Source of the DNA: Elusimicrobiota bacterium
Lineage (GTDB): Bacteria > Elusimicrobiota > Elusimicrobia > Elusimicrobiales > UBA9959
Direction of reading: 5' to 3'
Length of the DNA stretch: 58,562 bases
Assembly (NCBI GenBank): GCA_027340875.1
Contig: DAIENX010000009.1
Location: 1 to 58,562 of the forward strand
This document shows, one piece after another, positions 1-58,562 of the stretch. Below the pieces are notes generated by a model. The model was given only the letters and a program-made list of their open reading frames with translations. It ran no database searches and had not been told where the DNA came from. The translations under genes were made by a program, and so were the position numbers. Position 1 is the first letter of the stretch. Every line of letters starts with the position of its first letter.

Positions 1-134
1 ACACTAGAGCACGGGGCCGAAGCCCCGAGTCTTGGGGGTTTGGGTTAGGGGGGCGTGCCGTACAGCGCCGGAGATCTTTTGTGCCGCTTAGGGAGCTTCG
101 CTCCGCCGCGGTCTTTATAGAGAGCCTGACTACG
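1..134 (-). ncRNA. Candidate structured small RNA, copy 1 (3' end runs off the left edge)
   Basis: 3-78 matches 293-368 at 73/76 nt. On the minus strand: C-rich stretch, GGGGC-UUCG-GCCCC hairpin and closing stem with pairing-preserving substitutions. Own putative -10 (TAAACT) at 140-145. Confidence 0.55.
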
Positions 135-139
135 CTTAT

Positions 140-193
140 AGTTTACGAAAAGCGGTTCAAGAAGCAATCAAATGGGGCTCAAGAGCCGCTCAA
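140..193 (-). promoter_or_regulatory. Putative activator-dependent promoter with four phased TTGA boxes (copy 1)
   Basis: TCAA on + at 157, 168, 179 and 190 (exact 11-bp period); -10-like TAAACT on minus at 140-145. Confidence 0.55.
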
Positions 194-197
194 AAAT

Positions 198-266
198 TCG
201 CCCCGCCGGTCTCTGGTCGCCTGACTTAGGTCTGAAAGGGGGACTGAAGGAGATGCCCGGCGGGGC
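198..266. repeat. Palindromic spacer element between the two sRNA units
   Basis: Terminal inverted arms GCCCCGCCGG ... CCGGCGGGGC. Confidence 0.4.
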
Positions 267-269
267 TTC

Positions 270-384
270 AAAAATTGACCAGCGCTGCAGGTACTAGAGC
301 ACGGGGCCGAAGCCCCGAGTCTTGGGGGTTTGGGTTAGGGGGGCGCACCGTACAGCGCTGGAGATCTTAAAGAGCTTGGCTACA
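270..384 (-). ncRNA. Candidate structured small RNA, copy 2 (about 110 nt)
   Basis: Closing stem 345-361 pairs with 279-294; C-rich segment 323-343; UUCG hairpin 302-317; U5 tract at 270-274; -10 TATACT at 390-395. Confidence 0.6.
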
Positions 385-389
385 GATAA

Positions 390-443
390 AGTATAGGAAA
401 AGGCGTTCAAGAAGCGCTCAAATGAGGTTCAAAAGACGCTCAA
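390..443 (-). promoter_or_regulatory. Putative activator-dependent promoter with four phased TTGA boxes (copy 2)
   Basis: TCAA on + at 407, 418, 429 and 440; -10 TATACT on minus at 390-395; same geometry as copy 1 (250-bp offset). Confidence 0.6.
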
Positions 444-539
444 TCTTCAGGGAACGCCGTTTTTCCGTCGGGTGACGCTCGGCCTGCGGCGCATAATTTC
501 CTAGAATATCCACCGGCGGCCAGGGCGGCCGCCGCGGAT

Positions 540-2615
540 ATGTCATCCATACAGTTCTTGAAAGGCGTGGGCCCCAAGAAAGCCGAGCTGTTCGGCCGGC
601 TTGGCGTGGAGACGCTCGACGACCTGCTGTTCTATTTCCCGCGCGGCTGGGAGGACCGCCGCCTGCCCGGGCGGAAGGAGCCGCTTCCTTTCCTGCAGGA
701 CGCGCCTGTGATAAAAGGACGCATAAAGCGCGTCCGCGACATGTATACGGCCGGCCGCCTGCGCATCTTCAAGGTCTTCCTCGATACCCCGTCCGGGGAG
801 GCGGAGGCCAGCTTCTTCAAGAGGCACAGCCCGCGCTTCGACGTCTTCGCCCCGCTGCGCAAGGACCTGAAGGAGGGGCGCGAGGTATGGATCACCGGCA
901 GGCCGGAAGACCCTCTCTTCCTGAGCCGCATAAGCGCGGAGGAGTACTACCTGGACGACGACCCGCGCGCCCTGAAGATGCATATAGGACGTATAGTGCC
1001 GGTCTACCCGCTCACAGATGGCCTGACGGCTAAGTTCATGCGTGAGGCCGTCTACGAGGCGGTGCAGGCCGGGCACGAGGCGGTGGCCGATTTCCTGCCC
1101 GCGGAACTTGCCGCCGGCCGGGGCCTGCTGGCGCGGGACGCGGCCGCGAAGGCCATCCATTTCCCGGAGAACAATTTCGAACTGTCACAGGCCAGGCGCC
1201 GGTTCATCTACGAGGAGCTGCTGCTGCTGTCGCTGGCCTGGGCCATAAAGAAACGCCAGACGCGCGGTGTGGAGAAAGGGTTCTCCTATGACGTGAAGAA
1301 GACGCTGCTTTCTCCGTTCAGGGAGAACCTGGGCTTCCAGTTCACCGCCGCTCAGGCGCACGCGATAAACGAGATCTTCACCGACATGCGGGCCCCGACC
1401 CCGATGGCCAGGCTGCTCGAGGGGGACGTCGGTTCGGGCAAGACGGTGGTGGCTCTTTCCGCCATGCTGCTGGCGGCCGAGAACGGCGGGCAGAGCGTCT
1501 TTGCGGCCCCCACGGAGATCCTGGCCGAACAGCATTACCTGACCTTCGAGAGGTTTCTTAAGGGGCTCGGCGTTCGTTTCGCCCTGCTGAAAGGCAGAAT
1601 GAAGGCCTCCGAGAAGAAGAGCATACTGGCCGACCTGGCGGAAGGGAAGATAGACATACTGCTGGGTACGCACGCCGTCATCGGGGAAGGTGTGCATTTC
1701 AAGAACCTGCGGCTGGTGGTCATAGACGAGCAGCACCGCTTCGGCGTGCGTCAGCGCGCGGCCCTGCGCGCCAAGGGCGATCGCGCCGACATGCTGATCA
1801 TGACCGCCACGCCCATCCCGCGCACCCTGTTCCTGGCCCTTTACGGCGACCTGGACCTTTCCGTCATAAAGGAGATGCCGCCCGGCAGGAAGCCTGTAAA
1901 GACCGCGGAAGCCACGGAGGACGTGGCCTTCATGGCCGCCAAGGACGAGGTCGCTAAGGGCAGGCAGGTATACATAGTCTACCCGGTCATAGAGGAGACG
2001 GTCGAGGCCGATATGAAGTCGGTAAAGGCCGAGTTCGAACGGCTGAAGACGCTGTTCAGGGGACGGCGGGTGGACATGCTGCACGGCCGCATGCCGGGCG
2101 AGCTGAAAAAACAGGTGATGGATGATTTCGCGGCCGGCCGCACCGACGTACTAGTGGCCACGCAGGTCATAGAGGTGGGCATAGACGTGCCGAACGCCAC
2201 TCTTATGGTGATAAACAACGCCGAGCGCTACGGGCTCGCCAGCCTGCACCAGCTGCGCGGCCGCGTAGGCCGCGGCCGGCACGATTCCCGCTGCCTGCTG
2301 GTGGCCCACGGGCGCAGCGGGGATTCTGCGGAGCGCCTGCGGGCCATGGTACAGAGTTCCAACGGCTTCGAGCTGAGCGAGAAGGATATCTATATCCGGG
2401 GCGCCGGCGAGATACTTGGCGTGCGACAGCACGGTGACATGGACCTGAAGCTGGCGGACATGGGCCGGGATAAGGAAGTGCTGGAGCAGGCGCTGGCCGA
2501 CCGCGACGCGATACTCGCCGCCGACCCCGACCTGCAGACGCCGGAGAATACCCGCCTGCACCGGAAGCTGCGGGACCTCTACGCCTCCCGCTGGAACCTG
2601 ATAGACCTGGCCTGA
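540..2615 (+). CDS. recG: ATP-dependent DNA helicase RecG
   Basis: LKGVGPK N-terminus, GDVGSGKT Walker A, DEQH box, TATPIPRT, QLRGRVGR and RGAGEILG motifs. Confidence 0.97.
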   Translation: MSSIQFLKGVGPKKAELFGRLGVETLDDLLFYFPRGWEDRRLPGRKEPLPFLQDAPVIKGRIKRVRDMYTAGRLRIFKVFLDTPSGEAEASFFKRHSPRFDVFAPLRKDLKEGREVWITGRPEDPLFLSRISAEEYYLDDDPRALKMHIGRIVPVYPLTDGLTAKFMREAVYEAVQAGHEAVADFLPAELAAGRGLLARDAAAKAIHFPENNFELSQARRRFIYEELLLLSLAWAIKKRQTRGVEKGFSYDVKKTLLSPFRENLGFQFTAAQAHAINEIFTDMRAPTPMARLLEGDVGSGKTVVALSAMLLAAENGGQSVFAAPTEILAEQHYLTFERFLKGLGVRFALLKGRMKASEKKSILADLAEGKIDILLGTHAVIGEGVHFKNLRLVVIDEQHRFGVRQRAALRAKGDRADMLIMTATPIPRTLFLALYGDLDLSVIKEMPPGRKPVKTAEATEDVAFMAAKDEVAKGRQVYIVYPVIEETVEADMKSVKAEFERLKTLFRGRRVDMLHGRMPGELKKQVMDDFAAGRTDVLVATQVIEVGIDVPNATLMVINNAERYGLASLHQLRGRVGRGRHDSRCLLVAHGRSGDSAERLRAMVQSSNGFELSEKDIYIRGAGEILGVRQHGDMDLKLADMGRDKEVLEQALADRDAILAADPDLQTPENTRLHRKLRDLYASRWNLIDLA

Positions 2616-2618
2616 ACG

Positions 2619-2741
2619 GGCTGCGGGGTTTGTTCCCCGGCTCCTGTGCAGAGGGGAACCGTTGCGCGGTTCCCCCCGCCCGGGGGAAATTACGGGCGGG
2701 CCCCCCTTCCCCAAAGTCGCCAGGGCCCAAACCCCGCAGCC
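2619..2741. repeat. Intergenic palindromic repeat, family A copy 1
   Basis: 81-bp core 2640-2720 matches the reverse complement of 14888-14968 (77/81); enclosed by stem GGCTGCGGGGTTTG/CAAACCCCGCAGCC. Confidence 0.85.
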
Positions 2742-2750
2742 TTAACAAAT

Positions 2751-2784
2751 AAAAGGCCCCGCGCCGTGAAGCGCGGGGCCCTTT
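2751..2784. terminator. Bidirectional intrinsic terminator between recG and the pilin gene
   Basis: AAAA-GGCCCCGCGC-loop-GCGCGGGGCC-CTTT between convergent genes. Confidence 0.75.
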
Positions 2785-2797
2785 GCCTTCTCCTCCC

Positions 2798-3259
2798 TTA
2801 GAAGGTCGACCACGGGGTCGTGAGCGTGGTGCTGTCGCGGCCCTTTATGTCCTCGTGGGTGCAGCTGACTACGAAGTTGCCCCAGGTGGCTGCGCTGGTC
2901 GGGTCGTTGAAGTAGGCCCAGCCCGCGCCGTCGGTAACCGCGCCGCCGCCGGTAACGGCGGAGACGGTGTTGGAGTCCAGGTGCCCGGTGCCCGGCATCT
3001 TGGCCTGCGGTATCTCAGCGATATACTTCGCGTTGAGAGTTATGCAGGCCAGCGTGTCGGCCGGGAACCAGCCCTCGTTGTCTCCGTAGTACACCTGAAT
3101 AGCGCTGCGTACCGAGGACAGCGCGCCTTTCGTCGCGCCCTCCTTGGACTTGTTGATCAGGTCGGCGAACTTGGGTATCGCTATTGCCGCCAGGATACCT
3201 ATGATCGCCACCACTATCATCAGCTCTATCAGGGTGAACCCCTTTCTCATGTTCTTCAT
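2798..3259 (-). CDS. Type IV pilin / prepilin-type N-terminal methylation domain protein
   Basis: [31 protein letters not shown] class III signal peptide with Glu+5; GGAGG SD upstream of the ATG at 3259; Cys pair in the head domain. Confidence 0.93.
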
Positions 3260-3561
3260 TGCTCTTCCTCCTGTCTCTGCTGTCTGGCAGTACACCCCCG
3301 GGATAATTTAAAGATAAGGCCCGGGGAGCCGCTGTCACGAATATAGCTTAACAGCGGATGTTCAAAACATTGTCAAATCGTGCAAAAGTTACACAGGCCG
3401 CCAGGCGCCGGCGGCGGTGCTTATAGCCGTTCCGCGGGTGCCGTTGATCAGGGTCGTGGAACCTTCGCTAAACGCGCGCGCGGATGTCAACTATTATTTT
3501 CTCCAATGAGAATAAAGGTTTTTATTGCGGGAAAAACGCGACATAGTGTAAAATATCCGCG

Positions 3562-3608
3562 GTACTACTAATAGTGGTGGGGTCTGTCGGGAACACAATC
3601 TATAGTAG
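3562..3608 (+). promoter_or_regulatory. Tandem NrdR boxes
   Basis: ACACAATCTATAGTAG (3593-3608) fits acaCwAtATaTwGtgt; a weaker GTACTACTAATAGTGG lies 31 bp upstream (typical tandem spacing); located upstream of nrdR-nrdD. Confidence 0.75.
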
Positions 3609-3686
3609 TCTGGCGAGCGCCTAGTATAGTATAGCTCGGCGCCGCCCAGGGGGGCTTTTCGCCCCTGCCACCGGCCTCGAAGAGGC

Positions 3687-3814
3687 CCCCGGCCGGGAAA
3701 CTCGGCCGGGTTTCGGTCCAAGCGCTATGCGCGACAGGACCGAAAGGTTAATGCCGCGCGTATGCGGCCCCGCTATGCGGGGCGAAAGTTTCAGCAGGAA
3801 CTTTCCGGCCGGGG
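3687..3814. repeat. Multi-hairpin palindromic element in the nrdR leader
   Basis: CCCCGGCCGG...CCGGCCGGGG arms enclose hairpins with GCTATGC loops. Confidence 0.6.
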
Positions 3815-3830
3815 ACAGAGAAGACAAGAG

Positions 3831-4292
3831 ATGAAATGTCCGTTCTGCGGAGCCGAAGATACCAAGGTCATAGACAGCCGTGATTCGGCCGAGGCCTTCG
3901 AGATCCGGCGCCGCCGCGAATGCGAGAAATGCGAGAAGAGGTTCACAACCTACGAGCGCATAGAGGCGCATCCGCTGGTAGTGATCAAAAAGGACGGCCG
4001 CCGCGAGGGGTTCTCGCGCGAGAAGGTGATGAACGGCATCATCAAGTCCTGCCAGAAGCGGGACGTCAGCATGGAGAAGATGGAGGAGGCGGGCAGGGAG
4101 ATCGAGAACGCCCTGAGGGAAGAGGATACCAGCGAGATACCCAGCGGTCTTATAGGGGAACTGGTGGCCAGGAAGCTCAAGCGTCTCGACAAGGTCGCAT
4201 ACATAAGGTTCGCGTCCATATACAAGGACTTCGAGGACGTGGAAGATTTCGAGAAAGAGATAAAATCTATAAACAGGAAGTCCGGGCAGTAA
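3831..4292 (+). CDS. nrdR: Transcriptional repressor NrdR
   Basis: MKCPFC...VIDSR...RRRRECEKC..RFTTYE zinc ribbon, ATP cone, VAYIRFASIY; start reassigned to the ATG at 3831. Confidence 0.97.
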   Translation: MKCPFCGAEDTKVIDSRDSAEAFEIRRRRECEKCEKRFTTYERIEAHPLVVIKKDGRREGFSREKVMNGIIKSCQKRDVSMEKMEEAGREIENALREEDTSEIPSGLIGELVARKLKRLDKVAYIRFASIYKDFEDVEDFEKEIKSINRKSGQ

Positions 4293-4321
4293 CAATACCA
4301 ATTAGAGGGGAAAGAGATAAA

Positions 4322-7300
4322 ATGAACGAATTTTTTCCGAAAGTGATCAAGAAGCGCGACGGCAAGGTGGCTCCTTTCAACATAGAGAAGATAAAAGCCG
4401 CCATCTACAAGGCGGCCTATACCCTGGGCGGCCGCGACGAGGAGAAGGCCGTGGACGTGGCCAACGAGGTGGCCCGTCGGCTGAACAATGAATTTACCCT
4501 GAACAGCCGTATTCCGACCGTGGACGACAGCAACGCGATGTGCGTCACCGTGCTGCGCGAGAAGGGTTTCGACCGCACGGCGGACAAGTTCGAGTCCTAC
4601 TCGCTGGACCGCTCCCGCGTGCGCCGCAGCGGCCTTACGGTCAAGAAGAAGAAGGGCAAGGCCGACATCACCGACCAGATGCTGCTGGTGCAGAGCATCA
4701 CGAACGAGACCATAGAGCCGTTCGACCGCGCCAAACTGGCCGAGGCCCTGGAGAAGGAATACGCGCTGACCCCCGACCTGGCCGCCATGATAGCCAAGGA
4801 GACCGAGAACAACGCCTACGAGCTCTCCGAGAAGTACGGCACCAAGTCCTACGATACCCAGTTCCTGCGCCGCATCTCCGAGAGCCACCTCTCGATGATG
4901 GGCATCCCGCTGAAGAACTCCGCCCTCGTCATGCCCATCTCCACGCTTGAGTCCCTGGTGGTCTCCAACAGCAAGGAGAACAGCAACATCACCTCCAACA
5001 ACCCGGAGGCCGTGAACCTCGGAGTGGCCGAGTACGTGCTGAAGCAGTACAACCTGCGCAAGGTCTTCTCCGAGGACGTGGCCGAGGCGCACAACAACGG
5101 CACCGTGCACATCCACGACCTGGGCTATCCCCAGCGCGTCTACTGCTCCAGCCACTCCATCGAGTACATCAAGAAGTACGGCCTCGACAGGATAGTCTCC
5201 AACCTGCAGAACAAGAGCTACCCGGCCAAGTCCGCTATGGTGCTCAACGGCCATATCCAGACCTTCCTGGCCTCCATGCAGAGCCGCTACGCCGGGGCCC
5301 TGGGTTTCGGCTTCCTCAATATCCTCTACGCCCCGATGCTGAACTGCCCCGAGGTCATGGTGGAGGGCGAGCTGGAGGGCAAGCCGGTCCGGATGAAGAA
5401 GGACGCGCTGGAGGCCATGGCCGAGGCCGGCTCGGTCAGCTTCTCGGACGGCACCTCGGTCCCCTACTTCAAGAAGACCGGCGAGGTGCGCGTGCTGTTC
5501 AAGCTCTCCCGCAGGGAGATGCGCCAGATAGCCCAGAACCTGATCTTCTCCGCCAGTCAGAACGCGTTTTCCCGCGGGGGCCAGACGCTGTTCATCGACT
5601 TCAACATCCACACCGGCGTGCCGCAGTACCTGCACAACGTCCCGGCGATGGGCCCCGGCGGCAAGTACATGCTCGAGGACGCCTCCGGCAACATCGAGCT
5701 CGTGGACGAGGCGCCGCGCTTCAAGGGCGTGGCCGGGGATTCCCGCAACGGCGACGTGGTGCACCCTAACGACGGCCGCAAGTTCGTCACCTACGGCGAC
5801 CCGCGCATGGCGAAGACCGCGCAGGAGTTCGCGATAGAGCTGATGAAGGTCTGGGAGGACGGCGACAAGTACGGCATCCAGTTCGCCTTCCCCAAGTGCG
5901 ACCTGCACGTAGGCAAGGACGCCCTCGAGAACCCGGACGAGCGCGAGGTCTACGACTACGGCTGCAAGCTGGCCACCAAGAACGGCTCCACCTACTTCAT
6001 GTTCGACCGCGACGGCGCGGGCGCGACGCTCGCGCAGTGCTGCCGCCTGAAGGAGAAGGTGACCGACCCCGACCTGCTGAAGCGCCCGGAGCGCATCCGC
6101 TTCACCGGCTTCCAGAACGTCACTATCAACCTGCCGCAGGCGGCCTTCAAGGGAAAGACACTGCAGGGCACGCTGGACGAGATAAGCAAGGCGATGGACA
6201 TAGCCATGCAGGCCCATCTGCAGAAGAAGGCCTATACCCAGACCCTGCTGGACACTGACGGCAGCCCGCTCAGGTCGCTTGGCCTGCCCTCCGACGACGG
6301 CACCCCGTACGTGGACCTGAACAAGGCCACCTACATCATGGGTCTGATAGGCCTCAACGAGGTGGTGCAGTACCTGACCGGCAAGGAGCTGCACGAGGGC
6401 AAGGACGCCTACGAGACCGGCCTGCAGGTCATCGACCACATGTACCAGAAGATCAACGAGCTCCGCGCGAAGTGGAACCTTAAGGTGACGCTGGAGGAGA
6501 CGCCCGCCGAGTCCGCCACGCAGAAACTGGCCAAGGGCGACATGGCGCGCTTCCCCGAGGCCAAGAAGGTGGTGAAGGGCGACCTGGTGAAGGCGCCCTA
6601 CTACACCAACTCCATACACCTCAACCCCGGCGCCGACGTGTCGATACTGGACCGCATAGAGCTGCAGTCGAAGTTCCACGACATGATAGAATCCGGCTCG
6701 ATCATCCACGTCTACTGCGGCGAGTCCCAGATCCCGCCGGAGTCCATCGGCACGCTGATCGAGAAGACCTACCGCAACACCCGAGCCTCGCAGGTGACCG
6801 TGTCCCCGGAGTTCACGCACTGCAACGACTGTCACACCAACTACTTCGGCTTCAAGGAGAAGTGCGGCAAGTGCGGCAGCGCCAACGTGACCAAGCGCAC
6901 CAAGATAGTGGGTTATTTCTCCAACCTCTCCGGCTGGAACGACTCGCAGCTCGAGATCAGCCGCGCCCGCGAGGCCGTGGCGCCGCACTACGCCGACCTC
7001 ACGCCCGGCGTGAGCTGGCTGCACGAGAAGGACAGCTCCAAGAAGGTCATGGTGTTCGGCAAGGCGGGCTGCGCCACGTGCGAGGAGGCCAAGACCTGGC
7101 TGACCAAGGCCCTGAAAGAGAAGGGTATGGAGATCCCGGTGGAGTTCCACGACCTGACCAAACCGGAGGCCAGGCTGGCCGCGGCCCGCTGGAACGTCCC
7201 GCTGGACCCCATACCCACCGTGCTGGTGAAGAATAACGGCACCGCCACCCGCTACGAGCTCGAGTTCAAGCGCGGCAAGCCGGTGCGCCGCAGGGAGCCG

Positions 7301-7342
7301 GAGTACGTGAAGATGGTGGAAGGCGCGTACGCGGTGAAGTAG
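4322..7342 (+). CDS. nrdD: Anaerobic (class III) ribonucleotide reductase with C-terminal glutaredoxin/NrdH-like domain
   Basis: N-terminal ATP cone (VIKKRDGK), HIHDL, AQCCRL thiyl loop, ETPAES, YYTNS, CxxC..CxxC zinc site, IVGYF glycyl-radical loop, then VFGKAGCATC redoxin; start reassigned to the ATG at 4322. Confidence 0.95.
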   Translation: MNEFFPKVIKKRDGKVAPFNIEKIKAAIYKAAYTLGGRDEEKAVDVANEVARRLNNEFTLNSRIPTVDDSNAMCVTVLREKGFDRTADKFESYSLDRSRVRRSGLTVKKKKGKADITDQMLLVQSITNETIEPFDRAKLAEALEKEYALTPDLAAMIAKETENNAYELSEKYGTKSYDTQFLRRISESHLSMMGIPLKNSALVMPISTLESLVVSNSKENSNITSNNPEAVNLGVAEYVLKQYNLRKVFSEDVAEAHNNGTVHIHDLGYPQRVYCSSHSIEYIKKYGLDRIVSNLQNKSYPAKSAMVLNGHIQTFLASMQSRYAGALGFGFLNILYAPMLNCPEVMVEGELEGKPVRMKKDALEAMAEAGSVSFSDGTSVPYFKKTGEVRVLFKLSRREMRQIAQNLIFSASQNAFSRGGQTLFIDFNIHTGVPQYLHNVPAMGPGGKYMLEDASGNIELVDEAPRFKGVAGDSRNGDVVHPNDGRKFVTYGDPRMAKTAQEFAIELMKVWEDGDKYGIQFAFPKCDLHVGKDALENPDEREVYDYGCKLATKNGSTYFMFDRDGAGATLAQCCRLKEKVTDPDLLKRPERIRFTGFQNVTINLPQAAFKGKTLQGTLDEISKAMDIAMQAHLQKKAYTQTLLDTDGSPLRSLGLPSDDGTPYVDLNKATYIMGLIGLNEVVQYLTGKELHEGKDAYETGLQVIDHMYQKINELRAKWNLKVTLEETPAESATQKLAKGDMARFPEAKKVVKGDLVKAPYYTNSIHLNPGADVSILDRIELQSKFHDMIESGSIIHVYCGESQIPPESIGTLIEKTYRNTRASQVTVSPEFTHCNDCHTNYFGFKEKCGKCGSANVTKRTKIVGYFSNLSGWNDSQLEISRAREAVAPHYADLTPGVSWLHEKDSSKKVMVFGKAGCATCEEAKTWLTKALKEKGMEIPVEFHDLTKPEARLAAARWNVPLDPIPTVLVKNNGTATRYELEFKRGKPVRRREPEYVKMVEGAYAVK

Positions 7343-7350
7343 GCGTACGT

Positions 7351-7685
7351 CAGGGGACCGGAACGCGAAACACGTGGTCGGCTACACCGTAGCCGCCACT
7401 CCCCACTCCCTCGCCGCGCTACGCAAGCGGCTCGGTCCGTGAGGGTTTCGCTAACCCGGTCCCCTGCCGTCCGCAGAAGATGATGAATAATGTGGGCTGG
7501 CGAGGGCACGGGTACGGAAGGCCCTCGCGCAGGGCGAGGCTTACGCAAGGCCGTCTGATGCGCATAGCGCCTGATACGGCACGGCCATAGGCCAGAGCCG
7601 AGCCCGGGTGGAGCGAAGCGACACCGCAGTGCGGGAGCGCGGCCACGGTGTGGCCGATAGCGTGCCTGACGGACCCGTGCCCTCG
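7351..7685. repeat. Composite palindromic repeat cluster (family B modules) between nrdD and nrdG
   Basis: CAGGGGACCGG...CCGGTCCCCTG stem; internal ACTCCCTCGCCGCGCTACGCAAGCGGC is the reverse complement of the family-B core; GTGGAGCGAAGCGACACCGCAGTG also occurs near 14237. Confidence 0.75.
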
Positions 7686-7719
7686 ACAGACCCCTGACTT
7701 TGCTTCTTGTGCTTAAATT

Positions 7720-8445
7720 ATGAAAATAGGCGCTGCTCTGGATTTTAACCTGATAGACTATCCCGGCAAGATAGCCGCGATGGCGTTCACCACGCTCTGC
7801 AACTACCAGTGCCCGCACTGCCACGCGGCGCCGCTGCTTAAAGGCTCCGGCGACATAGGCGTCGAGGGCTTTCTCGGCTACCTGGACACGGTCAAGGACT
7901 GGGTCAACGGCGTGGTCATCTGCGGCGGAGAGCCCACGCTGCAGCCCGGGCTGAAGCCGTTCCTGGGCCGCCTGCGCGAACGCGGCCTGTCCATAAAGCT
8001 GGACACCAACGGCAGCAATCCCAAGGTCCTCGAGCAGCTGCTGGGCGAAGGGCTGGTGGACTACGTGGCCATGGACGTGAAGGGGCCGAAGTTCCTGTGG
8101 CCGGCCACGGCCGGGGTGGAAGGGCACGAGGAGGCCATGGCCGAGAGCCTGAAGCTGGTGGCCAGGTTCCCCGACTACGAATTCCGCACCACGGTGGCCC
8201 CGGTGGTCAGGGCCGGGGAGGATATCTCCTTCCTGACCGTGCCGGAGATGGCCGCCGCGGCCCGCCTGATAGTCAGCGCCACCGGCGGCAGCGCCCACAA
8301 GTATTTCGTGCAGAAGTTCGTGCCCCGGAAGGACGGCCTCCTCGACAGCCGCCTGGAGTCCTTCCCGGAGACGCCGCACCAGCTCCTGACGGATATACAC
8401 AAGGAAGTCTGTAAGCACATACCTGACAGCCGTATAAGGGGATAA
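7720..8445 (+). CDS. nrdG: Anaerobic ribonucleotide reductase activating enzyme (radical SAM)
   Basis: IDYPGK, CNYQCPHCH (CxxxCxxC), GGEPTL, KLDTNG, AMDVK, EFRTT; follows nrdD. Confidence 0.93.
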   Translation: MKIGAALDFNLIDYPGKIAAMAFTTLCNYQCPHCHAAPLLKGSGDIGVEGFLGYLDTVKDWVNGVVICGGEPTLQPGLKPFLGRLRERGLSIKLDTNGSNPKVLEQLLGEGLVDYVAMDVKGPKFLWPATAGVEGHEEAMAESLKLVARFPDYEFRTTVAPVVRAGEDISFLTVPEMAAAARLIVSATGGSAHKYFVQKFVPRKDGLLDSRLESFPETPHQLLTDIHKEVCKHIPDSRIRG

Positions 8446-8446
8446 C

Positions 8447-8890
<444 letters not shown>

Positions 8891-8903
8891 AGACCGGACC
8901 TGC

Positions 8904-8945
8904 AAAAAAGGAAAGGCCGGGAGTTTTCTCCCGGCCTTCCTTTTT
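8904..8945. terminator. Bidirectional intrinsic terminator (dut / pruA)
   Basis: A-tract, AAGGCCGGGAG-TTTT-CTCCCGGCCTT hairpin, T-tract. Confidence 0.85.
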
Positions 8946-8958
8946 CCAGGCGTCAGGT

Positions 8959-10593
8959 TCAGGCCTTGTCCTTCTGCATGAAGGGGTAGGCGTAGGCGTA
9001 GGGAGGCACGAAGTTCTCCTTCACGGCGCGCGGGGAGGTCCAGCGCATCATGTTCAGGAGCGAACCGGCCTTGTCGTTGGTGCCAGAGGCCCTGGCCCCG
9101 CCGAACGGCTGCTGGCCTACCACGGCGCCGGTGGGCTTGTCGTTGATGTAGAAGTTGCCCGCGGCGTTCTCCAGCCTGTCGAAGGTCTTCAGTATCGCCG
9201 CCCTGTCCTGCGCGAAGATCGCGCCGGTCAGCGCGTACGGCGAGGTCTGGTCGCAGAGGCGCAGGGTCTCGTCGAACTTCTTATCGTCGTAGACGTAGAC
9301 CGTCATGACGGGCCCGAAGATCTCCTCCTGCATGGTCTTGAAGTCCGGCCTCGAGGCCTTTATCAGCGTCGGGCGTATGAAGTAGCCCTTGGAGTCGTCG
9401 TACCTGCCGCCGGCCAGTATCTTGCCGCCGCGGTCCTTGGCGGCGAAGTCTATGTAGCCGGTGATGCTCGCGAAGGCGTTCTTGTCTATGACGGCGTTGA
9501 CGAAGTTGGAGAAGTCCTCGGCCGGGCCCATCTTCAGGCCTTCTATCTGGGAGACCAGGTCGTCCTTGATCTTGTTCCAGACCGACTTGGGTATGTACGA
9601 GCGGCTGGCGGCCGAGCACTTCTGGCCCTGGAACTCGTAGGCGCCGCGCACGATCGCGCACTTGAGGGCCTCAACATCGCAGGAGGGGTGCGCGAAGATG
9701 AAGTCCTTGCCGCCGGTCTCGCCCACTATGCGCGGGTAGCCCTTGTACTTGTGGAAGTTGCCCACTATGGTCTTCCACATGCCGTTGAAGACGCCGGTGG
9801 AGCCGGTGAAGTGCAGGCCCATGAAGTCCGGGTTGTTGATGACCGGGTCTCCCACCTCGCCTCCGGAGCCGGGCAGCATGTTGATGACGCCGTCCGGGAG
9901 CCCCGCGGCCTGCCAGAGCTTCATCAGAAAATAGCCGGAGTAGACGGCCGTGGAGGCTGGCTTCCACAGCACGGTATTGCCCATGATGGCCGGCGCCGTC
10001 GGCAGGTTGCCGGCGATGGACGTGAAGTTGAACGGCGTGACCGCGAAGACGAAGCCCTCGAGCGGCCTGTAGTCCACGTAGTTCCAGTTGCCGCGCGGGG
10101 ATAGGGGCTGCTGGGAGTAGATCTGCTCGGCGAAATATGTGTTGAAGCGGTAGAAGTCGGCCAGCTCGCAGGCGGAGTCTATCTCTGCCTGAAACGGGGT
10201 CTTGGACTGTCCTATCATCGTGGCCGCGTTCAGGGTCTGGCGCCAGGTGGTGGCCAGCAGGTCGCCGGCCTTCAGGAAAATGGCCGCGCGGGCGTGCCAG
10301 GGCATCTTCGCCCAGGTCTTCCTGGCCTGTGCCGCTGCGCGGACGGCCAGCTGCACTTCTTTCGGGCCGGCCTTGTGGAAGCGGCCTATGACCTTCCTGT
10401 TCTCGTGCGGTATGACTATGTCCACGGTGCGGCCGGTGCGTATCTCACGCCCGCCTATGACGAGGGGGATATCTATGACCTGGCCGCGCAGCTCGGCTAG
10501 CTTGGCCTTGAGCTCCTTGCGCTCCGGCGTGCCGGGCGCGTAGCTGAGCACCGGCTCGTTGACCGGCTTTGGTACCTGAAGAATGGTGTTCAT
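8959..10593 (-). CDS. pruA: L-glutamate gamma-semialdehyde (P5C) dehydrogenase
   Basis: NEPVLSYAPG, AEIDSACE, PFNFT, FTGST, GETGGKDF, QGQKCSA, EEIFGP, QQPFGGARASGTNDKAG. Confidence 0.96.
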   Translation of the reverse strand: MNTILQVPKPVNEPVLSYAPGTPERKELKAKLAELRGQVIDIPLVIGGREIRTGRTVDIVIPHENRKVIGRFHKAGPKEVQLAVRAAAQARKTWAKMPWHARAAIFLKAGDLLATTWRQTLNAATMIGQSKTPFQAEIDSACELADFYRFNTYFAEQIYSQQPLSPRGNWNYVDYRPLEGFVFAVTPFNFTSIAGNLPTAPAIMGNTVLWKPASTAVYSGYFLMKLWQAAGLPDGVINMLPGSGGEVGDPVINNPDFMGLHFTGSTGVFNGMWKTIVGNFHKYKGYPRIVGETGGKDFIFAHPSCDVEALKCAIVRGAYEFQGQKCSAASRSYIPKSVWNKIKDDLVSQIEGLKMGPAEDFSNFVNAVIDKNAFASITGYIDFAAKDRGGKILAGGRYDDSKGYFIRPTLIKASRPDFKTMQEEIFGPVMTVYVYDDKKFDETLRLCDQTSPYALTGAIFAQDRAAILKTFDRLENAAGNFYINDKPTGAVVGQQPFGGARASGTNDKAGSLLNMMRWTSPRAVKENFVPPYAYAYPFMQKDKA

Positions 10594-10672
10594 CGTGCCT
10601 CCGTTCGGCTGTACGTCTATTGGAATATTATCAATTTGGGGAAATATTAGTATAGGGCGCGGCCGCCCGCTC

Positions 10673-10698
10673 CCGATATATTTTGTAAACTATATCGG
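10673..10698. promoter_or_regulatory. ModE-type operator palindrome
   Basis: CCGATATA-N10-TATATCGG perfect inverted repeat directly abutting the ATG of the ModE-like gene. Confidence 0.7.
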
Positions 10699-11046
10699 AT
10701 GCGGATAAAAATAAGACTGGGACTGCGGGACGCCGCCGGCGAGCCTTTCATGGGCATAGGCCTGGTCTGGCTGCTGCGCGGCGTGCAGCGCTCCGGTTCT
10801 CTCAGCGCTTCGGCCAGGGAGATGGGCATGTCCTATTCCAAGGCGCACGGCCTTGTACGGAAGCTGGAGGCCGCGCTGGGCTGCGGCGTGCTGGCCCGGG
10901 AGCGAGGCGGCAGCGGGCGAGGCGGCTCTTCCCTCACCCCGCGAGGCCTGCGTTTTCTCGAGCGCTTCGAGGCCATGGACGCCTCGGTGAAGAAGCAGGC
11001 CGAGGCCATCTTTCGCAGGTCCTTTCCCGGGGGGAAACTGGCATGA
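10699..11046 (+). CDS. ModE-family winged-helix regulator (N-terminal domain only)
   Basis: FMGIG..LL..V...GSLSASAREMGMSYSKAH...LE..LG...RGG..GGSSLT; no TOBE/molybdate-binding domain. Confidence 0.88.
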   Translation: MRIKIRLGLRDAAGEPFMGIGLVWLLRGVQRSGSLSASAREMGMSYSKAHGLVRKLEAALGCGVLARERGGSGRGGSSLTPRGLRFLERFEAMDASVKKQAEAIFRRSFPGGKLA

Positions 11047-12047
11047 GCCTGCGCCGGATCTCTTTCTCGCCCGGGGAATGGACCGGCGCCCTGGGCGACC
11101 TGGGCATCAGCGTGCCGGTGCTGCTGGCGCTGTCCGCCTCCGGCTCGCTCGATCTCTCCCGGGCGCTGCTGCTTTTCGGCGCGGTCTATATAGGCGCGGG
11201 GCTTTATTTCAGGCTTCCGATACCCGTGCAGCCGCTCAAGGCCGCTACCGCGTTGGTAATAGCAAGAGGGCTCGGCGGAGCGGCACTGCGGGCCTGCGCC
11301 CTCTGGATGGCCGCCATCCTCGCCGTCTTCTCGCTGACCGGCTTCTCGGACAGGATCAACCGCCTTTTCACCCGCACCATAGTCAGGGGCATACAGCTGG
11401 GCGTGGGCCTGCTGCTGCTGAAGGCCGCCTACAAATTGCTGCTGTCCTCTCCGCACTCCGGCGCGGCGGCCGTGGTCACGGCCGGTTTCCCTTCCCTGCC
11501 CGAGCTGGTTTCCGCTTTCTGGGTGCTGGTGCTGCCGCAGCTGCCGCTGACGCTCGGCAACTCCGTGGCTGCCACCTGCGACGTCAGCGCCGGCTACTTC
11601 GGGGAAGAGGCCGGAAGAGTGCGGCCGTGCTCCGTCACCATGTCCATAGCGCTTTCGAACCTTGCCGCCGGCCTGCTGGACGGCATGCCCGTATGCCACG
11701 GCTCCGGCGGCGTGACCGCGCACCATAAGTTCGGCGCGAGAACGGCCGGCTCCACCATCATCCTGGGCTCCGCTTTCATACTGCTGGCGCTGGGGCTGGG
11801 CTCGGCCGGGGCCGCGGCCGCGCTGGCCGCCATCCCCCGCTGGCTGCTGGCCGGCCTGCTGGCCTGGACCGGCCTGCTGCACGCGCGGCTGGTGCTGGAC
11901 CCGAAGGCCGTGCTGCCGGTGGCGCTGGCCATGGGCGCGCTGGGGCTGGCCACCAGCAACCTTTCTTATTCGCTGGCGCTGGGGCTCGCGGCCGAAGGAG
12001 CGCTGCGCTGGACGCCGCTCTCGCGGCTGCAGGGGGCCAGGTCATGA
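11043..12047 (+). CDS. MOT1-family putative molybdate transporter
   Basis: EWTGALGDLG, PIPVQPLKA, PQLPLTLGNS, MPVCHGSGG and HKFGART motifs; very hydrophobic. Confidence 0.88.
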   Translation: MSLRRISFSPGEWTGALGDLGISVPVLLALSASGSLDLSRALLLFGAVYIGAGLYFRLPIPVQPLKAATALVIARGLGGAALRACALWMAAILAVFSLTGFSDRINRLFTRTIVRGIQLGVGLLLLKAAYKLLLSSPHSGAAAVVTAGFPSLPELVSAFWVLVLPQLPLTLGNSVAATCDVSAGYFGEEAGRVRPCSVTMSIALSNLAAGLLDGMPVCHGSGGVTAHHKFGARTAGSTIILGSAFILLALGLGSAGAAAALAAIPRWLLAGLLAWTGLLHARLVLDPKAVLPVALAMGALGLATSNLSYSLALGLAAEGALRWTPLSRLQGARS

Positions 12048-13216
12048 TAAGCTTCGAAGAGGCCAGGGCCGCGGTGCTTAAGCGGGCGAGAAAGCTCCCT
12101 GCCGCGGGGGTGCGCCTGCAGGAGTCGGCGGGGCGCATCCTGGCCGTGGACGTCAGGTCGCCGCTCGACATGCCGCCTTTCGACAAGGCGCTGGTGGACG
12201 GTTACGCCGTGCGCTCGCGCGACGTGAAGGCCGGAACGGGATTGAAGAACGCCGGGCTGATACAGGCCGGCGGGCGCGTCCGGACCCTGCCCGCCGGGAC
12301 CTGTCTGAAGATCATGACCGGAGCTCCCGTGCCGCGCGGGGCCGACGCGGTGGTCATGGTGGAGCTGACGCGGGAGGATGGCGGGCTGGTGCGGTTCGAT
12401 GCCGCCATAAAAAAAGGCGCCGGCATATCCCGGCGCGGTTCAGATATGAAGCGCGGACAACTGATACTGCGGCGCGGCTCGGAGATCCGGACCTCGCATA
12501 TCGCCGCGCTGGCCGCAGCCGGCAATGGTTTCCTGCGCTGCGGAGGGCTGCCTTCCGTCTCGGTGGTGAATACCGGCGGGGAAATAGTCCAGCCGGGCGG
12601 GGAACTTTCCGGTGGCAGCATCTACAACAGCAACGGGCCCATGCTGGCCGCGCTGCTGCGCGGGGACGGCATAAAGGCCGCGCCCGTCATAGTCCGCGAC
12701 GAGCCGGCCCGGCTCAGGGCCGCGCTTTCGAAGGCGCTGAAGGCGGATATCGTCCTGGTTTCCGGCGGTGTCTCTATGGGCGACTACGACCTTGTCCCCT
12801 GCGTTCTGAAGTCCCTCGGGGTCAGGCAGGTGTTCCACAAGGTGAAGGTGCGGCCCGGCAAGCCGATGTTCTTCGGCGTGAAGGGGCGGAAGCTGGTCTT
12901 CGGCATACCGGGCAACCCGCTGGCGAACTTCATGGCGTATCACGCCTACGTGCGTCCGGCCATACTGAAGATGGCCGGCTCCGCCGTTCCCGGCCCTGAA
13001 TTTACCGCGGGCAGCTGCGCTTCGGCCTTCAGGCCGCGCACGCCCAGGCTGGCCATGGAGCTGTCGGCCGTCAGAGCCGCGTATTCCATCCGGCCTCTCC
13101 GGCAGAACGGCTCAGCCGACGTGCTGGCCCTGGCGGCTTCGGACGCTTTCACTATGGTGCCGGAGAACGGCGAACTGAAGAAGGGCGCCAAGGGCAGGTT
13201 CCTCGGATGGCGATAG
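12044..13216 (+). CDS. moeA: Molybdopterin molybdotransferase MoeA
   Basis: PPFDKALVDGYAV, IMTGAPVP.GADAVV, TGGE, SGGVSMGDYD, RPGKP, PGNP. Confidence 0.95.
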   Translation: MISFEEARAAVLKRARKLPAAGVRLQESAGRILAVDVRSPLDMPPFDKALVDGYAVRSRDVKAGTGLKNAGLIQAGGRVRTLPAGTCLKIMTGAPVPRGADAVVMVELTREDGGLVRFDAAIKKGAGISRRGSDMKRGQLILRRGSEIRTSHIAALAAAGNGFLRCGGLPSVSVVNTGGEIVQPGGELSGGSIYNSNGPMLAALLRGDGIKAAPVIVRDEPARLRAALSKALKADIVLVSGGVSMGDYDLVPCVLKSLGVRQVFHKVKVRPGKPMFFGVKGRKLVFGIPGNPLANFMAYHAYVRPAILKMAGSAVPGPEFTAGSCASAFRPRTPRLAMELSAVRAAYSIRPLRQNGSADVLALAASDAFTMVPENGELKKGAKGRFLGWR

Positions 13217-14163
13217 ACTACCTCAGGCTGTCGCTCACCGACAGGTGCAACCTGAACTGCGTCTACTGCACGCCGCGGGAGCGGCAGGATTTCCTCTCGC
13301 ACGAGGACCTGCTGCGCCACGAGGAACTGGCGCGCGCCGCGGCCTCTTTCGTGAGGCTCGGGGTCAGGAAGATAAGGCTGACGGGCGGCGAGCCGTTGCT
13401 GAAGAAGGACCTTCCCGTCCTGGTGAGGCTGCTGCGCGGCATAAGCGGCCTGCGCGAGCTCGCCCTCACCACCAACGGGGTGCTGCTGAAGGACCTGGCC
13501 GTTCCGCTGCGCGAGGCCGGGCTGGACCGGGTGAACGTAAGCCTGGACAGCCTGGACCCTGCCGTCTTCAAAAAGATAACCGGCAGCGCCGCGCTGGAGA
13601 ATTCCTGGGACGGCCTGATGGCGGCGCTCCGGGCCGGCTTCCGGGAAGTGAAGCTGAACATGGTGGTGATGCGCGGGCTCAACGACGGGGAGGTGTCCGA
13701 GTTCGCCCGCCTGGCCCTGGATTTTCCTCTGACGGTGCGCTTCATAGAGTTCTTCCCGACCAACGGCCGTTCCGCCGGGCTGAAGGGCGCGCTGGTGCCG
13801 AACGCCGAGACCCGGAAGCGCGTGGAGGCCGCCTACGGGCCGCTGCGCGAGCTGCCCCCCGGGCCTTCCGACGGCCCCGCCCGCGTATTTACCCGCGCGG
13901 GAGCCAGGGGCAAGATCGGCTTCATCAGCGGGCGCAGCGACAATTTTTGCGGAGCCTGCGGCCGCATCAGGATGGACTCCGTAGGCCGGGTCTATCCCTG
14001 CCTGTTCTCTGCGCCGACGCACAGCATCAGGGAACTGCTCAGGTCCGGGGCCCCCGACGCGGCTTTGGACGAGTACCTGGGCGGAGCTTTCAAGGTAAAG
14101 CCGAAGCACGGCAAGGAGTCGGAGTACGCCGGCGATATAGAGATGAGCGGACGCGGCGGATAG
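13207..14163 (+). CDS. moaA: GTP 3',8-cyclase MoaA
   Basis: YLRLSLTDRCNLNCVYC, TGGEPL, FCGACGRIR...CL, C-terminal GG. Confidence 0.96.
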   Translation: MAIDYLRLSLTDRCNLNCVYCTPRERQDFLSHEDLLRHEELARAAASFVRLGVRKIRLTGGEPLLKKDLPVLVRLLRGISGLRELALTTNGVLLKDLAVPLREAGLDRVNVSLDSLDPAVFKKITGSAALENSWDGLMAALRAGFREVKLNMVVMRGLNDGEVSEFARLALDFPLTVRFIEFFPTNGRSAGLKGALVPNAETRKRVEAAYGPLRELPPGPSDGPARVFTRAGARGKIGFISGRSDNFCGACGRIRMDSVGRVYPCLFSAPTHSIRELLRSGAPDAALDEYLGGAFKVKPKHGKESEYAGDIEMSGRGG

Positions 14164-14169
14164 GCTGGC

Positions 14170-14322
14170 GGATGGCGTTGTGATGGGTTCGGAGGGCCGT
14201 CGCGGACCGAAGCCGCTTGCGCAGCGCGGCGAGGGAGTGGAGCGGAGCGACACCGCAGTGTGACGAGGGGCGAGCACGGTGTGCGAGACCCCGTGCCCGG
14301 CGGGCCCATCACAACACCATCC
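14170..14322. repeat. Intergenic palindromic repeat, family B
   Basis: Core GGAGGGCCGTCGCGGACCGAAG...GAGCACGGTGTGCGAGACC shared with 31353-31438; outer stem GGATGGCGTTGTGATGGG/CCCATCACAACACCATCC. Confidence 0.85.
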
Positions 14323-14359
14323 TCCCTATTGTGGTAACGAATTACGGAACGGAGATCTT

Positions 14360-14821
14360 ATGATAGATGTCGGAAATAAAAAGGATACGAAGAGGACGGC
14401 GAGGGCGCAGGCTTATGTAAAGCTCAACCCGGAGATAGTGCGGCTGATAAAGGCCGGCAAGCTCCCCAAGGGCGACGTGCTGCAGGCCGCCCGCTTCGCC
14501 GGCATACTGGCCGCCAAGAACACGGCCGGCCTGATACCGCTCTGCCACAACCTCCCGCTGAACTACGTGGGCGTGGATTTCAAGGTGGAGAACGCGGGGG
14601 TGCGCATAGCGACGGAAGCCCGCTGCACCGGCAAGACCGGCGTGGAGATGGAGGCCCTGGTGGCGGCCAGTACCGCGGCTCTCACCATCTACGACATGTG
14701 CAAGATGTTTTCGCAGGACTTGGAGATAGGCGGAATATTCCTGCTGGAGAAGAAGGGCGGCAAAAGCGGACATTACGAGCGGAAATACGGTCGTGGCCGG
14801 ACCGCGCGGATAGCGGTGTAA
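14360..14821 (+). CDS. moaC: Cyclic pyranopterin monophosphate synthase MoaC
   Basis: MIDVGNK..T.RTA.A, KGDVL, LIPLCH, TGVEMEAL, TIYDMCK, KKGGKSG; start reassigned to the ATG at 14360 (GGAG SD). Confidence 0.96.
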   Translation: MIDVGNKKDTKRTARAQAYVKLNPEIVRLIKAGKLPKGDVLQAARFAGILAAKNTAGLIPLCHNLPLNYVGVDFKVENAGVRIATEARCTGKTGVEMEALVAASTAALTIYDMCKMFSQDLEIGGIFLLEKKGGKSGHYERKYGRGRTARIAV

Positions 14822-14870
14822 GGTTTAAGGTTCTTCCGGAAATGCCGATGGCACTTTTATCGGCAGCGTG

Positions 14871-14985
14871 CGGGGTGAAGTGTCCGCGCGACTTTGGGGA
14901 AGGGGGACCCGCCCATAATTTCCCCAGGGCGGGGGGAACCGCGCAACGGTTCCCCTCTGCCCAGGAGCGCGGACACTTCGCCCCG
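14871..14985. repeat. Intergenic palindromic repeat, family A copy 2 (inverted)
   Basis: Core 14888-14968 is the reverse complement of 2640-2720; different outer stem CGGGGTGAAGTGTCCGCGC/GCGCGGACACTTCGCCCCG. Confidence 0.85.
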
Positions 14986-15048
14986 TGCGCTGTCCTGGAA
15001 GATGCCGGGACCCATGCTAACCCCGGAAGAGCCAAGGTTTAATACAAT

Positions 15049-15504
15049 ATGAGCATGGGCAGGATATTTTCCATCAATCTCAGCTCGGCCAAGGGCGTGC
15101 CCAAGGAGCGGCGCGGCCGGGCCTTGCTGCTTAAAGGCCTGGGTCTGGAAGGCGACGCCCATGCCGGCACGGATATCCGCCAGGTGAGCCTGCTGGACAT
15201 CGAGAGCGTGCGCTGCCAGATCGCCGACGCGAAGGCGAAGGGCGCCTCGGTGGAGATCCGCCCCGGTATATACGCCGAGAATATCACCACCGAAGGTCTC
15301 GCGCTTTCGGAGCTGAAGATAGGCGAAACGCTGAAGGCGGGGGAGACCGCCCTGCTCAGGATCTCGCAGATAGGCAAGGAATGCCACGACCGCTGCGCCA
15401 TCTATCGCGAGGTGGGCGACTGCATCATGCCGAGGAAAGGCATATTCGCGGAAGTCGTAGAAGGCGGGGAGATAACGGTGGGGGATGAAATTGAAAAGCT
15501 TTAA
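15049..15504 (+). CDS. MOSC domain protein
   Basis: GLEGDAHAG..RQVSLL, G.YAENITT.G, QIGKECH..C, CIMPR.GIFA.V. Confidence 0.9.
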   Translation: MSMGRIFSINLSSAKGVPKERRGRALLLKGLGLEGDAHAGTDIRQVSLLDIESVRCQIADAKAKGASVEIRPGIYAENITTEGLALSELKIGETLKAGETALLRISQIGKECHDRCAIYREVGDCIMPRKGIFAEVVEGGEITVGDEIEKL

Positions 15505-15973
15505 GGCGGCGGTGCTTACTTCGAGCGACAGATGCTCTCGCGGCGAGGCCGCTGACGAGAGCGGCCGGCTGGTCTCCGAGCTGGTAAGGACATCAGGCGG
15601 GGTCACCGTGGCCCATGACGTGGTGCCGGACGAACTCGAGGTCATCAAGGCCAGGCTCCTGGCCTATTGCGATGAGCTGAAGGCCGACCTGGTAATTACC
15701 ACAGGCGGCACCGGCTTCGGCCGGAGGGACGTTACCCCGGAGGCCACGGCGCAGGTGATGGAGCGCGCCATCCCCGGCCTGCCCGAGCTCATGCGGTCCG
15801 AGGGCCTGAAGAAGACTAAGAAGGCCGCGCTGTCCCGCGGCATAGCCGGTATACGGGGGAACACCATCATCATCAACCTGCCCGGCAGTCCCAAAGCGGT
15901 GAGGGAATCGCTGGAGGCGGTGCTGGACCTTATACCGCACGCGCTGGAGATGCTGCACGGCGGGGGACATTGA
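15485..15973 (+). CDS. mogA: Molybdopterin adenylyltransferase (MogA/MoaB family)
   Basis: SD..S.G...DESG, TTGGTG...RDVTPEAT, LSR..AGIR, NLPGSPKAV.E. Confidence 0.93.
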   Translation: MKLKSFKAAVLTSSDRCSRGEAADESGRLVSELVRTSGGVTVAHDVVPDELEVIKARLLAYCDELKADLVITTGGTGFGRRDVTPEATAQVMERAIPGLPELMRSEGLKKTKKAALSRGIAGIRGNTIIINLPGSPKAVRESLEAVLDLIPHALEMLHGGGH

Positions 15974-15989
15974 CCGGCCGGCTTTCCAG

Positions 15990-16931
15990 ATGAACGAAAG
16001 AAAGCTCAAAAGGATCTCGGCCGGCCTGTGCGCCGGCTGGGAGAAGAAACCGGACAAGGTCCTGGGGGCCGTCCTTGCCGCCTTTTCTCGCCGGCCTGCC
16101 GGGAGAGGACTGAGGTTCTCCGACGACGGTTATATCATGTCCCTGGCAGGGGACAGCGGCTCCCTGCGCTTCTTCGCCGGGCTGGACTGCAGGCTGGACC
16201 TGCTCCGCCCGGCCGCGTCCCGCTCGCTGGTGAGACTGCGGCTGAATAATTTTTCCGCTCTGTGCCGGTCGCTTAACCGCTGTCCAGGTTTTTCTTTAGA
16301 CGCGGACCTCGCCTCGGACCTGGCGGAGCGGCTGCTGCGCGACGGCCGGCTTCCCGGCTGGCCGTTCTTCGGCGCCAAGCTGAAGCCGGACGGCGGCTGC
16401 GTCCTCACCGTCTATTTCAGCAACACTCCCTGGGAAGAAGGGCTCGGCTGGACCAATATCGGCGCCATTCTGGAGCTTGCGGGGCTGAAACCGGGGGGGA
16501 TGGAAAAATTACGCCTGACGGGCGCATTCGACTGCGCCGGGATCTCGCTTTCCTCCGACGGCGGCAGAAGCCTCAAGATATACACCCGCTTCCCGTTCCT
16601 CGCCGCTGGCGGCGGCCTGGCCGCTCTCCGCAGGCTGCACGGCGCCGTGGGCGCCGGCTTCCTGAAGCGCTGCTGGAAGGCGGCCGAAAGCCGCCCTGTC
16701 AGGCACTGGACCAACGCCTACGGCTTCGAGCCCGGCACGGGACGGCCGGTCTCGGTCAAGACCGAGATGCATTTTCGCGAGCCTGTGCCCGCCGCGGAGG
16801 CGATGCGCCTGCTGGACATAGCGCCCGGCTCCCGGGAGGGAGCTCAGTGGCGCTTGCTGCTGGAGCACGGCTGCGCCGTGACGACCCTGGCGGCGCAGAA
16901 AGGGCTGCGCACGCTGTATTTTACGGCCTAG
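15990..16931 (+). CDS. Hypothetical protein, possibly ABBA aromatic prenyltransferase-like fold
   Basis: Fills the gap between mogA and the radical SAM gene; repeated G-x-x-hydrophobic...K/T-x-Y strand pairs (GAKL...LTVYF, GISL...LKIY, GFE...VKTEMHF, RTLYF). The fold call is inference. Confidence 0.6.
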   Translation: MNERKLKRISAGLCAGWEKKPDKVLGAVLAAFSRRPAGRGLRFSDDGYIMSLAGDSGSLRFFAGLDCRLDLLRPAASRSLVRLRLNNFSALCRSLNRCPGFSLDADLASDLAERLLRDGRLPGWPFFGAKLKPDGGCVLTVYFSNTPWEEGLGWTNIGAILELAGLKPGGMEKLRLTGAFDCAGISLSSDGGRSLKIYTRFPFLAAGGGLAALRRLHGAVGAGFLKRCWKAAESRPVRHWTNAYGFEPGTGRPVSVKTEMHFREPVPAAEAMRLLDIAPGSREGAQWRLLLEHGCAVTTLAAQKGLRTLYFTA

Positions 16932-16987
16932 CCGCCGCGGATTTCTAATTGATATCTTAAACACGAGTTTGATAGATTAACTAAATC

Positions 16988-19138
16988 ATGCGCTTCCCCT
17001 CCAAGAAGAACATCGCCCTGCTCTCCACGCCTCCGACCTTCGTGGAAAGGAGCATCTGCCCGCTCGGCCTGCCGCCGGTGGGCATCTTCAAGCTGGCGGC
17101 CTTCCTGAAGAAGACCGGCAACAGGGTCTCCTACATCAACATGCACTCCGGGGCGGTGGACACGGTCTCGCTCACCCTGAACCCGGAGGCCGTTTCGACG
17201 TGGCGGGAGAAGCCGCTCGGCAGCAAGGGCACCCGGAAGGCCAGGATGATGATAAGCGGCCGGAGCTCGGAATACTTCGCCAAACAGCTAAGGGAGCTGG
17301 AGCATAAGCCGCACGAGCTCTGGATCAGCTGCGCATTCACGTTCGATTACGACCTGGTGAAGGAGTACGCGGACATAGCGCGCGGCATCCATCCCGGCAT
17401 CAAGGTGGTGGTCGGGGGCGATTTCGTCAGGGTGATGCCCGAGCTGGCCCAAAAGGTCGGAGCCGACGAGCATTTCACCGGCAGGATACCGGAGGCCGAC
17501 GACTGCGTGCCGGATTTCTCCTTCCTGACGAACGGACAGTTCGGGATGTTCCAGCTGCAGACCGGCTGCGTAAACAAATGCTCCTTCTGCCACATCAGCA
17601 TGGACCGCCCGCAGCGCTTCGGGGTGGACGGCGTCATCGCCTATATGAAGGAGTTCTACGACAAGCACCACCCGGAGTGCTTCTGGAACTGGGACCCGAA
17701 CGTCGCGCTGTACCCGCAGCAGTTCGAGGAGTTCCTGGACAAGTACATAGCCAGCGGCATGAAGGCCGACCTGCGGTTCGCCAAGGGCCTGCAGCCGAAC
17801 CGGATAACCGAGGGCATGATGAAGAAGATGGCCGCGGCCGGCGCCTCGGCCACGCTGCCGATGGAATGCGCGAACTACGAGGCGACGAAGCGCCTGCATA
17901 AGCCCTACACGATCATCTCCTCGGTCAAGCTGCTGCACATGGCCAAGCAGAGCGGGGTGGAGATGTCCAACTGCCCCTGCACCTCGCTGCTCGGCTATCC
18001 CGACGACGACTTCGGGGCCTTCTTCAGGATCTATCTGGCGGTGCTGCGCGCCGGCGCGTCGCCGGCCCCGTTCCCCGTCTACCTTTTCCCGGGATCGCCG
18101 GACTACAGGAAGTACTACCCGCTGATAAAGCACAAGGACCTCAGCGAACTGCACGGCCAGCTCTGGCCGCTGCTGCCGGACGAGGACCTGGACAAGTACC
18201 AGAGTTTCTTCAAGTTCCTCGAGGATACCCGCCTCGGCACCCTGATGACCAACATCAACATGCTCACCAGGGACCTGAAGGAGATACTGCTGGCGGAGCT
18301 GAAGACCACCTCCCGCTTCACCGAGCTGTGCCTCAACGCCAAGAAGGACACGCTCGAGGAGTTCCACAGGATAGAGAAGGAGATGAAGTTCCCGTCTCCC
18401 AGGAAGCGGGCGGAGAAGGCCGAAAGAGGCGAGCCCCGCGCGGCGGAGAATACGGAGAAGGCCGCGGCCGGCGCGGCTGAGGCCACGAAAGAAAAGGCCA
18501 AGAGGACCAAGGCGCCGGAGAAGGTGCTCTACGTCGTCGCTAACCCGATGCCGCTGGAGAAATCCGTTTCCAGGCAGATGGGCAAGCGCTTCATGGACGC
18601 GCGCCTCAAGGCCGCGCCGAAGACCAAGTTCACCACGCTGGACCTCTGCGAGGAGGGGCTCACTTTCATCAACCGCGAGTACGTGGAAGCCGTCTATCAC
18701 AAGAGCAAGGCGCCGGTCTCGGCCGAGACCAAGCGGCTGATGGCGCTGGCCGACAAGTACATAAAGCTGCTGCGCGACGCCGACGAGGTGATCTTCGCCA
18801 CCCCGATGTATACGCTCTCTATACCCGCCGTGCTGAAGGCCTTCCTCGAGCTGGTGGCCAGCCGCCTCTATTACTACGAGGAACGCATGCTGGAGCCGCG
18901 GCCCACGGTCTGCCTGCTATCGAGGGACGGGGACTACCGTGCCGACGGGAAGGCTGACCCGCCGCATTATCCTTTCATGAACGTGCAGGAGACCATCCTG
19001 ACCGCGGCCATAGGCTTCCTCGGCCTGTCCCATGACGTGAAGTTCATAGCCGCCACCGCTCTCGGCGACCCGGACAGGGGCAAGGAGCGGAAGGAAAAGG
19101 CGATGCGCGAGGTGGAGGAGTACGCGTCGGCGGTCTGA
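16988..19138 (+). CDS. B12-binding radical SAM protein fused to a C-terminal AzoR/flavodoxin-2-like domain
   Basis: PPVGIFKLAAFL and VVVGG cobalamin-binding-like region; GCVNKCSFC; Lys/Ala/Glu linker; then KVLYVVANP..S.S, ADEVIFATPMYTLSIPAVLKAFLE. Confidence 0.85.
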   Translation: MRFPSKKNIALLSTPPTFVERSICPLGLPPVGIFKLAAFLKKTGNRVSYINMHSGAVDTVSLTLNPEAVSTWREKPLGSKGTRKARMMISGRSSEYFAKQLRELEHKPHELWISCAFTFDYDLVKEYADIARGIHPGIKVVVGGDFVRVMPELAQKVGADEHFTGRIPEADDCVPDFSFLTNGQFGMFQLQTGCVNKCSFCHISMDRPQRFGVDGVIAYMKEFYDKHHPECFWNWDPNVALYPQQFEEFLDKYIASGMKADLRFAKGLQPNRITEGMMKKMAAAGASATLPMECANYEATKRLHKPYTIISSVKLLHMAKQSGVEMSNCPCTSLLGYPDDDFGAFFRIYLAVLRAGASPAPFPVYLFPGSPDYRKYYPLIKHKDLSELHGQLWPLLPDEDLDKYQSFFKFLEDTRLGTLMTNINMLTRDLKEILLAELKTTSRFTELCLNAKKDTLEEFHRIEKEMKFPSPRKRAEKAERGEPRAAENTEKAAAGAAEATKEKAKRTKAPEKVLYVVANPMPLEKSVSRQMGKRFMDARLKAAPKTKFTTLDLCEEGLTFINREYVEAVYHKSKAPVSAETKRLMALADKYIKLLRDADEVIFATPMYTLSIPAVLKAFLELVASRLYYYEERMLEPRPTVCLLSRDGDYRADGKADPPHYPFMNVQETILTAAIGFLGLSHDVKFIAATALGDPDRGKERKEKAMREVEEYASAV

Positions 19139-19173
19139 GCCGGAGGCGGCGGCCGGACGAGAAAGCGCGGGGT

Positions 19174-20361
19174 TCAGGCCCCGCGCTTTTTCTTTTTAAG
19201 GCGCGCGGCCATGGCTCCCGCAGCTTCCGTTCCTTTCACGGTCAGCAGCAGCGCGAGCGGCGCGAACGGCGAAAAGAAGCGCCCGGCCCAGAAGACGTGG
19301 CCGGGGAAAGCGTAGGGAAGCGTGAGCAGGAGCATCCAGCCCGGGATCAGGCGCAGTCCCGGGGCCGCTAGCGCGGTCCCCAGCCCCAGCAGATACAGGA
19401 CAAGCAGGCACCATTTGGCCGCTCCCGGCAGGCCCAGCGAGAAATAAACCTTCTCGTAGAAGTCCCAGAAGCCGCGCGACATGCCTATCGCGGAATCCCT
19501 GACGTATTCCCATGGCGTATGCCGCCCGAAAGCCCATTGGCGGAAGTTGAGGCGGGGCGCGTAGGCGTCCTTCTGCCAATCCTCGAAGGTCGGATCGAAG
19601 CCGGGTTTACCGATATACTCTAGGTTGGCCAGGAAGTAGGAATGCAGGTTCACGGAGTAGAGCGCGTCCCCGTGCCGTGAGTAATTGTTCTGCAGATGCC
19701 CGGTCAGCAGCAGCAGCGCCGGCAGCAGGGCCAGCAGCGGCCGTAGCGTGCGTCCCTTCAGGCCGGCGGTGCAGAGCAGCAGCAGGCCGGAGCCTGCGTA
19801 GGTGACGCGGGTCAGCGTCAGTACGGCCAGCGCTCCTGCCGCCGTCAGCCAGGCGCGCCGCCGCAGCAGCGCGGGATCGTCGTACAATGTGTTGAGCAGC
19901 AGCAGCAGCCACGTCGTTTCTATCAGATGCCGCAGTCCTACTGCGTCGGACATCACCTGGCCCGGCAGGAAGGCGTAGAGGAGGGCGGCGGCCCAGGCGT
20001 ACCCGCGGCCGAGCAGGCGGTCCGCCAGCCGGAACAGCAGCAGCAGCGAAGGCGCGGCCCAGAGACTGGTGGCCAGGCGTATCCAGGCCGTGGTCCCGGC
20101 TCCCAGCTTGCCCAGCAGCCAGAGCCACCAGACGAAGAAGGGCTCCCTCGGGGAGGTATCGAAAGGATGGGTCAGCGGCAGGGAGGAGGGGAGGAAGGAG
20201 CCGAGGTCCATGTGGGGCGGCTCGTTCCTGGTCCAGAGTACATAGGCGGCCCGTGCGGCCAGTGTCAGTATGGTCAGAAGCCCGAGGAGGCGGAGCCGCC
20301 CGCCTCCGGCGGGATCCTTGGCGATGGCCCCTTCCGGTATGGTCCTGTCCGTCTTGCGCAT
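19174..20361 (-). CDS. Multi-pass membrane glycosyltransferase (GT-C/ArnT-like)
   Basis: Many transmembrane segments; D after TM1, REPFF, and AALLYAFLP pattern typical of GT-C. Confidence 0.65.
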   Translation of the reverse strand: MRKTDRTIPEGAIAKDPAGGGRLRLLGLLTILTLAARAAYVLWTRNEPPHMDLGSFLPSSLPLTHPFDTSPREPFFVWWLWLLGKLGAGTTAWIRLATSLWAAPSLLLLFRLADRLLGRGYAWAAALLYAFLPGQVMSDAVGLRHLIETTWLLLLLNTLYDDPALLRRRAWLTAAGALAVLTLTRVTYAGSGLLLLCTAGLKGRTLRPLLALLPALLLLTGHLQNNYSRHGDALYSVNLHSYFLANLEYIGKPGFDPTFEDWQKDAYAPRLNFRQWAFGRHTPWEYVRDSAIGMSRGFWDFYEKVYFSLGLPGAAKWCLLVLYLLGLGTALAAPGLRLIPGWMLLLTLPYAFPGHVFWAGRFFSPFAPLALLLTVKGTEAAGAMAARLKKKKRGA

Positions 20362-20371
20362 CGGCGCCGCG

Positions 20372-21184
20372 TCAGGGCCTCAGGTTCTTCCTGAGTACGG
20401 CCATGTCCTTTTTGAAGGATGGGCTGCGCCTGAGGGCCGCGTAGACCGCGTCGCCCAGCTTCTTGCCGGCCTCTATGTCCGAAGGGTGGTGCACGCCGGC
20501 TATGACCCTGTTCAGGGCCGCCTGGTCGGCGTAGGACATGAACTCGGCCGACTCGGAGGGCACGAGGTCCGAAAGCAGCAGGCCGAATACCCGGGCCGCG
20601 GTGGAATGGCCGCTGGGATAGGCGTAGCCGCTCTCCTTCTTGAGGCAGGGACGTATGGCCGGGTCGCGCAGGAAGGGGCGGGGCCTGGCGTACTTCCTCT
20701 TCTGCAGGAAGACCACGGAACTGGTGTCCAGCTTTATCTTCTGAAGTATTTTGCCCACCTCGGCCGGGGTGCTGGGTCCGAACGGGCTTATCTCCCCGAA
20801 GAAACTTTCGTACGTGGCCTGGGCCTGGTCGGCCGCGACGGCGCACTGTGCCTCCGTTCGCTCGGCCTGCCAGCGCAGCACTTCCGCCAGGTCCCGCCGG
20901 TCCTCGGCCGATCCTTCCGCCGGAGGCGGCTGGAAGCCCGACATGTCCACCTGCCACGGCGAGACATAGTAGACCCTGTCCGTGGGGGTGTCGAATACTC
21001 CGGGGGCATCGGCCGCGGCGGCCGGGGACGGAGCCTGCGGAAGGGACAGCTCCGCGCCGCTCAGGGAAGCCAGGGACAGCAGTTCGTCCGCCGAAGGGCC
21101 CGCCTGGGCCGCGGACGGGACAAGGCCGGCGGCGGCCAGCAGGAACGAGAGAGCGACGATGCCGGAGCGGCGGGATGTTTTCAT
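20372..21184 (-). CDS. Secreted PAP2-family (class A-like) acid phosphatase
   Basis: Signal peptide; K...ARPRP, YPSGHS and RVIAGVHHPSDI motifs. Confidence 0.9.
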   Translation of the reverse strand: MKTSRRSGIVALSFLLAAAGLVPSAAQAGPSADELLSLASLSGAELSLPQAPSPAAAADAPGVFDTPTDRVYYVSPWQVDMSGFQPPPAEGSAEDRRDLAEVLRWQAERTEAQCAVAADQAQATYESFFGEISPFGPSTPAEVGKILQKIKLDTSSVVFLQKRKYARPRPFLRDPAIRPCLKKESGYAYPSGHSTAARVFGLLLSDLVPSESAEFMSYADQAALNRVIAGVHHPSDIEAGKKLGDAVYAALRRSPSFKKDMAVLRKNLRP

Positions 21185-21261
21185 AGGCACTTCACACTAT
21201 ACAAAATTGAGGCGTCAGGGGAGCCGCTGTCCCGCGCTCTCCAGATATGCGATAATTAACT

Positions 21262-22902
21262 ATGACCGATACTAACGAAAAGGCTTCAGGCGGTTTCTAC
21301 GGGCTGGGTATAGCTCCCAAGCTCCTCGAGACCCTGGACGGCCTCAAATTCACCACTCCTACCCCCATACAGCACAAGGCCATCCCGTCCGCCTCCGAAG
21401 GCAAGGACCTGGTGGGCATCGCCCAGACCGGGACCGGCAAGACCATAGCTTTCGCCGTACCTATGATACAGCGGCTGGCCGCCACCGGACACGGCAGGGG
21501 CCTCGTGCTGGTGCCCACGCGCGAGCTCGCCCTGCAGGTGGCCGAGGTCGTGCGCCAGTTCGCCCCTGTGATGGGGCTGGAGGCCGCCGTGATAATAGGC
21601 GGCGAGAGCATGAGCCGGCAGGTGCAGGCCCTGCGCGCCCGGCCGCGCATCATAATAGCCACGCCCGGCCGCCTGATAGACCACCTGGGCCAGCGCACCG
21701 CCGACGTCTCCGACGTGCGCGTGCTGGTGCTCGACGAGGCGGACCGCATGCTGGACATGGGCTTCGCCCCGCAGATAGAGAAGGTCCTGGCCGCGATGCC
21801 CCGCGAGCGCCAGACCATGCTGTTCTCGGCCACGATGCCGGACGATATAATGAAGCTGGCGAGCCGCCACATGAAGCTGCCGATACGCGTCGAGGTGGCC
21901 AGGCCCGGCACCGCGGCCGACAAGGTGGAGCAGGAGCTCTTCATCGTCAGCCAGAACGACAAGAACACGCTGCTGGGCAAGCTGCTCGACAAATACTGGG
22001 GCAGCGTGCTGCTGTTCGTGCGCACCAAGCACCGGGCCAAGAAGATAACCCGCGCCATCAAGGCCATGCCGCATACCGCGGCCGAGATACATTCCAACCG
22101 CTCGCTGAACCAGCGCCGCGACGCGCTGGAAGGCTTCAAGAGCGGTAAGTACCGCGTGCTGGTGGCCACCGACATCGCGGCGCGCGGCATTGACGTGACC
22201 GGCATAGAGCTGGTCATCAACTACGACCTACCCGACGAGGACGGCAACTACGTGCACCGCATAGGCCGCACCGGCCGCGCGGGGCAGCCCGGCCATGCGA
22301 TAACCTTCGCCGCCCCGGACCAGGGCGCGGACGTCCGGAACATAGAGAAGCTCATCCGCATGAACCTGCCGGTGTCCAGCCATCCCGATATGCCCGCCGC
22401 GAAGTTCGGCGACTCCGTGCCCGGACCCGGGACCGGCGGCCGCCAGCCTTCCCAGCCGCGTCAGCCTCGGGGCCAGCGGCCTCAGCAGCAGCCGAGGCGC
22501 CCCCAGGGAGAGCAGCAGCCGCAGGAACAGCGCCAGAAACAGCAGCAGAAGCCCCGCCAGCCGCAACAGGAGCGGCAGCAGCCGCGTCGGCAGGAACAGA
22601 AGCGGCAGCAGCAGGCGCCGCGCGGGGACGAACATGGAGGACGGCGTCCGGGCGGGCGCCGTGACGAGCGCGGGGGGCGGCGCGACCAGGGCGGCAGGGA
22701 CGAAGCCCGCCGCGGCGGTATCAACCGCTACGGCGTGGATACCAGGAAGAGGAGTTCCATAGTCAGCGAATCCCCTTATTTCGATGAACCGAGGCGGGAC
22801 GACCGCTCCTTCCGCCCGGCCAGGTCCAGGCCGGCGGAACAGGCCAAGCCCGAGGTGTCGGGGAACTGGTTCTCCCGCTTCCTGAAGAGGAAAAAGGACT
22901 GA
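21262..22902 (+). CDS. DEAD-box RNA helicase (RhlE-like) with Q/R-rich C-terminal tail
   Basis: PTPIQ, AQTGTGKT, PTRELA, TPGR, DEAD, SAT, ARGID, HRIGRTGRAG. Confidence 0.95.
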   Translation: MTDTNEKASGGFYGLGIAPKLLETLDGLKFTTPTPIQHKAIPSASEGKDLVGIAQTGTGKTIAFAVPMIQRLAATGHGRGLVLVPTRELALQVAEVVRQFAPVMGLEAAVIIGGESMSRQVQALRARPRIIIATPGRLIDHLGQRTADVSDVRVLVLDEADRMLDMGFAPQIEKVLAAMPRERQTMLFSATMPDDIMKLASRHMKLPIRVEVARPGTAADKVEQELFIVSQNDKNTLLGKLLDKYWGSVLLFVRTKHRAKKITRAIKAMPHTAAEIHSNRSLNQRRDALEGFKSGKYRVLVATDIAARGIDVTGIELVINYDLPDEDGNYVHRIGRTGRAGQPGHAITFAAPDQGADVRNIEKLIRMNLPVSSHPDMPAAKFGDSVPGPGTGGRQPSQPRQPRGQRPQQQPRRPQGEQQPQEQRQKQQQKPRQPQQERQQPRRQEQKRQQQAPRGDEHGGRRPGGRRDERGGRRDQGGRDEARRGGINRYGVDTRKRSSIVSESPYFDEPRRDDRSFRPARSRPAEQAKPEVSGNWFSRFLKRKKD

Positions 22903-22918
22903 CGCTCCTTTGCCGGGC

Positions 22919-22954
22919 AAAAGAGAACGGCGCCATTCGGCGCCGTTCTCTTTT
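22919..22954. terminator. Bidirectional intrinsic terminator (helicase / lysC)
   Basis: AAAAGAGAACGGCGCC-ATTC-GGCGCCGTTCTCTTTT perfect hairpin. Confidence 0.9.
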
Positions 22955-22966
22955 CAGGTCCCTTCC

Positions 22967-24223
22967 TTATTTGCCCCTGCGGCCGCCTTTTTTCCCGCCG
23001 GCCGGAGCCTTTCCCAGCTCGAACACCTCGTGCAGCGTACGCACCGCCAGCTCGGAGTACTTGGCCTCTATCAGGCAGGAGACCTTGATGTCGGAGGTGT
23101 TCACCATGTACACGCTCACGCCTTCTTTCGCCAGCGCGGTGAACATCCTGGCGGCCACGCCGCTGTGCAGGCGCATGCCGGCCCCCACGATGGAGAGTTT
23201 GTTCAGGCCGGACCTGACGGCGAAGGAACTGCCAGGGTAGGCCGAGGTTATCTTTTTGGCCGCTTTCTCCGCGGCGGCGAGGTCCGCCGAGCCGCAGGTG
23301 AAGGAAACGGCGGTGCGGCCGTCGGCCGAGGCGGTGTCCTCCACGATCATATCTATGTTGATCTCGGCCTCCGCCACGGAGGTGAAGATGCCGGCCAGTA
23401 TGCCCGGCCTGTCGGGGATCCCGTTCAGCGAGACCTTTACCTGGTTCTTGTCGCAGACTATGCCGGAAACCGCGGCGTATTCCATGAGCTCCTCCTCCGG
23501 CACCACCTGGGTCCCGGGATTGAAATTGAGCGACGAGCGCACCACCAGCGGCAGGCCGTTGCGCCTGGCCATCTCCACGCAGCGCGGGTGCAGTACCTTG
23601 GCCCCCAGGTAGGACATCTCCAGCATCTCCTCGTAGGCAACCCGGGGCAGCATGCGGGCGTCGGGGCAGACGGAGGGGTCCGCGGTGAAGATGCCGTCCA
23701 CGTCCTTGTAGAACTCCACGCGGTCGGCTTTCAGCGCCACGCCCAGTGCCACGGCCGTGATATCCGAGCCGCCCCGGCCCAGCGTGGTTATGGAGCCTTC
23801 TCGGGTGGCGCCCTGGAAGCCCGCCACCACCACGATATAGCCTTCCTTGAGGGCGGCCAGCGTCCTGTCCGTGTTGACGGATTCTATGCGGGCCTTGGAG
23901 AAGGCCCCGGAGGTCGTTATCTGCACCTGGTGGCCGAGGAAGGATACCGCCCTGCGGCCGGCGTTCTCTATCGCCAGCGCCAGGAGAGCCGTGGTGACCT
24001 GCTCCCCCGAGGCCAGCAGCACGTCGAATTCGCGGCCCTCGCTGCGCGAGGAGACGGTCTTGGCGAGGTCTGTCAGGCGGTTGGTCTCCCCTGCCATGGC
24101 CGAGACCACTACGACCACCCTGTCGCCCTTGACGGAGCTGGCTATGACCCTGCGGGCCACGGAGCGGATGCGCTCTATGCCGCCCACCGAGGTGCCGCCG
24201 TATTTCTGTATTATCAGCGCCAT
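22967..24223 (-). CDS. lysC: Aspartate kinase
   Basis: QKYGGTSV, VVVVSAM, TLGRGGSD, DVDGIFTADP, GAKVLHPR, two ACT domains. Confidence 0.96.
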   Translation of the reverse strand: MALIIQKYGGTSVGGIERIRSVARRVIASSVKGDRVVVVVSAMAGETNRLTDLAKTVSSRSEGREFDVLLASGEQVTTALLALAIENAGRRAVSFLGHQVQITTSGAFSKARIESVNTDRTLAALKEGYIVVVAGFQGATREGSITTLGRGGSDITAVALGVALKADRVEFYKDVDGIFTADPSVCPDARMLPRVAYEEMLEMSYLGAKVLHPRCVEMARRNGLPLVVRSSLNFNPGTQVVPEEELMEYAAVSGIVCDKNQVKVSLNGIPDRPGILAGIFTSVAEAEINIDMIVEDTASADGRTAVSFTCGSADLAAAEKAAKKITSAYPGSSFAVRSGLNKLSIVGAGMRLHSGVAARMFTALAKEGVSVYMVNTSDIKVSCLIEAKYSELAVRTLHEVFELGKAPAGGKKGGRRGK

Positions 24224-24359
24224 CAGGCGGATATTCTCTCAAATGGCGGGCGGCTTGGCAACGGGCGGCGGAGGATTTCACAGAAAGACCTATAATAGGT
24301 AGAATCTTTCCGCGGGTCCGGAAGAAGGCGGGAAAGATGCCGGCGTACCGGGGGGGCAC

Positions 24360-25784
24360 ATGGCTCAGATGGATAAGCTGATAGAGAAGCTGCAGCAGGG
24401 GCAGGAGATAATACTCGAGGACGGCAAACAGCCCATGCTCAAGAGCGGGTCCGGCACGGCGCCGGCCGGCGCGCAGGAGCTCTCTGGCCAGCAGATAACC
24501 GCCCTGATCAGGGAGGCCGCGCCGCCCGACGCGGCCCAGAACATAGCCGCCAAAAGGCCGGCGATGTTCGAGTATAAGCTCGGCGAACGCACCATCGTCG
24601 TCTCCCTCACGCAGGAGGAGGGGAAGGCCCTGGCCCGCGTCTTCATCGGCGGGCGCCGCGGCGACGCCGTCTCCGGCGCTCCGGTGATCGAGCCGGAACT
24701 GAACAGGCTGCTCAGGAAGATGTGCTCCCTTGGGGCCTCCGACCTGCACCTCACCTCCGCGCACCGCCCTATGGTCAGGGTGAACGGGGACATGACGGAG
24801 CTGAAGGACGAGCCGGTGCTGGCCGGAGAGAAGCTCCGCGCGCTGCTGGCGGCCATCATGCCGCCGCACAACGTCAGCCAGTTCGAGAAGGAAAGGGACA
24901 CGGATTTCGCTCACGAGATACCCGGGGCGGCCCGCTTCCGCGCCAACGTCTTCATGGACAGGTTCGGCATGGGCGCGGTGTTCCGCGTGATACCGGCGGA
25001 GCTGGTCACGGCGGAGAAGCTCAAACTTCCCAAGGAAGTGCTGGACCTGTGTTTCCTCTCCAAGGGTCTGGTGCTGGTGACCGGACCCACGGGTTCCGGC
25101 AAATCCACCACGCTCTGCGCGTTGGTGGACTTCATGAACCGCAACCGCAAGGACCACATCATCACCATCGAGGACCCGATAGAGTTCGTGCATCAGAAGA
25201 AGAACTGCCTGATAAACCAGCGCGAGGTGCACGTGCACACCAAGTCGTTCTCGCAGGCCCTGCGCGCAGCGCTCCGCGAGGACCCGGACATCGTGTTGGT
25301 GGGCGAGATGCGCGACCTGGAGACCATCTCCATAGCGATAGAAACGGCCGAGACCGGCCACCTGGTGTTCGGCACGCTGCATACCACCACGGCGGCCTCC
25401 ACGGTGGACCGCATCATAGAGCAGTTCCCCGGGGAGAGGCAGGCGCAGATCCGCACCATGCTGGCCAGCTCGCTGAAAGGGGTTATCTCGCAGACGCTCT
25501 GCAAGAGGATAGGCGGCGGCCGCGTGGCCGCGATGGAGACCCTGTTCGTCAACAGCGCGGTCTCCAACCTGATCCGCGAAGGGAAGATCTACCAGATCCC
25601 GTCCGTCATGCAGACCGGCAGGAAGCAGGGCATGACCGTGCTGAACGACGTGCTCTTCAAGCTGGTGACGGACAAGCTGGTGGCTCCGGAAGACGCCTAT
25701 ATCAAGGCCATAGACAAGCCGGCCTTCGCCGCCATGCTGAAGTCGAAGAGCATAGTGCTGAACCTGCCGGGCATGGAGGAATAG
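24360..25784 (+). CDS. pilT: Type IV pilus retraction ATPase PilT with N-terminal extension
   Basis: GASDLHL, RFRAN, GPTGSGKST, TIEDPIE, LREDPD, GEMRD, TGHLVFGTLH, NLIRE. Confidence 0.93.
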   Translation: MAQMDKLIEKLQQGQEIILEDGKQPMLKSGSGTAPAGAQELSGQQITALIREAAPPDAAQNIAAKRPAMFEYKLGERTIVVSLTQEEGKALARVFIGGRRGDAVSGAPVIEPELNRLLRKMCSLGASDLHLTSAHRPMVRVNGDMTELKDEPVLAGEKLRALLAAIMPPHNVSQFEKERDTDFAHEIPGAARFRANVFMDRFGMGAVFRVIPAELVTAEKLKLPKEVLDLCFLSKGLVLVTGPTGSGKSTTLCALVDFMNRNRKDHIITIEDPIEFVHQKKNCLINQREVHVHTKSFSQALRAALREDPDIVLVGEMRDLETISIAIETAETGHLVFGTLHTTTAASTVDRIIEQFPGERQAQIRTMLASSLKGVISQTLCKRIGGGRVAAMETLFVNSAVSNLIREGKIYQIPSVMQTGRKQGMTVLNDVLFKLVTDKLVAPEDAYIKAIDKPAFAAMLKSKSIVLNLPGMEE

Positions 25785-25798
25785 CGGCCAGCGGGAAA

Positions 25799-25834
25799 AA
25801 AGAAAAGCCCCGGGCCGTCCCGGGGCTTTTTCTT
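25799..25834. terminator. Bidirectional intrinsic terminator after pilT
   Basis: AGAAAAGCCCCGGG-CCGT-CCCGGGGCTTTTTCT. Confidence 0.85.
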
Positions 25835-25848
25835 GCCTTATGCCGGCC

Positions 25849-26043
25849 TCAGCCGCCGCAACCGCAGCCTCCGCCGCAGACGTGTCCGCCGGGGTTCATC
25901 GGGCAGGCGCCGCCCTGGGGCGAGCCTCCCTTCTTGAGCCCGGGTATGTCGTCGGAGACCTTTACCACCTTGCCGAGCTTGGCGTCGTAGACGTACTTGC
26001 CGGTCCGGCTATCGGTCTTCTTCTGCTCTTTGTCGCTGGCCAT
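25849..26043 (-). CDS. Small protein with Cys/Gly-rich C-terminus (putative metal-binding)
   Basis: 64 aa; AAGGGG SD-like sequence upstream; GC3-rich codons; ends at a terminator; CPM...HVCGGGCGCGG. Confidence 0.65.
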   Translation of the reverse strand: MASDKEQKKTDSRTGKYVYDAKLGKVVKVSDDIPGLKKGGSPQGGACPMNPGGHVCGGGCGCGG

Positions 26044-26118
26044 AGGTTTACCCCTTAACGAAAGAAGGCAACTGGAGATAAGTCTGGCTTAAGTCCTGCT
26101 GACTTCATAAATGAAATC

Positions 26119-26276
26119 TGGTGCGCTCGACGGGTGAGGACCGGCGAAGAGCAGGACATAATCATGTCCTGCGTCCGGTCCGCAAGGGCGGAGCCGGTTT
26201 TCTGCGTAGCAAAACCGGCGAGCCGGGGTCGCGCAAGGCCGCTATGCGGCCTATGCGTGACTCGAACCTGTACAAC
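26119..26276 (-). repeat. tRNA-Arg 3'-fragment copy interrupted by a palindromic insert
   Basis: TGGTGCGCTCGAC at 26119-26131 plus T-arm remnant ACTCGAACCTGTACAAC at 26260-26276, separated by about 125 bp of hairpins. Confidence 0.7.
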
Positions 26277-26295
26277 ATCAAATAACTGAGAGATC

Positions 26296-26314
26296 TGGTG
26301 CGCTCGACAGGAAT
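26296..26314 (-). repeat. 19-bp exact duplication of the tRNA-Arg 3' end
   Basis: TGGTGCGCTCGACAGGAAT is identical to 26459-26477. Confidence 0.85.
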
Positions 26315-26458
26315 CGGTCACAGGTCTTTGGCTCGCCGTCGCTCGCCTCAGCCTGCGACCCCGCCTCCCCGCTGCGGCCTGCTGGCCTCGCGGGTCCGGC
26401 TTTCGCTTCCTGCCGCGAGCTATAATTATGGCTCGCTTCGAGTTGCTTATAGAGAACT

Positions 26459-26533
26459 TGGTGCGCTCGACAGGAATAGAACCTGTATAACCGCCTTCGC
26501 AGGGCGGGACTCTATCCGTTGAGATACGAGCGC
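26459..26533 (-). tRNA. tRNA-Arg(GCG)
   Basis: Cloverleaf: GCGCUCG/CGAGCGC acceptor stem, CCGCC-CUGCGAA-GGCGG anticodon arm, ACAGG-UUCUAUU-CCUGU T arm, encoded CCA, A20. Confidence 0.92.
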
Positions 26534-26775
26534 CTTGGTCGCGCCCCTCGCATACGCACGCTCGGGGCCGATTAGCGGCCTGGCCTCATAAGGTGATCGG
26601 CCAGGCGCTCCACAAGGAGGGCTCTGCCCTCCGTTATGTCGTCGCTTGCTTCCTGCGCTTCGCTTGGTCGCTGCGCTGAACCTCCCGAAGTGGTGCGCGG
26701 AAGCTTTCTTAAAGAACTGACGTAAGGAATATTTTATTATTTCTGGGGCCTTGAGAACAATAGCCGGCGGGACGG

Positions 26776-28608
26776 TCACATGCCCAGCAGCTTCTTCCAC
26801 CAGGGCTTGGCTTCCGGCTTGGCCTCGGGCAGAGCCTCGAATACCGGCTGGTCGGACTGGCCTCTGTACACCGGCATGCCCACCCTGAACGTGGAGCCGC
26901 GGCCGGGCTCGCTCTCCAGCGTGAGCCTGCCGCCCTGCAGTATCACCATGGACTTGGTGATGGCCAGGCCCAGGCCGGTGCCGCCTACCTTCTCTCCGGA
27001 GGCTGCCTGCACGAACTTCTCGAAGATCTTGTCCTGTTCCTCTTTCTTTATGCCGCAGCCGGTGTCCTTCACCGAGAAGAAGACGTAGTTGGAGAGCGCC
27101 TCCCGGCCCGCGTCCGCCGCTATCTCTATGGAGCCCCCGCTCGGGGTGAACTTTATGGCGTTCGAGATCAGGTTTATCAGCACCTGCACCGTGCGCCGTC
27201 TGTCGGCGTAGATGCCGGGCAGGGACGGCTCGCTGACCACCGAGAGGTTTATGCCCTTGGAGGAGGACCAGGCCTTCATCGCCTCGGCGGCTTCCTTCGC
27301 TATCTCCGCGGCCGCGGCGCTCTCGGGGTGGAAGACCATCTTCCCGGACTGCAGCTTGGAGAAGTCCAGGATGTCGGTTATGATGGAGTTCAGGCGCTCG
27401 GTGTTGCGGATGGCGGTGTTCAGTATGCCTTTGCCGCCGGTCTCTCCGACGTCCCGGCTGAGCATCTCCAACGCGGCCTTGATGGAGGTCAGCGGGGAGC
27501 GCAGTTCGTGGGTCATGCTGGCGATGAAGTCCTGCTGCAGCTGTTCCACCTGCTTCAGCTTGACCGCGTCGGTCGGAACCGAGACCGCGCCTACTATCTT
27601 TCCTTCCTCGTTCTGGATGATGGCGGTGGCCTTCTTCATCGTCTCGGCCGTGGCGGCCGGGCCTGACTTCTGTACCTCTCCGGAGAGGTCCGCCCGGTCC
27701 TCCGGCTTGATCTCCTTGGCCAGCGAGACGACCTGGTCCTCTATGGAGGAAAGGTCCATTATCTTCCTGCCGGAGAGCTCGGCCAGCGGCTTGCCGGAGA
27801 TGGCTTCCGCTTCCGGGTTCATCATCAGGATCTTGCCTTCCTTGTCCACGACCACCACGCCTCCGGCGAGGCTGGTCATGACGGACTCGGTGCGGGCCAT
27901 GTCGTTCTCTATCTTCTTCTTCTCCCTGCGCACTTCCTCCAGCGCCCGGGAGATGCCGGCTTCTACGGCCTCTTTGAACTTGGCCTCCAGCAGCTCGATT
28001 ATGCGGCGCTGCTCGGCGGGGTCCGCGGTGACGCGGCTCACCACGGTGGTCAGAGCCGACTCGAAGTTCTGGCCGGAGATCTTCTCCGCCACCTTCCCGG
28101 CCGGTTCCTGCCCCGCGGCCAGGCCGGCGCCTCCGCCGGCCTGGCCGGGGACTACGGCGGCGGCCTGGGGCTGGCCGGCCTCCACCTTGGCGTAGACGGC
28201 CTCGTTCAGCTTGACCCGCTCGACACCGCGCTCGGCCAGGAAGGCCTTCGCGTCCCCTTTGTGCGCCTGCACCTGGCAGAGGGCCAGCAGGTCGTCCCCG
28301 GTGGTCCCCTTAGAGAAGGTTATGGTCTGTATGCGGAACCTGGAATAGAGGTTCTTCAGGGAGTTGGGGAGCTTGTCGGCGGCCAGCAGCGGCGTGCCGT
28401 TGATTATCAGCTTGTCGTTGTCCAGCGTCACCGAGAGGTCCGAGCCGCCGGAGGCCTCGAAGATGGCGGCCAGCAGCGACTGCCCCTCCTCGAGGGCGCT
28501 CCTGACCTGCGGGTGGTCGGGTTTATAGAGGTTTATCTGGGTCAGCGCGCGGGTGAATATCTTAAGGAAGTTGAACCAGAGCGTCTTTTGGTCCTGTGTT
28601 TCCGTCAT
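26776..28608 (-). CDS. Cytoplasmic PAS-domain sensor histidine kinase
   Basis: PAS (GVVVVD..G.I...N..AE), H-box THELRSPL, NLISNAIKFT, DTGCGI, GTGLGL; start reassigned to the ATG at 28608, overlapping the upstream stop. Confidence 0.92.
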   Translation of the reverse strand: MTETQDQKTLWFNFLKIFTRALTQINLYKPDHPQVRSALEEGQSLLAAIFEASGGSDLSVTLDNDKLIINGTPLLAADKLPNSLKNLYSRFRIQTITFSKGTTGDDLLALCQVQAHKGDAKAFLAERGVERVKLNEAVYAKVEAGQPQAAAVVPGQAGGGAGLAAGQEPAGKVAEKISGQNFESALTTVVSRVTADPAEQRRIIELLEAKFKEAVEAGISRALEEVRREKKKIENDMARTESVMTSLAGGVVVVDKEGKILMMNPEAEAISGKPLAELSGRKIMDLSSIEDQVVSLAKEIKPEDRADLSGEVQKSGPAATAETMKKATAIIQNEEGKIVGAVSVPTDAVKLKQVEQLQQDFIASMTHELRSPLTSIKAALEMLSRDVGETGGKGILNTAIRNTERLNSIITDILDFSKLQSGKMVFHPESAAAAEIAKEAAEAMKAWSSSKGINLSVVSEPSLPGIYADRRRTVQVLINLISNAIKFTPSGGSIEIAADAGREALSNYVFFSVKDTGCGIKKEEQDKIFEKFVQAASGEKVGGTGLGLAITKSMVILQGGRLTLESEPGRGSTFRVGMPVYRGQSDQPVFEALPEAKPEAKPWWKKLLGM

Positions 28609-29903
28609 AACTTGTACAGGTTCCTCCCTTTCAGCCCCCTGGTGGCGTTCCTGGTGTCGAAGACCAGGCGGGCGCGGCGGACTATGTCGCGGTAGTCCAG
28701 GCAGGTATGCGGGGTTATTATCAGCACGCAGTCGTATTCGCGCAGCCTGCGGAGAGCGTCCTTCCTGGAGCGGCGCACTTCGCCCTCGACCTCCGCGAGC
28801 GGGACATAGGGGTCGTAGTAGTCGGCCTTTGCCCCGGTCTTCTCCAGCAGGATCAGGACGTCGCGCGCCGGGGATTCCCTCGGGTCGGAGATGTCCTGCT
28901 TGTAGGCCATGCCCAGCATCAGTATCTTCGATCTGCTCAGGGCCTTCCCCCTGGAATTGAGTATCTCGCCCAGGCGGCCGACCACGTGGTCGGGCATGGA
29001 GGAGTTTATCGCTCCGGCCAGCTCTATGAAGCGGGGTTCGAAGTTCAGGGTCTTCATCTTCCAGCCCAGGTAATGCGGGTCCAGAGGTATGCAGTGCCCG
29101 CCTATGCCCGGGCCCGGGTAGAACGGCATATAACCGAAAGGCTTGGAAGCCGCGGCGTCCACGACCTCCCAGACGTCGAGGCCCAGCTTGTGGCACATCA
29201 GCGCCATTTCGTTCATCATGCCGATGTTCACGGCGCGGAAGGTGTTCTCCAGCAGCTTCACCAGCTCCGCGGTCTCGGTGTTGGTGACCTCCAGCACGCG
29301 GTCGATGACGGAGCCGTACAGCATGCCGGCCAGCTTCGTGCAGGCGGGGGTCAGGCCGCCTACCACTTTGGGGGTGTTCTTGACGCCGTATTTGGGATTG
29401 CCCGGATCGACGCGCTCCGGGGAGAAGGCTAGGTGGAAGTCCTTACCGGCCTTCAGCTTGCCGGTCTCGAGCATGGGCTTCACCAGCTCGCGCGTGGTGC
29501 CCGGGTAGGTGGTGCTCTCCAGTATTATCAGCTGGCCGCGGCGCAGGTATCTGCGCGTTTCCTTGACCGAGGCGACTATGTACGAGACGTCCGGGTCCTT
29601 GCTCTTGCGCAGCGGGGTGGGAACGCAGATTATCACGGCGTCCATCTTCCGGAGCTGCGAGAAGTCCAGCGTGGCGGACAGGAGGCCTTTTTTCACCAGC
29701 CCGGCCACTTCCATAGTGGGTACGTCGCCTATATAGGAGATGCCTGCCTTCAGGTCGCGCACCTTCTGCGCGTCCACCTCGAAGCCGGTCACGCGGAAGC
29801 CGCCCTTGGCGAACTCTACGGCCAGCGGCAGGCCCACGTAGCCCATGCCTACTATGCCTATCCGGGCCTTGCGGCCTCCTATCAAAGTCTTGAGATTTTC
29901 CAT
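28605..29903 (-). CDS. Nucleotide-sugar dehydrogenase (UDP-GlcNAc/ManNAc 6-dehydrogenase family)
   Basis: GMGYVGLP, CVPTP, ESTTYPGTT, SPERVDPG, KLLENTFR, GGHCIPLDP. Confidence 0.94.
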   Translation of the reverse strand: MENLKTLIGGRKARIGIVGMGYVGLPLAVEFAKGGFRVTGFEVDAQKVRDLKAGISYIGDVPTMEVAGLVKKGLLSATLDFSQLRKMDAVIICVPTPLRKSKDPDVSYIVASVKETRRYLRRGQLIILESTTYPGTTRELVKPMLETGKLKAGKDFHLAFSPERVDPGNPKYGVKNTPKVVGGLTPACTKLAGMLYGSVIDRVLEVTNTETAELVKLLENTFRAVNIGMMNEMALMCHKLGLDVWEVVDAAASKPFGYMPFYPGPGIGGHCIPLDPHYLGWKMKTLNFEPRFIELAGAINSSMPDHVVGRLGEILNSRGKALSRSKILMLGMAYKQDISDPRESPARDVLILLEKTGAKADYYDPYVPLAEVEGEVRRSRKDALRRLREYDCVLIITPHTCLDYRDIVRRARLVFDTRNATRGLKGRNLYKL

Positions 29904-30031
29904 AAAATTCGCAACCCCTTCCTATTCGTGAAGAATTATATCAAATAAAGACCGGACGCCCCCGGGAGGCCGCGCGGCGGCTGAAGTGGCGGGTTACAAG
30001 GCGGCTTCCATATTTAATATAATTATCCGTT

Positions 30032-30664
30032 ATGGAGTGGATTTTACAGCTGCCGGTGCTGTTCTTCTCGGTTATCTTCCATGAGTTCGCCCACGGCTAT
30101 GCGGCCTACAGGCGCGGGGACGATACGGCATATCTTTCCGGCCGTCTTTCGTTCAACCCGCTGCCGCACATAGACCCGGTCGGGACGCTCATACTGCCGG
30201 CGGCCTGCATACTTATGGGTTTCCCGGCCATGGGCTGGGCCAAGCCGGTGCCGGTCAACCCCTACCGCCTGCACAGCCCGCGCAGCGACATGGCGATGGT
30301 CGCGCTGAGCGGTCCGCTTTCCAATATCACGCTGGCCGTTATTGGAGTGCTCGCCATTAAGATTATGGCATTTGCTTTTTCTGGATCCTCTTTGCAGGAT
30401 CCGTTTATGGTTATTTTTATCTTTACAATTCAGATAAACTTGCTATTGGCAATATTTAACCTAATTCCTATTTTCCCTTTGGATGGAAGCCAAATAATGC
30501 TTGGCCTGCTGAAGGGGCGGGCATTGGAACTTTATGAGAAACATCTCCCTTATGGCATGTATATAATTTTAGGGCTTGTTGTGACGGGACTGTTGCAGGT
30601 TGTTTTGCGTCCCATCCTCATCTTGGTAACGTTAGTAATTTATAGAGTGGTTGGGGCATTTTAA
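30032..30664 (+). CDS. Site-2 protease (M50 family)
   Basis: HEFAH, GWAKPVPVN, GPLSN, FNLIPIFPLDG. Confidence 0.93.
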   Translation: MEWILQLPVLFFSVIFHEFAHGYAAYRRGDDTAYLSGRLSFNPLPHIDPVGTLILPAACILMGFPAMGWAKPVPVNPYRLHSPRSDMAMVALSGPLSNITLAVIGVLAIKIMAFAFSGSSLQDPFMVIFIFTIQINLLLAIFNLIPIFPLDGSQIMLGLLKGRALELYEKHLPYGMYIILGLVVTGLLQVVLRPILILVTLVIYRVVGAF

Positions 30665-30683
30665 AGGCATAAAGTAAGTTTAT

Positions 30684-31316
30684 ATGTTATTCGATATTTT
30701 GAATTTGATAATTTTTGCCTGTGTGGTTTCTCTTTCGTTCTCTATGCTTTGTCATAAGAGGAGTGATTGGCTATATCTTGTTGGATATTTGGTGCTGGCT
30801 GTTTTACTTGGCTTTTTGGGGGAGGAGTTTAGGGGTCTCTGGGGTGTCAAGTACACGGGAATCGTGATTAAGACCTTTGGCGTATTATTAGTTTTCACTT
30901 TTGGGGTTGTATGGTTGAGAAATCTGAAGAGGGAAAAAGAAGCTCGGCTTCTTTCCTTTGTTCTTGCGAGTTTTTTTCTTGCTTTTTTCCCATGGTTCAT
31001 GAGTCCATCGCGGGTGATTGAGAGGGCACGAAATAAAGTTGATGATGCCGCAGGTGAATTAAAAAATTATATACGAGATAGTAAAACAACTCCGGAAAAT
31101 AGTTTAACGTCGGAATATCGGAAGTATTCAGGTTATTTGGATGCGGCAAAATTAGAATATGAAGCCGTAATGGTGAGGCGAGAAAGTGCTCCGGAAGTTT
31201 TTGATAATAGTGGTTTTTTGCCGGTGATGTGGGGAATTGCAGTTGTTTGTTTCGTGTACGGATTTGTGGAGTATATTCTTCGTTCTAAACGAAAAACAGA
31301 GTTGAAAAGGGTATAG
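30684..31316 (+). CDS. AT-rich hypothetical membrane protein
   Basis: 210-aa ORF in an AT-rich patch; about 4 N-terminal and 1 C-terminal hydrophobic segments. Confidence 0.7.
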   Translation: MLFDILNLIIFACVVSLSFSMLCHKRSDWLYLVGYLVLAVLLGFLGEEFRGLWGVKYTGIVIKTFGVLLVFTFGVVWLRNLKREKEARLLSFVLASFFLAFFPWFMSPSRVIERARNKVDDAAGELKNYIRDSKTTPENSLTSEYRKYSGYLDAAKLEYEAVMVRRESAPEVFDNSGFLPVMWGIAVVCFVYGFVEYILRSKRKTELKRV

Positions 31317-31324
31317 GTGTGTGG

Positions 31325-31467
31325 GCGCGCGGGTGGCGGCGGATTCGGGCATGGAGGGCCGTCGCGGACCGAAGGCGCTTGCGTAGCGCGCCGAGGGAGT
31401 GACGAGCGGCGAGCACGGTGTGCGAGACCGCGTGCCCGACAGCCCAAACCGTCGCCAGGACCCGCGC
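31325..31467. repeat. Intergenic palindromic repeat, family B
   Basis: Core 31353-31438 is near-identical to 14191-14299 minus one internal module; has its own outer stem. Confidence 0.85.
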
Positions 31468-31512
31468 TGACATGTGCTCGAAACGAAATTGGCAATTGGC
31501 AATCGTTTATTT

Positions 31513-32607
31513 ATGGAAAACAAGAAGAAATCGGTGGTCGTCTCCGGCATGCGCCCCACGGGGCGGCTGCACCTCGGGCATTACTGGGGGACGCTGCGGA
31601 ACTGGCTGGAGCTGCAGCAGAAATACGACTGCTATTTTTTCGTGGCCGACTGGCACGCGCTGACCACCGGGGCGGACAAGAGCGGGAGCATAGCGGAGAG
31701 CACACGCGAGATGCTGCTGGACTGGATGGCGCTGGGGCTGGACCAGTCCCGCTGCGTCTTCTTCAGACAGTCCGACGTGAAGGCCCATGCCGAGATGGCG
31801 TTGCTGCTGGGCATGGTGACCCCTATCAGCTGGCTGCTGCGCAACCCCACTTTCAAGGACCAGCTCCAGGAACTCTACAAAGCCAAGTACAAGGGCCAGG
31901 AAGACAAGATGAAGAAGGCCGAGGGCGTGACCAGGCAGCTGGCCGAGGCCCACGGCCACGACGCCGACCAGTTGGCTCTGCACAGCGACATGGCCGTGCA
32001 CGGCTTCCTCGGCTACCCGGTGCTGCAGGCGGCCGACGTATTGCTTTACGACGCCAGGTTCGTGCCGATCGGCAAGGACCAGCTGCCGCACCTGGAGCTC
32101 TCCCGCGACATCTCTCGCCGCTTCAACCACGTTTTCGGCACGGACCTGCTCTGCGAACCGGAACCGCTGTTCACCGACTCGCCGCTCGTCCCCGGTCTGG
32201 ACGGCCGGAAGATGTCCAAGTCCTACGATAACTCGATCTTCCTCGGCGAGGAGGCGAAGAGCCTCGAGGCCAAGATAAAGAAGATGTACACCGATCCGCA
32301 GAAGGTCAAGGCGGATTCCCCCGGCCATCCCGAAGGCTGCGTGGTCTGCGCCTTCCACCGGCTCTACAACCCGGATTGGAAGGCCCGCGAGCAGGAATGC
32401 CGCGAGGGGAAAATAGGCTGCGGGGCCTGCAAGAAGCAGCTTTTCGAGCTGATGGACAAGCAGATCGGCGCTTTCCGTGAGCGCCGCGCCGCTCTGGCCG
32501 CGTCGGTGAACGTGGACGAGGTCCTGGCCGAGGGCGCGCGCAAGTCCGCCGCCGTGGCCGACGCGAAGGTGAAGGCCGCCTCGAAGGCGGCGGGGCTGAT
32601 CCGATGA
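31513..32607 (+). CDS. trpS: Tryptophan--tRNA ligase
   Basis: SGMRPTG.LHLGH, ADWHALT, YPVLQAAD, GKDQ..HLE, KMSKS; start reassigned to the ATG at 31513. Confidence 0.97.
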   Translation: MENKKKSVVVSGMRPTGRLHLGHYWGTLRNWLELQQKYDCYFFVADWHALTTGADKSGSIAESTREMLLDWMALGLDQSRCVFFRQSDVKAHAEMALLLGMVTPISWLLRNPTFKDQLQELYKAKYKGQEDKMKKAEGVTRQLAEAHGHDADQLALHSDMAVHGFLGYPVLQAADVLLYDARFVPIGKDQLPHLELSRDISRRFNHVFGTDLLCEPEPLFTDSPLVPGLDGRKMSKSYDNSIFLGEEAKSLEAKIKKMYTDPQKVKADSPGHPEGCVVCAFHRLYNPDWKAREQECREGKIGCGACKKQLFELMDKQIGAFRERRAALAASVNVDEVLAEGARKSAAVADAKVKAASKAAGLIR

Positions 32608-33395
32608 ACGCGATAGACATACATCTCGAGAACTTCGAAGGTCCGCTCGACCTCCTGATGCACCTGATCAGGAAGAACAACCTGGACATCTACGACATAC
32701 CGATAGCGCAGATAACCGGAGAGTACCTGCAGTACCTCGAGGTGATGAAGAGCCTGAACCTGGAGGTGGCCGGCGAGTTTCTCGTGATGGCCGCCACGCT
32801 GATGCAGATAAAGGCAAAGATGCTCCTGCCGGCACCCGAGGTGCAGGAAGGCGAGAACGGCCCCGACCCCCGCGGCGCCCTCGTCAGCATGCTCGAGGAG
32901 TACCAGCGCTACAAGGAAGCCTCCAGGGAGATGAACGGGCGCTTCAATAAATTCAAGGACGCCTTCTACCGCGGCTCGCCGGTGTTCTCCAGCGAGGACA
33001 AGTACCTGGACCTGGATTTCTACGCGCTGATGGACGCGGTCAAACGCGCCTTCGAAAGGGCCGAGCCGGCCCGCGAGGTGGAGGCGGATAAGTTCCCGAT
33101 AGAATCCCGTGTCGAAAAGATACAGAAGATGATGGAGGGCCGGGAGTGGCTGCTGCTCGACGAGGTGTTCGCGTCCGAAACGAAGCGGCTGGGAGTGATA
33201 ACCTGCTTCATGGCCCTGCTGGAGCTCGTGAAGCAGCGAAAGATCCTGGTCTCCCAGGACGAGGCCTACACCGAGGTCCGCATCTATCCCGCGCCGCCTG
33301 CTCCCGTCGCCGAACCGGCGCCCGCTCCCGCCGCGACGGCCGCCCCCGTCGCGGAGGCCCCGGCGCCGCGGTCGGACGAAGGAACGCGGAGCTGA
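32604..33395 (+). CDS. scpA: Segregation and condensation protein A
   Basis: FEGPLDLLMHLI, IYDIPIA.IT, EFLVMAATL, FMALLELVK. Confidence 0.96.
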   Translation: MNAIDIHLENFEGPLDLLMHLIRKNNLDIYDIPIAQITGEYLQYLEVMKSLNLEVAGEFLVMAATLMQIKAKMLLPAPEVQEGENGPDPRGALVSMLEEYQRYKEASREMNGRFNKFKDAFYRGSPVFSSEDKYLDLDFYALMDAVKRAFERAEPAREVEADKFPIESRVEKIQKMMEGREWLLLDEVFASETKRLGVITCFMALLELVKQRKILVSQDEAYTEVRIYPAPPAPVAEPAPAPAATAAPVAEAPAPRSDEGTRS

Positions 33396-33422
33396 ATTTA
33401 ACGACTCTCTGATCGAGGTAAT

Positions 33423-34223
33423 ATGGAAGACGCCGAACTGAAAAAAGTACTCGAAACGCTGCTGTTCATCACCGACGCGCCGTTGCCCGTCAGCCGCATC
33501 TCGCAGCTCTGCGAGGTGAAGAACAAGGAGCGGATAGAGGGCCTGCTGCAGGAGCTGCGTAAGAGCTACGACGAGGAGGGCCGCACGCTGCAGGTGATGC
33601 AGGTGGCCGGCGGCTGGCAGCTGGCCACCCGCCCCGAATACGGCCTCTGGGTGCGCAAGCTATACCAGAACAAGATGACGGTGCGCCTGACCCAGGCCGC
33701 GCTCGAGACCCTCTGCATCATCGCCTATAAACAGCCGCTCACGCGCGCCGAGATAGAGGCCATACGCGGAGTGGAGGTGATAGGCCCGCTCGAGACCCTC
33801 ACCCAGCGCAAGCTTATAACCGTGGTGGGCCGCCGCGAGAGCATAGGGCGCCCGATACTATACGGAACCACCGGGGAGTTCCTGCGCCAGTTCGGGCTGA
33901 ACTCGCTCGACGATCTGCCGAAGCTGGAGAGCTTCAACATCGAGAACGTGGCGGCCGCCGCGCAGTCCACCGCGGTGGAGCTGATAGAACAGGAGTCCAT
34001 GCCGGAGCCGGTGGCCGAGGGCGCTCCGCCCCAGGACCCGGCCCAGGCCGCGCTCGAGGCGGAACTCGCGGCGGACCGGTCCGGGCCGGCGGTCGAGACC
34101 GGAGCGGCAGAGGAGCCCGCGCCCGAGCAGCCGGAGGCCGGGGAAGCCGCCGGCGGTACCGAGGCGGCCGTAGCGGACGCGCCTACGGAAGAGCCGGTCG
34201 AAGAGCCGAAAGCCGGTGAGTGA
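33423..34223 (+). CDS. scpB: Segregation and condensation protein B
   Basis: ALETL.IIAYKQP.TR.EIE.IRGV, GRPILYGTT..FL..FGL; acidic tail. Confidence 0.96.
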   Translation: MEDAELKKVLETLLFITDAPLPVSRISQLCEVKNKERIEGLLQELRKSYDEEGRTLQVMQVAGGWQLATRPEYGLWVRKLYQNKMTVRLTQAALETLCIIAYKQPLTRAEIEAIRGVEVIGPLETLTQRKLITVVGRRESIGRPILYGTTGEFLRQFGLNSLDDLPKLESFNIENVAAAAQSTAVELIEQESMPEPVAEGAPPQDPAQAALEAELAADRSGPAVETGAAEEPAPEQPEAGEAAGGTEAAVADAPTEEPVEEPKAGE

Positions 34224-34258
34224 AGGCCGGCGCCAGATAGCTGTCCGGTCCGCCTACT

Positions 34259-35248
34259 ATGCCTGAGATCCGCAAAGATCCCGTCTTTGGACGCTGGGTG
34301 ATCATAGCCTCCGAGCGGGGGCTGCGTCCCAACGAGTTCCGTCAGTCGCCCGGTCCGGGCGGGTATATCTGTCCCTTCTGCCCAGGCAACGAGGACCTTA
34401 CCCCGCCCACGATATATTCGCTGCCCGGCAAAGCCTCCGGCTGGAGGCTGCGGGTGGTCAGGAACAAGTTCCCCGCGCTGGTGTCCGACGCCTCCGCAGA
34501 CAGCCGGCGGGACGGCATCTACGACAGCATGGACGGCATGGGTTTCCACGAGGTGGTCATTGAGACCCCCGAGCACGGGCGCGTGCTGGAGGAGCTGCCG
34601 GCGGAAGAGATCGCCGACGTGGTACGCGCCTGGATGCTGCGTCTGCGGGAGATCAAGAAGGATCCGCGCATCAAGTACGTGATGATCTTCAAGAACCACG
34701 GTAAGAACGCCGGGGCCAGCCTGCAGCATCCCCATTCCCAGATCATAGCCATGCCGATGGCGCCGCTGCGCGTGCAGCAGGAGATAGACGGCGCCGCGGA
34801 CTACCACGACGAACGCGGCACCTGCGTGTTCTGCGACATCGTGAAGGAGGAAGCCGCGTCCGGGCGACGCGTAGTGGGGGGGAACGAGGATTTCCTCGCC
34901 GTCACGCCGTACGCCAGCCGCTTCTCTTTCGAGACCTGGATCCTGCCGAAGGTTCACGGCAGTCATTTCGAGGATTCTCCCGAGAGCGCGGCGGGGCCGC
35001 TCGCGGCCATGCTCAAGGGGACGCTCTGCAAGCTCTCGGCCTCTCTCGGGGACCTGTCCTACAATCTGATACTGCACACGATGCCGGTACAGGACCCGGC
35101 GGCCGAGCATTACCACTGGCACATCGAGATCATGCCCAAGCTCAGCCACGTGGCCGGCTTCGAGTGGGGCACCGGTTTCTACATAAACACCGTTTCCCCG
35201 GAGGAAGCCGCCGTCATCCTGAACTCCGGGAAGAAGTTCAAGGTCTAG
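34259..35248 (+). CDS. galT: Galactose-1-phosphate uridylyltransferase (GalT family)
   Basis: CPFCPGNE, NKFPAL, HEVVIETP, GASLQHPHSQ, AGFEWGTG. Confidence 0.92.
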   Translation: MPEIRKDPVFGRWVIIASERGLRPNEFRQSPGPGGYICPFCPGNEDLTPPTIYSLPGKASGWRLRVVRNKFPALVSDASADSRRDGIYDSMDGMGFHEVVIETPEHGRVLEELPAEEIADVVRAWMLRLREIKKDPRIKYVMIFKNHGKNAGASLQHPHSQIIAMPMAPLRVQQEIDGAADYHDERGTCVFCDIVKEEAASGRRVVGGNEDFLAVTPYASRFSFETWILPKVHGSHFEDSPESAAGPLAAMLKGTLCKLSASLGDLSYNLILHTMPVQDPAAEHYHWHIEIMPKLSHVAGFEWGTGFYINTVSPEEAAVILNSGKKFKV

Positions 35249-35289
35249 GTTCCTGTCCCACATAAGGCTTTCATGTCCAAGGAGAACAC

Positions 35290-36747
35290 ATGAAGATACT
35301 GATAGCTGCCAGCGAGGCTTTTCCCTTCTGCAAGACCGGCGGCTTGGCGGACGTGACCGGCGCGCTCGCGCAGGTGTTCTCGCGGATGCCCGACGCCGAG
35401 GTCGTGCTTTTCCTGCCGCGCTACCGCAACGTCGGCGGGGGGGCCTTCTCTCCCAAGGCCACCGGCGGCAGCTTCCTGATACCGGTAGGCAGCCGCGTCG
35501 AGACCGCCACGATGAGCCGCGTGCAGTGGGGCAAGGTCGCGGTCTATTTCCTGGAGAACCCGAAGTACTTCGACCGGCCCGGCCTGTACCGCACCGCCAC
35601 CGGCGACTACGAGGATAACGACGAGCGCTTCATCTTCTTCTCCCGCGCGGTGCTCGAGGGCGCCAAGTTCATAGGCTTCAAGCCGGACGTGATACACTGC
35701 CACGACTGGCAGACAGGCCTGATCCCCGCCTACATGCGCACGCTCTACCGCATAGACTCCTTCTATTCGAAGACCGCCAGCGTCTTCACGATACACAACA
35801 TCGCCTACCAGGGCATGTTCCCGAAGGAGACGCTGCTGAAGGCGGGCTTCTCCTGGATGGACTTCACCCCGGAGAAGCTCGAGTACTACGGCGGAGTGAA
35901 CTTCATGAAGGCCGGGCTAGCCTACTCGGACCTGATAACCACGGTCAGCCCGACCTACGCCGGGGAGATCCAGTACCGCCCCGAGTTCGGGCACGGGATG
36001 GAGGGCCTGTTGAAGCACCGCACAGCGGACCTGTTCGGCATCCTGAACGGCATCGACGAGGAGATCTGGGACCCGGCCACCGACACCTTCCTGGACCGCG
36101 GCTACGAGCTTAAGAGCTTCGCCCGCGGCAAGGCCGCCGCGAAGAAGTCGTTGCAGAAGGAGCTGGGGCTCGAGGAGAACAAGGACCTGATACTGGCCGG
36201 CGTGGTCAGCAGGCTGGACAGGCAGAAAGGGCTGGACATACTTCTGCGCGCGGCGCCGGATTTCCTGGACAAGATGCAGTTCGTGGTGCTGGGGGCCGGC
36301 GACCCCGGGCTCTCCGACGCCTTTACCGCCCTCGCCGCGGAGCACCCGAAAAGGGTGGCCTTCAGGTCCGGGTTCGACGAGGAGTTCGCCCACCGCATCT
36401 ACGGCGGCTCCGACATCTTCGTGATGCCGTCGCGCTTCGAGCCCTGCGGGCTCAGCCAGATGATAGCCATGCGCTACGGGGCCCTGCCCGTGGTCACGCG
36501 CACCGGCGGCCTGAAGGACACCGTGTTCTATAATGGCGAGCCCAAGGACTCCAACGGCTTCGCGATAGACGATCCGGACGAGAGCCAGCTCAGGTCCGTG
36601 CTCGGGCACATCGTTTCCCTGTACGCCTGGCGCGAGAACTGGAGCATGATGGTGCGCAACGCTATGCGCGGCGACTATTCCTGGGGCAAGTCGGCGGAGG
36701 CCTACGTCAAGCTGTTCGCGATAGCGGCCCAGCGCCGCCAGCTCTGA
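35290..36747 (+). CDS. glgA: Glycogen synthase
   Basis: KTGGLADV, HCHDWQ, TIHN, NGID, PSRFEPCGL, TGGL.DTV. Confidence 0.96.
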   Translation: MKILIAASEAFPFCKTGGLADVTGALAQVFSRMPDAEVVLFLPRYRNVGGGAFSPKATGGSFLIPVGSRVETATMSRVQWGKVAVYFLENPKYFDRPGLYRTATGDYEDNDERFIFFSRAVLEGAKFIGFKPDVIHCHDWQTGLIPAYMRTLYRIDSFYSKTASVFTIHNIAYQGMFPKETLLKAGFSWMDFTPEKLEYYGGVNFMKAGLAYSDLITTVSPTYAGEIQYRPEFGHGMEGLLKHRTADLFGILNGIDEEIWDPATDTFLDRGYELKSFARGKAAAKKSLQKELGLEENKDLILAGVVSRLDRQKGLDILLRAAPDFLDKMQFVVLGAGDPGLSDAFTALAAEHPKRVAFRSGFDEEFAHRIYGGSDIFVMPSRFEPCGLSQMIAMRYGALPVVTRTGGLKDTVFYNGEPKDSNGFAIDDPDESQLRSVLGHIVSLYAWRENWSMMVRNAMRGDYSWGKSAEAYVKLFAIAAQRRQL

Positions 36748-36754
36748 CCGTTCT

Positions 36755-37225
36755 ATGAATAGGCCCGTCATCTGGGCGCTGTTCTTCGGCTTCCTCGCGG
36801 CGGCCTGGCTGCTGCTCAGGACCCTGCTGGGCGTGGGGGAGGGTATAAGGGCTACCTACCGCCCCGGCAATATGACCTCCCTGAGCTCGGTGCGCAGCGC
36901 CCTCCAGGTATATTACGGCGACCACGAAGGCCGGTTCCCTACGGACGACCTTTCCTGCCTTATGCCGGACGATAAATACCTCGCGGAGATGCCCCAGCTC
37001 TGGCCCCCCAAGTCCACCCTGGGGGCACGGCATCAGCCGACCAGGGAAGTCTCCGTCTATCGGCGCGGGGAGCAGCTGCGGGATACCGGCAAATGGGCCT
37101 ATTTCAACGATCCGGCCGATCCCCGCTGGGGAAATTTCGCTATAGACTGCACCCATCCCAAGCTGATCAAGGGCCGCGGCCTCTTCGCCCGGCCGGTTAC
37201 CGGCGCTTCCTGGAGCACGTTCTAG
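36755..37225 (+). CDS. Pilin-like protein lacking the prepilin cleavage motif
   Basis: Aligns with the 2798-3259 pilin (LSSVRSAxQVYYGD, WAYFNDP, WGNF, CTH, WSTF), but the N-terminus is a plain TM segment without G|FTLIE. Confidence 0.8.
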   Translation: MNRPVIWALFFGFLAAAWLLLRTLLGVGEGIRATYRPGNMTSLSSVRSALQVYYGDHEGRFPTDDLSCLMPDDKYLAEMPQLWPPKSTLGARHQPTREVSVYRRGEQLRDTGKWAYFNDPADPRWGNFAIDCTHPKLIKGRGLFARPVTGASWSTF

Positions 37226-37296
37226 CACCCGGGCCCAGGCCCTGCTGGGCCCTTGGACCCTCGCGCCGCTTCAGCGGTTGATGGATAATTTAATAG

Positions 37297-38541
37297 ATGC
37301 GTGTAAACATCACGAGCTGCTTCATCGCCCTTCTTCTGGTCACGCCGGCGATGCCGTCGGCCGCGCAGGAGCTCCCCACTTTCACCGCCGGCGGTCCCGG
37401 CCAGGCCGTACCGGCCCTGCCGCCGCCGCCCTCGATCCCGCCGCCCCAGGCGGTGCCTGGTCCGGTCGCGCCACAGCCGGCGCACGGCCCGCTGTCGCAA
37501 CAGACCGTGCCGGACCTCGCTTTCTCAGGCAGCACTGATATCGCCGCGGTGATCGAAGGGGCCATACGCTCCTCCAGCTCCACCGTGGAGGTGGCCATCT
37601 ACGGTCTGACGCTGCCCGGGGTGGCCCAGGCCCTGGTGGACGCCAGGGACCGGGGCGTCAGGGTGCGCGTGATAATGAACGAATCCCACGTGTTCACCAC
37701 CCGCCGCGACGACGGCATACAGCTCCTGATGGATAAGGGCGTGGACATGCGCACGCTGCGCGGCACCGGCCGCAACGGCATCATGCACAATAAGCTCGGC
37801 ATCTATGACGGCCGGCTGGTCTCCGCCGGCTCGTTCAACTGGGCGGTCACCGCCAACGTGGCCAACAGCGAGAACGCGGTGTTCCTGCGCGACGCCCATA
37901 CGGTGGACGGCTACCGGAAATATTTCGAGTGGATGTGGGGTTTCTCCAGGCGCGTGGCGGACGGACCTGCCGGCAGCGTCAAGGATTTCGGCCCTCCGCC
38001 AAAGGACCCCGCCCCGTCAGTCATCTTCGGAGGCCTGAAGCTGCCCTCCTGCTCCTTTTCTCCCGACGGCGAGACGAAAGCCGACGTGATCCGCGCCCTG
38101 GATTCCGCGAGGAACAGGGCGGATATCGCCGTCTTCAGCTTTTACGATGAGGATATCGCCAGGGCGGTCATGAACGCCGGCAAGCGCGGCGTGAAGGTGC
38201 GGGTGCTGGTGGACCGGGTGCAGGCCAGCCAGTCCGACGTGGGGGTCATGCTCGTGAAGGCGGGTATCCCTTTCCGCTGGAGCCTGGGCTTCTCCGGCAG
38301 GGGCGTCATGCACAACAAGTTCGCCGTCCTGGACCGGAAGCTGCTGATCACAGGGTCCTTCAACTGGTCCACGAACGCCCAGCAGAACAACTTCGAGAAC
38401 GTGTTCTACACCACGGCTTCCTCCTACGCGGAGGCGTTCTCGGCGCAGTTCGAGGAGCTGTTCTCCGCCGCGGACGAGCCCACCCTCGACGACCTGCAGC
38501 GCGCCCGCGCCGAACAGAAGGCCTTCCTCCCCCGGCGCTGA
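37297..38541 (+). CDS. Secreted phospholipase D-like protein (two HKD domains)
   Basis: Signal peptide, Pro-rich linker, MHNKLGIYD..GSFNW and MHNKFAVLD..GSFNW. Confidence 0.9.
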   Translation: MRVNITSCFIALLLVTPAMPSAAQELPTFTAGGPGQAVPALPPPPSIPPPQAVPGPVAPQPAHGPLSQQTVPDLAFSGSTDIAAVIEGAIRSSSSTVEVAIYGLTLPGVAQALVDARDRGVRVRVIMNESHVFTTRRDDGIQLLMDKGVDMRTLRGTGRNGIMHNKLGIYDGRLVSAGSFNWAVTANVANSENAVFLRDAHTVDGYRKYFEWMWGFSRRVADGPAGSVKDFGPPPKDPAPSVIFGGLKLPSCSFSPDGETKADVIRALDSARNRADIAVFSFYDEDIARAVMNAGKRGVKVRVLVDRVQASQSDVGVMLVKAGIPFRWSLGFSGRGVMHNKFAVLDRKLLITGSFNWSTNAQQNNFENVFYTTASSYAEAFSAQFEELFSAADEPTLDDLQRARAEQKAFLPRR

Positions 38542-38684
38542 TCGCCGCGCCGCGGCGGCCAGGCGCAAGACGGGCGGGTTTGCCCCATCGAAAGGTTATG
38601 TTGTAAAATTACCCCGATGACGGAAGGACCCGGATATACGGCCGCGGCTTACCGCGGGCCCGTGGTCCGGAGCGCCGGCTGATT

Positions 38685-40142
38685 ATGCTTTTCAACTCCC
38701 TGGCCTTCCTCGTCTTCTTCCCGGTCGTCAGTTCCCTTTATTTCCTCCTGCCTTACCGGTGGCGCTGGCTGCTGCTGCTGCTGGCCAGCTGCGTCTTCTA
38801 TATGTGGCTAATCCCGGCCTATATCCTGGTGCTGGCGGTGACGATAGCCATAGACTACACGGCGGGCATCCTTATAGAGGATTCTTCCTCTCCTCGCGTC
38901 AAAAGGGCCAGCCTCATCGCCAGCGTCCTGTCGACGTGCCTGGTCCTGTTCATCTTCAAATATTTCAACTTCTTCAACGCCAACCTGCATAATCTGTCGG
39001 CCTTTCTGGGCTACAACTATCCGCTCTCGCTGCTGAAGCTGATACTGCCGGTCGGCCTTTCCTTCCACACGTTCCAGAGTCTCAGCTACGTGATAGAGGT
39101 CTATAACGGCCGTCAGAAGGCGGAGCGCAACTTCGGCATCTACTCGCTCTACGTCATGTTCTACCCGCAGCTGGTGGCCGGTCCCATAGAGCGTCCGCAG
39201 AACCTGCTGCACCAGTTCTACGAGAAACACGACTTCAACTACCAGGACGCCGTCGACGGTCTGAAACTGATGGCTTGGGGCATGTTCAAGAAAGTGGTGG
39301 TGGCCGACCGGCTGGCCGTAGTGGTGAACCATGTCTATGATGCCCCGACCGCGTACACCGGGGCCCCGCTGCTGCTGGCCACGATCTTCTTTTCCTACCA
39401 GATATACTGCGATTTTTCCGGCTATTCCGACATAGCCCGCGGCGCGGCCCGCTTCATGGGCTTCCGTCTGATGCGGAACTTCAATATCCCGTACTATTCC
39501 CGCTCGGTGGGGGAGTTCTGGAAGAGGTGGCATATCTCGCTGTCCACCTGGTTCAAGGATTACCTCTATATACCGCTGGGAGGCAGCCGCTGTACCGCCG
39601 CCCGTCAGAACTTCAACCTTTTCTTCACGTTCCTCGTCAGCGGCCTCTGGCACGGAGCTAATTGGACCTATGTGGTCTGGGGCGCGCTTAACGGCGCCTA
39701 TCTGGTGGCCGAGAGGGCCCTCTCCGCGCTGGGGTCCCGGCTGACCGGCGGCAGGGCCCCCCGCCTGCCGGCCCCCTTAAGGGTGGCGGTCACCTTCTCG
39801 CTCATAACCTTCGCCTGGGTCTTCTTCCGGGCGAACACCATCTCGGACGCCTTCTACATAGTGGCGCATATGTTCGACGGGCTGGGAAGGCTGGACAGCC
39901 TGGCCGCGCTGCGCAGGAGCGTCGGAGGGCTGGGTCTGATGCCTTTCGAGTTCGGGGTTGCGCTTGGTTCGCTGGTGCTGCTGGAGGCGATGCAGCTGGT
40001 GCAGGCCCGGACGGACATGCGGCTGGCGTTGAGCGCCGCGCCGGTATCCGCCAGGTGGTTAATGTACGCGGGGTTGACGTACGTCATTATGGTGTTCGGG
40101 GCTTTCAGCAATAACTCGAAGTTCATCTATTTCCAGTTCTAA
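38685..40142 (+). CDS. MBOAT family O-acyltransferase (AlgI/DltB-like)
   Basis: MLFNS, LPVGLSFHTFQ, FYPQLVAGPI, DFSGYSD, FWKRWHISLS, SGLWHGA, FIYFQF. Confidence 0.95.
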   Translation: MLFNSLAFLVFFPVVSSLYFLLPYRWRWLLLLLASCVFYMWLIPAYILVLAVTIAIDYTAGILIEDSSSPRVKRASLIASVLSTCLVLFIFKYFNFFNANLHNLSAFLGYNYPLSLLKLILPVGLSFHTFQSLSYVIEVYNGRQKAERNFGIYSLYVMFYPQLVAGPIERPQNLLHQFYEKHDFNYQDAVDGLKLMAWGMFKKVVVADRLAVVVNHVYDAPTAYTGAPLLLATIFFSYQIYCDFSGYSDIARGAARFMGFRLMRNFNIPYYSRSVGEFWKRWHISLSTWFKDYLYIPLGGSRCTAARQNFNLFFTFLVSGLWHGANWTYVVWGALNGAYLVAERALSALGSRLTGGRAPRLPAPLRVAVTFSLITFAWVFFRANTISDAFYIVAHMFDGLGRLDSLAALRRSVGGLGLMPFEFGVALGSLVLLEAMQLVQARTDMRLALSAAPVSARWLMYAGLTYVIMVFGAFSNNSKFIYFQF

Positions 40143-40152
40143 AAAGAGGCCC

Positions 40153-41316
40153 ATGGTGTCTCCGGACGTGAAAAGATTCCTGAAGAAGCTGTCGCTGGCC
40201 CTGCTGGCCGCCGGGCTTTTTGCCGGCTTCTCCGTCGGCTTCCTGTTCTATTCCGGGGAGATGCTCCCGGTCGAAAAAGTGGTGGAGATGCGGGTGCGGT
40301 CTCCCGGCAGCGTTTCTATGTACGGCTGTCTTTACAGTTCGCCGAAACTCTATTACCAGTGGCAGGTGGTCCTTCGCACGGCTCCCGAGGTCCTCGCGTT
40401 CGGCACTTCCAGGAACCAGGAGATGCGTTCGGAGTTCTTCAGGGCGGGGGTGACCTTCTACAACGCGTCCAACCCGGCGTCCAAGCTGGAATCATACAAA
40501 TACTTCGTCGATTCCATTCCGCCCGGCCGCGAGCCCAGTGTGCTGATCGTGGGGCTGGACCAGTTCTTCTTCAACCGCGCCTGGGAGTACTATTCGGCGC
40601 CTCTGCCCCCCGCTTCCGCTTTCTCGCCGGAACAGGATTACTCCGAGATACTGAAGCTGGGGATCCCGGGCGTGCACCGCGACCTGATCAGGGACGGCCT
40701 GCCGCATGGCCTCATTTCGCTGAGGCGGGACGGGCGGATAGGGCTGAGCGCGCTGCTGGACAACAACGGTCTCCGCGCCGACGGCAGCCTGTCGGTCAAT
40801 ACCGCCAGGATAAAGCCTTCGCGGCATAACGACGCCTTGCGTTTCGTGGAGTCCGGCAGGAGCGCGTTCGCCTACGGCTTCGAGGTGTACCCGGCCGCGC
40901 TGGAGCGGCTGGAGGAGTTCCTTTCCGCCTGCCGCGCGCGCGGCATCTACGTCGTGGCGTTCTTGCCGCCGTACGCGCATTGCGTGTACGAGGCCATGTC
41001 GGCGAAGGGGGATAAGTACGCCTACCTCGCCAGGCTGCGGGCGGTGCTGCCCGGCGTCTTCCGCCGGCACGGTTTCGGCTTCCATGATTTCACCGATCTG
41101 AAGGACGTGGGGGCCTCCGATCTGGAGACGATAGACGGGTACCACGGTTCCGAGAAGGCCTACCTGCGCCTATTTATCCGCATGGCCGGTACCGACCCTC
41201 GGCTGGGGCGGCTCACCGACGTACCTCTTCTGAAGGCCCGCCTGGCGGCCGCCGCCGATGACTTCACAGTTTTTGGGGACCGGTCCGCCGGACGTCACTT
41301 TCGCGGGGCTCAATAG
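40153..41316 (+). CDS. MBOAT partner protein (SGNH/DltD-like, membrane anchored)
   Basis: N-terminal TM segment, FGTSR block, FLPPY, DGYH near the C-terminus; follows the MBOAT gene. Confidence 0.65.
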   Translation: MVSPDVKRFLKKLSLALLAAGLFAGFSVGFLFYSGEMLPVEKVVEMRVRSPGSVSMYGCLYSSPKLYYQWQVVLRTAPEVLAFGTSRNQEMRSEFFRAGVTFYNASNPASKLESYKYFVDSIPPGREPSVLIVGLDQFFFNRAWEYYSAPLPPASAFSPEQDYSEILKLGIPGVHRDLIRDGLPHGLISLRRDGRIGLSALLDNNGLRADGSLSVNTARIKPSRHNDALRFVESGRSAFAYGFEVYPAALERLEEFLSACRARGIYVVAFLPPYAHCVYEAMSAKGDKYAYLARLRAVLPGVFRRHGFGFHDFTDLKDVGASDLETIDGYHGSEKAYLRLFIRMAGTDPRLGRLTDVPLLKARLAAAADDFTVFGDRSAGRHFRGAQ

Positions 41317-41334
41317 TCCAGGCACGCGGAGGGT

Positions 41335-44300
41335 TCAGGCCTTCACGCCCTCGCCGCCCATGAACCTCTTCCTGAACCAGATCTCCAGGTCGTCGAACAG
41401 CGAGTAGGTCACCGGCGTCATCAGCAGCGTGATCAGCAGCGACAGCGTCTGGCCGCCTATGATGACCAGGGCCATAGCGCGCCGCGTGCCGGAGCCCGCG
41501 CCGGTGCCGATCGCCGTGGGTATCATGCCCGCGATCAGCGTCAGCGTGGTCATCAGGATCGGGCGCAGCCTGGTCTTGTTCGCCTCTATCATCGCCTGGT
41601 GGCGCGACAGGCCCTTCGCCCGCAGCGTGTTCGTGTAGTCCACCTGCAGGATGGAGTTCTTCTTCACTATGCCGAACAGCATGAAGATGCCCATGATGCT
41701 GAACAGCGTCAGGTTCTGGTGGAAGATGAACAGCGAGATGATCGCGAACGGTATCGTCAGCGGCAGCACGATCATGATCGAGACGGGGTAGACGAAGCTC
41801 TCGAACTGGCTGGCCAGCACGATGTAGATGAAGATGAACGCCATCAGGAAGGCCATCAGGAAGCCCTTGAGCATGTTGCCCAGCTCCTTGGCGCGCCCGG
41901 TGACCCCGCCCTTGTACTCCGGCGGGGCGTGCAGGTCCGCGAAGGCCTTGTCGGCCTCCGTTATCAGCTTGCCCAGCGGGATGCCGGAGGTGTTGGCCAG
42001 CACCTTGACATTGCGCTGCCTGTTGAAGCGCTCTATCTGCGTCGGGCCCACGCCCTCGGTCACGCGGGCTACGTTGTCCAGGCGCGTGACGCGGCCCGTC
42101 CCGGCCGGCACCATCAGGGCCTCGATGGCCTCCTTCCTGTCGCGGAAGGTCTCCTCGGCGCGCAGGCGGACCTGGAAGAGGTCGTCGCCGTCCTTGTACT
42201 TGGTGATGTCCTCCTCGCCTCCCACCATCGTGCGCAGCGAGGTCGCGATATCCTCCACCTTCACGCTCAGGTCGTGCGCGCGACGGCGGTCTATCTCGAC
42301 GCGGTACTCGGGCTTGGCGTAGGAGAAGCTGGTGTCCACGTCCACCGCGCCCTTCACCTTGCGCAGCCGGTCGGCCACGGCCCGTGAATACTCGTCGAGC
42401 TTGGCCAGGTCGGGTCCCGAGATGTTGTACTGCAGCTCCGCCTCGCCCCCGCCGAAGCCTCCCACGGGGGAGACGGAGACGCGCAGGCCCTTATACTTGC
42501 TCATCATCTCGCGCGAGGCCAGCACGAGGTCGCCGATGGGGAGGTCGCGGTCCTTGATGTCCGCTGTCTCGACCAGCAGGTAACCCTCGTTCACGGCCGA
42601 TGAACCGCTGTGGCCGCCGGTGCCGGTGCCTATGGAGGTCAGTATGTTCTTCACGTAAGGGAGCTGGCGCGTTTCCGTGGAGACCTGTTCGAAGATCTGC
42701 TTCATCACCGGCAGGCTCGTGCCCTCCGGGGCGGTCACTATTATCTGGTACTGCCCGGTGTCGTCCTGCGGCAGGAAGTCCTTGCCGAGGAACATGAACA
42801 GCGGCACCATCGAGAGCATGATCAGCACCGCGTAGACCACCATGCTCTTGCGGTGGGCCAGCGACCACTCCAGCATCCGGATGTAGTATCCGGAAAGGAA
42901 GTCGTTGATGCGGTCGGTAAACTGCTGCAGCCCGCTCTTGCCGCCGGGGCGGACCTTCAGGAAGATGGAGCAGAGCATCGGCGTCAGCGTCAGCGCGACG
43001 AACGTGCTGATGGCGACCGCGTAGGCTATCGTCAGGCCGTAGCTGCGGATGAAGCGGCCTATGATGCCGCCCATGTAGGCCAGCGGCACGAAGATCACCA
43101 GCAGCGCCAGCGACATCGCCAGCACGGCGAAGGCTATCTCGCGGGAGCCGTCCAGCGAGGCCTTCAGCGGGGCCATCTTGTGCTCCTCCATGTGCCGGTA
43201 GATGTTCTCCAGCATCACGATGGCGTCGTCGATGACTATGCCGACGGCTATCGTAAGGCCTAGCAGCGTCATGTTGTTCAGCGTGAAGCCTGACAGGTCC
43301 ATGAAGATGAAAGTGCCTATCAGCGAGGTAGGGATGGCCAGCGAGGAGATGATCGTGGAGCGGAAGTCTCCCAGGAACAGCAGCACCATCAGCGCGGCGA
43401 ACAGAGCGCCCAGCACCAGGTGTTCCTTGACCGTAGCCACCGAGGCCTCGATGAACACCGACTGGTCGCCGATGATCGTGGTCGTCACTCCGGGCGGCAG
43501 CGACTTCCGGATCTCGGCGAGGCGCTCCTTGATGTTCTTTACCACCGCGACGGTGTTGGTGCCGGACTGTTTCTTGACCACCAGCGTTACCGAGGGCCGG
43601 CCGTTGTAGAAGGAGGCCGTGGTCATGCGTTCGCCGGTGTCCTCGACGCGGCCGATGTCGGAGATCCGCACCGGGGCCCCGTTGATGGTGGTCACGACGA
43701 TATTATTGAAATCCTGGACGCTGGCGATGCGGCCCATCGTGCGCAGCACGTACTCCTTGTCGCGCTGCTCCACCTTGCCGCCGGGGATCTCTATGTTCTG
43801 CTGTATTATCGCGTCCTTGACCTGCTTGATGGACAGGCTCATCGCGGAGAGCTTCAGCGGGTTTACCACTATGTGGATCTCGCGCTCGCGGCCGCCCACG
43901 ATGTCAACCGCGCCCACGCCGTTGACGGTCTCTATGATCTCCTTGATCTTCTTCTTGGCCGTCTGCGTCAGGTCTATCAGGTCCATGTCCCCGTAGACCA
44001 CGACGTTCAGCACCGGCGTCGCGCCTATGTCGAACTTGCCGATCACCGGCGGGTCGGTGCCCTGCGGCAGCTGGCGCTGCACCGAGTTGACCTTGTCTCG
44101 CACCTCCTGGGCGGCCACGTCGCCGTTCTTCTCCAGCGCGAACTTGATCATCACCATCGAGATGCCCTCGTAACTGGTGGACTGGATGTCCTCGATGCCG
44201 GAGACGGTGTTGACCGCCTCCTCGATGGGCTTGGTGATGGACGACTCCACCTCCTCAGGGCCGGCGCCGCGGAGCGTGGTCTGTATCATCACGAACGGGA

Positions 44301-44424
44301 AGTCGACGTTAGGGAACAGGTCCACTCCTAGCCTGAAGTAGGAGAACAGGCCGATCACCACTATCGTGGTGATCATCATAGTGGTGAAGATGGGTCGGTG
44401 GACGGAAATCTCGGTTATTTTCAT
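41335..44424 (-). CDS. RND efflux permease (AcrB/HAE1 family)
   Basis: 1029 aa; GIVIDDAIVMLENI, LTLTPML, GIVKKNSIL, RLRPILMT. Confidence 0.96.
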   Translation of the reverse strand: MKITEISVHRPIFTTMMITTIVVIGLFSYFRLGVDLFPNVDFPFVMIQTTLRGAGPEEVESSITKPIEEAVNTVSGIEDIQSTSYEGISMVMIKFALEKNGDVAAQEVRDKVNSVQRQLPQGTDPPVIGKFDIGATPVLNVVVYGDMDLIDLTQTAKKKIKEIIETVNGVGAVDIVGGREREIHIVVNPLKLSAMSLSIKQVKDAIIQQNIEIPGGKVEQRDKEYVLRTMGRIASVQDFNNIVVTTINGAPVRISDIGRVEDTGERMTTASFYNGRPSVTLVVKKQSGTNTVAVVKNIKERLAEIRKSLPPGVTTTIIGDQSVFIEASVATVKEHLVLGALFAALMVLLFLGDFRSTIISSLAIPTSLIGTFIFMDLSGFTLNNMTLLGLTIAVGIVIDDAIVMLENIYRHMEEHKMAPLKASLDGSREIAFAVLAMSLALLVIFVPLAYMGGIIGRFIRSYGLTIAYAVAISTFVALTLTPMLCSIFLKVRPGGKSGLQQFTDRINDFLSGYYIRMLEWSLAHRKSMVVYAVLIMLSMVPLFMFLGKDFLPQDDTGQYQIIVTAPEGTSLPVMKQIFEQVSTETRQLPYVKNILTSIGTGTGGHSGSSAVNEGYLLVETADIKDRDLPIGDLVLASREMMSKYKGLRVSVSPVGGFGGGEAELQYNISGPDLAKLDEYSRAVADRLRKVKGAVDVDTSFSYAKPEYRVEIDRRRAHDLSVKVEDIATSLRTMVGGEEDITKYKDGDDLFQVRLRAEETFRDRKEAIEALMVPAGTGRVTRLDNVARVTEGVGPTQIERFNRQRNVKVLANTSGIPLGKLITEADKAFADLHAPPEYKGGVTGRAKELGNMLKGFLMAFLMAFIFIYIVLASQFESFVYPVSIMIVLPLTIPFAIISLFIFHQNLTLFSIMGIFMLFGIVKKNSILQVDYTNTLRAKGLSRHQAMIEANKTRLRPILMTTLTLIAGMIPTAIGTGAGSGTRRAMALVIIGGQTLSLLITLLMTPVTYSLFDDLEIWFRKRFMGGEGVKA

Positions 44425-44452
44425 AGGGGTTCCGGAGGCTTTCCGGCGGCCC

Positions 44453-45337
44453 TCAGTCCTGCACCTTTATCTTACTGCCGTTCTTGAGGCCGTAGAGGCC
44501 GAAAGTGATCACGTCCTCGCCGTCCTTGACGCCGCTTATCTGCGCGTAGTCGGCGGTCCTGATGCCCACGCGCACCGGCACGCGGGCCGCCGCTCCGCCG
44601 GCGGCCGGCACGAAGACGTAGTCGCGGCCGTCCTCGGTCACCACGGCGGCAGAAGGCACGGAGAGCGCCGCCCCCCGGGAGGCCACTATCAGGCGGGCCT
44701 CGGCGAACATGCCGGACTTCAGGCGGCCTTCGGCGTTGTCGACCAGCACCTCCACCACCGTGTTGCGGGAATGGGAGTCCACTACAGGGCTGACGCGGTA
44801 GACCGTGCCGGTGAAATAGCGGTCCGGGAACGCGTCGACCTTGATGCGGGCGGTCTGTCCCTGGAACACCTTGCCTATGTACTTCTCTGGCACGTCCACC
44901 GCCACGCGCACTTTGCTCTGGTCCACCACCATGGCTATCGGGGTCTGCGGGTTCACGCTGGCGCCGGTGTCCTGGTATACGCGGCCTATCACGCCGGTGA
45001 GGGTGGAGGGGACGGGTGCGGGCTCGTAGACCACGCCGACCTCGTCGCGCTCTATCAGCGCCACCGGCGCATCCTTCTTCACGGGGTCTCCCTCCTTCAG
45101 GAGATTGCGCAGCAGCTTTCCCGAGGTCCTCGGGAAGAGCGTGGCCTCGTCGAGGGCCTTCACCGAGCCTGTGAGCAGGATGTACTCCTCGAGGCTGCGC
45201 ACCTGCGCCTTCTCGGTCTTCACCAGGAAGCGGTCCTTCTCCAGCCGGTCCAGGGCGTCGGCCTCCTTGTTCCTGCAGCCGGCCGCCAGCGCCGCGGCCG
45301 CGGCCAGTACGAGCAGTGCGATCTTCAGGTTCTTCAT
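44453..45337 (-). CDS. RND periplasmic adaptor (membrane fusion lipoprotein)
   Basis: Lipobox LAAGC; lipoyl and beta-barrel motifs, LKSGMFA; alpha-hairpin appears very short. Confidence 0.92.
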   Translation of the reverse strand: MKNLKIALLVLAAAAALAAGCRNKEADALDRLEKDRFLVKTEKAQVRSLEEYILLTGSVKALDEATLFPRTSGKLLRNLLKEGDPVKKDAPVALIERDEVGVVYEPAPVPSTLTGVIGRVYQDTGASVNPQTPIAMVVDQSKVRVAVDVPEKYIGKVFQGQTARIKVDAFPDRYFTGTVYRVSPVVDSHSRNTVVEVLVDNAEGRLKSGMFAEARLIVASRGAALSVPSAAVVTEDGRDYVFVPAAGGAAARVPVRVGIRTADYAQISGVKDGEDVITFGLYGLKNGSKIKVQD

Positions 45338-45356
45338 AGTCGTCCTCTATCCCTCG

Positions 45357-47234
45357 TCATTTCCCCAGGGCCCAGTCCAGCTCCGCGTCCGCGGAGCAGA
45401 CGTCATGCATGGCCTGCGTGTAAAGCGTCTGGGCCTTGTTCAGGGCGAGCGTCGCGTCGCTGAGGTCCAGCTGGCCGGCAAGGCCGTTCTTGAAGCGCAG
45501 CTCGGTGGCGGCCAGCGCCTTGCGCGCCGTTTCGACGGCCGCCGCCTGGGAATCTTCCCTCCTGGAAGCCTCGGTAAGGTCGAGCCAGGCCTTTTTCACC
45601 GCTATCTTGAGGTCGCGCTCCGCGGCCTTGAGGTTCTCTCCGGCTATGTCCAGCGAGAGCGCGGCCTGCTTCACGCGGGATGAGACCGCCCCGCCGGAGA
45701 AGAGCGGCAGGCTGAGCCTCAGGCCTGCCGACAGGCTCCAGCTCCTGGAGTCGGGGCCGGGGAAGCCCGAGTTCCCCTGGGCCTGGAATTGCCTGGAAGC
45801 GAAGGCCGAGAGGTACGGGTAGTGCCCCGCCCTCTCCAGCGTGATGTTCTGTTCGGCCAGCTTCTTCTGCAGGGCGGCCAGCCGGTATTCCGGGCGCTCG
45901 GCCATGGCCTGGGCGTACAGCTCGTCCAGCGGGCCGCGCGGCGCGGCCTGGCAGGACATGGAGCCGGAGAGGGCGAGCTCCGCGTCCGGCTCCATCCCCA
46001 GGAGGTTCTTCAGCGCCAGCAGGCCCTCCTCATAATAGTTCAGGTTCTGCATCACTGCCGGTTCGTTATTTGAGACCTCCACTTCCTGGCGCAGCGCCGC
46101 GAGGTCGCTGGCCAGCCCCTGCTTGAACTGCGCGTTGATGGTCTCGAGGTGCTGGCGGGAGAGCTGCAGCGTCTCCTGCTGTATGTCGGCCATCGCCTTG
46201 GACAGCAGGACGGAATAATAGAGCTGAGTTACGGCCTTCTTGACGGAATTCTGCGATGCCCGCAGTTGTTCGGTGCTGGAGTCGGAGTAGATGCCGGCCA
46301 TCCGTATGCCGGTGTTGACCTTGCCGCCGGCCCAGAGCACCTGGTTCAGGTCGAGCGAGGCGGCGTAGGAGTTGTCCGAGCCTATCGCGATCTTGTTGCC
46401 GCCGAAGAACATCGAGGGCTTCTCGATGTTCCTGGTGTACGAGGCACCGGCGCTGAGCTGCGGGTAGACGCCGCCCCAGTACTCGCGGATCTTCTCCTTA
46501 TATATCAGTCGGCTGCGCTCGGCGTTGGAGACGGAGGCGTTGTTCTTCATCGCCAGCCTTACCGCGTCCTCCACTCCGAGAGAGGCTGGAGAGGCCGAAA
46601 GGAGCACGGGCAGCAGGAGCATGATGGCCGCCCCGGCCTTCATGTGCCGGGCGCCGGCGCAGATAAGGCGGGCCAATCGCCCGGGCAGATCCTTCTCCAG
46701 CGCCGACACGCCTTTCTCCCGCGCTTCCATAAGGAGGTAGCCGATGACCGCGCTTATCATGTGGAGTATATTGGCCGCTCCCTGTTTCGGGAGGTCCTCC
46801 TTCTCCAGGGCGGCGCGCAAAGCGGCCCTGTGGCGGGCCTTCATCTCCCGGGCCATGGAGGATAGTACCCCTTGCGAGGGGGAGGTCATGATCTTCAGGG
46901 CGCATTTGGGCATGTCGGGGTAGCGGCGCATGAACGCCATATGGTTGGAGAAGACCATCTCCAGCCTCTTCTCGAGAGTGAGGCCCGGCCTGGTTATCTC
47001 CTGCGTCATTTCCTGGAAATGTTTGGTGCCTTCCTCGAAGGTGGCCCTTATCAACTCTTCCTTGTTCTTGAAGTAGTAGTAGAGTACGGGCTTTGTTATC
47101 TTCAGCTTGGCGGAGATCTCCCTCATCGAGACGGCGTCGGGGCCTTTGTCGGCCATCAGGGCCACGGCGGCGTCCAGTATCCGTTTGCGGGTCTTGTCCC
47201 CTTTGCTGATCCTGTTCTCTTTTCGTCTTTCCAT
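45357..47234 (-). CDS. TetR-family regulator fused in frame to a TolC-family outer membrane efflux protein
   Basis: About 195-aa TetR (ILDAA..L....G....SMREIS..L.ITKP.LYYYFKNKEEL), then MKAGAAIMLLLPVLLSASPA, then OEP repeats (YPQLSA, YPYLSA, LPLFSGG); no intervening stop. Confidence 0.88.
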   Translation of the reverse strand: MERRKENRISKGDKTRKRILDAAVALMADKGPDAVSMREISAKLKITKPVLYYYFKNKEELIRATFEEGTKHFQEMTQEITRPGLTLEKRLEMVFSNHMAFMRRYPDMPKCALKIMTSPSQGVLSSMAREMKARHRAALRAALEKEDLPKQGAANILHMISAVIGYLLMEAREKGVSALEKDLPGRLARLICAGARHMKAGAAIMLLLPVLLSASPASLGVEDAVRLAMKNNASVSNAERSRLIYKEKIREYWGGVYPQLSAGASYTRNIEKPSMFFGGNKIAIGSDNSYAASLDLNQVLWAGGKVNTGIRMAGIYSDSSTEQLRASQNSVKKAVTQLYYSVLLSKAMADIQQETLQLSRQHLETINAQFKQGLASDLAALRQEVEVSNNEPAVMQNLNYYEEGLLALKNLLGMEPDAELALSGSMSCQAAPRGPLDELYAQAMAERPEYRLAALQKKLAEQNITLERAGHYPYLSAFASRQFQAQGNSGFPGPDSRSWSLSAGLRLSLPLFSGGAVSSRVKQAALSLDIAGENLKAAERDLKIAVKKAWLDLTEASRREDSQAAAVETARKALAATELRFKNGLAGQLDLSDATLALNKAQTLYTQAMHDVCSADAELDWALGK

Positions 47235-47239
47235 AAAAC

Positions 47240-47287
47240 TTACCTACCGGTAAATAAATTATATCATCACGCCGTAGCCGATGTCAA
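47240..47287 (-). promoter_or_regulatory. Sigma70 promoter plus TetR-type operator for the efflux operon
   Basis: Minus strand TTGACA (47287-47282)-N18-TATAAT (47263-47258); imperfect palindrome TTACCTACCGGTAAATAA at 47240-47257 over the predicted start site. Confidence 0.8.
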
Positions 47288-47362
47288 CTCGCCGCGGGTG
47301 GGCCAAAGGGCCCAAGAACGCCTAGGCCCTAATTTTCGCCGCCGCTGGGCCCTCCGTCCCTA

Positions 47363-47390
47363 TTGCCGTTCGTCAAATCCGTGATAGAAT
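47363..47390 (+). promoter_or_regulatory. Putative sigma70 promoter
   Basis: TTGCCG-N16-TAGAAT with extended TGn. Confidence 0.55.
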
Positions 47391-47396
47391 CATATC

Positions 47397-47506
47397 TGCA
47401 AGACAGCAGCCCTTGTAATCCCCCGATAGTGGCGGGGGAGAATCCACCGGCGGGCCTACCCGCTGTAACCAGGGGAAACGGACAGCCGTTTCTCTTTTTT
47501 TATTTT
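47397..47506 (+). ncRNA. Candidate structured leader or sRNA ending in an intrinsic terminator
   Basis: Hairpins TCCCCCG..CGGGGGA and GCGGG..CCCGC, then GAAACGG-ACAG-CCGTTTC plus a T-tract, about 20 nt before the next ATG. Confidence 0.5.
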
Positions 47507-47526
47507 ACAGCGGACGGACCGAAACG

Positions 47527-48402
47527 ATGAACAAACTGATGGTAGCAATCCTGATGGCGGCGGCCTTCCGTGGCGCCGCCATGGCCCAGGACGCGCTCTC
47601 GGCGGGGGATCCCCTGGCCGGTTCAGGGCCTTTCTCCCCGGACCTGCAGGACATCATGGAAACTTCGGACGGCTATCTGAGCCCGGAGAACACTATGAAG
47701 GTCAGGACCGATTTCGATGAGAAGCCCGGCATGAGGGACGCCGTGATCTCGGCCCCCGCCGCCCAGATCAAGGCTCCTCCCCCTCCAGTCGTCCGTCCCG
47801 AGGACCGTCCCGGCCTGCCTTCCCTGCCCACCGGCCATTACAAGGTCACTTTCGCCGGCGAGAGCGGTCCTATGGGCTCCTATGTCTGGCCTATGGACCG
47901 GGGCTCCGCCCGGTACGCCAGGGAGTACGTGCTTCTCGGCGTGGTCCTGGCCGGCAGCCAGTATGACGGCATCCTGCCGCGCCTCGAGGCGGCCGGCTTC
48001 CGGTTCGCTGGCGAGAAAACTTCCTATTCCGGCCGCGACAAGACCACCGTGCTGTTGGGCTGGGCGCCTTATTCGGCGCTGACCGGCGTATCCAGCGTTC
48101 CCGGAGTGCGGAACGTCACCGTGGAGAAGAAAAGTTCCGGGATCCCGATGAAGGCCAGGGTGCGCTTCACGCTTAAGGTACCGTTCCAGAACAGGCCCAG
48201 CGCCTTCGTCCCAAGGTTCATCAAGGAACTGGAGAACAGCGGCGGGTTCACGGCCGACAACTGGTTCCGTCTGCCGCAGAAGGCGGCCGGCTCCAAGTTC
48301 AGCGTTTTCGACGTTACCGGCACCATGGCCGTCGACATGATAGGCGACCTTTCCCGCTCGCCGTTCGTGGCTTCGGTGGAATTCAACGACGCGGCGCTCT
48401 GA
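47527..48402 (+). CDS. Secreted hypothetical protein
   Basis: Signal peptide (AMA|Q), Pro-rich linker, typical codon bias. Confidence 0.8.
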   Translation: MNKLMVAILMAAAFRGAAMAQDALSAGDPLAGSGPFSPDLQDIMETSDGYLSPENTMKVRTDFDEKPGMRDAVISAPAAQIKAPPPPVVRPEDRPGLPSLPTGHYKVTFAGESGPMGSYVWPMDRGSARYAREYVLLGVVLAGSQYDGILPRLEAAGFRFAGEKTSYSGRDKTTVLLGWAPYSALTGVSSVPGVRNVTVEKKSSGIPMKARVRFTLKVPFQNRPSAFVPRFIKELENSGGFTADNWFRLPQKAAGSKFSVFDVTGTMAVDMIGDLSRSPFVASVEFNDAAL

Positions 48403-48511
48403 GGTCCCTTGCGTGGGCGGCCCGCCGGGCCGCCTTTCGGCATAATCCCATAAAAGTTATAATGACCCTATGGCCGGCGCTTTTTTTCCGCGGCCACTGG
48501 CGGTCCTTTAC

Positions 48512-49309
48512 ATGAACGAACACAGACATTACCATTCCGCGCATCAGCAGCCCAAGCCGCGCAAAGGCTACAGGGTGGCCTTTCTGCTCGCCTTTTCGGC
48601 CGGTCTTCTGGCGCAGATGCTGATCTTCCTGCAGGCGCAGATGAAGGAGATAACCGCGCTGCTCCGCGAGGATTTCCGCATAATCGTGGTGAAGGACGAC
48701 AAGGCCAAGGAGCCTCCGGAGGAGATAGCCGCCGCGATAGACGGCGTCAAGGGGACGGAGCAGGCCGTGTTCATAAGCCGCCAGGACCGCCTGGCCAGGC
48801 TGAAGACCGAGGAGCCTGAGCTTGTGGCCTCGGTCCTGCCGCCGGGCACCAATCCCATGCCAGACACCTGGGAGGTCGTGATAAAGGAGGAAGCTCTGGG
48901 GGACCTTAACGCCTGGACCGACGCGGTCTGGCGCATTCCCGGCGTCGCCGACGTGAAATATAAGCCGCTGGAGGCCTACGCGATAATGCATTCGGTCTTC
49001 TACGGCCACCTGATAACGCTCGGCCTGGCGCTCGCCTTCCTGGCCTTCATGGTCATGTCGGCGATGATACTGACCCACGGGCATACTCCGGCCGAGCTTG
49101 CGGCTTCCCTGTCCGCCGACAAGACCTGGTTCCTGGCCGGGGCGGGGGGCGGGGCGCTGTCCGCGCTGGCGTCGTACGCCGTGGTGTACCCCGTGAAGTA
49201 CCTTAGCCCGGTCTGGGTGTGGCCCAACCCGCTCTGGCAGGCGGCCGTGGCCTTTTTTGGCGCGCTGCTGGGGTGGGTGCTCTGCCAGTGGAAGAAGGCG
49301 CACTACTGA
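48512..49309 (+). CDS. ftsX: FtsX-like permease
   Basis: TM1, periplasmic domain with NPMPDTWEV (FtsX NPLP-like), IPGVADV.Y, three more TM segments; precedes envC. Confidence 0.7.
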   Translation: MNEHRHYHSAHQQPKPRKGYRVAFLLAFSAGLLAQMLIFLQAQMKEITALLREDFRIIVVKDDKAKEPPEEIAAAIDGVKGTEQAVFISRQDRLARLKTEEPELVASVLPPGTNPMPDTWEVVIKEEALGDLNAWTDAVWRIPGVADVKYKPLEAYAIMHSVFYGHLITLGLALAFLAFMVMSAMILTHGHTPAELAASLSADKTWFLAGAGGGALSALASYAVVYPVKYLSPVWVWPNPLWQAAVAFFGALLGWVLCQWKKAHY

Positions 49310-49315
49310 ATCCGA

Positions 49316-50530
49316 ATGACGGGACCGGCGATGATCTCCTGCGGTAAGAACAGGCGCGCCCGCGCCGTGCTGCTGCTGCTCTTGATGCTGGCGGCCTGCG
49401 CGGCCTTCTGCCGTCCGGCCGACGCCCAGTCCGCGATAGAGAAGAAGCAGAAGAGCCTGGACGAGATAAACCGGCAGCTGGAGGAGAAGAAGCGGGAGAT
49501 GGAACAGTTCCGCCAGGAGGAGGAACGCATTTCCGCGGAACTGTCCGGACTGAAGAAGGAGGAGAGCAGGGGTGCGGCCAGGCGGCGCGAGCTGGAAGAG
49601 CAACTGAGCAGCGCCAGGTCGCGCTCGGCAGACGCCAGGCTGAAGTACGACTCTCTCGAGAAGACCCGCAAGGACCTCGCCGGCGACATCCACGGCGAGC
49701 TGGTCATGTTCTCGCTGCAGAGGGACTTCTATTATCCCTATTACGGAATACGCGACATAACCAAGGACATGCTGATCCGTGCGGCCATGTTCAACAAGCG
49801 CGCGTTGCTCACGAAGATCAAGGGCGAGAGCGCCAGGATACACAAGGATATCGAGCTGTTCAGCCGCAGGGGCGCCGAGCTCCGGTCCCGCAACGAGGTA
49901 CTGAGGAAGCAGAGCTCGGAACGAAGGACAGTGCTGAGGGCCAAACAGAGCGAGCTTGACAGGACCCGAGAGCAGCAGGCCCGCCTGGCCAGGGAGCTCC
50001 AGGAGCTGCAGAACGCCGCCCTGGGCCTGACCAAGCTGGTCAAGAAGCTGCAGAAGCAGGCCCCCTACCGCAGCAGGGATTTCGACCGCACCCTGCCGAT
50101 AGAGCCGGGCTCGATGAGGTGGCCGGCCGATGGCAAGGTGATAAGCCGGTTCGGCAGGGAGGACATCCCGGCCCTTAAGACCTGGATAGTCCGGGAAGGC
50201 ATACGAATAGCTACTGCCCGCCAGGCGCCGGTGCACCCGGCTCTGGAGGGGAAGATCATCTACGCCGGACCTTTTCGTACCTACGGCAACGTGGTCATCA
50301 TCGACCATGAGAAGGGTTTCTTCACCGTCTACGGCCTGCTGGACACCATAGACGCGACGGCCGGCCAGCAGGTCTCCCCCGGCACTACCATAGGCCTGGC
50401 AGGAGAGGATACCCAGGCCGTTAGCTCCGGCAAGAGGGCTTCCGGCAGCGCCGTCTATTTCGAGATACGCAAGGGAGACCGGGCCTTGGACCCCCTTAAA
50501 TGGCTGCCTTCTGACGGCAGATCTGACTGA
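49316..50530 (+). CDS. envC: Murein hydrolase activator EnvC-like (coiled coil plus M23)
   Basis: Signal peptide, long coiled coil, WP..G.VISRFG, YGNVVIIDH, YFEIR; degenerate metal ligands. Confidence 0.85.
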   Translation: MTGPAMISCGKNRRARAVLLLLLMLAACAAFCRPADAQSAIEKKQKSLDEINRQLEEKKREMEQFRQEEERISAELSGLKKEESRGAARRRELEEQLSSARSRSADARLKYDSLEKTRKDLAGDIHGELVMFSLQRDFYYPYYGIRDITKDMLIRAAMFNKRALLTKIKGESARIHKDIELFSRRGAELRSRNEVLRKQSSERRTVLRAKQSELDRTREQQARLARELQELQNAALGLTKLVKKLQKQAPYRSRDFDRTLPIEPGSMRWPADGKVISRFGREDIPALKTWIVREGIRIATARQAPVHPALEGKIIYAGPFRTYGNVVIIDHEKGFFTVYGLLDTIDATAGQQVSPGTTIGLAGEDTQAVSSGKRASGSAVYFEIRKGDRALDPLKWLPSDGRSD

Positions 50531-50648
50531 TACGCGGCGTCCGCCGCTTTATGGCCGCGGCGGGCAATAATGAGTATAATAATATAGTTATGGCTTCCGG
50601 CCGCCCGCGCGGCCGGCCTTTGGCGTTTTTACACAAGGAGCGCGCTCA

Positions 50649-51935
50649 ATGAGGAACACAAAGAAACTCGTCCTGGTCACTTTTTCGGCCCTGCTGATCG
50701 GGGCGGCCTTCCCGTACGTGGATTTCGCGCTGGACAGGACCTATGAGCAGCTTAAGGTCATCGTGGACGTTATGGAGCTGATCAAGGACAGCTACGTGGA
50801 GCAGATAGACCCGCAGAAGTTGGTCTACGGCGCGGCCAAGGGCATGGTGGCCGAGCTGGACGATTTCTCCCAGTTCATGGAGCCCGACGTCTATGACAGG
50901 GTCAAGAGCGACACCGAGGGCGAGTTCGGCGGTATCGGCATACGCGTGGACGTCAAGGACGGCTGGCTCACCGTGGTGACCCCGCTGCCGGGCACGCCGG
51001 CCTGGAACGCCGGGATGATGCCGGGGGACAAGATCGTAAAGATAGAGGGCAAGAGCACCAGGGACATGGTGATAGACGAGGCCATCAAGCAGCTTCGCGG
51101 CAAACCCGGCACCAAGGTCAACATAACGACCGCCCGGGAGTCCGAGGACAAGAACGCCGAATGGGTGACGAAGGACATCTCCCTCACGCGCGAGCTTATC
51201 AAGACCGAGAACGTGAAGTGGCGGATGCTCGACGACAAGCTTGGCTACGTCAAAATCATAGAGTTCACCGGCCACGTGACCGAGAACGTGGAGAAGGCCC
51301 TGTCCGAGCTGAAGGGCAAGGGCATGGAGGGGCTGGTGATAGACCTGCGTTACAATCCGGGCGGCCTGCTGGCGGCGGCCGTGGACATCTCCAAGATGTT
51401 CATGAACGGCAACAAGATGATAGTCTACACGAAGGGCCGCAAGCCCGAGAACTACCAGGAGTTCAGGGCCAACGGCTCCGCCCCTTACGAAACGCTGCCG
51501 CTGGTCATCCTGCTCAACCGCTACTCCGCCAGCGCCAGCGAGATCGTCTCGGGCGCGATGCAGGACAACAAGCGCGCCGTGATAGTCGGCGAGCGCTCCT
51601 TCGGCAAGGCCAGCGTGCAGTCGATGATCCCGCTGTCCGATAAGTCGGCGCTCAGGCTGACGATAGCCAAGTACTACACGCCCAGCGGCAAGTCCATCCA
51701 GCATGACGCCAACAACGAGCACGGCGGCATCATCCCGGACATCCCGGTCAAGGTGCCGCTCGAGACCGAGAAGAAGCTGCTGCAGCAGGACGAGGAGCTT
51801 TATTACCCGGGCAAGAAGGAAGATGACAAGCCCGAGAAGAAGAAGGACGCTGTTCAGGACGAGGTCCTGAACAGGGCCGTCGAGCTGCTGAAAGCCCGCG
51901 AGGTGCTGGGGAACCTCAAGCCCGCGGCGAAATAA
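50649..51935 (+). CDS. ctpA: Carboxy-terminal processing protease (S41)
   Basis: FGGIGI PDZ, DLRYNPGG, SASASEI, FGKASVQ, YYTPSG. Confidence 0.95.
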   Translation: MRNTKKLVLVTFSALLIGAAFPYVDFALDRTYEQLKVIVDVMELIKDSYVEQIDPQKLVYGAAKGMVAELDDFSQFMEPDVYDRVKSDTEGEFGGIGIRVDVKDGWLTVVTPLPGTPAWNAGMMPGDKIVKIEGKSTRDMVIDEAIKQLRGKPGTKVNITTARESEDKNAEWVTKDISLTRELIKTENVKWRMLDDKLGYVKIIEFTGHVTENVEKALSELKGKGMEGLVIDLRYNPGGLLAAAVDISKMFMNGNKMIVYTKGRKPENYQEFRANGSAPYETLPLVILLNRYSASASEIVSGAMQDNKRAVIVGERSFGKASVQSMIPLSDKSALRLTIAKYYTPSGKSIQHDANNEHGGIIPDIPVKVPLETEKKLLQQDEELYYPGKKEDDKPEKKKDAVQDEVLNRAVELLKAREVLGNLKPAAK

Positions 51936-51943
51936 TGAGGACC

Positions 51944-52034
51944 GGGGTCAGGTCTTGAATCTTGACATTTCGCGCGCGCCGGTATCCGCTACGGCCCGGC
52001 CGTTCAGGCATGTCAAGATCCAGGACCCGACCCC
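51944..52034. repeat. REP/REPIN-like inverted repeat pair
   Basis: 25-bp arms GGGGTCAGGTCTTGAATCTTGACAT / ATGTCAAGATCCAGGACCCGACCCC (3 mismatches). Confidence 0.8.
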
Positions 52035-52040
52035 AGCTTG

Positions 52041-53084
52041 ATGAAGATACTGGCCTTCGAGACCACCTGCGACGAGACCTCCGCCGCCGTCCTTAACGGC
52101 GGCCGGCTGCTCTCCAACGAGGTGTTCTCTCAGGTGCCCATGCACAGGAAGTACAGCGGCGTCGTGCCCGAGCTGGCCAGCCGCGCCCACCTGGAGAAGA
52201 TCCCGTTCGTGCTCTCCGGGGCTTTGCGCGGTTCGGGGGACCCTGTGCCGCTGAAACGCGGCTCGTTCGACGCCGTCGCCTTCTCCAGGGGGCCGGGCCT
52301 GCCCGGTGCGCTGATGGTGGGGCGCGTGGCCGCGGAGGCCGCGGCCGAACTGGCTGGCTGTCGGCTCATCGGGGTAAACCACCTTGAGGGCCATCTGCTG
52401 GCCTGCGAGTTCAGCGGAGGCAGGGCTTCCGCCAGGCTGCGCTTCCCGCTGCTGGCGCTGCTGGTCTCCGGAGGGCATACCGAGCTCTGGCATGCCCGCG
52501 GCTATGGGGATTACCGGGTGCTGGGTCGCACGCGCGACGACGCGGCCGGAGAGGCTTTCGACAAGGTGGCCAAACTGCTGGGGCTTCCCTACCCCGGCGG
52601 GCCATCGGTGGAGAAGGACGCCGCGAAGGCGCGGGGGAAGTGCCCCGAGTTTCCGCGACCGCTGCTTAAGGGGACGACGGACTTCTCCTTCAGCGGTCTG
52701 AAGACCGCGGTCAGCTATTACCTGGCCGGCCGCTTGGGACAGGACTTTTACAAGCGCGGGCTGAGGCTGCCGCCGGCCGAACGGGCCCGGGTCTGCCGCG
52801 CCTTCCAGTCAGCCGTGGTCGAGACCCTGGTCAGGAAGACCGCCGAGGCCGCCGGTTCTCTGGGCTTGAAGCGTATTGCGGTGGGCGGCGGCGTCTCGGC
52901 CAACGCCGCGTTGCGCGAGGCCTTCTCTAGGCTGGAAGGATGCGAGGTGCGCTTTTCGGAGAAGGCCTACTGCTCTGACAACGCGGCCATGGTGGCTCTC
53001 TGCGCGCAGCGCCGCCTGGAGAAAGGCGGGTTCAGGAACAGTCTGAAGGTGGCACCTGAGCTGGCGGAGCCGGGCTGGCGCTGA
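52041..53084 (+). CDS. tsaD: tRNA N6-threonylcarbamoyltransferase TsaD
   Basis: ETTCDET, GVVPELASRAH, HLEGH, LLVSGGHT, DDAAGEAFDK, FSFSGLKT, DNAAM. Confidence 0.96.
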   Translation: MKILAFETTCDETSAAVLNGGRLLSNEVFSQVPMHRKYSGVVPELASRAHLEKIPFVLSGALRGSGDPVPLKRGSFDAVAFSRGPGLPGALMVGRVAAEAAAELAGCRLIGVNHLEGHLLACEFSGGRASARLRFPLLALLVSGGHTELWHARGYGDYRVLGRTRDDAAGEAFDKVAKLLGLPYPGGPSVEKDAAKARGKCPEFPRPLLKGTTDFSFSGLKTAVSYYLAGRLGQDFYKRGLRLPPAERARVCRAFQSAVVETLVRKTAEAAGSLGLKRIAVGGGVSANAALREAFSRLEGCEVRFSEKAYCSDNAAMVALCAQRRLEKGGFRNSLKVAPELAEPGWR

Positions 53085-53121
53085 AACAGAAACGTAATAT
53101 GCGCTTGGTATAAATTAAATA

Positions 53122-54303
53122 ATGCAGATCTGGCTGCTCTCGGACTACGACCACAGAAAGCACGTCGCTTTCAAGAACCTGCTCGGCCGCTTCTCCGCGG
53201 CCTTCCCCGACGCGCGGCCGGAGTTCACCGTCAAGAGCCGCAAGAACCTCTGGGAGAGCATGTTCGCCCACCTGCGCGACCCGAAGCGCAGTCCGATGGC
53301 TGACGTGGTGGAGATACCGCAGAACTGGACAGAGCTTTTCTCGCGCCTGGGGATGCTGTCGGAGATCTCCTCCGAAGTGAAGCCGCTGGAGGACCGCAGT
53401 TATCCGGATTTCATCCTGAAGGAGCTCTGCCGTCACGACGAGTCCCATGCCTATTCCGCCCCCTGGTGGCTGGAGGCGCCGGCGCTTTTCTACCGCCCGC
53501 AGGCGCTGAAAGGCGCGGTGGAGGACCCGGCCGCGGAGCTTGCCTCCTGGGAGGGCTTCAGGGCCGCGCTGGACAGGGTCCGCCCGCCGTCGAAGCGCTC
53601 GGATTTCCGCGCGCTTTCCGTTCCCGGTTCCTCGGGTTCGGTTTCCGTTTCCGACGTGCTGCCGCGCGTCTGGGGCCGGCGCGGCGGCCTGTTCTCCGAC
53701 GATTTCAACCGGGCCACTTTCAACCGCGACGAGACCGCCGGCGGCATAGCGGATTGGCTGGAACTGGCCGTCAGCGGCAAAATAGAGCTGTTCAGCGACG
53801 ACCGCTTCGAGAACGGCCCGAGGCCGGCCGAAGACTGCGCTTTCATGATCTCCGGCCGCAAGCTGTCGGGCGCCGTCCGTGCGGGCCTCAGGATGCTCCC
53901 CTATCCGGGGTGCCCTTCCGGCGGCGGCCTGATGCTGGTATACAACTTGGCGGTCTCCGCCTCGACCAGGGACCATTCGGCCGCCGCGCAGTTCGTCTCC
54001 TGGGCCATGGAGCCGCGCAATTCCGCCTATTTTTCCGAGAGCTTCGGGGTGTTCCCCTGCCAGCGGACGGCGCTGGAGGACAGGCTGCGCGAGGACAAGG
54101 GGGCCGACGTGTACCGCCTCCTCTTCTCCGCCCCGGAGCTGATGCCGAACATCATGGTCTACCCTACCGCGGAGCTGCTGCTGGAGCGGGTGCTCTGGAA
54201 CCTATCGTTGAAGATAGCCAGGCGGGACTACGAACGCGAGGACCTGATGCGCGAGCTTATAATGGCCCAGGGAGAGGCGGATTACCTGCTTTCGCTTTAC
54301 TGA
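53122..54303 (+). CDS. Solute-binding-protein family 1-like protein without a signal peptide
   Basis: ADVVEI, YSAPW...LFYR, SWEGF, AAQFVSW pattern of sugar-binding SBPs; in-frame TAA at 53116-53118 excludes an N-terminal extension. Confidence 0.7.
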   Translation: MQIWLLSDYDHRKHVAFKNLLGRFSAAFPDARPEFTVKSRKNLWESMFAHLRDPKRSPMADVVEIPQNWTELFSRLGMLSEISSEVKPLEDRSYPDFILKELCRHDESHAYSAPWWLEAPALFYRPQALKGAVEDPAAELASWEGFRAALDRVRPPSKRSDFRALSVPGSSGSVSVSDVLPRVWGRRGGLFSDDFNRATFNRDETAGGIADWLELAVSGKIELFSDDRFENGPRPAEDCAFMISGRKLSGAVRAGLRMLPYPGCPSGGGLMLVYNLAVSASTRDHSAAAQFVSWAMEPRNSAYFSESFGVFPCQRTALEDRLREDKGADVYRLLFSAPELMPNIMVYPTAELLLERVLWNLSLKIARRDYEREDLMRELIMAQGEADYLLSLY

Positions 54304-54330
54304 GGCGGCGCCGGCGCCGCGGATCGAGAG

Positions 54331-55863
54331 ATGATAAAGAAGCAGCAAAAGAACCACGAACGGCCCGGACACGCCGCCGTCCTGAACGGCGGACGCGACG
54401 CCTTCATGACCGCCTCCCTCGAGGCGGTTACGGAGCGTTTCCAGCTGGACGGCGCCTCGTTCTACGAGTACGACGAGAAGACGGGACTGCTCCGCCTGCG
54501 CCTGCGCCACGAGGCAGGGGTCTCGTTCGAGCACGAGGAGAACCTGCGCCCCGGCTCCGGCTCCGCCGCGGCCCGCGCTCTCGCGACGCTGCAGCCGGCC
54601 TCCTCCAGGAGCCCGGCTGGTTATTTCCTGTATTCGCCGTTCCGGTTCGATTACTGCGATCCAGGCGGCGGGCGCGGCATGGTGCCGTGCCTGGGTCTGG
54701 TGCGCATGGAGCGCTCCCTCCGCCGCCGCCGGTTCACCGCGGCCGAGTCCGTCAGGGCCGACGCGTACCTGCGTTCCTACATGCAGGATTATTATAAGTC
54801 CGAGTTCTTCGCCCTTCACCGCAAGTACGACAAGAACGTATCCGCCATAACGGAGCTGAGCGAGGTATTCGCCACCGCGCTGCGCGTCAGCGACAGCTTC
54901 CGGCATATCCTCGCCGGCATACAGAGCTACTTCGGTTTCGACAGGGTCAGGCTCTACCTGATAGACGAGCCCAACCGCAAGCTGAAGGGCGAACTGTCCG
55001 CCGACATCCGCGGCCAGATCAAGAGCATCTCGTACGAGGAGATCCCGCTGGAGCTGGGCGCGCACCGTTTCGCCGATATAGTGCTGGGCAAGAGTTCCGG
55101 CGCGTTCATGGAACGCTACAAGGACTGCGTGCTGTACATGCCGCTGGCCGTGCAGGGCGTCACGATAGGCCTGCTGATAGTCGACAACCTGCTCAGCCAG
55201 CAGCGCATAGAGCCCCAGGACCTGGCCATGCTGAAGTCCTTCGCCGGACAGATAGCCCTGGCCGTGGACAATTCCCGCCTGTTCGACAAGGTGGAGGAGT
55301 TATCGCTCTACGACGAGCTGACGAAGCTGCCGCTGCGCCGCTACTTCAACCAGCGCTTCCAGGAGGAGTTCTACCGCGCCGAGCGCTTCAAGCAGCCGCT
55401 GGCCCTCGTCTGGGCCGACATAGACTATTTCAAAGAGGTCAACGACACGTACGGACACCAGATAGGCGACAAGGTGTTGCGCGAGACCGGCAGGGTTATA
55501 CTATCGAACCTGCGCAAGATCGACTTCCCGTGCCGCTACGGCGGCGACGAGATCATCATCCTGCTGCCGCAGGCTACCGGCGAGGAGGCCAGACGTCTGG
55601 CCCAGCGCCTCAGCCAGGAGCTGGGCGAACTGCGCATTCCGGTGCCGTTCTCCAAGGCCAAGGAGCTCCGCGTCACGCTCTCGATAGGCGTGTCCACGTT
55701 CCCGCAGGACGCCTCTTCGATGGAAGCCCTGCTGCAGAAGGCGGACGACGCCTTGTACTGGGTCAAGTCCCACGGCAGGGCCGGCATAGCCCTGTATTCC
55801 GACACGTCGGCGCAGGAAGCCAAGGCCGGGGCTCCCGGAGGCAATGAAAATGTCGACAAGTAA
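54331..55863 (+). CDS. GAF-domain diguanylate cyclase
   Basis: GAF-like regions, DELTKL, DIDYFKEVNDTYGH..GD, RKID I-site, RYGGDE, SIGV, AD.ALY..K. Confidence 0.92.
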   Translation: MIKKQQKNHERPGHAAVLNGGRDAFMTASLEAVTERFQLDGASFYEYDEKTGLLRLRLRHEAGVSFEHEENLRPGSGSAAARALATLQPASSRSPAGYFLYSPFRFDYCDPGGGRGMVPCLGLVRMERSLRRRRFTAAESVRADAYLRSYMQDYYKSEFFALHRKYDKNVSAITELSEVFATALRVSDSFRHILAGIQSYFGFDRVRLYLIDEPNRKLKGELSADIRGQIKSISYEEIPLELGAHRFADIVLGKSSGAFMERYKDCVLYMPLAVQGVTIGLLIVDNLLSQQRIEPQDLAMLKSFAGQIALAVDNSRLFDKVEELSLYDELTKLPLRRYFNQRFQEEFYRAERFKQPLALVWADIDYFKEVNDTYGHQIGDKVLRETGRVILSNLRKIDFPCRYGGDEIIILLPQATGEEARRLAQRLSQELGELRIPVPFSKAKELRVTLSIGVSTFPQDASSMEALLQKADDALYWVKSHGRAGIALYSDTSAQEAKAGAPGGNENVDK

Positions 55864-57238
55864 CCTCTCCGCCGGCCGTGCCTTTTCCCGCTGCGCCGGA
55901 CTGGCGCTGCTGCTGGCCGCTTCCCCGGCGCTGGCGGTCTTCGAGGACCTCCCGGCCGGCGCGAGGCAGCTCGCCTTCGGCGGCCGGTCCGCGGCGCTGG
56001 ACGACGCTCTTTCCTTCTATGGCAACCCCGCGCTGGCCGGGCAGGCCCGCAAGTTCTCAACCGGGGCGCATTTCCTCTCCTCCGACAGGACCACTCAAAG
56101 CCAGGCAGACGTGGCCGCCTACGGTGCCTGGGCCACCGTGCCGCGCATGGCCTACGGTCGCATGGGCACGCTGTCCCTCGGCGGCCTCTATTCCGTCTAC
56201 GGCGGCAGCCTGAAACAGAAGGAGCTTTCCTTCGGCTGGGGCACCTGGCAGCTGCTGCGGTCGGAATCGGGCGTGCTGGACCTCGGAGCCGCTTTCAAGA
56301 TCCTGAACGCCTCTGTTCCCGGGGGCGATTCCGCCTCCGGCTTCGCCGCCGACATAGGGGCTGTGTTCCGGCCCGACGAGAGCCATGCGCTGGGCTTCTC
56401 CATATTCAACCTTAACAACCCCGCCTTCAACGTGGGCGTTCTCAAGGACCACGCGCCGCGCGTGATCCGCCTCGGCGTATCCGAGCGCCGGAGCGACTTT
56501 ACGATGGCGCTCGATCTGGCCGTCCGCTCGGCTTCGCTGGGCGAGAGCGGCAACGTAAGCCTTAACCCGGGGGTGGAGCAGCTCTGGCGCACCGAAAGGG
56601 CCGGCCGCTTTTTCGGCCGGGCGGGGCTGAGCCTGGCCGAGAGGGCCACCGCGCTCAGCGCCGGGCTCGGCTGGAGGCGGTTGGCCACGGAGCTCTCGTA
56701 CGCCGTGGCCGTTCCGCTTACAGGAGGGATCTCCGCGGCGCATTCGCTTACGCTGTCCCTGCGCTTCGGGGACCGCGACCTCGAGGATGAATACGAGACC
56801 ATGATGAAGCGCGAGATCAAGTACCGCAAGGACCTCGTCGAGGCGCTGGACGAGTCCGCGCGGAGGGAGGCGGCGCTCAAGGACGAGCTCTCATCCATGA
56901 AGGCCGAGATAGATTCCCTGAACTCCAGGCTGAACGATACGCAGGCCCAGAAGGCCAGCGAGAAGAGCGAGAAGGAGAGGTTGGCGACGATAGTGCGCCG
57001 CCAGGCCGCGGCCGAGGCCGAGCTGAAGGCGATGGAGGAGAAGCGCCGCGCTGACAAGCTGGAGCAGCTTAGGCACGATTTCGGCTCCGACTGGCAGAGC
57101 TATCTGAAGCTGAAGGGGGGCGGAGCCCCCGCCGATGTCCTGAAAGGCTCGTTGCAGCGTATGGTAAGCCAGTACCAGGATTCTGGGATCGACATCAGCC
57201 AGGCCACGGTAGAGCTGCAGGGGCTACTTAACAGATAA
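55844..57238 (+). CDS. PorV/PorQ-like outer membrane beta-barrel with C-terminal coiled coil
   Basis: Signal peptide, GAR.LAFGG..A.DD....YGNPA motif, alternating beta strands, LSLRFG then a long coiled coil. Confidence 0.65.
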   Translation: MKMSTSNLSAGRAFSRCAGLALLLAASPALAVFEDLPAGARQLAFGGRSAALDDALSFYGNPALAGQARKFSTGAHFLSSDRTTQSQADVAAYGAWATVPRMAYGRMGTLSLGGLYSVYGGSLKQKELSFGWGTWQLLRSESGVLDLGAAFKILNASVPGGDSASGFAADIGAVFRPDESHALGFSIFNLNNPAFNVGVLKDHAPRVIRLGVSERRSDFTMALDLAVRSASLGESGNVSLNPGVEQLWRTERAGRFFGRAGLSLAERATALSAGLGWRRLATELSYAVAVPLTGGISAAHSLTLSLRFGDRDLEDEYETMMKREIKYRKDLVEALDESARREAALKDELSSMKAEIDSLNSRLNDTQAQKASEKSEKERLATIVRRQAAAEAELKAMEEKRRADKLEQLRHDFGSDWQSYLKLKGGGAPADVLKGSLQRMVSQYQDSGIDISQATVELQGLLNR

Positions 57239-57241
57239 CTT

Positions 57242-58562
57242 ATGAACGCATCGAGGACCATCTATAAGGCGATACTGCTCCTGGCTTCGGCCTGGCTGCT
57301 GCCGTCCGTTCTCTGCGCGCAACAGCTCTACGTCTCCAACATGCAGGTCAGGGCCAGGAACGCGGCCGTCTCCGACGGTTACTGTGACGACATCGATTTC
57401 AAGGTGACCGGCACCATAAGCGGTCCCATCAGCGGCACCCTTTCCAGCAGCACCGTGTCCGGCACGATGGTCTATTACACCGGCACGTCCACCCGCACCG
57501 CGGTGACCGCGAACTGCAACGCGATCACCCGCGTGGTCCCGGTGAATCTTTCCGGCACTTACTCCGGCACGCTGAGCGGCGCCGTGACGGGATACGATAA
57601 CTGGGCCAACGGCACGGTCAGCGGCGTGCTCACTGCTCCGTCGGTATCCGGGACGGCCAGCCCGGGCAGCATTCCCTTCCGCGACAACGCCAGCGGCTTG
57701 TGCACCATGATGTCCCCCAGCCAGGCCGTTACCTGTACCCCCACGACCCTGACGATGACGACCACGGCGAACGGCACCGTCTCCGGCAACACGATAACCG
57801 CCGTTATCCCAGCCACCCCGGAGACCTCGCCTAACCTCACCTGCTCCGGCGGCACTACCAGCATGCAGGCAGGCCAGTACGCCTGGACCGGGAGCGGCTC
57901 CAAGAACGTCACCGGCAATATAGGCCCCGGCACGCTCACCGGGCCCGCCAACTACGACGACTACGACGTCAGTTTCATCTCCAGCATCAGCGGCAATACG
58001 GTGGAGCCGGCGGTCTGGTCGGCCAAGATAGAGATGGAGCATCCCCGGACCGCCTACCCCAGCGCCTGTCTCGGCCTGTGCGCCAGTCTGATCTGCGTCA
58101 GCGATGCAGGCTCTTTCGGCATAGACGAGCTGACGTTCGAGATCTTCAAGTTCAGCGCCGGCTCCAACCCGCTGGACCCGGCCTCCACCCCGCCGATACG
58201 CACCGTCTCGATGTACAATATCGGCACCTGCAATAGTTCTGGCAACGCCGAATACAGGATAGGGTCGTTCTGCACGGCCTGGGACGCCACCTATAACCTG
58301 AACGGGCTGTTCGGCAAGACGAACGGCCAGTTCGGCTTCAGGGCGAAGGTGCGGACGAACCAGGTCAGCGCGACCGCAGGCAACATCTCGATAGAACAGA
58401 CGGCGGCCTACCCGGGCCAGGACCAGCTGCCGATAACGGTGGACGTGGTGAACGTGCACGCGGTGAAGTCGAGCCCTACGGTGGTGGGCAGGATAACCGG
58501 CGTGGCTGCGCAGCCGTACAACATCCTGTACCGGCTGTCGAAGGACGCGAGCGCGACGATAA
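57242..58562 (+). CDS. Large secreted Ser/Thr/Gly-rich beta protein (partial; runs off the right edge)
   Basis: Absent from the ORF track because there is no stop in the window. ATG at 57242 follows the previous stop; MNASRTIYKAILLLASAWLLPSVLCA|QQ signal peptide; open to 58562; ends I.YRLSKDA.ATI (FlgD-Ig-like). Confidence 0.85.
   Translation, partial: MNASRTIYKAILLLASAWLLPSVLCAQQLYVSNMQVRARNAAVSDGYCDDIDFKVTGTISGPISGTLSSSTVSGTMVYYTGTSTRTAVTANCNAITRVVPVNLSGTYSGTLSGAVTGYDNWANGTVSGVLTAPSVSGTASPGSIPFRDNASGLCTMMSPSQAVTCTPTTLTMTTTANGTVSGNTITAVIPATPETSPNLTCSGGTTSMQAGQYAWTGSGSKNVTGNIGPGTLTGPANYDDYDVSFISSISGNTVEPAVWSAKIEMEHPRTAYPSACLGLCASLICVSDAGSFGIDELTFEIFKFSAGSNPLDPASTPPIRTVSMYNIGTCNSSGNAEYRIGSFCTAWDATYNLNGLFGKTNGQFGFRAKVRTNQVSATAGNISIEQTAAYPGQDQLPITVDVVNVHAVKSSPTVVGRITGVAAQPYNILYRLSKDASATI

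What the first reader, a model, noticed from the sequence alone, without database searches (positions are those of the whole stretch)
1..384. Tandem paralogous structured small RNAs with covarying stems
Seen: 3-78 and 293-368 are 73/76 identical and there is no listed ORF here. Read on the minus strand, copy 2 folds into a long closing stem (361-345 with 294-279) followed by U5. The stem encloses an unpaired C-rich tract (CCCCCCUAACCCAAACCCCCA) and a GGGGC-UUCG-GCCCC hairpin. The three stem pairs that differ between copies all keep pairing: U-A to C-G (347:292 vs 57:2), G.U to A-U, and G-C to G.U. The wobble pairs only work on the minus strand. The loop and hairpin are invariant. Inference: a multicopy sRNA family whose C-rich loop could pair with G-rich ribosome-binding sites or sequester a protein. 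I do not recognise the family, and the array may continue left of the window.
Basis: partly seen in the sequence, partly recalled or inferred. Interest (0 to 1): 0.8.

Follow-up and report, generated by a model that had tools for sequence, protein, structure and literature searches.

The report
Twin C-rich small RNAs, Elusimicrobia
Two adjacent copies of an uncatalogued small RNA gene, conserved across one family of uncultivated bacteria, display an almost invariant C-rich loop that is complementary to a conserved G-rich site in another regulator's mRNA, which points to an RNA-based control circuit in a phylum where such circuits are barely studied.

Summary
In detail: 73/76 identity, a minus-strand fold, and wobble-consistent stem changes. 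The array does not continue: contig C100 overlaps the window start and completes copy 1, so there are two units. It is in 34 of 36 same-genus genomes, usually between recG and an OmpR-type regulator, was found only in this Elusimicrobiales family, and has no Rfam match. The loop pairs with a G-rich site between stop codon and terminator of an HTH-REC regulator gene in 25 of 31 genomes (control orthologues 0/30 and 3/30), but this genome lacks that site; here the best partner is the whole leader of a small gene. Simpler hairpins with a similar loop occur on chromosomes and in a phage. Best reading: two-component-activated, base-pairing sibling sRNAs that work like csRNA/LhrC but belong to neither. 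Expression evidence is weak. The scan noted this RNA before on other DNA (e1-2249473).

The parts
405..443 (-). Unit 2 promoter: four TTGA(A/G)C direct repeats at 11-bp period (443-438, 432-427, 421-416, 410-405); predicted OmpR-family activator site
   Evidence: the two proximal repeats are conserved across units; only 2 such sites in the genome at up to 2 mismatches
390..395 (-). Unit 2 -10 element TATACT, 9 nt after the last repeat; start predicted near 383
   Evidence: start site inferred from spacing, not mapped
192..383 (-). Unit 2 predicted transcript, about 190 nt
   Evidence: inferred from promoter, fold and U-tract; RNA-library contigs of relatives cover 254/277-368
365..375 (-). boxA-like Nus-factor motif in the unit 2 leader
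   Evidence: same type of motif upstream of a relative's 16S gene
279..361 (-). Unit 2 core domain: 16-bp closing stem P1, C-rich loop, inner stem with UUCG hairpin
323..343 (-). C-rich single-stranded loop, predicted pairing seed
   Evidence: nearly invariant columns in alignment A1; unpaired in consensus; complementary sites
200..266 (-). Unit 2 second domain: 10-bp GC stem enclosing a 47-nt variable loop with repeated U(A/C)AG(A/G/U)C motifs
192..196 (-). U-tract closing unit 2; overlaps the first promoter repeat of unit 1
   Evidence: conserved U-tract after the stem in homologues
155..193 (-). Unit 1 promoter: four 11-bp-periodic repeats (193-188, 182-177, 171-166, 160-155)
140..145 (-). 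Unit 1 -10 element TAAACT; start predicted near 133
   Evidence: inferred
114..125 (-). boxA-like motif in the unit 1 leader
84..111 (-). Optional leader hairpin, present in some units and variable in sequence
1..71 (-). Unit 1 core domain; its 3' arm, second domain and U6 tract lie on contig C100 (L001 67-171), followed by an OmpR-type regulator gene (L001 235-921)
   Evidence: exact 70-nt overlap of window start with C100; Pfam Response_reg + Trans_reg_C
540..2615 (+). recG, divergent neighbour (context, not part of the RNA)
   Evidence: Pfam RecG_wedge, DEAD, Helicase_C; same position in 29 of 34 genomes

Best explanation
The two units are independently promoted, trans-acting small RNAs. 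Shown here (computationally): conserved fold with covariation, conserved promoter repeats, boxA-like leader motif, terminal stem with U-tract, fixed synteny, and conserved complementary G-rich sites elsewhere. Inferred: (1) a phosphorylated OmpR-family regulator, most simply the one encoded directly downstream, binds the 11-bp repeats in place of a -35 element and switches both copies on; (2) the boxA loads NusB/NusE so that this untranslated, C-rich (Rho-loading-like) RNA is transcribed to its end; (3) the stem presents the C-rich loop, which seeds on G-tracts and extends into the top of stem P1, giving 20-25 bp duplexes without Hfq; (4) at a leader such as that of the small C69 gene this blocks the ribosome, while the conserved site just 5' of the HTH-REC terminator either changes that mRNA's 3' end and stability or, released as a 3' fragment, soaks up the C-rich RNAs; (5) the second domain binds an unidentified protein through 2-3 spaced motifs.
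For: Covariation: 98.8% of 1399 cells paired, 10 of 26 pairs with two-sided changes vs 4.9 +/- 1.2 shuffled, slid controls at most 48.6% paired. Promoter pattern in 60 units with the hexamer-N5-hexamer-N10-(-10) geometry of CiaR-driven csRNA promoters (PMC3091779 passages). OmpR-type gene downstream in 30 of 34 genomes. boxA-like motif within 1 mismatch in 53 of 61 leaders; strict form only 4 times in the genome; NusB and Rho present. One fixed seed against 130-nt windows at gene ends: HTH-REC orthologues 25 of 31 at -39 kcal/mol or better (20 of 26 without the five that led me to the gene), NarL-type orthologues 0 of 30, spoVG 3 of 30; 1 of 1500 background windows. In this genome the C69 leader ranks first of 2435 predicted start regions (-51.6; mean -16.9, sd 5.5) and stays first of 60 after opening costs.
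Against: This genome, G023, G036 and G152 lack the 3' UTR site although they keep the RNA. The C69 leader site is in 1 of the 5 other genomes that have the gene. The exact 11-mer complement is not enriched outside the arrays: 20 matches vs 32 for the reversed control in 37 genus genomes. I found no compensatory change between loop and site, because the loop is almost invariant; many sites read GGGAGG, a mismatch to the C6 run that fits the short sibling better. In about nine genomes part of the site pairs in cis. Genomes are kin, so counts overstate independence. No direct evidence for regulator binding, strand, ends or level of the RNA. In Listeria, Rli31's C-rich loop pairs with the spoVG leader in vitro yet does not regulate it (PMC4959528 passages).
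Confidence: 0.6

Rival explanations
1. The RNA is mainly a protein sponge: the invariant C-rich loop and the repeated second-domain motifs titrate an RNA-binding protein (candidates present in the genome: SpoVG, a KhpA/B-type KH protein, Rho), and the G-rich sites are antagonists of the sponge.
For: 104 U(A/C)AG(A/G/U)C motifs in 50 distinct loops vs 8.1 +/- 3.1 in shuffles, spaced 11-13 nt in 51 of 56 cases (motif chosen after seeing the data). The loop recurs in unrelated stems and in a phage hairpin. SpoVG in 41 of 43 genomes and binds the C-rich loop of Rli31 (PMC4959528 passages). KH_KhpA-B domain present.
Against: Hfq, CsrA, Jag_N and ProQ were not found in this 92%-complete genome. Long conserved complementary sites are not needed for protein titration. 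The simpler siblings lack the second domain, and it was not found by my pattern in 10 of 62 units.
Confidence: 0.22
2. The primary transcript is a precursor: RNase III cuts the 16-bp P1 stem, releasing the C-rich domain and the second domain as two separate RNAs with separate jobs, as in boxA-led rRNA precursors.
For: boxA-like leader, long covarying closing stem, RNase III gene present, second domain separable by insertions in several genomes.
Against: Cutting P1 would destroy the structure that presents the loop; an RNA-library contig spans core and second domain (X5), although contigs cannot show ends.
Confidence: 0.1
3. The G/C tracts act at DNA level or as G-quadruplex elements, and complementarity between loci is a by-product.
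For: The sites are runs of three or more G separated by short T/A loops; some 3' UTR variants have four runs.
Against: Strand-specific G-U pairs and two-sided stem changes indicate an RNA; the TTA spacer and the CG(C/T)AC flank of the sites are conserved as complements of the loop and stem top, which a quadruplex would not need.
Confidence: 0.05
4. A REP/MITE-like repeat without function of its own.
For: Palindromic, GC-rich, duplicated; a separate insertion element does land in the linker in some genomes.
Against: Two copies at one syntenic locus, each with its own promoter; none scattered.
Confidence: 0.02

Closest known systems
csRNAs of streptococci (CiaRH regulon; PMC3091779, passages read)
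   Same: Multicopy siblings; promoter with hexamer-N5-hexamer-N10-(-10) geometry for an OmpR-family regulator; conserved unpaired pairing region
   Different: Repeat sequence differs (TTGA(A/G)C vs TTTAAG); no anti-SD plus anti-AUG in the loop; loop enclosed by a long stem; boxA-like leader and second domain; other phylum; no Rfam match
LhrC1-5 of Listeria (LisRK-dependent; PMC4132741, passages read)
   Same: Multicopy, two-component-controlled, C-rich single strands pairing G-rich mRNA sequence, with stem opening on binding
   Different: LhrC uses three UCCC motifs; here one 21-nt C-rich loop; best-conserved partner site is in a 3' UTR
RepG of Helicobacter pylori (PMC8295292, passages read)
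   Same: C-rich loop pairing with a G-run; encoded next to a response regulator gene
   Different: RepG uses its terminator loop and a 5' UTR G-repeat; here an internal loop, tandem copies and a different fold
Rli31 of Listeria (PMC4959528, passages read)
   Same: Long stem presenting a C-rich loop, complementarity to the spoVG leader, SpoVG present
   Different: No Rfam match; here spoVG complementarity is weaker (8-10 nt) and the G-run also pairs in cis
CrfA sponge of SisA-D siblings in Caulobacter (PMC12559287, abstract and outline read)
   Same: Model for one RNA neutralising a family of sibling sRNAs, which is what the 3' UTR site might do
   Different: Hfq-associated; no sequence relation tested; here the candidate sponge is an mRNA tail
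Cuckoo/CcsR RNAs (PMC4615179, abstract and outline read)
   Same: Repeated C-rich-loop sRNAs
   Different: Defined by CCUCCUCCC loops on 2-4 adjacent hairpins, absent here

Membership tests
Any Rfam 15 family | Covariance-model score at or above gathering threshold | tested here: not met
   No hit in 1-540 at gathering; none over the RNA at E up to 5 in L059, L001, L129, L115, L148
csRNA (CiaR-dependent) | NTTAAG-N5-TTTAAG box 10 nt before the -10 element | tested here: not met
   Same spacing, different sequence with an invariant G where CiaR boxes have A
csRNA (CiaR-dependent) | Anti-SD plus anti-start codon in the unpaired region | tested here: not met
   Loop is C-runs with UAA/AAA spacers, no CAU
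LhrC | Three UCCC motifs in two loops and the linker | tested here: not met
   No UCCC in the core loop
LhrC / csRNA as a working type | Activation by a two-component regulator | not testable with these tools
   Only repeats and synteny
LhrC / csRNA / RepG as a working type | C-rich single strand complementary to G-rich mRNA sites | tested here: met
   Predicted duplexes above controls; binding itself not shown
RepG | C/U-rich terminator loop as pairing site | tested here: not met
   C-rich loop lies in the first domain, not the terminal stem
Cuckoo/CcsR | CCUCCUCCC loop on 2-4 adjacent hairpins | tested here: not met
CsrB/RsmZ-type sponge (features recalled) | Repeated GGA motifs and a CsrA partner | tested here: not met
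   Repeated motif is different; CsrA not found in this genome
Nus-factor boxA element | Match to boxA consensus near the 5' end of an untranslated RNA, in a genome with NusB | tested here: met
   53 of 61 leaders within 1 mismatch; 10 leaders carry the exact 11-mer used as boxA in PMC7862264; lineage 16S leader has the same type; NusB present
Nus-factor boxA element | NusB/NusE binding and antitermination | not testable with these tools
   needs binding or reporter assay
REP/MITE | Many scattered promoterless copies | tested here: not met
   two copies, one locus, own promoters

The most novel reading that the evidence does not exclude
A bifunctional regulatory RNA made by the rRNA-type antitermination machinery: one domain acts on the 3' end of a regulator mRNA (controlling its termination or stability, or being neutralised by that tail), a second carries a spaced array of sites for an RNA-binding protein of a still unknown Csr-like system, and the pairing loop is a family-wide currency copied by simpler chromosomal siblings and by a phage.
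Probability: 0.2. Interest if true: 0.8.

Novelty: new variant of a known kind. Interest (0 to 1): 0.6.

Why it matters
It gives a whole predicted post-transcriptional circuit (activator site, RNA, partner sites, siblings, phage look-alike) in a phylum for which my two literature searches showed no described sRNA, and in a genome where Hfq, CsrA and ProQ were not found. A conserved boxA on a 200-nt sRNA would extend Nus-factor antitermination beyond the rRNA, suhB and CRISPR leaders named in the papers read. A conserved sRNA-complementary site directly before an mRNA terminator is an unusual target position and is directly testable in a heterologous host. The repeated motif of the second domain predicts an RNA-binding protein that can be fished for.

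Tried and rejected
Array extension: C100 completes unit 1 and goes straight into the regulator gene; the model finds no further full copy in the genome. Genome-wide excess of the loop complement: none (20 vs 32 control). NarL-type regulator leader as target: G-run not conserved in 30 orthologues. C80 gene: found in only 1 of 40 genomes. spoVG leader: the G-run is kept in most of the 25 genus leaders printed and absent from the three other-family leaders, but it pairs in cis in the predicted folds, ranks only 12th in this genome, and second-domain pairing to it gave background-like percentiles: a lead only. A gene with a G-rich RBS in G005, G007, G019 and G020 has a weaker site here; probably just a strong RBS. 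rRNA as partner: best duplex only -28.8. Sigma-70 scan found no minus-strand promoter, as expected without a -35 element. The GTDB pattern scan allowed too short a gap and missed the commonest loop form, so its 11 hits give names (Elusimicrobia in 7 titles, 3 unnamed bacteria, 1 Kribbella hit without fold) but not range. The short sibling's loop was not found in viral contigs. The C69 protein has only a sub-threshold GvpO resemblance. R-scape and IntaRNA/CopraRNA were not available.

Full report
Observation. Window 3-78 and 293-368 are 73/76 identical. The minus strand of 270-384 folds better than all 200 shuffles (z = -3.55), the plus strand does not (z = -1.32). The window is the start of contig C1; contig C100 overlaps it exactly by 70 nt and completes copy 1. 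After copy 1 comes a Response_reg + Trans_reg_C gene and a GAF/PAS/HisKA gene; recG is divergent on the other side. BLAST and a covariance model find no third full copy in the genome. Rfam 15 has no match.

Distribution. A DNA search hit 35 of 36 other same-genus genomes at E up to 0.01; one of these was only a weak 31-nt hit, so I count 34. Fetched loci from 34 genomes hold two units in 28 (this genome included) and one in 6. recG is divergent in 29 and the OmpR-type gene downstream in 30 of 34, within loci cut at about 1.5 kb or at contig ends. The model hit 4 of 7 other genomes of the family, three of them from other genera, and 0 of 141 from other families of the phylum. Named records with the loop are Elusimicrobia or Elusimicrobiales in 7 of 11 titles.

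Anatomy. (a) Promoter: up to four TTGA(A/G)C repeats at 11-bp period, then 9 nt, then TATACT. The pattern matched 61 of 63 rows; one match was a reuse for a unit at a contig end, leaving 60. Only the two units carry it in this genome at up to 2 mismatches. The geometry equals that of CiaR-activated csRNA promoters (PMC3091779, passages). That the adjacent regulator is the activator is inference from synteny. (b) Leader: a boxA-like motif 6-25 nt after the predicted start; loose pattern 60 of 61 leaders, strict recalled consensus 25 of 61, one mismatch 53 of 61. The strict form occurs 4 times in the genome, once in unit 2 and once upstream of the tRNA at window 26533-26462; the one-mismatch form occurs 180 times. 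The E. coli consensus and the Legionella 11-mer are from PMC13753749 and PMC7862264 (passages). The one 16S gene found in 5 genomes searched has the same motif type 258 nt upstream. NusB and Rho are present. (c) Core: 26 consensus pairs, 98.8% of cells paired, 10 pairs with two-sided changes against 4.9 +/- 1.2 in shuffles, and at most 48.6% paired when slid. The structure came from this alignment and the rows are kin, so this is strong but not a formal test. In other genera the inner stem changes on both sides while the loop stays. (d) Second domain: a 10-11 bp GC stem with a 45-75 nt loop and U-tract, found by pattern in 52 of 62 units. Its loops hold 104 U(A/C)AG(A/G/U)C motifs in 50 distinct sequences against 8.1 +/- 3.1 shuffled, spaced 11-13 nt in 51 of 56 cases; I chose the motif after seeing the data.

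Expression. Eight RNA runs from 5 studies share a few words; I laid four. In three studies the only contig on the element (157, 161 and 229 nt, 90-95% alike) lies inside the predicted transcript, with loose ends that read as leader hairpin, boxA or second domain of relatives. In the fourth, contigs also cover recG and one bridges promoter and recG, so DNA may be present. Contigs give no strand or ends: this is a weak hint.

Partners. In this genome the best non-self duplex is the 5' leader of a 74-aa gene on C69, where a G-rich run fills the space between a TATAAT and the start codon. It ranks first of 2435 start regions from my own crude gene calls and first of the 60 best after opening costs, but only 1 of 5 other genomes with the gene has this leader. 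Five of 20 exact loop complements outside the arrays fell at one place: between stop codon and terminator of an HTH_17 + Response_reg gene. With one fixed seed, 25 of 31 orthologous gene ends reach -39 kcal/mol or better, 20 of 26 without those five; NarL-type orthologues 0 of 30, spoVG 3 of 30; background 1 of 1500. The hairpin behind the site has sense-strand G-U pairs and no reading frame follows in the sequences printed. The site keeps the TTA spacer and a CG(C/T)AC flank complementary to the top of P1, which suggests stem invasion as described for LhrC (PMC4132741, passages). Against: this genome, G023, G036 and G152 lack the site; exact complements are not enriched genome-wide (20 vs 32); no compensatory change was found; and Rli31 shows that such complementarity need not mean regulation (PMC4959528, passages).

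Siblings. A 50-nt hairpin with a related C-rich loop and its own TTGACA/TAGAAT promoter lies just downstream of the HTH-REC gene in 25 of 28 loci, in G160, G097 and G152 and in a genome of another family. A medium form occurs in G004, G009, G027, G036 and G124. Two IMG/VR contigs with an identical stretch carry the loop on a 10-bp stem beside a DUF3799 nuclease gene; the host is unknown.

Mechanism and rivals. I favour two-component-activated, Hfq-independent pairing sRNAs (0.6). Hfq, CsrA, Jag_N and ProQ were not found in this 92%-complete genome; SpoVG, a KhpA/B-type KH domain and RNase III were. A protein sponge (0.22) is the main rival and may hold for the second domain even if the loop pairs. 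Precursor processing (0.1), DNA-level or quadruplex roles (0.05) and a selfish repeat (0.02) are less likely.

Known or new. It works like csRNA, LhrC and RepG (PMC8295292, passages) and fails their defining sequence features; cuckoo RNAs (PMC4615179) and the CrfA sponge (PMC12559287) were seen as abstract and outline only. CsrB features are recalled. Two searches, Elusimicrobia with small RNA or noncoding RNA and Elusimicrobiota with sRNA, covariance model or RNA motif, showed no description in their top 20 listings; this is weak, and supplements of large RNA-motif surveys were not examined. Verdict: a real, uncatalogued RNA family; new variant of a known kind; interest 0.6.

Noticed in passing
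G000:C64 about 6560-6660 (L190 1470-1570): Short sibling sRNA: TTGACA-17-TAGAAT promoter, 11-bp stem, 20-nt C-rich loop, U8 tail; nearly invariant across the family and in one genome of another family. In most relatives it is preceded by a TGT(A/G)AC-N4-GT(T/C)ACA palindrome (CRP/NtcA-like, recalled) that this genome lacks.
   Followed up: partly
L115, L117, L125, L208, L187, L137, L138, L145, L146: Medium sibling hairpin with a loop intermediate between the long and short forms, at varying loci; possibly mobile.
   Followed up: partly
L055 and L056, opposite strand near 1500: A further C-rich-loop hairpin with a TTGACA promoter between a receiver-domain gene and an XRE-like regulator gene.
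   Followed up: no
L148/L149 790-835: Phage contigs carry the long RNA's loop on a minimal GC stem upstream of a DUF3799 nuclease gene.
   Followed up: partly
L012, L014, L015, L022, L028 (linker after the core): A related palindromic insertion sits in the AU-rich linker between core and second domain in five genomes; looks like a MITE with a preferred site.
   Followed up: no
L001 215-237: The OmpR-type regulator gene has TATAAT 7-8 nt before its ATG in most genomes: probably a leaderless mRNA.
   Followed up: partly
G000:C73 2842-2910 minus (L157): spoVG leader has a conserved stem and two G-runs in the genus, not in the three other-family leaders printed; candidate cis-regulatory element or target.
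   Followed up: partly
window 26717-26707 minus: Strict boxA-like motif about 175 nt upstream of the tRNA at 26533-26462, followed by palindromic sequence.
   Followed up: no
window 47408-47477 plus: Rfam 2dG-II purine riboswitch above gathering score.
   Followed up: no
L104 1440-1495: HTH-REC promoter has an extended -10 followed by conserved A-rich direct repeats, possibly an autoregulatory site.
   Followed up: no
G000:C50 4805 plus (L215): The cysE-like gene's leader begins with a 9-nt complement of the loop right after TATAAT; conservation not tested.
   Followed up: no
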